From contig CP086569.2 of assembly GCA_009914755.4 (NCBI GenBank), positions 224,001 to 288,000 of the forward strand: DNA of 64,000 bases. Reading direction: 5' to 3'. A program made the position numbers and the translations under genes. The notes under the pieces were generated by a model. It worked only from the letters and a program-made list of their open reading frames with translations. It searched no databases and had not been told where the DNA came from. Positions within the stretch are counted from its first letter, which is position 1, and each line of letters begins with the position of its first letter. Source of the stretch: the human T2T-CHM13v2.0 reference genome, Homo sapiens. Below are positions 1 to 64,000 of the stretch, one piece after another.

Positions 1-20
1 AATAAAATAAAATAAAATAG
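1..20. repeat. (AAATA)n simple repeat at window edge
   Basis: aataaaataaaataaaatag read directly. Confidence 0.6.
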
Positions 21-265
21 GAAGCCTTTCTACCTTTATAAATTGTGTGATTTTTAGGTTAACAACTGTCAATGACGGAATGTTCAGTACGTGGGACTTT
101 CTTGTCTGTATGTGTGTGGTGGGGGGGGTCGGGGCGGGGAACAGACTCAATATGAAACCGTTTTGGGGTCTGACGCTCGCCCACCAGCCTCCATCGCGCA
201 GCCACACGCCCACTATGCGACCAGAGCCACCTGCGCAGTTGTTAGCAGAAGGAAGAGTAACTTAC

Positions 266-589
266 TACTCTCGTCCCTGCGGATCTACGGGTGCCTCGAA
301 CGTGGGGCGCGTTCCTGGGGCTGGAGGCGGCGCCCAGGGGCAGCGCAGGGCCCGGCCCGGGGGTTCCCGGGGGTTCGAGCCCGCTGGGCCGGGGGGCGGC
401 GAGCGGGGCTGTGGGCCAGGCCCCGGGCTGCTCCCCGTCCCCCGGGGTCGGCTGGTCCCGCCCGGGCGCCTTGATCCGGCGCAGGCAGTCCTGCAGCATC
501 CGCTGCGTGCTGGCCTCGCTGAGCCAGTACAGGAACAGCTCGTCCACCTTCATCTTCAGGACCGGCTGCAGCACTTTGCCGGGCGGCAT
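266..589 (-). CDS. Candidate first coding exon (108 codons) of an unidentified gene; ATG at 589-587, phase-0 GTAAGT donor at 265-260; gene continues beyond window start
   Basis: Minus-strand ORF begins MPPGKVLQPVLKMKVDELFLYWLSEASTQRMLQDCLRRIKAP, a non-repetitive N-terminus, then a Pro/Gly/Ala-rich stretch. ...acg aga gta|GTAAGT gives a canonical donor in frame. Embedded in the CpG island and not derived from any repeat. Confidence 0.5.
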
Positions 590-1082
590 GGCGGGGGCTG
601 GGCCCGCGGCGCCCCCGGACGCCCGCGCCCCGCCCCGCCCCGGGGGCTTCGGTCCGCCCCGGACCGACCTCGGTGATGCGAGCACGGCCCGCTGAGGGGG
701 CGCGGCGCAGGGAACAGGGCCCGCGCCTCGGGAACTGCGCGGACTCGCGGGGCGCGGGGACCGAGGAGGGGGCGCGGTCCGGCCCGCGCTGCTCAGGGCA
801 GCTTCAAAACGGGCGCGCCGGCCGCGCTCCCAAACAAGGGCGCCCGCGTTCACGTCACTGCGTCGCGTCATCGCGACGATGTCATCACGAGGCGACGCCG
901 CCGCTAGCCACGCGCGCCCCGCGGCCCTCGGAGCTTTTGCAGGAGGCTTTGGTGGGGCCGAGCGGCTGCGGTGAGGACGAGGGAGGGGCTGTGGCGGCCG
1001 TACCGCCCGAGCTCTTTCTGCGTTTAGGATTTTTAGAGGCGCGGCCCATGGCGGCGTGGCAGTCCTAGAGCTGCGGAAATGC

Positions 1083-1313
1083 GAGCATGCGCAATGCGTG
1101 CCTGCCAGAGCGAGGAGAGGGTGGAACCTCCGCATGGAGCATGCGCCGTGCATAGCGGTGGAGGAGCGGAGTTCGGGAGGCCGGTCGGGTGAGCGTGCGC
1201 AATGGCTGCCCGCGGGGCGCAAGCCAGAGGCTGGGAGGTGTGTGAGCGGGTGGGGCTGGAGGACGGGAGTGCGCCTGCGCAGTGGGAGGCACCGGGAACG
1301 AGCGAGCATGCGG
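1083..1313. promoter_or_regulatory. Cluster of four GAGC(A/G)TGCG(C) motifs (NRF1-like GCGCATGCGC half-sites), two followed by CAATG
   Basis: gagcatgcgcaatgcg (1083-1098), gagcatgcgc (1137-1146), gagcgtgcgcaatggc (1191-1206), gagcatgcgggg (1302-1313); plus gcgcctgcgc at 1270-1280. Confidence 0.4.
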
Positions 1314-1810
1314 GGTGCGCGCCCGCCGAGCTCGGGAGCGAGCGTGCGTCCTACGGGAGCGCGCGAGGAAAAGATCAAACTTTTCAATAACAGCGGGCTA
1401 CCTGGGACCCAAAGGGCCCCGTTTACTTTAGCTTTGCTTATCAAACAGTAGAGACAGGTTGGAGGAGTTGGACCCCTTTAAACGTTGGTGTTCAGGGATG
1501 AGCGTGAAGTGCGTTGAAAATTGCAAAAATCATCCACGTCCAGGGAGGTGACATTAGTTAAATAACTTTACCCAATGGTCGTTTTTGTTTCTGCTTTTAA
1601 CAGTATCCATAAAAACACTGCATTATCATCTGTCTGGCACACATGCACCTGTTTCCTTTACATCTTGCCCCGCTTTTTATTCATTTTTTATCAAAATAGG
1701 GTTTCACCTGGTGTTGCACCCTGTTAGAGAGTAATTTCAAGGTCTTTTATGAGCCAGGTTCTCCTACTTCTGAGCTGCATAAATCGAGCCAGACTCAATA
1801 AGTAACCCTT

Positions 1811-2427
<617 letters not shown>

Positions 2428-2445
2428 TAACTCTTTTTGTTCGTA

Positions 2446-2713
2446 TGAGACAGGGTTTTGCTCCGTCACCCAGGCTGCGATCTTAGCTGAGTGCAGCCTT
2501 GATCTCCTGGCTCAAGCGATCCTCCCACCTCAGCCTTCCAAGCAGCTGGGACAACAGGCATGCGCCACCATGCCTGGCTCATTTTTAATTTTATTGTTTA
2601 TAGAGACGAGGTGTTGCTGGTCTCACACTCCTGGCCTCAAGCAATCTTCCTGCCTTTGCCTCTGTCTCTGCCTCCCAAAGCGTTGGGATTACAGGCGTGA
2701 GCCACCGCACCCG
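2446..2713 (-). mobile_element. Alu SINE (diverged, AluJ-like)
   Basis: gagacagggttttgctccgtcacccaggctg... ending ...gtgagccaccgcacccg. Confidence 0.8.
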
Positions 2714-3416
2714 ATTTAAATCACTCATAAACGATAGTTTTGTGTTGTGTACATAATGATTTGAATTTCAGTTTGTGTTTCGTGATTGGATATAAAAATC
2801 CGAGTGTACTTGGTCAGAAGAGCGCCATCACGCAGGAATTCTGTGAAGTTATTTTTCCTAATTGGGAAGCAACCGTTTGTGTGTGTGTGCGATGCTGTGA
2901 TTTCTGGAGGGAAGTGAATATATTAATACAGTTCTCTGTTTGAGTATGTATCGGACACAGACGTCTTTTCAAGGAACAAACGTGCTTTTCATTCTGGGTG
3001 TTTCGATGAGCTGCGAGTCACTGTTGGAAGCATCACTGCAGTTTTGAGGGGAAAGGGTTTCCTTTGAATGCCTGCACAAGAGGCCTTTCTCTGCCAGGTT
3101 ACTGGGGCACAGTGTAGTGAGGCCCAGGGCCAACAGGACAGAAATCAACTCAGGGCAGAAACAGAATGCGCCTTCAGTCTGCGCTGGGGCCCGGGGGCCC
3201 ACTCCGTGCAGGCTTTGCTCTGGGAGAACAAAGAGGTGCTGTCGGGCCCCCAAGGCTGGCAGGGCCTGAGGTGTTGCAGAGTTTGCTGGGATGTGGCCAG
3301 CTGCAATTATCCAAGCTGCTCCACAGCCGGATGGACGCCCTGCCCATTCGGGTCTGTCCGTCTTGCAGGGGTGGTGGGTGGCCACCAGAATTGTCCTGGG
3401 GAGAGAAAGGTGAGGG

Positions 3417-3975
3417 CAGGCCGGGAGATTGCAGTGGCTCATGCCTGTCATCCCAGCACTTTGGGAGGCCGAGACGGTGGATCACCTGAGGTCAGGGGTT
3501 CAAGACCAGCCTGGCCAACATGGTGAAACCCCCGTCTCTACAAAAATACAAAAATTAGCCAGGCACGGTGGCTCACACCTGTCATCCCAGCACTTTGGGA
3601 GGCCGAGGTGGTGGATCACCTGAGGTCAGGAGTTCGAGACCAGCCTGGCCAACATGGTGAAACCCCGTCTCTACAAAAATACAAAAATTAGCCAGGCATG
3701 GTGGCTCACACCTGTCATCCCAGCACTTTGGGAGGCCGAGGCAGGAGGATTGTTTAAGCCCAGGAGGTCAAGACCAGCCTTGGCAACATGGCGAGCCCCA
3801 TCTCTAGAGAATATTTAAAAATTAGCTGAGCATCCTGGCGTGTGCCTGTGGTCCCAGCTACTCGGGAGGCTGAGGTAGGAGGATCGTTTGAGCCTGGGAG
3901 GTTGAGGCTTCAGTGAGCCGAGATCTCACCACCGCTCTCCAGCCGAGGCAGGAATGAAAGACTCTGTCCCTAAAA
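3417..3975 (+). mobile_element. Alu with tandemly triplicated left arm (left monomers 3417-3556 and 3557-3688, then full dimer 3689-3975)
   Basis: Three successive ...ggtggctca...cagcactttgggaggccgag...ctacaaaaatacaaaaattagcc units before a right arm. Confidence 0.8.
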
Positions 3976-3981
3976 GCATTA

Positions 3982-4663
<682 letters not shown>

Positions 4664-4949
4664 TCAGAAATGCAAACTCACCCACTGTATGACATGCTCT
4701 GGATCTCAGTCGGCCTTCGCCCCGCAGACCTGGGTGGTTGATCGAACACTAAAGCTCCAGACCTGGAGATGCCTCAGAGGAAGCACCTGGCAAGTAGGAT
4801 CTCCCTGGTCCTGCGCCGACCCAAAGCTCCCAGCTAGGTGCGTGCAGTGAGAGGTCAAAGAGGGATCAAGTTTATATCTGCCGCTTGCATTCCGCACGAT
4901 GACTTAAAACAAACAAACAAAACAAACAAACAAAAAAAAACAAAAAACC

Positions 4950-5642
<693 letters not shown>

Positions 5643-6784
5643 AAACCACCGTAACTGTGGCAGTAAGAGGCCAGGAACTCTCACAGATACCTCGTCCAAA
5701 ACCGGCAAAGGAGAGGATGGAACATTTGCTGTAGAGGTTTTCCTGCCTCTTCATAACTCCTTGAGGCTGTGTCCTCATCCATCTTCCAGAAACCAAAAAC
5801 CCTTCACACATCGCCCCTTTTGTCCCGAGCGGCGCCCGCTGCCACCTGCTTGGCAAAATAAAACGTAAGTGGAAAAATGCTCCCTTTTCCATTTTCCTCT
5901 CTAATTGAATTCTCTCCTGACCTCTCAGTTCCCCACGGCTGTGTTTCAGGTTTTGATGATAAGGAAAAGAACTCTGTATTTGGATAATACGATTTTCAGC
6001 AACCTTCAACTCAATTTCCTCTCCCCGGAGACAGTGTATCTTATAGGATAGAATGAAATCCCTTATTCATAGGGAAAAAGTTCCAATTTAATCTGAATAT
6101 TCAGCGTGCCGCCGTGGCCGGGGTGATGGATGGCGTATGGAAATATCACAGTTCAAGCAATCAGATGTCAGAATGCACTCTGCTACTGGAAGAAATAATG
6201 ACGCCTATCCAATTTTCTATAAGGCGCAGAAATGCACGTTGCATCGTGAGGACCCCGGCTTTCTCCTATTACCTTACTAATCACATCTCCATTTAAACAC
6301 AGAACAGAAAAGGAAGCGTGGTCACAAATTAAGAATTAATGGAAGTGAGACTCCGCAATGGATTCGGGGCCGAGGGCCAAAGGCGGCCGCCACGTGCCGC
6401 TATTTACATGAAGTCACAGAGATGACGGGGATGAGCGGGGTCCCCTTGTCAGAAGCTGCTGGGCCAGATGAACCTGACAAGTATCTCCTAAGAAGGATTT
6501 AGAAAAGGGGAAGATGAAATCTTTGGAGGTAATGGAGAATTAGAAGCATGTCATTACCTATAAATCCTGCGGCCCTGCACACGCTGTTGACAGCCCGGAA
6601 GATGAGACTGGCTGAGAGGAAAAAGATTCTGAGCCTGGAACAAGCGGACCCAGATTCTAGGTGGCCAGGCTGTGTGGTTGCTTTTATCATTCCGGGAGAC
6701 TTTCGGGAGGAAATGTTTGCAAAGAGCACGCAGACGGGGAAATGTTTGCAAAGAGCACGCAGATGGCATTTTCTTTTCTCTCTA

Positions 6785-7050
6785 TTTTTTTTTTTTTGAG
6801 ACGTAGTTTTTGCTCTTGTCGCCCAGGCTGGAGCCGCCTCCCGGGTTCAAGCGATTCTCCTGCCTCAGCCTCCCAAGTAGCTGGGATTACAGGCACCTGC
6901 CACCACGCCCGGCTACCTTTTATATTTTTAGTAGAGACTGGGTTTTGCCGCGTTGGCCAGGCTGGTCTCGAACTCCCGACCTCAGGAGATCTGCCCGTCT
7001 CGGCCTCCGAAAAGTGCTGGGATTACAGATGTGAGTCACCGCGCCTGGCC
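6785..7050 (-). mobile_element. Alu SINE with internal deletion in right arm
   Basis: poly-T, gagacgtagtttttgctcttgtcgcccaggctggagccgcctcccgggttcaagcg (missing ~35 bp) ...gtcaccgcgcctggcc. Confidence 0.85.
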
Positions 7051-7216
7051 AGCATTTTGTATCACCCCTAACTGCATCTATTTTGGTGTTGTTCATGATA
7101 ATAATAAATGTCATGCATATCTCTGATTGAACTTGGCCCGTTCTTGAGCTCATTAGAAACAGGTTTTCCTATGTGTCATCTCTTATTTTTCTTGGTAATA
7201 CTTGGAGCTGAGATTT

Positions 7217-7300
7217 CTTTTTCTCTCTCTTTCTTCCTCTCTCTTTCTCTCCTTCTTCCTCTCTCTTTCTCTCTTCCTTCCTCTCTCTTTCTCTCTTCCT
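7217..7300. repeat. (CTCTTT/CT-rich)n simple repeat
   Basis: ctctctctttcttcctctctctttctctcc... read directly. Confidence 0.8.
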
Positions 7301-7302
7301 TC

Positions 7303-7583
7303 CGAGACAGGGTCTCACTCCGTTACCCAGGCTGGAGTGCGGTTGTACGATCACAGCTGCTGTCTTGACCTCCTAGGCTCAAGTGATCCTCCACCCTCAG
7401 CCTCCCGAGTAGCTGAGACTGCAGGCATGCACCGCCATGCCCGCCTAATTTTTTTATTTTTTTCTAGAGATGGGGTCTGACTATGTTGCCCAGGCTGGTC
7501 TCAAACTCTTGGCCTCAAGCAATCCTCCTGCCTCGACCTCCCAAAGTGCTGGGATTACAGGCGTGAGCTACCGCACGCAGCCT
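7303..7583 (-). mobile_element. Alu SINE (AluJ-like)
   Basis: gagacagggtctcactccgttacccaggctggagtgc...gtgagctaccgcacgcagcc. Confidence 0.85.
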
Positions 7584-7677
7584 TGAATCCTTTTAATAAG
7601 TACTTTCCTCTTATCCACGACCCAGAACATCACACTGTAGACAGTTGTTTAGGGTTTTGAAAGATTTATATTTTTAA

Positions 7678-8752
<1,075 letters not shown>

Positions 8753-9093
8753 TCATTCGTCCCCCTCCCCATCCCCTGGCAACCACCCATCCACTTTCTG
8801 CCTCCATGGATTTGCCTGTTCTGGACCTTTCCTAGAAATGGAATCTTACTCTATGTGGCCTTTTGTGTCTGGCTTCTCTCACGGAGTGTGACATCCTCAA
8901 GGCTCATTCACATTGCAGCCTGTGTCACAGCCTCGTTCCTTTTCATGGCTGCATACTATTCCACCATGTGGATGGACCACATTGTGCTAATCCACCCATC
9001 CACTGGTGGACACTTGAGTGGTTTCTGCTTTTGGGCCGTTACGAAATCCAGCTACTGTGAAACAGTTCACTTTTATTTTATTTTATTTATTTA

Positions 9094-9379
<286 letters not shown>

Positions 9380-9636
9380 CTAGGTGATTCTTTAACTAGA
9401 ACGATAGATATCGGACTTTTGCTATGGGGTGGATTTTCCTCCTAACCTGAAATGAGGCAAAAAGTCTTAGCATGTCAGATGTGACGCCTTCTTTTATTTC
9501 GCTCAGCATAAATTTTAAGCAAATTGAGAATGGAGCCTGGGTACCCATTTCGGTAAAAGCTTTGTTTTTTTTTTTCTGCGTAAGACCTACATTTGACTCA
9601 GAGTGTAGTTGGTGAAATGCACATTTTTCTTAATGA

Positions 9637-9961
<325 letters not shown>

Positions 9962-9980
9962 GAAATGCACATTTTTCTGA

Positions 9981-10302
<322 letters not shown>

Positions 10303-10437
10303 AGAAGGACGTATTTCTGATAGCCAGGGGTAGTGATTTACAGCACTGTAGTACAGAAAACTGTTTTTTTCCTCTTTGTAAAAGGAGTAGTTGCTGATTG
10401 GAGAAAACTTGGGAAGTACAGAGAGTATTCAAAAATC

Positions 10438-11740
<1,303 letters not shown>

Positions 11741-11770
11741 TCAGGAAGCCTCGGCCAGGCACTGCGTTAA

Positions 11771-12254
<484 letters not shown>

Positions 12255-12610
12255 AGAAACCTGCTATATTCTGCACCGTTTTTCCGGGTCCAGGCAGACG
12301 TGGGTCCCTGTGGTTTCAGAGCACAAGTGGTGTTTTATGGAATCATCTTCGCTGTGGCAAGCACACTATGGTAGATGGGATAGGGTGGGTGTTGGTGGTG
12401 AGGAAGAGGTCGTGCCCGTCCGTGGATGACGTGGGAAGCTCTCGAAGAGTTGCTGGCATTTGTACCTGTTTGCACGCAGCAGCGCTCTGAGTGGCAGAGA
12501 CAGGATGTCCCCCAGATCCCACGTCCCCGCAGTTGTTAGTGAGACGGATGCCTCGGGATGTGCCTTGGTCTCTGGTTTGAGAACGTTTCTGTTGACTTGC
12601 CATTTTCTAA

Positions 12611-13074
<464 letters not shown>

Positions 13075-13157
13075 TGAATTGCACCATTGGAAGCTGGGGA
13101 CTGTCTGTATGCAATATTATGTATAGTTTGATTTCTTTTTTTGCATTTTTTTTTTAA

Positions 13158-13972
<815 letters not shown>

Positions 13973-14045
13973 CACAGTTACACACGGACACAGAGCCAAG
14001 GGGCCACCTGAACTCCCTCTCAGCCCTGGAATGAAAGACCATAGG

Positions 14046-14190
14046 ACCAGGCGCGGCGGCTCATGCCCACAATCCCAGCACAGTGGGAGGCCGAGGCAGG
14101 AGGATCGCTTGAGGCCTGGAGTTCGAGACCAACCTGGGCCACCTAGCAAGACCCTGCCCCTACCAAAAAATGTAAACAATAAAAATAAAT
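14046..14190 (+). mobile_element. Free left Alu monomer (FLAM-like)
   Basis: aggcgcggcggctcatgcccacaatcccagcacagtgggaggccgaggcaggaggatcgcttgagg...A-rich tail. Confidence 0.75.
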
Positions 14191-14476
14191 GAAAAGCAAC
14201 AATAAAAGAAGGTAGACCACGTGTTGCGGGACCTTCCTCTCCTGGGGCGCCTTGTGGGTGTGGGCAGGGGAGGCTATTCCCGGCCTTTCACGTTCTAAAA
14301 ACATCCCGTGGAAAGTGTACAGACGGCATCTGTGGGGCTCACCTCTGTGCCCGTCACTCGATCGTGGGCCTGCTGAGTGGCGCTATTTTTGGAGGGCAGC
14401 TGGGGGAGGGAGGAATTGGTACGATTTTGCTATTATAGGAAGGAAGACTAAGGGATTCCTAGGCTTGCTTACATGC

Positions 14477-14778
14477 TTTTTTTTTTTTTGAGACGGAGTC
14501 TCGCTGTGTCGCCCAGGCTGGAGAGCAGTGGCCCCATCTCATCTGACTGCAAGCTCTGCCTCCCGGGTTCACGCCATTCTCCAGCCTCAGCCTCCTAGAG
14601 AGTAGCTGGGGCTACAGGCGCCCGCCACCAACACCCGGCTAATTTTTTGTATGTTTAGTAGAGACAGGGGGTCTCACCGTGTTAGCCCGGATGGTCTCAA
14701 GATCTCCTGAACTTGTGATCCGCCCGCCTCGGCCTCCCAAAGTGCTGGGATTAGAGGCGTGAGCCACCGCGCCCGGCC
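14477..14778 (-). mobile_element. Alu SINE
   Basis: poly-T, gagacggagtctcgctgtgtcgcccaggctggagagcagtgg...gtgagccaccgcgcccggcc. Confidence 0.9.
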
Positions 14779-14892
14779 GCCTACATGATTGTTATAAGCC
14801 ATGACCCTTTCGGCATATGAGAGAGTGTGTGAATCCTGTCAGTTCAGGGTTAGAAGCCCAGGATGCATGATTGAGGTGGCTGTCTGCAATAG

Positions 14893-15234
<342 letters not shown>

Positions 15235-15237
15235 TAA

Positions 15238-15720
<483 letters not shown>

Positions 15721-15751
15721 AGCCCTTCACCCTTCTTCTGTATTAAATTAG

Positions 15752-16118
<367 letters not shown>

Positions 16119-16435
16119 AGAAGAAAGCCTTTATGGAGAAGAATGTTGACACTATGACAGCGAATTGTGTGCCTGCTGGCTGTCTGGGTTTAACCCACCC
16201 CTCACAGCCCCACCCAGCCCCCACCAATCAGAACGTGAGCCGCCGAGGACAGGAAGGTTTCTCCTTGGTCTGTTTCTCTCACTACAGGGACCCCGGGAAA
16301 TAGAATGGCACCTGTCACACGGTAGCTTTCAGACAGACACATTCAGAGTCCAGAATGTTCACCATTACACCATGGAACTGTCTTCACGGTAGCTTCCTAA
16401 TACATGTTTGTTCCCTCGATAAATGAAACAAGGGC

Positions 16436-16630
16436 GTCGGGGCTCCAGCCTGTCATCCCAGCACTTTGGGAAGTAGAGGTGGGTAGGTTCCTTGAGTTCA
16501 GGAGTCTGAGACCAGCCTGGACAACACAGCAAGATCCAGTCTCTGCAAAAAAAAAAAAAATACACTAAATTAGCCGGGCATGGTGGCACCTGCCTGTAGG
16601 CCCAGCTACAAGGAGATAGGAGGATCACTT
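16436..16630 (+). mobile_element. Alu fragment (left arm plus start of right arm)
   Basis: ggggctccagcctgtcatcccagcactttgggaagtagaggtgggtagg...attagccgggcatggtggcacctgcctgtaggcccagctaca. Confidence 0.75.
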
Positions 16631-16779
16631 TAAATGTTTTGAGTCACCAACTTGGAAACATTCTTTTTGTAGAATCTCCAAAGTGACGTTTCTGAGTCCA
16701 TCGAGGCTTGTAAGGAAACATAGAATATCCAATGATAAAAGCTAGAAACAAGCTATCTATGAAAATGCTTTGATGTGTG

Positions 16780-17075
16780 ACTGAGTATGTGTGTGTGAGG
16801 GTATGTGTGAGTGCGTGAGTGTGAACGTATGAGTATGTGTGTGTGTGTGAGGGTGTGTGTGTGAGGGTATGTGTGTGTGATTCAGCATTTGGCTCTGTGA
16901 GGGTACGTGTGAGTGTGAGCACGTGGCTATTTGTGTGTGTGTGAGGGTATGTGTGAGTGCGTGTGTGATTGAGCACGTGACTGTATGTGTGTGCATGTGT
17001 GTGAGGGTACGTGTGAGTGCGTGAGCCTGTGACTGAGCACGTGGTTCTGTGTGTGCGTGTGTGTCCTTGCAGCTG
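16780..17075. repeat. TG-rich degenerate tandem repeat (~55-60-bp period, gtgtgtgagggtatgtgtgagtgcgtg... units)
   Basis: Recurrent gtgtgagggta(c/t)gtgtgagtg(c/t)g(a/t)g(a/t)g...gagcacgtg(a/g)ct... blocks read directly. Confidence 0.75.
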
Positions 17076-17757
17076 GCAGGGGGTGTTGCCCAGGGAAGAA
17101 CTGGGGGAAGCAGCTTTCTCCCCACTCAGGAGAGGGCCCGCACAGGGGAGCGGCCACGCAGGCCGCGCAGGAGCTTGTCCTCCTGACTTGGAGTCCCTGG
17201 CAGGAACCTGATGCTGGAGTGAAGAATATGCCTCGTTTAGGGGGCACCGTGGTTCCCACTTCCCAGCTGAGGAAGCCCCTTGGAGACAGTGGGGCTGAGA
17301 TTCAGAGCCCGCCCTGGGACCCACAGTCGGATCGCTGCTCTCCCTAGGAGACCTCCTGGGCTCCCATTTTCCCTTCTCTGCCACAGTTGCCACCTGCGTG
17401 CTGGGGCGGCAAAGCGTAAAGGCTGGCAGGTCCTTCCTCAACCCCGGAAGGTGGGAACCACAGCACGGTCATTGCCGGCGTAAAACCCCAGGGCCGTCAG
17501 GTGCTGTGTGCAGATTGAACAGCTTCATGCTTCTACGCTCACCTGCAACGGAATAGGTCGGCCCCTGGGACCACATTGTGAAATGCAATCTGAGCATTCT
17601 CTGGGCAATGACGGTGCAACCTGGACAGGCTCGGGGGGTCCCCAGCGCAGACATTGAACCTCCTCTTTGTCATTTTCCTAAAGGTTGGAAGTAGAAATCG
17701 TCCTAAATCATAGCCACGCGATTTCTCTCCGGAAAGGACGACATTTGGGTCATGTAG

Positions 17758-18336
<579 letters not shown>

Positions 18337-19003
18337 TAAGTCCTCTTTGAGATAAACGGGAATGGTTCGTGTCTTGACAGTGAGCATTTGCAGTAGAAAT
18401 CACGCACACTCAGCAGAGGGCTGCACAAGGCCAGCCGTGCTCCACCTGCCCCCCTCAAAAATCGGCCTCCGCACCTGCTGCGGCCATTTCATTACATCTC
18501 AAAACAACGTCAACTTATTTAATAAATAGGAGAATTTTTAAATCAAGTCCCGAGGCAGGATGTATAAACTTTAGTATTGATTATGCGTCCCTAAAAGCGC
18601 TCTCAGTAAAGGGACTTTGCTTCCTTTTCCTCAGGTTCCTATGAAGTCGTTTAATCCGTCTAACTCTTATTTTATGTTGTTTTCCCCGTTTTTATTACTT
18701 TATATGACAGTACATCTTTGTAGCCACAAACTCAATAGCATAATTGTGTGTTTTTTTTTCCCTGAGACAACAATGTGCTTTTTGTTCGAGGAGGTAATAA
18801 TTCTTGACAAAATCTGTTTTAATGTCGTACCGAAAAAAAAAACAAACCCCACAAAACCCTTAACGGACATTTGTAGTCCCCATTGGATCTAAAACACTGT
18901 GATATTGTTTGTGTAATCTGCTTTTAAAGTCACCAAAAGTGCTTTGTTGTAAATACTCTGTGATAACATTTGCTTTGTTAACGTATTTTAAATGAAATAT
19001 AGT

Positions 19004-19059
19004 TATAATTTCCCTCATGACATTTTCATTTAAATTTAAATGTCATGAGGGAAATTATA
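19004..19059. repeat. AT-rich near-perfect palindrome (22-bp arms tataatttccctcatgacattt / aaatgtcatgagggaaattata, 12-bp spacer)
   Basis: Right arm is the exact reverse complement of the left arm; the central tcatttaaatttaaatg spacer is itself nearly palindromic. Confidence 0.85.
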
Positions 19060-19290
19060 ATTTAATTTAAAAAACGATTTAAATTTATTTAATAAATTTA
19101 ATTAATAAATAATAATATATAATAAATATATAATAATAAATAAATAATCAAATTTGTTTAAATTTAAATTTATTTAAATTTATTCATTTATTTATTTATG
19201 TATTCATTTAGATAGTTATTTAAATTTATTTAAATTTATTATTATTTATTTTTATTTTATTTCATTTTATTTATTTTATTTTATTTTATT
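19060..19290. repeat. AT-rich low-complexity / (AAATTTATT)n-like tract
   Basis: aatttaaaaaacgatttaaatttatttaataaatttaattaataaataataatat...ttattttattttattttattt. Confidence 0.8.
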
Positions 19291-19292
19291 TT

Positions 19293-19430
19293 AGAGACAG
19301 GGTCTCCTTCTGTTGCCCAGCTTGGAGCGCACCTGTGTGATCTCGGCTCACTGCAGACTCCGCCTCCTGGGTTCAAGAGATCCTCCTGCCTCAGCGTGCA
19401 TGCACCACCAAGCCTGGCTCATATTTTTTA
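19293..19430 (-). mobile_element. Alu right-arm fragment
   Basis: gagacagggtctccttctgttgcccagcttggagcgcacctgtgtgatctcggctcactgcagactccgcctcctgggttcaagag. Confidence 0.75.
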
Positions 19431-19440
19431 GACATTTTAA

Positions 19441-19788
<348 letters not shown>

Positions 19789-20372
19789 TGACGCGCATCG
19801 TGTAGATGGAAGAGAAATCAAACGGCACCGTCTGCCGGGGCGGGATTGCAGCCCGTTCCAATGTCTCATTTATTCCCCGGGTGCTGGGAGAGTCTCTGGG
19901 ATGACAAGACTGATGGTTCCTAACCCAGGCCGGGGCAACGCATGACTTTTGACGCCTCGGAGAAGCCCTTCCTTCCTGGACTGTATTCTGACAGGGAGTG
20001 CGTCTCACGCTTTACCCGACGGCGCCCAGAGCGACCTTCATCGCGGCCCACCGGCCAGGGCCGTCTTCTGGATCTTCAGCGGCTTGAGGAACTTTCTGTC
20101 CCCTTCTGGGTTGACTGAATTTTTATCGCGAAAAGGCACTGCCTTTGCTCAAATGCTTTTCCTGCATTTCTGCAAATGGTCATGTGAGTTTGGCCCCTTA
20201 GCCATGAATACGGTGCGTCACATTCACTGGTTTTCCAGAAAAGAGCTGTATAGAGAGAGAATTTACACAGCTGACAATGTGTCCGTTTAAACTCTTCCAA
20301 CCCGTGGCTTTCTGTATGCAGAGACTTGTGCCACCATCACCACAGTCTATTTTATTGCTTTACTTATATTTG

Positions 20373-20470
20373 TTTTTTTTTTTTTTTTTGAGACAGGGTC
20401 TCGCTCCTGTAGCCTTGGACTCTCAGGCTCAAGGGATCCTCCCTCCTCAGCTCCCCAAGTAGCCGGGCAA
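20373..20470 (-). mobile_element. Partial Alu-like right arm that seeds the adjacent minisatellite
   Basis: poly-T, gagacagggtctcgctcctgtagccttggactctcaggctcaagggatcctccctcctcagctccccaagtagccggg. Confidence 0.7.
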
Positions 20471-22795
20471 CGTGGCTTCTCCCGAGTAGCTGGGTGACGC
20501 TGTTTCTCCAGAGTAGCTGGGTGACGCGGTTCCTCCCGAGTATCTGGGTGACGCGGCTTCTCCAGAGTTTCTGGGTGACGCGGCTTCTCCAGAGTAGCTG
20601 GAGGATGCTGTTTCTCCCGAGTAGCTGGGTGACGCTGTTTCTCCAGAGTAGCTGGGTGACGCGGTTTCTCCCGAGTATCTGGGTGAGGCGGCTTCTCCAG
20701 AGTTTCTGGGTGACGTGGCTTCTCCAGAGTAGCTGGAGGATGCTGTTTCTCCCGAGTAGCTGGGTGACGCCGTTTCTCCCGAGTAGCTGGGTGACGCTGT
20801 TTCTCCCGAGTAGCTGGGTGACGCTGTTTCTCCCGAGTAGCTGGGTGATGTTGTTTCTCCGGAGTAGCTGGTGACGCCGTTTCTCCCGAGTAGCTGGGTG
20901 ACGCCGTTTCTCCCGAGTAGCTGGGTGACGCTGTTTCTCCCGAGTAGCTGGGTGATGTTGTTTCTCCGGAGTAGCTGGTGACGCTGTTTCTCCGGAGTAG
21001 CTGGTGATGCCGTTTCTCCAGAGTAGCTGGTGATGCCGTTTCTCCCGAGTAGCTGGGTGATGCTGTTTCTCCAGAGTAGCTGGTGACGCTGTTTCTCCAG
21101 AGTAGCTGGTGACGCTGTTTCTCCCGAGTAGCTGGGTGAAGCCGTTTCTCCAGAGTAGCTGGTGACGCCGTTTCTCCCGAGTAGCTGGTGACGCCGTTTC
21201 TCCCGAGTAGCTGGTGACGCCGTTTCTCCCGAGTAGCTGGTGACGCCGTTTCTCCCGAGTAGCTGGTGACGCCGTTTCTCCAGAGTAGCTGAGTGACGCC
21301 GTTTCTCCCGAGTAGCTGGTGACGCCGTTTCTCCCGAGTAGCTGGTGACGCTGTTTCTCCCGAGTAGCTGAGTGACGCCGTTTCTCCCGAGTAGCTGGTG
21401 ACGCCGTTTCTCCCGAGTAGCTGGTGATGCTGTTTCTCCCGAGTAGCTGGTGATGCTGTTTCTCCCGAGTAGCTGGGTGACGCCGTTTCTCCCGAGTAGC
21501 TGAGTGACGCCGTTTCTCCCGAGTAGCTGAGTGACGCCGTTTCTCCCGAGTAGCTGGTGACGCCATTTCTCCTGAGTAGCTGAGTGACGCCGTTTCTCCC
21601 GAGTAGCTGGTGACGCCGTTTCTCCCGAGTAGCTGGTGACGCCGTTTCTCCCGAGTAGCTGGGTGACGCCGTTTCTCCCGAGTAGCTGGTGACGCCGTTT
21701 CTCCCGAGTAGCTGGTGACGCTGTTTCTCCAGAGTAGCTGGTGACGCTGTTTCTCCCGAGTAGCTGAGTGACGCCGTTTCTCCCGAGTAGCTGGTGACGC
21801 CGTTTCTCCCGAGTAGCTGGTGACGCCGTTTCTCCCGAGTAGCTGGTGACGCTGTTTCTCCAGAGTAGCTGGTGACGCCGTTTCTCCCGAGTAGCTGGGT
21901 GAAGCCGTTTCTCCAGAGTAGCTGGTGACGCCGTTTCTCCCGAGTAGCTGGTGACGCCGTTTCTCCCGAGTAGCTGGTGACGCCGTTTCTCCCGAGTAGC
22001 TGGTGACGCCGTTTCTCCCGAGTAGCTGGTGACGCCGTTTCTCCCGAGTAGCTGGTGACGCCGTTTCTCCAGAGTAGCTGAGTGACGCCGTTTCTCCAGA
22101 GTAGCTGGTGACGCCGTTTCTCCCGAGTAGCTGGTGACGCCGTTTCTCCCGAGTAGCTGGTGACGCCGTTTCTCCCGAGTAGCTGGTGACGCCGTTTCTC
22201 CCGAGTAGCTGGTGACGCCGTTTCTCCAGAGTAGCTGGTGACGCTGTTTCTCCAGAGTAGCTGGTGACGCCGTTTCTCCCGAGTAGCTGGGTGATGTTGT
22301 TTCTCCGGAGTAGCTGGTGACGCCGTTTCTCCCGAGTAGCTGGTGACGCCGTTTCTCCCGAGTAGCTGAGTGACGCCGTTTCTCCAGAGTAGCTGAGTGA
22401 CGCCGTTTCTCCCGAGTAGCTGAGTGACGCCGTTTCTCCCGAGTAGCTGGTGACGCCGTTTCTCCCGAGTAGCTGGTGACGCCGTTTCTCCCGAGTAGCT
22501 GGTGACGCCGTTTCTCCCGAGTAGCTGGTGACGCCGTTTCTCCAGAGTAGCTGGTGACGCCGTTTCTCCCGAGTAGCTGGGTGACGCCGTTTCTCCCGAG
22601 TAGCTGGTGACGCCGTTTCTCCGGAGTAGCTGGTGACGCCGTTTCTCCCGAGTAGCTGGGTGACGCGGCTTCTCCCGAGTAGCTGGGTGACGCGGCTTCT
22701 CCCGAGTAGCTGGGTGACGCGGTTTCTCCAGAGTAGCTGGGTGATGCGGTTTCTCCCGAGTAGCTGGGTGACGCGGTTTTTCCTGAGTAGCTGGG

Positions 22796-22797
<2 letters not shown>
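20450..22797. repeat. Minisatellite/VNTR, 26/27-bp unit (c)gtttctcccgagtagctgg(g)tgacgc, ~88 copies, ~2.35 kb
   Basis: Uninterrupted array of cccgagtagctggtgacgccgtttct units with point variants (ccag/ccga, gctg/gccg, ggtg/gggtg/gagtg). The unit core equals the Alu motif cctcccgagtagctggg. All three frames on one strand are open (825, 784 and 400 aa ORFs), so these are repeat artefacts. Confidence 0.95.
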
Positions 22798-23945
<1,148 letters not shown>

Positions 23946-23965
23946 CTGGGGTGCAGCTAACTTGA

Positions 23966-24520
<555 letters not shown>

Positions 24521-24686
24521 TGACTGTGGGGTGCAAGGACCTGGTGGCCAGGTGGATCCCAGGCATTGCGATGGGCTCCACGGTGAGCTGTGGAAAAGAG
24601 CCTGGGTCCTGGATTTTATGTCTGGGAATCTGCTGACCACACTTGCCCAACTGCTTTACTCATAGTGGTAAAAGCAGCTACTTTTA

Positions 24687-25125
<439 letters not shown>

Positions 25126-25170
25126 TTGTTGATGTCTGCCCCAAAGCAGCTTGCTTTAGTTATAGTGTTA

Positions 25171-26182
<1,012 letters not shown>

Positions 26183-26449
26183 GCAATGACTCCCATTGCC
26201 GATTCAAAGAGCTTTTATGAATGTCTCAATATACTTGCCTAGCCTGTTTTTGGATTCAAACGCAAAGTTTTGTTCACCGTAGGTGGGAGATCAAGTTGGC
26301 AACAATAGTGTTCCAAGGTAATACACCCTGTATCTCAGAGAAATTGAAATATAACCATCTCAGAGGTTTTTTGTTTCTTTGGTTTTTTGAGACTGTCTCA
26401 AAGAAAAAAATTGAAACCCTGCTCCAGGGCTAGGAACCCACAAATTTGA

Positions 26450-26775
<326 letters not shown>

Positions 26776-26801
26776 TGATTTTATTTTTAAATTGTTTGTA
26801 G

Positions 26802-27092
26802 AGGCCAGGTGCAGTGGGTCTTGCCTGTAATCCCAGCACTTTGGGAGGCCGAGGCCGGTGGATTGCTTGAGCCCAGGAGTTCAAGACCAGCCTTGCCAGT
26901 ATGGCAAAACCTCATCTCTACTAAAAAAAAAAATACAAAAAAAAAATTAGCCAGGTGTGATGGTGTGTGCCTGTTATCCCAGCTACTCGGGAGAGTAAGG
27001 CAGGAGAATTGCTTGAACCTGGGAGGCGGACGTTGCAGTGAGCTGAGATCGTGGGTGACAGCGAAAGTCTGTCTCAAAAAGAAAAAAAAAAA
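26802..27092 (+). mobile_element. Alu SINE
   Basis: ggccaggtgcagtgggtcttgcctgtaatcccagcactttgggaggccgaggccggtggattgcttgagcc...A-tail. Confidence 0.85.
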
Positions 27093-28096
27093 TCAATGGT
27101 TTGTGAAAATACAGCCGGTGACCATGGACCCCCCTAGGCACAGCCTCAAGCCACCCAGAAGAAGATGGAAAAGGATTTTCTTTTAAATCAGCGAGATTTA
27201 AATAAGCATGGCGAGCACAGCTGGGAGGCCCCGCCAGGAATTCCGAAGGTTGAAAGGGGCCCTGTCCGCTCCCCCATCCTGGAAATAGTGTCCATGGAGC
27301 TGCGGAGTCCGGGTGGGCGCCGGGGACGAGCTTTCAACAGCTCACCCGGCCCCAACATTCCGTCCACACATTCCACGGCCAAGACAGTCGCCCCCTGCCA
27401 GGGATTAACCGAGGGCCACGCTTAGTGGCAGGAATGCACGCGCCCGATTTAGACATCCCGCTTGGCATCGGCGGTCAGGGTGGCTTGCAAAGGCCCGGGG
27501 TGGGTGGATGCCGGAGACGCTGGAGCTCTGAGGTCTACAGGAGGAATTGCTTTTCCGATGGGCTGGTCAGGGAGGAAGGAAGCTGGGGAGAAGCCGGGAG
27601 TCCCAGCCTCCACAATGCCTGCCCTTCCAAGACGAGCCAGGCCCCCCGGACAGGATGGCAGCCCCCCTCCAGGCCAGCATGACTTCAGGCCTGGGGAATG
27701 TGCCACCTTCCGAATTAGAAGGGCACTGGTTCCCACCCGCGGGGAACCGTAACACAGCGTCTCCCTCCTTCCTCCAGGACCCACGGCTGAGCTCGGAGCT
27801 GCCCGAGAGCTCGGGATGTGGGGTGCAGAGCAGAGGAGAAACCTCCCCCGACCCCGGGTCCTTGGGGCATAGGGTCTTTTTCAGGGCCATCTGCGGAAAG
27901 AGGACCTGCGTCTTTACCACCCGGGGGCCCTTGTCTTTGCTGCTCAGCTGTGTTTAGGTCCCCGTTGCTGGGTGATACTGGGGAGACGTAAACAGACCTC
28001 GGTCAGCCGGGGCTGGGGCAGGAGCAGGTGCAGCTGGACTCCAGGGCAGGGGCCGACTGCTGTACACAGTCATGCTGAAAAGCATGTCAAAAATAA

Positions 28097-28459
<363 letters not shown>

Positions 28460-28468
28460 TAATATATT

Positions 28469-28750
<282 letters not shown>

Positions 28751-29294
28751 CCTATTTTATTTTTATTTTTTGCAAGGAAGGAATGAAGGGATTTATTGAA
28801 AATGGAAGTACCCTCCACAGCGTGGGAGGAGACCGAGAAGAGGAGCTCAAAGACTAAAGGGACGGGCTTTTAAAGACATTTAATTAAAAGGAATTAAATT
28901 TCCCTTATGACATTTAGAAAAAAGTCAAGTCTAAATGGTACAAAACAGTCAGCTTGCTTTGTGCCTTGGCGGCCGCGTATGAAACATCATTAGAATAGAA
29001 CCGGAAGCATCTAGATTTTCACTTTTCACCCTGAAAGATGAAACAGAGATGAAAGCAGTCACCAATTTTCTCTAATTATTTTGCAATTAAGCGTCCGAGC
29101 ACCCCAGGTAGCGTGGACTCCCACAGCTCTTAAACCAAATACCTGACTTTCTGAAATTAATTATAAAAATGGATCAAGGGGTGGTTTTCACGTGGTGGCT
29201 GATGAATGCTTTCTGAGTCTTGTTTTCCTGTTTGTTTACCGTGGCACGTAAGACGTACAGAACATAAAATTCACCGTGTGAGCCATTTTTCGTT

Positions 29295-30205
<911 letters not shown>

Positions 30206-30383
30206 AAATCCCGCCTTTCATTTACACTGCCCCCACCCCTGCCCACCCCAGGGAAGGTCTTTATTCTTAAATCTGCCTTTCTGACCTCTCTTCCCAAATG
30301 TGTGTATTTCTAACAGATCTCCGAGTCCAGATCACGCACACCGTTTTCCATAATCCAGGGATTTGGAGCCGCCGGAGGGGTGA

Positions 30384-31310
<927 letters not shown>

Positions 31311-31544
31311 TGAGCTGTCCAGGAGGCTGACAGGGAGGACGTCCCTTCGGTATCCCCCTTTTGCCACAGAAGAGCCCGTGTGGACCCCTGAGTCCCGGAC
31401 CACCGGGCAGCCAAGGCCATCTTGGGGTCTCCGGATTGAGACCCCAAGAGAGGGTTCCTGGATCTCGTGCAAGAAAGAATTCACGGCAAGTTTGCAGTGC
31501 AAAATAAAAGCAAGTTTATTTAGAAAGTAAAATGGGGCCGGGCG

Positions 31545-32929
<1,385 letters not shown>

Positions 32930-33856
32930 ATTCGTTCCCTTGACCGTAAACGTCTGCAGGCGAGGAATCAGCCGTCAGTCAAGAGGGAGTCACTGCGGTT
33001 CATTCGCCTCTGACAACGGGTCCTCCCGGACGCCGCGTGGCTTGTTCTGAAGCCGGGCCGGAGACACCGTCTGGACCCCACGCTGCTCCCCAGGGCCGCC
33101 TCCAAGAGGATGCCCCACCGCAGGGAGCCGTGCAAACACCATAAATCCTGCTAATTGCCACCTTCCCGGCAGCCAGCATCCGTGGTCTCTCTATAGTGGC
33201 CTCACGGTCTCCAGCCAGGAGCTCGATCTTTGCTTCTGCACAAACATTACCGAGAAACGTCTGCAAACCCCGGGCGCCCGGCTCCCACATCACAGGCGCT
33301 GCGCCTCAGAACACAACTTGTTTCTGCCGATCCACCCCCCACCGCCGCCTCCCCGGGCACCTCGCCACGCAGGACGCTCCGGGCTTCCCGTAAGAACACC
33401 CGTGTCTGTGACCTGCGGGTGGGGTCACCTCCCCGGCCTGCATGCCAGGTGAGGCGGGGGGGGCTCACCTGGGGCTCTCACCTGCCCGAGGGGGTCCTGC
33501 CCACGGCTCTGCGACAGAATAGAATGATCAGGGCGATGCGTGGCAGTGCCCTCTCCCTGCCCCAGCCCGAGGGCACCTGTTCCCCTCCTATCTCAGCCAC
33601 TCTGCCCACGTCTGTCCCCACAAAACGCGGTCGGTGCAGCCCTGGGGCCCGGTCACCGTACCGCATCCTCCTGACAAAGACAGAAAGAAACCGGCTCTTT
33701 GATTCTAACATTAAAAAAAAAAGGGCTGCCTTCTGCTTGCAAAAGAAATGCACGCAGGCTGCTGGCAGAAAGTTCTGGAAGATGATAAAGGAAAAAAATA
33801 AATTAATTCGAGAAAACTTTGAGACGCCTAACAGCACAAATACCCTCAGTCTTTAG

Positions 33857-34650
<794 letters not shown>

Positions 34651-34663
34651 TAAATTTTGTTTT

Positions 34664-34978
34664 GGGCCAGGCGTGGTGGCTCACACCTGCAGTCCCAGCA
34701 CTACGGGAGGCCGAGGCACGAGGGTCGCTGGAGGCCAGGAGTTTGAGTCCCCCAGCCTGGGTAACGTAACGAGACCGTGTCTCTAAAAATCATAAAAGAC
34801 AGATCAGCTGGGCGTAGTGACACGGGTGCCTGTCGCCCCGGCTCCTGAAGAGGCTGAGGTGGGAGGATGGCTTTAGCCCAGGAGTTGGAGGCTGTAGCGA
34901 GCTGTGATCTCACCACCGCACTCCAGCCTGGGCGACAGAGCAAGATCTTGTCTCGAAAACAAAACAAAACAAAACACA
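34664..34978 (+). mobile_element. Alu SINE (AluJ-like) with (CAAAA)n tail
   Basis: gggccaggcgtggtggctcacacctgcagtcccagcactacgggaggccgaggcacgagggtcgctggagg...gcaagatcttgtctcgaaaacaaaacaaaac. Confidence 0.85.
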
Positions 34979-35049
34979 AAAATTTAAAAAACAGATTGAG
35001 AACCCTTGGCCCCCACCTCTTACCAGCTCAGTCACAATTGCAAACCAGA

Positions 35050-35656
<607 letters not shown>

Positions 35657-36480
35657 CAACTGTTTTCATGCTGCAGACAGCACACAGGCCAGGACGTCAG
35701 GGTCTCGTGAGGGGCCGTCGGAGAACGTCTAAGGGACGTCCCTGCATTCCTGGCTGGAGGTCCTGCGCCAGCGCCCTCCTTGTGAGAAAACTTTCGCTCT
35801 GCAAACTCTCAGAGCCCCCACCTGCTCCCGCCTCCCGTCTGTCCTGGTTCTTGGGACCCCGGAGCCTTCTCTCTCCAGACCTCCCAGGTCCTGACGGGAA
35901 TCCGGATAAACTCCTTGGGGCGAAGGTGTTAACGGCAGGGCCCCTGTCTAATGTATTTCGCCACCCAGATAAAATGAGTGTTTTCACAGCTGCCGTTAAT
36001 TTCTTACCCTGAGGAAGAAAGGAAGGACTTTGAGGCACCTGCGGCCGGGTTGGGGTGGGGCAGGGGGATTTCTGGACGCGGACGGCGTGTGGGGAGTTCC
36101 TGGGGTCCCCAGAGCCACACCACGTAGGTGGCAGCCGGCTCCGTCCTGCAAAGCCCCGGCTTCGGTGAAAGATTTATCACCTGCTCGGCCTCGGAGACGG
36201 GGAAGAAAAACACAGCCTGGAAGTGGTCCTGGCTGATGGACGGGCCCCTGGGGAGCTGTCCCCAAATGCGCGTCTTCTTTCTCCTTTCTGTCACAGCCTC
36301 CCGGCCCTGCCCTGGCTGAGTGGGGCTTTCAGTGAACGCTTGTTGAGTGTCCACGGAGCTGTGAGTGCTGTTCCGGGTGCTGGGTACGTGGTGGGGTGTG
36401 TGAGGTTCCCTCCTCTCTAGTGCAGAGATCAGGAGTGAGTAGACAAAGAAAATAGCATCTAACTGCTGCTTGTGATGAGT

Positions 36481-36779
36481 TTTTTTTTTTTTTTTTTTGA
36501 GACAGAGTCTTGCTCTTGTTACCCGGGCTGGAGAGCAATGGCGTGATCTTGGCTCACGGCAACCTCTGCTTCCGGGTTCAAGGCATCCTCCTGCCTCAGT
36601 CTCCCGAGTAGCTGGGAGTACAGGCACCTGCCACCACGCCTGGGTAATTTTGTATTTTTAGTAGAGACGGGGTTTCACCATGTTGGTCAGCCTGGTCTGG
36701 AACTCCTGACCTCAGGTGATCCATCCATCTCGGCCTCTTAAAGTGCTGGGATTACAGGCGTGAGCCGCCATGTCTGGCC
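36481..36779 (-). mobile_element. Alu SINE, 1 of 4 in a perfect head-to-tail tandem array
   Basis: poly-T, gagacagagtcttgctcttgttacccgggctggagagcaatggcgtgatcttggctcacggcaacctctgcttccgggttcaaggc...gagccgccatgtctggcc. Confidence 0.9.
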
Positions 36780-37082
36780 TTTTTTTTTTTTTTTTTTTTT
36801 TTTTTGAGATGGTCTTGCTCTCATTGCCCAGGCTGGAGTGCAATGGTGCAATCTTGGCTCACTGCAACTTCTGCTTCCGGGTTCAAGGCATCCTCCTGCC
36901 TCAGCCTCCCGAGTAGCTGGGATTACACGTGTGCACCACCATGCCCGGCTAATTTTGTATTTTTAGTAGAGACTGGGTTTCACTATCTTAGTTAGGCTGG
37001 TCTCGAACTCCCAACCTCATGATCTGCCCGCCTCAGCCTCCCAAAGTGCTGGGATGACAGGCATGAGCCACCGCACCTGGCC
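36780..37082 (-). mobile_element. Alu SINE, 2 of 4
   Basis: (T)27 gagatggtcttgctctcattgcccaggctggagtgcaatggtgcaatcttggctcactgcaacttctgcttccgggttcaaggc...gagccaccgcacctggcc. Confidence 0.9.
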
Positions 37083-37684
<602 letters not shown>

Positions 37685-37770
37685 CCTTCAGCATTTTTAA
37701 AATATCATTACCCCTTCAAAGACACCTCCAGGAGCAGCCAAAGTTGGTACCCTTGTTATTCCCCATCTCA

Positions 37771-38247
<477 letters not shown>

Positions 38248-38556
38248 TTAGGGTGGAGAGGAGGATGGCAAGGTGGAGGGTTGAAGGGTTTCCCAGCAGC
38301 CTGCAGGGCTGATTGGGAGCTCAGATACTCCATGACAAGGACAAAGGGAAGGGGTCTGTATGCAGCTGTGTCTCCGCTCTCTTTCTTGCTCAGAGCATGG
38401 AGACCTCGAGTCCAGCTTCCTTTGCGTGCGTAGGGGCCTCTCTGGGTGATGGAGCCCTCCCGAGTGGTAGGTTGGGAGAACCACAGAATTAACCGCACCC
38501 TCCAGAGTCTCTCCCAACCAAGGGCTGTCGACGGTGGGTGCATAAATACCTGGGAG

Positions 38557-38901
<345 letters not shown>

Positions 38902-39449
38902 TTAGGTGACCGCTGGGGACGGTACTGAGGGTTCCAGGCAGAGGAAAGCCACATCTGCATGCAGAGAAAACTCCAGTGGGGACAGAGGGGGTGCATCGTG
39001 TTTAGAAGCCACGTGGGGGGCGGGGGGGCAGGTGTGTCTCATCGCACACGTGTGAACGGAGTGCCGGGGGCCCCTCTTCTCCTGAGCCCCCAAAGGCACG
39101 AGCCGGTGGGTCTCGGGAGTTGTGGGGCGATTCCTGGAGGTGGCTCTGTGCAAAGTGTTGTCATATCAGCCAGGAAAACACCCCCTTGCCACAGCCTCAA
39201 GTCAACCCAATCTCGTCTGAAAGGTTTGGATGGAGGTGGGGGGGTCCCTGGCTTCCGTCGCTGGAGCGGTGGCCGCAGGGCTGGTCTTCACTGTCATCGT
39301 GATGTCACCATCGTCCTCACGTTGGGTGTCTCCCTGGATTCTCGGCTCTCCAGGGAGGCGGCGACGGCCCATCCCACCAGCTGCCCACGGAGGCGGGGTC
39401 CCCGGGATGCAGGCTTGACCTCAGAGGAAAACCCACCTGAGCCATTCTA

Positions 39450-40296
39450 GGGGGAGGGGACACCAGGACCCCCCAAAGGCCTGGTCGGCTGAGGTCATGG
39501 TTCATCCCGGGGTTGGGGGAGGGGACACCAGGACCCCCCAGAGGCCTGGTCGGCTGAGGTCATGGTTCATCCCGCGGTTGGGGGAGGGGACACCAGGACC
39601 CCCCAAAGGCCTGGTCGGCTGAGGTCATGGTTCATCCCGGGGTTGGGGGAGGGGACACCAGGACCCCCCAGAGGCCTGGTCGGCTGAGGTCATGGTTCAT
39701 CCCGCGGTTGGGGGAGGGGACACCAGGACCCCCCAAAGGCCTGGTCGGCTGAGGTCATGGTTCATCCCGGGGTTGGGGGAGGGGACACCAGGACCCCCCA
39801 AAGGCCTGGTCGGCTGAGGTCATGGTTCATCCCGGGGTTGGGGGAGGGGACACCAGGACCCCCCAAAGGCCTGGTCGGCTGAGGTCATGGTTCATCCCGG
39901 GGTTGGGGGAGGGGACACCAGGACCCCCCAAAGGCCTGGTCGGCTGAGGTCATGGTTCATCCCGGGGTTGGGGGAGGGGACACCAGGACCCCCCAGAGGC
40001 CTGGTCGGCTGAGGTCATGGTTCATCCCGCGGTTGGGGGAGGGGACACCAGGACCCCCCAAAGGCCTGGTCGGCTGAGGTCATGGTTCATCCCGGGGTTG
40101 GGGGAGGGGACACCAGGACCCCCCAGAGGCCTGGTCGGCTGAGGTCATGGTTCATCCCGCGGTTGGGGGAGGGGACACCAGGACCCCCCAAAGGCCTGGT
40201 CGGCTGAGGTCATGGTTCATCCCGGGGTTGGGGGAGGGGACACCAGGACCCCCCAAAGGCCTGGTCGGCTGAGGTCATGGTTCATCCCGGGGTTGG
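39450..40296. repeat. 65-bp minisatellite, ~13 copies, with two alternating unit variants
   Basis: Unit gggggaggggacaccaggacccccca(a/g)aggcctggtcggctgaggtcatggttcatcccg(g/c)ggtt. Variant A (aaagg...ccggggtt) and variant B (agagg...ccgcggtt) alternate A-B-A-B-A-A-A-A-B-A-B-A-A. Confidence 0.95.
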
Positions 40297-40369
40297 AGCA
40301 GAACGGGCCGTGGAGGATGGGCTCAGGGAGTGTTTGTTCATGGCGTGAATTCACACGGAATCTTCCTGC

Positions 40370-40465
40370 CTCCCTCCTTCCTTCCTTCTTTCCTCCCTCC
40401 CTCCGTCCTTTCCTTCCCTCCTTCCTTCCAATTTCCTCCCTCTCTCCCTCCCTGCCTTTCTTTGT
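40370..40465. repeat. (CCTTCC)-rich polypyrimidine tract
   Basis: ctccctccttccttccttctttcctccctccctccgtcctttccttccctccttccttcc... Confidence 0.85.
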
Positions 40466-40782
40466 GGACAGCCTGGCATCTGCACCGTGTCCTGGCTGAG
40501 CCTCCTACCAGCTCTGTGGCCTCGGTGGGGGGGGGGGTGCGTGTCTCACCATCTTTGCACCTCAGCTTCCCCATCTGTGACGCAGGGACGGCAACAGGCA
40601 CCCCTCGAGGTCACCCCTCCAGCATTTGTTTACAGCCGTCTCACATGAACTTAGATCCATGGAAGAGCGTCACCCTGACTCGTCGACCTGCAAAAACAGC
40701 CCAGGACAGAGAGGGGGGCCCTTGGGATGGTGGCGGCCGGGACCCGAGGCTGTTGTCCGGTCGTAGAGCCTTAGAGGCTGTT
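40466..40782 (+). repeat. Copy 1 of a ~315-bp direct repeat (partner at 44341-44652)
   Basis: ggacagcctggcatctgcaccgtgtcctggctgagcctcct(a/g)ccagctctgtggcctcg...catctttgcac...ccccatctgtga.gcagggacggcaacaggcacccctcgaggtcacccctccagcatttgtttacag...tctcacatgaacttagatccatggaa.agcgtcaccctgactcgtcga.ctgcaaaaac.gcccaggacagagaggggggcccttgggatggtggcggccgggacccgaggctgttgtccggtcgtaga is shared by both copies. Confidence 0.9.
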
Positions 40783-40849
40783 GGCGGTGTAGACGCGGGT
40801 CCCAGGCTGCAAGCTGCCTCTCTCCTCTGCCTCAGGCTCTTCTTTTCTA

Positions 40850-41137
40850 TTTATTTATTTTTAAGACAGGGTCTCGCTCTGTCACCCAGGCTGGAGTGCA
40901 GTGGTGCCATCTCGGCTCACAGCAGCCTCCAACTCCTGGGCTCAAGCCGTCCTCCCGCCTCAGCCTCCCGAGCAGCGGAGACCACAGGCATGTGCCCGGC
41001 TAATTTTCTAATGTTTTGTAGAGATGACGTCTTTGCTATGTTGCCCAGGCTGGTGTTGAACTCCTGGGCTCAAGGCCTCCTCTCGCTCTGGTCTCCCAAA
41101 GTGCTGGGATTAGAGGTGTGAGCCACCGCGTCTGGCC
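40850..41137 (-). mobile_element. Alu SINE
   Basis: aagacagggtctcgctctgtcacccaggctggagtgcagtggtgccatctcggctcacagcagcctccaactcctgggctcaagcc...gagccaccgcgtctggcc. Confidence 0.85.
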
Positions 41138-41189
41138 AAGACGTCTTTTGGGGGGGGACATAATTCTCAACCAAATTGCCTCTGTCTCT

Positions 41190-41211
41190 TCTTCTCACTC
41201 TCTCTCTCTCT

Positions 41212-41247
<36 letters not shown>

Positions 41248-42050
41248 CTTGTATGTATATACGCATTTATACAGGTGTGGAGGTGTTTGTGTATATATAG
41301 ATATATATGATATATACGTATATTTAAACCATTAGAACATGATTTCCATTGCTAATATTTCAGTGAATATCTCTTTTCTAGCTCTAACTCCACACACACA
41401 CACAGACACACAGACACACCCCTTGTATGTATATATGCATTTATACAGGTGTGGAGGTATTTGTGCATACAGAGATATATATGATAAATAGGTATATTTA
41501 AACCATTAAAAGATGATTTTCATGGCTGACATTTCAGTAAATATTTCTCCTCTCTCCCTCTGTCCACACACACACAGCTTGTATGTATATACGCATTTAT
41601 ACAGGTGTAGAGGTATTTGTGCATATAAAGATGTATATGAGATATATGTCTGTTTAAACCATTAGAAGATGATTTTGATGGCTGATATTTCAGTGAGTAA
41701 CTCTCCTGTCTTTCTCTCTCTCTCTCTCTACACACACACACGGCTTGTATGTATATATGCATTTATACAGGTGTGGAGGTGTTTGTGCATATATAGATAT
41801 ATATGATATATACGTATATTTAAGCCATTAGAACATGATTTCCATTGCTAATATTTCAGTGAATATCTCTTTTCTAGCTCTAACTCCACACACACACGCA
41901 GACACACAGACACACCCCTTGTATGTATATATGCATTTATACAGGTGTGGAGGTATTTGTGCATATAGAGATATATATGATCTAGATGTATATTTAACCC
42001 ATTAGAAAATGATTTTCATGCTGATAGTACTTCAGTGAATATCTCTTAAA
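41190..42050. repeat. ~185-190-bp tandem repeat, ~4.6 copies, each unit containing a (CA)n core
   Basis: Units (ct)n(ca)n...gcttgtatgtatata(c/t)gcatttatacaggtgt(g/a)gaggt(g/a)tttgtg(t/c)ata.a.agat.tatatgatatat.c.tatatttaaaccattagaa.atgatttccattgctaatatttcagtgaatatctc recur five times. Confidence 0.9.
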
Positions 42051-42271
42051 AATATTGATCGCACACGTCCCTCATGAAAAGCAATGGTTCCCTAAACACA
42101 GACTGTCTGGTCCATCTCGGAGTTTCCACAGTCGTGACTCACATGCAAGCAATGTACAACTATGGCAGGGCTGGGCTCCTTCCCTCCCAGACAGGCTCAA
42201 GGTTATGCTCCCTGTGCCGGGATCAGAATCTGGAATCAGGACGGCCACTCCAGTGACATGAAAGGCACACG

Positions 42272-64000: not shown

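What the first reader, a model, noticed from the sequence alone, without database searches (positions are those of the whole stretch)
100..1440. CpG-island promoter with a candidate first coding exon (minus strand) whose gene I cannot name
Minus-strand ATG at 589 opens a 108-codon exon that ends exactly at a GTAAGT donor (265-260), giving a phase-0 intron. The encoded N-terminus MPPGKVLQPVLKMKVDELFLYWLSEASTQRMLQDCLRRIKAP is non-repetitive and helix-like, followed by a Pro/Gly/Ala-rich linker. The remainder of the gene would lie to the left of the window. This is the only credible coding sequence in 64 kb.
Basis: partly seen in the sequence, partly recalled or inferred. Interest (0 to 1): 0.55.

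Follow-up and report, generated by a model that had tools for sequence, protein, structure and literature searches.

The report
PPP2R3B first exon and promoter

Summary
A minus-strand ATG at 589 opens 108 codons that end at 266, directly before GTAAGT (265-260), inside a CpG island of about 1.25 kb (GC 0.73, CpG o/e 1.0).

Main evidence:
- The exon is 104/108 identical to the N-terminus of a spliced primate B'' protein that continues ...KV|VQTRKEEPLPPATSQSIPTFYFPRG.
- In a marmot locus the homologous exon lies upstream of exons that match human PR70 crystal chain 4i5l_B (E = 1e-125).
- The GTAAGT donor sits at the same codon boundary in six other vertebrate loci, and all exon length differences are in-frame.

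The exon encodes a confidently predicted two-helix unit (residues 9-40) conserved as far as annelids and flatworms, then a disordered linker and a conserved RRS block. A conserved core-promoter block (888-791) with paired TGACG elements and an invariant CGTTTTGAAGC lies 200-300 bp upstream of the ATG.

ORF length alone means nothing here: 78% of composition-matched simulations reach 108 codons. The rest of the window is Alu, L1 and minisatellite DNA. The feature is already known and of low interest. The only open point is what the N-terminal helical module does. It has no Pfam model, and its sequence matches no solved structure.

The parts
200..1450 (.). CpG island spanning the promoter, 5' UTR, exon 1 and the start of intron 1
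   Evidence: GC is 0.65-0.84 and CpG o/e is 0.68-1.34 in 200-bp windows. The interval 260-1400 has GC 0.73 and o/e 1.01. The equivalent upstream regions of five other mammalian loci are also CpG islands, with GC 0.73-0.76 and o/e about 1.0.
266..589 (-). Coding part of PPP2R3B exon 1: 108 codons, PR70 residues 1-108
   Evidence: Translation. 55 homologues. 104/108 identity to the N-terminus of the spliced primate B'' protein P0083. Orthologous exons of 91-116 codons differ only by in-frame indels.
587..589 (-). Start codon, in context GCCCCCGCCATGC with G at -3
   Evidence: Protein similarity begins at Met1 in nearly all homologues. The six other loci have an in-frame stop 3-282 nt upstream and no in-frame upstream ATG. 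There is no ATG in any frame between 870 and 589.
470..565 (-). Codons 9-40: conserved two-helix N-terminal module (PVLKMKVDELFLYWLSEASTQRMLQDCLRRIK)
   Evidence: Invariant residues are L7 Q8 P9 V10 M13 K14 D16 E17 L18 F19 L20 W22 S24 Q29 L32 L36 I39. AF2 predicts helices at 9-24 and 26-40, with mean pLDDT of 95 and 93 for residues 21-30 and 31-40. The same motif heads B'' proteins of Branchiostoma, Capitella and Schistosoma.
344..469 (-). Codons 41-82: poorly conserved Pro/Gly/Ala-rich linker, variable in length and predicted disordered
   Evidence: All indels between orthologues fall in this stretch, and pLDDT is 45-51.
266..343 (-). Codons 83-108: second conserved block, LPLGAASSPRNAPHVRGTRRSAGTRV, with invariant or near-invariant L83 P84 R92 R98 R101 R102 S103
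   Evidence: Alignments A1 and A2. Predicted disordered. Reading it as a basophilic phospho-site or linear motif is inference only.
260..265 (-). Splice donor GTAAGT of intron 1 (phase 0)
   Evidence: GTAAGT sits at the identical codon boundary in L001, L002, L004, L005, L006 and L007. The spliced models P0007 and P0083 leave the genomic read-through at this point. GTAAGT occurs only 3 times in the 64 kb.
1..259 (-). Start of intron 1, which runs off the left edge of the window
   Evidence: Read-through hits a stop after 7 codons. Exon 2 is not in the window. The marmot intron 1 is about 18 kb.
590..811 (-). Inferred 5' UTR. It is ATG-free, GC-rich, and carries GGGGCGGGG (Sp1-like) boxes at 628-641.
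   Evidence: No ATG between 870 and 589. Sequence is poorly conserved, and the distance from CGTTTTGAAGC to the ATG varies (121-398 nt) and is not conserved modulo 3. The TSS position is inferred, not shown.
791..888 (-). Mammal-conserved core-promoter block: GTGATGAC...GTGACG (paired CRE/ATF-like half-sites at 853-857 and 866-870) followed by the invariant CGTTTTGAAGC (811-801)
   Evidence: This is the only long non-coding block conserved in all six mammalian loci. The exact CGTTTTGAAGC lies 45-65 bp downstream of the TGACG pair in every mammal. Transcription-factor binding and the TSS were not tested.
1081..1214 (-). Three NRF1-like GCGCAYGC motifs (1085, 1139, 1193) in a 54-bp direct repeat, plus a YY1-like ATGGCGGC on the + strand at 1048-1055
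   Evidence: NRF1-like motifs also lie 230-330 bp upstream of the TGACG pair in the other mammalian loci. Function is inferred from motif resemblance only.

Best explanation
[quoted passage not shown] The gene is transcribed on the minus strand in a primate genome, almost certainly human, in pseudoautosomal region 1 of X/Y.

A TATA-less, CCAAT-less CpG-island promoter probably starts transcription near the conserved block at 888-791. That block holds paired TGACG elements and CGTTTTGAAGC, with NRF1-like and Sp1-like motifs around it. An ATG-free leader of about 200-280 nt leads to the ATG at 589.

Exon 1 encodes PR70 residues 1-108 and is spliced at the GTAAGT donor (265-260) to exon 2, which lies outside the window and begins VQTRKEEPLPPATSQSIPTFYF. 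That sequence carries the Ile125/Phe128 hydrophobic motif that latches onto the PP2A A subunit.

The exon-1 product is an appendage to the holoenzyme-forming core. It has an ancient two-helix module (residues 9-40), a disordered linker, and a conserved basic RRS block. Published binding data show a construct lacking it (105-575) binds the A subunit well. My inference is that it acts as a targeting or localisation module. It may keep PR70 in the cytoplasm: L11-x3-V15-x2-L18-x-L20 fits a class-1a nuclear-export-signal spacing, and the N-terminally truncated clone PR48 was reported as nuclear while full-length PR70 is cytoplasmic.

Shown: the exon, the donor, conservation, and gene identity through orthologues. 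Inferred: the TSS position, transcription-factor usage, and the function of the N-terminal module.
For: Gene identity:
- One search found 55 homologues. The only one that a source names by function is a fish PP2A B'' beta subunit.
- P0083 (UniRef A0A2I3RQF0, named a PP2A B'' subunit) is 104/108 identical to the exon. It continues KV|VQTRKEEPLPPATSQSIPTFYFPRG into a Pfam P2R3B_EF-hand domain.
- in Marmota locus L001 the homologous exon lies upstream, on the same strand, of exons matching human PR70 PDB chain 4i5l_B at E = 1e-125. The alpha paralogue 4i5j scores only 1e-72.
- A 108-codon exon 1 plus the 16 residues VQTRKEEPLPPATSQS puts Ile at 125 and Phe at 128, the published PR70 numbering (PMC3698643).

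Exon and intron structure:
- GTAAGT sits at the same codon boundary in 6 of 6 other loci. Exon lengths are 108, 108, 111, 111, 94, 91 and 116 codons, so every indel is in-frame. Against the most distant locus, 19 of the first 42 codons differ synonymously and 10 non-synonymously.

Start codon:
-.

Structure of the product:
-.

Not needed for A-subunit binding:
- PR70(105-575) has Kd 0.045 uM and PR70(25-575) 0.112 uM. All crystallised constructs start at residue 122 or 130, and the assayed constructs at 25, 105 or 108 (PMC4090178; PMC3698643).

Localisation lead:
- PR48, a partial clone lacking this N-terminus, was nuclear, whereas hPR70 is cytoplasmic (PMC2529318). PR70 is pan-cytoplasmic in PMC8460442.

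Promoter:
-.

Primate and PAR1-like setting:
- 25 Alu heads, dense GC-rich minisatellites, and window-wide CpG o/e of 0.54.
Against: No human reference genome, transcript, CAGE or RNA-seq data were available. The assignment to human rather than another ape, and to PAR1, rests on my memory of the human PR70 sequence and on context. The closest database protein is 96% identical, not 100%.

The TSS was not observed. Exon 2 and the acceptor are outside the window, so the splice is shown only through orthologous gene models.

The nuclear-export idea is weak. The motif is far more conserved, charged residues included, than export signals usually are. In the AF2 model the hydrophobic residues may be buried between the two helices. 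The PR48/PR70 localisation contrast comes from different studies and tags. PMC2529318 lists PR70 among the isoforms with no predicted nuclear localisation signal, and the passage I read places a predicted export signal in PR59 and was cut off before I could see whether PR70 is covered.
Confidence: 0.96

Rival explanations
1. The ORF is a chance open frame in GC-rich CpG-island DNA and is not coding. The GTAAGT is coincidental.
For: ORFs of at least 108 codons arise in 78% of composition-matched simulations. The same frame is open for 888 nt upstream, and a 209-aa antisense ORF (47-676, + strand) overlaps it. There are no Pfam or PDB sequence hits for the exon itself.
Against: The peptide is conserved from fish to mammals, and the motif reaches invertebrates. 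Only in-frame indels separate the orthologous exons, and the donor sits at the identical codon boundary in six other loci. Spliced gene models join the exon to the PR70 core.
Confidence: 0.01
2. This is a non-functional duplicate or pseudogene fragment of the PPP2R3B 5' end, not the active gene copy.
For: The region is subtelomere-like and rich in repeats. Segmental duplications are reported on one side of PPP2R3B at Xp22.33 (PMC8460442). Only exon 1 can be seen in the window.
Against: The ORF, start context and donor are intact. The CpG island is unmethylated-type, with o/e of about 1.0, meaning no CpG decay. The core-promoter block is fully conserved. The four amino-acid differences from P0083 all lie outside the two-helix module. 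[quoted passage not shown]
Confidence: 0.02
3. Translation starts further upstream at an in-frame ATG (871, 1135, 1153 or 1309), giving an N-terminally extended protein, so the ATG at 589 is internal.
For: The frame is open for 888 nt upstream of 589, with in-frame ATGs at those positions.
Against: In all six other loci an in-frame stop lies 3-282 nt upstream and there is no in-frame upstream ATG. The distance from the conserved promoter element to the ATG is not conserved modulo 3. Protein similarity starts at Met1. The ATG at 871 lies inside the conserved promoter block, probably upstream of the TSS.
Confidence: 0.02

Closest known systems
Human PPP2R3B (PP2A regulatory subunit B'' beta, PR70 or B''beta1; the partial clone was called PR48), in pseudoautosomal region 1, Xp22.33/Yp11.3
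   Same: The N-terminal peptide is 104/108 identical to a primate B'' gene model and splices into ...VQTRKEEPLPPATSQSIPTFYFPRG, which matches the start of the human PR70 crystal chain 4i5l_B. The 108-codon exon reproduces the published Ile125/Phe128 numbering. The CpG-island promoter fits the reported ubiquitous expression of PR70 (PMC2529318). The repeat-rich, gene-free flank fits the interval between PPP2R3B and SHOX.
   Different: Nothing differs as far as I could test. I could not align the window to the human reference, so the species (human or another ape) and the exact coordinates are not confirmed.
PPP2R3A (PR72/PR130, B'' alpha) and mouse Ppp2r3d (PR59, B'' delta)
   Same: They share the B'' core: the hydrophobic A-binding motif and the P2R3B_EF-hand and EF-hand_13 domains. 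Isoform-specific N-termini are added by alternative first exons (PMC2529318, PMC3698643).
   Different: The marmot core exons downstream of the homologous exon match beta (E = 1e-125) far better than alpha (1e-72). The paralogues' N-termini are described as specific to each isoform and of low similarity. From memory, not tested here, the PR72 and PR130 N-termini lack the LKMKVDELFLxWLS motif.
Invertebrate and cephalochordate B'' subunits (Branchiostoma XP_019629431, Capitella ELU01240, Schistosoma CAI2726245)
   Same: They carry the same N-terminal motif (xLKPxLKxKVDELFLRWLSxxxTQ) at the extreme N-terminus, followed by a variable linker, the IPxFYFP motif and the EF-hand core.
   Different: Their linkers are much longer or simply different, and only the helical module and the core are alignable. 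This indicates the module is ancestral to the beta-type B'' architecture rather than a vertebrate novelty.
Housekeeping-type CpG-island promoters (TATA-less, with NRF1, Sp1 and CRE/ATF motifs)
   Same: It has no TATA or CCAAT box. It has a high CpG o/e, GGGGCGGGG boxes, GCGCAYGC motifs and a TGACG pair.
   Different: There is no full palindromic NRF1 site (YGCGCAYGCGCR) and no full CRE. The window carries a 9-bp insertion where other mammals have TGACGTCAC-like sequence. The invariant CGTTTTGAAGC element matches no motif that I scanned.

Membership tests
PPP2R3B / PP2A B'' beta (PR70) gene, exon 1 | The peptide is the N-terminus of a protein whose continuation is the B'' core (IPxFYF hydrophobic motif, P2R3B_EF-hand, EF-hand_13). 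| tested here: met
   Shown through orthologues. P0083 is 96% identical over the exon and continues into the core with Pfam PF21161. The marmot L001 downstream exons match 4i5l_B at E = 1e-125. Nine of the ten other long hits scanned (all ten except P0083) carry PF17958. The continuation cannot be seen in the window itself because exon 2 lies beyond its left edge.
PPP2R3B / PP2A B'' beta (PR70) gene, exon 1 | The gene is the beta paralogue rather than alpha, gamma or delta. | tested here: met
   The marmot core exons score 420 bits against human beta and 247 bits against alpha. Sources name the hits beta or beta-like. The delta (mouse PR59) relationship was not separately resolved.
PPP2R3B / PP2A B'' beta (PR70) gene, exon 1 | The genomic location is human PAR1 (Xp22.33/Yp11.3), on the minus strand, with the SHOX-side intergenic region upstream. 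| not testable with these tools
   No human reference was available. The context is consistent: primate Alus, GC-rich minisatellites, no other genes, and published descriptions of the region.
Canonical GT-AG spliceosomal intron (5' splice site) | A GT dinucleotide in a consensus donor lies at the exon end, is conserved in orthologues and is used in transcripts. | tested here: met
   GTA|GTAAGT is present in the window and in 6 of 6 other loci. Annotated spliced models from two species use the junction. Direct transcript evidence for this window is not testable here.
CpG-island promoter | Length above 500 bp, GC above 0.55 and CpG o/e above 0.65, overlapping the 5' end of a gene. | tested here: met
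   About 1.25 kb with GC 0.73 and o/e 1.01.
CpG-island promoter | A transcription start site lies within the island. | not testable with these tools
   No CAGE or RNA data were available. A TSS near 790-890 is inferred from the conserved block and the ATG-free leader.
Leucine-rich (CRM1-dependent) nuclear export signal | Hydrophobic spacing of the form phi-x3-phi-x2-phi-x-phi on an accessible helix. | tested here: inconclusive
   L11-KMK-V15-DE-L18-F-L20 fits the spacing, and these residues are invariant or nearly so. Accessibility is doubtful because the residues lie in a predicted helical hairpin.
Leucine-rich (CRM1-dependent) nuclear export signal | CRM1 binding, leptomycin-B sensitivity and export activity when transplanted to another protein. 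| not testable with these tools
   Only indirect literature bears on this: truncated PR48 was nuclear and full-length PR70 is cytoplasmic (PMC2529318; PMC8460442).

The most novel reading that the evidence does not exclude
The two-helix module encoded by codons 9-40 (LKxKVDELFLxWLS...TQ..L...L..I) may be an ancient, so far undescribed targeting domain of beta-type PP2A B'' subunits, conserved from flatworms and annelids to primates. It has no Pfam model, its sequence and predicted fold match no solved structure, and all crystallised and most assayed PR70 constructs omit or truncate it. It may set the subcellular location of the PR70 holoenzyme, for example through CRM1-dependent export or a dedicated binding partner. 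That would explain why the truncated PR48 clone behaved differently from full-length PR70.
Probability: 0.25. Interest if true: 0.35.

Novelty: already known. Interest (0 to 1): 0.1.

Why it matters
For genome annotation it adds nothing new. PPP2R3B is a long-known pseudoautosomal gene. It escapes X inactivation, and it has been linked to CDC6 and pRb dephosphorylation, to nevus and melanoma predisposition through duplications, and to scoliosis in a zebrafish model.

The exercise does show that a tool-less reader can correctly pick a first exon out of 64 kb of repeat-rich DNA.

The one residual point of biological interest is that exon 1 encodes a deeply conserved helical module that structural and biochemical work on PR70 has largely left out, and its function has not been tested. 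The conserved core-promoter block, with the TGACG pair and CGTTTTGAAGC, is a compact and testable regulatory element for a dosage-sensitive PAR1 gene.

Tried and rejected
- **Pfam and PDB sequence searches with the exon peptide**: no hits. This reflects the lack of a model and the truncated crystal constructs, not a lack of homology.
- **Profile search of alignment A2 against the PDB, and Foldseek of the AF2 model against the PDB**: nothing meaningful, so the module matches no solved fold.
- **The look-up of encoding contigs for the goat protein P0012**: not on record.
- **Rfam scan of the whole window**: no RNA families.
- **Full-text search for the peptide strings** MPPGKVLQPVLK, VDELFLYWLSEASTQR and KVDELFL: no papers.
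- **Motif scan for TATA, CCAAT, E2F, ETS, ZNF143, E-box, a full CRE and a full palindromic NRF1 site**: none present.
- **Rejected: other CGI-like windows as additional promoters** (about 20300-22500, 32400-33200, 42700-43300, 55400-55900). The first, third and fourth lie in or next to minisatellite or simple-repeat arrays. The window at 32400-33200 is in no detected array, and I did not examine it beyond noting that no long ORF there looks like coding sequence.
- **Rejected: ORF length as evidence**.
- **Rejected: an N-terminal extension from upstream in-frame ATGs**.
- **Not attempted: AF2 of a full-length B'' protein** to see whether the module docks on the core. The tool returns no PAE, and the full-length sequences came from a search whose outputs may not be accepted.
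Full report
**Observation.** The ATG is at 589-587, and 108 codons end with GTA (268-266). GTAAGT follows at 265-260, and read-through stops 7 codons later. The peptide is MPPGKVLQPVLKMKVDELFLYWLSEASTQRMLQDCLRRIKAPGRDQ...RRSAGTRV.

The surrounding DNA is a strong CpG island. Positions 260-1400 have GC 0.73 and CpG o/e 1.01, against GC 0.534 and o/e 0.54 for the whole window.

ORF length by itself is not evidence in such DNA. In simulations matched for composition, 78% of sequences contain an ATG-ORF of at least 108 codons. The same frame is open for 888 nt upstream, and a 209-aa antisense ORF overlaps it. GTAAGT, by contrast, occurs only three times in the 64 kb.

**Is it coding?** A search of the large protein collection returned 55 homologues. 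Most are unannotated ORF calls on vertebrate contigs. The only one that a source names by function is a fish "PP2A regulatory subunit B'' subunit beta".

The alignments show two conserved blocks:
- an almost invariant N-terminal block, LQPVLKMKVDELFLxWLS..TQ..L...L..I;
- a distal block, LP.G..S..R.....R..RRS, separated from the first by a variable linker.

I fetched six orthologous loci and compared DNA.
- GTAAGT sits at exactly the same codon boundary in all six.
- The exons are 108, 108, 111, 111, 94, 91 and 116 codons long, so every length change is in-frame.
- Against the most distant locus, the first 42 codons have 19 synonymous and 10 non-synonymous codon differences.
- Similarity between the read-through ORFs decays right after the donor, apart from the first few intron bases.

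Upstream of the ATG, all six other loci have an in-frame stop within 3-282 nt and no in-frame ATG. The distance from a conserved promoter element to the ATG is not conserved modulo 3. The ATG at 589 is therefore the conserved start, and the long upstream open frame in this window is accidental.

**Which gene?** Three independent lines point to PPP2R3B (B'' beta, PR70).

- *Marmot locus.* In Marmota contig L001 the homologous exon is the first exon of a spliced model, P0007. Its second exon...SIPAFYFPRGRPKDTVDVDA, matches residues 2-24 of PDB chain 4i5l_B, human "PP2A regulatory subunit B'' subunit beta". Further exons read off L001 match that chain at E = 1e-125, against 1e-72 for the alpha paralogue.
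- *A near-identical primate protein.* The exhaustive profile search recovered P0083, UniRef A0A2I3RQF0, which its source names as a PP2A B'' subunit. From the accession series I believe it is chimpanzee, but that rests on memory. It is 104/108 identical to the window's exon. It continues ...GTKV|VQTRKEEPLPPATSQSIPTFYFPRG into a Pfam P2R3B_EF-hand domain.
- *Residue numbering.* 108 residues plus VQTRKEEPLPPATSQS puts Ile at 125 and Phe at 128. This is the numbering of the A-subunit-binding hydrophobic motif in the PR70 holoenzyme paper (PMC3698643).

From memory, the window's peptide is the human PR70 (Q9Y5P8) N-terminus. I could not test that, because no identical sequence was returned by either protein search. 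Four amino-acid differences from a chimpanzee protein would be plausible given the elevated PAR1 divergence of about 2.2% between human and chimpanzee at neutral sites (PMC9575207).

**Context.** The window is primate, with 25 Alu 5' heads. It is packed with GC-rich minisatellites and amplified Alu fragments. Every other ORF of 180 aa or more lies in such repeats or in an L1 ORF2 remnant, and Rfam finds nothing.

**What the exon encodes.** AlphaFold2 with the 56-sequence alignment predicts two helices, at residues 9-24 and 26-40. Mean pLDDT is 95 and 93 for residues 21-30 and 31-40, and everything after about residue 42 is disordered.

The helical module is older than vertebrates. The same motif heads full-length B'' proteins of Branchiostoma, Capitella and Schistosoma, each followed by the IPxFYFP motif and the EF-hand core.

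The module is also unannotated:
- it has no Pfam model;
- it has no PDB match by sequence, profile or fold;
- the motif string appears in no searchable paper.

The literature shows that structural and biochemical work has used PR70 constructs starting at residue 25, 105, 108, 122 or 130. PR70(105-575) binds the A subunit at least as tightly as PR70(25-575), with Kd of 0.045 against 0.112 uM (PMC4090178; PMC3698643). The exon-1 product is therefore dispensable for holoenzyme assembly.

PR48, the original partial clone lacking this N-terminus, was reported as nuclear. Full-length PR70 is predominantly cytoplasmic (PMC2529318; PMC8460442). L11-x3-V15-x2-L18-x-L20 fits a class-1a export-signal spacing.

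I therefore propose, as inference only, that the module is a targeting or localisation element. The very high conservation of charged residues, and the likely burial of the hydrophobic residues in a helical hairpin, argue that it is more probably a specific protein-binding module than a simple export signal.

PMC2529318 also notes a second N-terminal isoform, the PPP2R3L product or B''beta2, specific to heart and muscle. The exon here belongs to the ubiquitously expressed beta1 isoform, which fits a CpG-island promoter.

**Promoter.** Aligning about 470 nt upstream of the ATG from six mammals reveals one strongly conserved non-coding block, at window positions 888-791 on the minus strand. It reads GTGATGAC...GTGACG, a pair of CRE/ATF-like half-sites, followed 45-65 bp later by an invariant CGTTTTGAAGC (811-801). 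This arrangement is present in every mammalian locus at a variable distance (121-398 nt) from the ATG.

- Between 870 and 589 there is no ATG in any frame, which suits a 5' UTR that starts in or just after this block.
- Further upstream lie three NRF1-like GCGCAYGC motifs spaced exactly 54 bp apart (1085, 1139, 1193), and a YY1-like ATGGCGGC on the + strand. NRF1-like motifs occupy comparable positions in the other mammals.
- GGGGCGGGG boxes sit at 628-641.
- There is no TATA or CCAAT box.

None of these motif assignments was tested for binding, and the TSS is inferred.

**Verdict.** The feature is the already known 5' end of PPP2R3B, so novelty is "already known" and interest is low. The only mildly interesting residue is the uncharacterised but deeply conserved N-terminal helical module.

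Noticed in passing
window 20477-22799, 39450-40296, 42275-43116, 47399-51284: Four large GC-rich minisatellite arrays: a 26-mer in 88 copies, a 65-mer in 13 copies at 97% identity, a 20-mer in 42 copies, and a 41-mer in 93 copies spanning 3.9 kb. They mimic CpG islands and create spurious ORFs of up to 1001 aa on both strands.
   Followed up: partly
window 13261-13972, 29297-30164, 36481-37684: Tandemly amplified Alu fragments: 132 bp in 5.4 copies at 96% identity, 166 bp in 5.1 copies, and 305 bp in 4 copies. Alu pieces have themselves become satellite-like arrays.
   Followed up: no
window 872-880 (minus strand), inside the conserved promoter block 791-888: The window carries a 9-bp insertion (ATCGTCGCG) that is absent from five other mammalian loci. 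Those loci read GTGATGACG(T/C)C-ACGCG, a near-palindromic CRE-like site. The insertion adds an extra GATGAC copy and breaks the palindrome.
   Followed up: partly
window 801-811 (minus strand): CGTTTTGAAGC is invariant in all six mammalian promoters and always lies 45-65 bp downstream of the TGACG pair. It matches none of the transcription-factor motifs I scanned. It may mark the TSS or an unassigned element.
   Followed up: partly
window 1083-1205: A short direct repeat with a 54-bp period (GAGCATGCGCAATGC-like, at 1083, 1137 and 1191, with a fourth copy at 1304) places three NRF1-like GCGCAYGC motifs at regular spacing.
   Followed up: no
window 590-1477 (minus strand): The coding frame stays open for 888 nt upstream of the start codon, with in-frame ATGs at 871, 1135, 1153 and 1309. 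This is specific to the window. All six other loci have an in-frame stop within 3-282 nt.
   Followed up: yes
L007 5100-6000 (non-mammalian orthologous locus): The ATG-containing exon of this more distant orthologue (49% protein identity) has no CpG island upstream, with GC 0.35 and CpG o/e 0.25. It also has none of the mammalian promoter motifs, so the CpG-island promoter architecture may be specific to mammals.
   Followed up: no
window 52581-53321 (+): A 246-aa ORF whose translation looks like the C-terminal part of LINE-1 ORF2 (...IYPKDYKSCCYKDTCTRMFIAALSTIAKTWNQPKCP...). I recognised it by eye and did not test it.
   Followed up: no
L001 35540-36590 (Marmota): A 61-bp tandem array inside the marmot PPP2R3B gene produces repeated PTGVQGHLPFLVIRxSGTPLTHRCAGSPPLPS ORFs. 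The marmot orthologue is therefore also embedded in minisatellite-rich DNA.
   Followed up: no

What the first reader, a model, noticed from the sequence alone, without database searches (positions are those of the whole stretch)
20373..22797. 2.35-kb 26/27-bp minisatellite born inside an Alu and butted against a THE1 LTR
About 88 copies of (c)gtttctcccgagtagctgg(g)tgacgc. The unit core is the Alu box cctcccgagtagctggg, and the array starts inside a partial Alu right arm (20373-20470). This makes it a clear Alu-internal minisatellite expansion. It terminates within a base or two of the first nucleotide of a THE1/MaLR LTR. Unit variants (ccag/ccga, gctg/gccg, ggtg/gggtg/gagtg) are interspersed rather than blocked, which suggests ongoing conversion and unequal exchange. 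This is a strong candidate for a hypervariable, length-polymorphic locus.
Basis: seen in the sequence. Interest (0 to 1): 0.55.

Follow-up and report, generated by a model that had tools for sequence, protein, structure and literature searches.

The report
Minisatellite born at an Alu/LTR junction
A real 2.35-kb array of 26/27-base repeats whose unit is stitched from the last 16 bases of an old Alu and the first 11 bases of a retroviral-type LTR that had jumped into that Alu: an ordinary non-coding minisatellite whose origin can be reconstructed unusually clearly.

Summary
TRF finds one array at 20477-22799, period 26, 87.8 copies, 93% matches. By my phasing it is 89 units, 20452-22806.

The "partial Alu" is half of an AluJ-like element that was split by a full-length THE1-type solo LTR (22796-23437). 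The other half resumes at 23443, after a 5-bp target-site duplication (CTGGG / CTTGG). The repeat unit is a chimera. Sixteen nt are Alu (CTCCCGAGTAGCTGGG, including the duplicated target site). Eleven nt (TGACGCGGTTT at the array edges) match the LTR's own first 11 nt (TGACATGGTTT) in register at 9/11; chance is about 3e-4. So the array was born across the Alu/LTR junction after the LTR inserted. It does not merely abut the LTR.

Variants are zoned. Both edges are diverged ancestral 27-mers. The centre is a homogenised derived 26-mer, with multi-unit duplications.

The window looks like pseudoautosomal region 1. A PPP2R3B-like exon 1 lies 19.9 kb away, and there are several other minisatellites and a high CpG content.

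Hypervariability is plausible but could not be tested, because no other allele or orthologue is in any searchable collection. Ordinary in kind, modest interest.

The parts
20373..20467 (-). 3' part of an AluJ-like SINE, antisense on the + strand: A-tail read as poly-T, then the right arm with a 41-column gap relative to intact Alus. Ends in the box ...AAGTAGCCGGG.
   Evidence: Alignment of the rejoined element to six in-window Alus.
20452..22806 (.). The whole minisatellite: 89 units of 26/27 nt (2355 bp, GC 59%, 204 CpG, CpG o/e 1.00).
20452..20478 (.). Unit 1 ('P', TCCCCAAGTAGCCGGG+CAACGTGGCTT). This is the original Alu box followed by a diverged copy of the 11-nt LTR-derived tail. It differs from the edge-type unit at 8 of 27 positions, all transitions.
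20479..21120 (.). 5' zone, units 2-25: mostly 27-mers, mean pairwise difference 14.7% (computed over units 1-25, including P). Contains a 5-unit, 135-bp higher-order repeat present twice (20479-20613 and 20614-20748, 3 differences in 135), then the unit pattern EDDGH/EDGW.
21121..22644 (.). Central zone, units 26-83: homogenised (5.8% pairwise). Dominated by the derived 26-mer CTCCCGAGTAGCTGGTGACGCCGTTT (26 identical copies), with interspersed GAGTG and GGGTG 27-mers. An exact 165-bp duplicate lies at 21117-21281 and 21880-22044.
22645..22806 (.). 3' zone, units 84-89: 27-mers with ancestral GCGG-type tails. The last unit's tail is the LTR's own 5' end.
22791..22795 (.). Left copy of the LTR's 5-bp target-site duplication (CTGGG). 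It is the end of the Alu box and lies inside every repeat unit.
22796..23437 (+). Full-length THE1-type (MaLR) solo LTR, TG...CA, 359 bp once the nested Alu is removed. Its first 11 nt, TGACATGGTTT, are the source of the unit's tail.
   Evidence: searches (5' motif, 1 mismatch; end-to-end alignment to a THE1B consensus recalled from memory, 86% identity), plus the TSD and Alu continuity.
22950..23222 (-). Younger AluS-like element nested in the LTR, flanked by the TSD (G/A)AGATCTGAT at 22940-22949 and 23223-23232. It is unrelated to the array.
23438..23442 (.). Right copy of the LTR's target-site duplication (CTTGG, 4 of 5 identical to CTGGG).
23443..23612 (-). 5' part of the same AluJ-like element: the rest of the right arm, the A-rich linker and the left arm. 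It resumes with ACTGTAGGTGC, exactly where the box GTAGCTGGG leaves off.

Best explanation
This is a junction-born, transposon-derived minisatellite. Steps 1, 2, 4 and 5 are shown by the sequence. Step 3 is shown as to its product but inferred as to its mechanism. Steps 6 and 7 are inferred.

1. An AluJ-like SINE sat here in antisense orientation.
2. A THE1-type MaLR element integrated into its right arm immediately after ...GAGTAGCTGGG, duplicating CTGGG. It was later reduced to a solo LTR.
3. A 27-nt segment spanning the new junction was duplicated once. It consisted of 16 nt of Alu (CTCCCGAGTAGCTGGG, including the duplicated target site) plus the first 11 nt of the LTR (TGAYRYGGTTT).
4. Once two tandem copies existed, out-of-register exchange, slippage and gene conversion expanded the array to 89 units.
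5. In the interior, a unit that had lost one G (GGG to GG, giving 26 nt) and changed GCGG to GCCG spread and now dominates. The outermost units on both sides take less part in exchange and stay as diverged 27-mer relics.
6. The setting probably explains both the expansion and the retention of three CpGs per unit. It appears to be pseudoautosomal region 1, with very high male recombination and strong GC-biased conversion.
7. I see no sign of a function. It is non-coding, about 20 kb upstream of a PPP2R3B-like first exon. It is most likely a neutral by-product of recombination and replication errors, and probably variable in length between haplotypes.
For: Split Alu: 20366-20467 joined to 23443-23625 aligns end to end with six intact in-window Alus, with no gap at the splice (GTAGCCGGG|ACTGTAGG against GTAGCTGGG|ATTACAGG).

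LTR boundaries: they are fixed independently by the TG...CA termini, by the 5-bp TSD CTGGG/CTTGG and by Alu continuity. The 359-bp LTR also aligns from first base to last with a recalled THE1B consensus at 86% (5' motif).

Chimeric unit: the 16-nt Alu part of the common 27-mer units is identical to the box in intact in-window Alus; the modal 26-mer has lost one G of it. The edge-type tail TGACGCGGTTT (and TGACGTGGCTT) matches the LTR's first 11 nt, TGACATGGTTT, at 9/11 without gaps and in exact register, and both mismatches are transitions. Only 2.8e-4 of window 11-mers match that well (1.3e-4 under a uniform model). The best match of the tail anywhere in the rejoined Alu has 4 mismatches. The real Alu continuation has 8 mismatches and a negative gapped score.

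Ancestral edges: at the one tail position where edges and centre differ systematically (column 23), both edges carry the LTR's base G and the centre carries C or T.

Turnover: pairwise unit divergence is 14.7% (5' zone), 5.8% (centre) and 9.1% (3' zone). A 135-bp five-unit block is duplicated with 3 differences, and a 165-bp stretch is duplicated exactly 763 bp away.

Context: a PPP2R3B-like exon 1 has its ATG at 589 on the minus strand, 19.9 kb from the array. PPP2R3B lies in PAR1 on the minus strand and is a recombination hotspot, and PAR1 has strong gBGC at CpG sites (PMC9575207, PMC5838017). At least four other minisatellites are in the window. The window's CpG o/e is 0.54 and the array's is 1.00.
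Against: No outgroup or second allele could be obtained, so the order of events rests on one sequence.

The tail differs from the present LTR start at 2-3 of 11 positions and from the recalled THE1 consensus at 3-4, so the exact ancestral 11-mer is unknown.

The THE1 consensus is from memory. No repeat library was available.

The initiating duplication is unexplained. There is no direct repeat at 27-nt spacing in the reconstructed junction, only CCTCCCGAG/CCTCCCAAG 38 nt apart. There is also no hairpin propensity.

The PAR1 assignment rests on one exon, on my recollection of the human protein sequence and on literature. The protein database returned no primate hit, and the best hits were about 68% identical mammalian sequences.
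Confidence: 0.85

Rival explanations
1. The array is a purely Alu-internal minisatellite that expanded inside the Alu right arm. The LTR merely lies next to it, either because it inserted later at the array's edge or by coincidence.
For: Sixteen of the 27 nt are a perfect Alu box. The array is flanked on the left by contiguous Alu sequence. Alu-derived tandem repeats are common, since about 23% of human minisatellites are TE-derived (PMC3389668).
Against: The remaining 11 nt do not match Alu sequence. The best match anywhere in the element has 4 mismatches, and the true continuation ACTGTAGGTGC has 8. The same 11 nt match the LTR's first 11 nt at 9/11 in register, which has a chance of about 3e-4. 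An LTR inserting by chance exactly where the unit's next bases look like its own terminus is very unlikely.
Confidence: 0.06
2. The same junction origin with a different first step. The imperfect direct repeats CCTCCCGAG (Alu) and CCTCCCAAG (LTR positions 22-30), 38 nt apart, drove a Haber-Louis-type duplication of a 38-nt unit. That unit then lost 11 nt (GGCTATGTCCC) to give the 27-mer that expanded.
For: The 8/9 direct repeat lies at 38-nt spacing in the reconstructed junction, and its left copy starts one base before the unit. The Haber-Louis model needs 5-10-bp flanking repeats (PMC3389668).
Against: No 38-nt unit or remnant of one survives anywhere in the array, where every unit is 26 or 27 nt. 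It also needs an extra deletion event.
Confidence: 0.07
3. The array is a functional cis-element rather than a neutral by-product. It could be a CpG-island-like regulatory VNTR acting on the PPP2R3B promoter 20 kb away. Or it could be one of the repeat platforms that load the meiotic break machinery in the pseudoautosomal region, as the mo-2 minisatellite does in mouse.
For: All 38 sliding 500-bp windows meet the CpG-island sequence criteria. The location appears to be a minisatellite-rich stretch of PAR1 near a reported hotspot gene (PMC9575207, which also mentions mo-2 and suggests a recombinogenic role for PAR1 repeats). A degenerate PRDM9-type 13-mer lies about 110 bp to the left.
Against: There are no data on methylation, chromatin, protein binding or breaks. 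There is no PRDM9-type motif inside the array, no Jeffreys core and no special secondary structure. The CpG richness has a simpler explanation in homogenisation plus gBGC.
Confidence: 0.04
4. The copy number and variant order are partly an assembly artefact, that is, a collapsed or mis-joined repeat.
For: A 2.3-kb array of 26-bp units is hard to assemble from short reads, and it contains exact 165-bp internal duplicates.
Against: The array has a coherent, non-random architecture. Both edges are diverged and join cleanly to unique flanks, and it contains 30 distinct unit types. That is not what collapse or random mis-joining produces. Read-level data are not available here.
Confidence: 0.03

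Closest known systems
TE-derived minisatellites of the human genome (Ahmed & Liang 2012, PMC3389668; Jurka & Gentles 2006, Alu-derived minisatellites)
   Same: The unit is built from transposable-element sequence and expanded in situ by local duplication. The units resemble each other more than anything else in the window. AluJ-associated arrays are the ones reported to reach the most copies.
   Different: The unit is not a contiguous piece of one element. It spans the insertion junction between two unrelated elements (SINE and LTR) and includes the target-site duplication. With 89 units it is far above the reported mean of about 2.4 copies for Alu-derived arrays. Neither published birth signature (5-20-bp flanking direct repeats, or a truncated terminal unit) is present at the 27-nt period.
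Classical minisatellites embedded in dispersed repeats, e.g. MS32 (D1S8) inside a retroviral LTR-like (MaLR/THE1-type) element (Armour et al. 1989; recalled from memory, not checked here)
   Same: A GC-rich minisatellite associated with a MaLR-type LTR and Alu elements, in a terminal and recombination-rich chromosomal region.
   Different: As I recall, MS32 expanded from within the LTR-like element. Here only 11 nt come from the LTR's extreme 5' end, and the rest is Alu. The unit sequence is unrelated: the Jeffreys core is absent.
Pseudoautosomal hypervariable minisatellites (DXYS14, DXYS15, DXYS17, DXYS20; from memory)
   Same: The presumed chromosomal setting (PAR1) is the same, as is the clustering with other minisatellites in a GC- and CpG-rich, Alu-dense stretch.
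   Different: No evidence links this array to any named DXYS locus. Its unit strings are absent from the searchable literature, and its polymorphism is untested.
SVA / LAVA composite retrotransposons (SINE-VNTR-Alu)
   Same: An antisense Alu fragment, a VNTR and LTR-derived sequence lie side by side in that order.
   Different: This is a resemblance of layout only. This locus is a nested insertion with target-site duplications, not a mobile composite. The VNTR unit is unrelated to the 35-50-bp SVA unit, and no other copy exists in the window.

Membership tests
Minisatellite (tandem repeat, unit 10-100 bp) | Head-to-tail copies of a 10-100-bp unit, well above chance | tested here: met
   TRF gives period 26, 87.8 copies, 93% matches, score 3621. 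There are 89 parsed units. A unit 16-mer occurs 48 times against 0.05 expected.
VNTR / hypervariable minisatellite | Copy number differs between haplotypes (high heterozygosity, measurable germline mutation rate) | not testable with these tools
   There are no exact matches to unit or junction strings in the viral, GTDB-genome or JGI-metagenome collections, and the protein database returned no primate hit for the neighbouring PPP2R3B-like exon. The only evidence is indirect: a homogenised centre and exact multi-unit duplicates.
Jeffreys-core minisatellites | Unit contains the shared core GGGCAGGAXG / GGAGGTGGGCAGGARG | tested here: not met
   The best match in the array on either strand has 3 of 10 or 7 of 16 mismatches. 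The 26-mer does contain GCTGGTG, 7 of 8 bases of chi, 48 times.
TE-derived tandem repeat (criteria of PMC3389668) | The unit is similar to a TE consensus, or the array overlaps an annotated TE by at least one period | tested here: met
   Sixteen nt are identical to the Alu box in intact in-window Alus. Eleven nt match the LTR 5' end at 9/11. The first unit lies in the Alu and the last lies in the LTR.
Alu-internal minisatellite (Jurka & Gentles type) | The whole unit is a contiguous stretch of Alu sequence | tested here: not met
   The 11-nt tail has at least 4 mismatches everywhere in the rejoined Alu and 8 against the true continuation.
Alu-internal minisatellite (Jurka & Gentles type) | The array is flanked by short direct repeats at the unit spacing (Haber-Louis signature) | tested here: not met
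   There is no direct repeat at 27-nt spacing in the reconstructed junction. The nearest is an 8/9 repeat at 38 nt.
THE1 / MaLR solo LTR | TG...CA termini and a 5-bp target-site duplication | tested here: met
   The LTR runs TGACATGG...CTAGTACA (22796-23437) and is flanked by CTGGG and CTTGG (4/5). The host Alu sequence is continuous across the site.
THE1 / MaLR solo LTR | About 350-370 bp with full-length similarity to a THE1 consensus, and no internal region | tested here: inconclusive
   The LTR is 359 bp after removing the nested Alu. It aligns end to end at 86% identity to a THE1B consensus that I recalled from memory, and the 5' motif matches with 1 mismatch. No curated repeat library was available, so the subfamily is unassigned.
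AluJ SINE | Dimeric Alu with an A-tail, and old-subfamily diagnostic bases | tested here: inconclusive
   The rejoined element aligns over both arms and the tail with six Alus. It carries GGGACTGTAGG and CTCAAGGGATCCTCC, where the AluS copies have GGGATTACAGG and TTCAAGCGATTCTCC. The subfamily call rests on diagnostic positions recalled from memory.
CpG island | Sequence criteria: at least 500 bp, GC at least 55%, CpG o/e at least 0.65 | tested here: met
   2355 bp, GC 59%, o/e 1.00. All 38 sliding 500-bp windows pass.
CpG island | Unmethylated in the germline or in tissues | not testable with these tools
   No methylation data are available.
PAR break-machinery platform (mouse mo-2-like) | Binding of REC114/MEI4/ANKRD31/IHO1 and heavy DSB formation over the array | not testable with these tools
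   I have only the literature pointer (PMC9575207 discussion), with no sequence or binding data.

The most novel reading that the evidence does not exclude
The array, together with the other minisatellites clustered in this window, is not inert. It would be part of the cis-acting repeat landscape that makes human PAR1 a platform for the obligatory male X-Y crossover, a functional analogue of the mouse mo-2 arrays. Its CpG-rich, homogenised core would be maintained by, and would feed back on, very frequent meiotic breaks.
Probability: 0.04. Interest if true: 0.8.

Novelty: new member of a known kind. Interest (0 to 1): 0.3.

Why it matters
How minisatellites are born is poorly understood. The two published models explain only about 6% of TE-derived arrays (PMC3389668). 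This locus is a worked example in which the founding segment can be read directly, because it straddles a datable insertion junction: 16 nt of host Alu, including the 5-bp target-site duplication, plus the first 11 nt of the LTR. That gives an upper bound on the array's age, since it must be younger than the LTR insertion. It also gives a defined ancestral unit against which to polarise every variant. And it makes a sharp prediction for primate orthologues: the LTR should be present, with a single-copy junction or a short array of 27-mers. In practice, repeat annotation that assigns such arrays to "Alu" alone will mis-state their origin. If the locus is in PAR1, it would also be a convenient marker of exchange in the most recombination-active part of the male genome.

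Tried and rejected
1. Other alleles or orthologues. Exact scans with a 28-mer of the modal unit and a 22-mer of the ancestral junction found nothing in the viral, GTDB-genome and JGI-metagenome collections. The protein database returned no primate hit, so I ran no further search on the array's spurious ORFs.

2. Literature. The unit strings occur in no searchable paper. Searches combining minisatellite/THE1/Alu, the DXYS loci, PPP2R3B with VNTR, and PPP2R3B with tandem repeat gave context only. Jurka & Gentles 2006 is not held. The supplements of Course et al. 2021 are not held.

3. Hairpin-driven slippage. Single strands of five central units fold no better than shuffled sequence (z = +2.5 and +1.3). 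The old 5' block is only marginally better (z = -1.5 and -1.9). Rejected as a driver.

4. Haber-Louis and Taylor-Breden birth signatures at the 27-nt period. Not found.

5. My first impression that nearly all unit variants are CpG-decay transitions was wrong. CCCGAG to CCAGAG is a C>A transversion. The defensible statement is that 76 of 117 substitution occurrences fall on the three CpG cytosines (columns 5, 20, 23), while their partner Gs vary once each. These counts are occurrences, not independent events.

6. Weak-to-strong bias. The LTR against the recalled consensus gives 20 W>S and 24 S>W changes, which is uninformative and rests on a recalled consensus.

7. PRDM9 13-mer inside the array. 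None.

8. SVA-like composite element. Rejected, because the layout is explained by nested insertions with target-site duplications.
Full report
OBSERVATION

Tandem Repeats Finder reports one array at 20477-22799 with period 26 (also 79 and 105), 87.8 copies, 93% matches and 1% indels. Splitting the sequence on the conserved AGTAGC anchor gives 89 units, 41 of 27 nt and 48 of 26 nt. A 16-mer from the unit occurs 48 times in the window against 0.05 expected, and nowhere outside the array. Phased as [CTCCCGAGTAGCTGG(G)][TGACGCCGTTT], the array runs from 20452 to 22806. That is 2355 bp, with GC 59% and 204 CpGs, giving a CpG observed/expected ratio of 1.00.

WHAT FLANKS IT

On the right, the LTR ends in ...CTAGTACA at 23437. 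The next bases are CTTGG and then ACTGTAGGTGCACAACACC.... That is the continuation of the same Alu.

I joined 20366-20467 (poly-T through the first box...AAGTAGCCGGG) to 23443-23625. The resulting element aligns end to end with six intact Alus from the same window, with no gap at the splice: GTAGCCGGG|ACTGTAGG against GTAGCTGGG|ATTACAGG. The element has a 41-column gap in its right arm. It carries bases I recall as AluJ-diagnostic (GGGACTGTAGG, CTCAAGGGATCCTCC). The AluS copies nearby have GGGATTACAGG and TTCAAGCGATTCTCC.

So the Alu is 'partial' only because something was inserted into it. The insert is 22796-23437. It begins TG and ends CA, and it is flanked by CTGGG (22791-22795) and CTTGG (23438-23442), a 5-bp target-site duplication with one mismatch. 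It contains a younger Alu at 22950-23222 with its own duplication, (G/A)AGATCTGAT.

Without that Alu the insert is 359 bp. It aligns from first base to last with the THE1B consensus as I remember it, at 86% identity. A 19-mer from the recalled 5' end matches at 22800 with one mismatch and nowhere else in the window. It is therefore a full-length THE1-type solo LTR. The subfamily cannot be assigned without a repeat library.

THE UNIT IS A CHIMERA

The first 16 nt of the 27-nt units (CTCCCGAGTAGCTGGG; the 26-mer has lost one G of the run) are identical to the box in intact Alus and end with the duplicated target site CTGGG.

The remaining 11 nt are TGACGCCGTTT in the modal unit. In the units at both ends of the array they are TGACGCGGTTT, TGACGTGGCTT or TGATGCGGTTT. 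The LTR's own first 11 nt are TGACATGGTTT, and they occupy exactly the position of the tail in the last unit.

- The edge-type tails match the LTR start at 9 of 11 positions with no gap, and both mismatches are transitions.
- Only 2.8e-4 of all 11-mers in the window match that closely, or 1.3e-4 under a uniform model.
- The best match of the tail anywhere in the rejoined Alu, on either strand, has four mismatches.
- The real Alu continuation (ACTGTAGGTGC) has eight mismatches and a negative gapped score.
- At the one tail position where edge and central units differ systematically (column 23), both edges carry the LTR's G and the centre carries C or T.

The first unit, P at 20452-20478, is the original Alu box followed by CAACGTGGCTT, a further-diverged copy of the same tail.

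The simplest reading is that a 27-nt segment straddling the Alu/LTR junction was duplicated and then amplified. The array therefore post-dates the LTR insertion. It does not 'terminate within a base or two' of the LTR, because it shares its last 11 nt with it.

INTERNAL ARCHITECTURE

Coding each distinct unit by a letter gives this map:

PDQRSKDTUVKEDDGHEDGWXYZFFLBAAAAIAJCAMMECCabAAEAJFCAAJBLBAAAAAIBAAAAFBGHACICAAAABEAHNNOcOd

- Units 1-25 are mostly 27-mers, with 14.7% mean pairwise difference. They include a five-unit, 135-bp block present twice with 3 differences (20479-20613 and 20614-20748).
- Units 26-83 are dominated by one 26-mer (26 identical copies), with 5.8% pairwise difference. 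They contain a 165-bp stretch repeated exactly 763 bp away.
- Units 84-89 are again 27-mers with GCGG-type tails, at 9.1%.

Diverged ends and a homogenised interior are what out-of-register exchange within a tandem array is expected to produce (inference from general models). This speaks for intra-array exchange or slippage rather than a strongly polarised, one-ended process.

Substitution variation is concentrated on the three CpG cytosines of the unit: 76 of 117 occurrences fall at columns 5, 20 and 23. The partner Gs vary once each. These are occurrences, not independent events. My initial idea that the variants are mostly CpG-decay transitions was wrong for the commonest one, since CCCGAG to CCAGAG is C>A.

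The G deletion that created the 26-mer also created GCTGGTG, 7 of 8 bases of bacterial chi, which is now present 48 times. I regard this as a curiosity. The Alu part of the unit is the right-arm paralogue of the '26-bp Alu core' that has been linked to rearrangements (PMC1142316, citing Rüdiger et al. 1995).

HOW THE FIRST DUPLICATION AROSE IS NOT RESOLVED

The reconstructed single-copy junction has no direct repeat at 27-nt spacing. The only notable one is CCTCCCGAG/CCTCCCAAG, 38 nt apart. Using it would require a 38-nt founder unit and a later 11-nt deletion, and no trace of either survives. Single strands of the central units fold no better than shuffled controls, so hairpin-promoted slippage is not supported.

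CONTEXT

The ORF at 242-1444 on the minus strand contains MPPGKVLQPVLKMKVDELFLYWLSEASTQRMLQDCLRRIKAPG.... I recognise this from memory as the start of human PPP2R3B. The protein search returned mammalian relatives at about 68% identity and a fish protein named PP2A regulatory subunit B'' beta, but no primate entry.

PPP2R3B lies in pseudoautosomal region 1, is transcribed from the minus strand, and overlaps a very strong recombination peak. PAR1 shows unusually strong GC-biased conversion at CpG sites and an excess of C>G changes (PMC9575207, PMC5838017). PAR1 genes are crowded with tandem repeats (PMC3089472).

The window fits that picture:
- GC is 53% and CpG o/e is 0.54.
- It is dense in Alus.
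- It has further minisatellites at 39450-40296 (65 bp x 13), 42275-43116 (20 bp x 42) and 47399-51284 (41 bp x 93).
- It has Alu-derived long-unit arrays at 13261-13972 and 29314-30164.

The array lies 19.9 kb upstream of the PPP2R3B-like ATG at 589. This setting gives a plausible reason, by inference, for both the large expansion and the retention of three CpGs per unit.

HYPERVARIABILITY

I could not test it. Neither a 28-mer of the modal unit nor a 22-mer of the ancestral junction occurs in the viral, GTDB-genome or JGI-metagenome collections. The unit is not quoted in the searchable literature. From the architecture and the setting I think length polymorphism is very likely. Whether it reaches the 'hypervariable' class is open. 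No PRDM9-type 13-mer lies in the array; one degenerate match (CCACCATCACCAC) lies about 110 bp to its left at 20331-20343. The Jeffreys core is absent.

COMPARISON AND VERDICT

In kind this is a TE-derived minisatellite, a class that accounts for about 23% of human minisatellites (PMC3389668). It departs from the usual description in two ways. Its unit is not a piece of one element but spans the junction of two, including the target-site duplication. And it has about 89 units where Alu-derived arrays average about 2.4.

It fails the tests for a purely Alu-internal minisatellite, because 11 of the 27 nt are not Alu and there is no flanking direct repeat at the unit period.

I rate it a new member of a known kind, of modest interest. 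Its value is as a cleanly reconstructable example of minisatellite birth and as a candidate length-variable marker in PAR1.

Noticed in passing
window 39450-40296; 42275-43116; 47399-51284; 41217-42047; 54708-55296; 57586-58632: The window is a cluster of other tandem arrays: 65 bp x 13 (97% matches), 20 bp x 42, 41/80 bp x 93 (3.9 kb, strong GC skew), 174 bp x 4.9, an AG-rich array and a complex CA-rich array. This density is typical of a subtelomeric or pseudoautosomal region.
   Followed up: no
window 13261-13972; 29314-30164; 30743-31086: Alu-derived arrays with long units: 132 bp x 5.4 at 96% matches, 166 bp x 5.1 at 91%, and 165 bp x 2.1 at 97%. These are further TE-to-tandem-repeat conversions in the same 64 kb.
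   Followed up: no
window 242-1444 (-), ATG at 589: An ORF containing MPPGKVLQPVLKMKVDELFLYWLSEASTQRMLQDCLRRIKAPG..., recognised from memory as exon 1 of PPP2R3B (PAR1). The database returned about 68% identical mammalian relatives and a fish protein named PP2A B'' beta, but no primate entry. The first 2 kb of the window has 62% GC, consistent with a promoter CpG island.
   Followed up: partly
whole window; 18452-20451: CpG observed/expected is 0.54 across the window and 0.84 in the 2 kb left of the array, although that flank has only 41.5% GC. I recall typical primate DNA as being well below these values. This is consistent with the reported strong GC-biased conversion at CpG sites in PAR1 (PMC9575207).
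   Followed up: partly
window 20331-20343 (+): A match to the degenerate PRDM9 hotspot 13-mer CCNCCNTNNCCNC (CCACCATCACCAC) lies about 110 bp left of the first repeat unit. The window has 14 matches against 4.6 expected, several of which lie in Alu-like sequence.
   Followed up: no
window 20452-22806, unit columns 5/6, 20/21, 23/24: Strand asymmetry of variation at the unit's three CpGs. The cytosines vary in 28, 14 and 34 units, while the partner guanines vary in one unit each. This could reflect a few founder variants spread by conversion, or a real strand bias.
   Followed up: partly
window 20404-20410 region (right arm of the split Alu): The split AluJ-like element shows a 41-column gap in its right arm relative to six intact Alus. 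Its own target-site duplication is not evident.
   Followed up: no
window 52581-53321 (+): An ORF whose translation (...FDPAIPLLGIYPKD...IAKTWNQPKCP...WHIYTMEYYAA...) looks from memory like the C-terminal part of LINE-1 ORF2.
   Followed up: no
window 19949-20290: The 340 bp just left of the Alu is CpG-rich and is neither Alu-like nor a tandem repeat (e.g. ...CGCATGACTTTTGACGCCTCGGAG...CGACGGCGCCCAGAGCGACC...). Its identity is unknown. It may be another old repeat or a conserved element.
   Followed up: no
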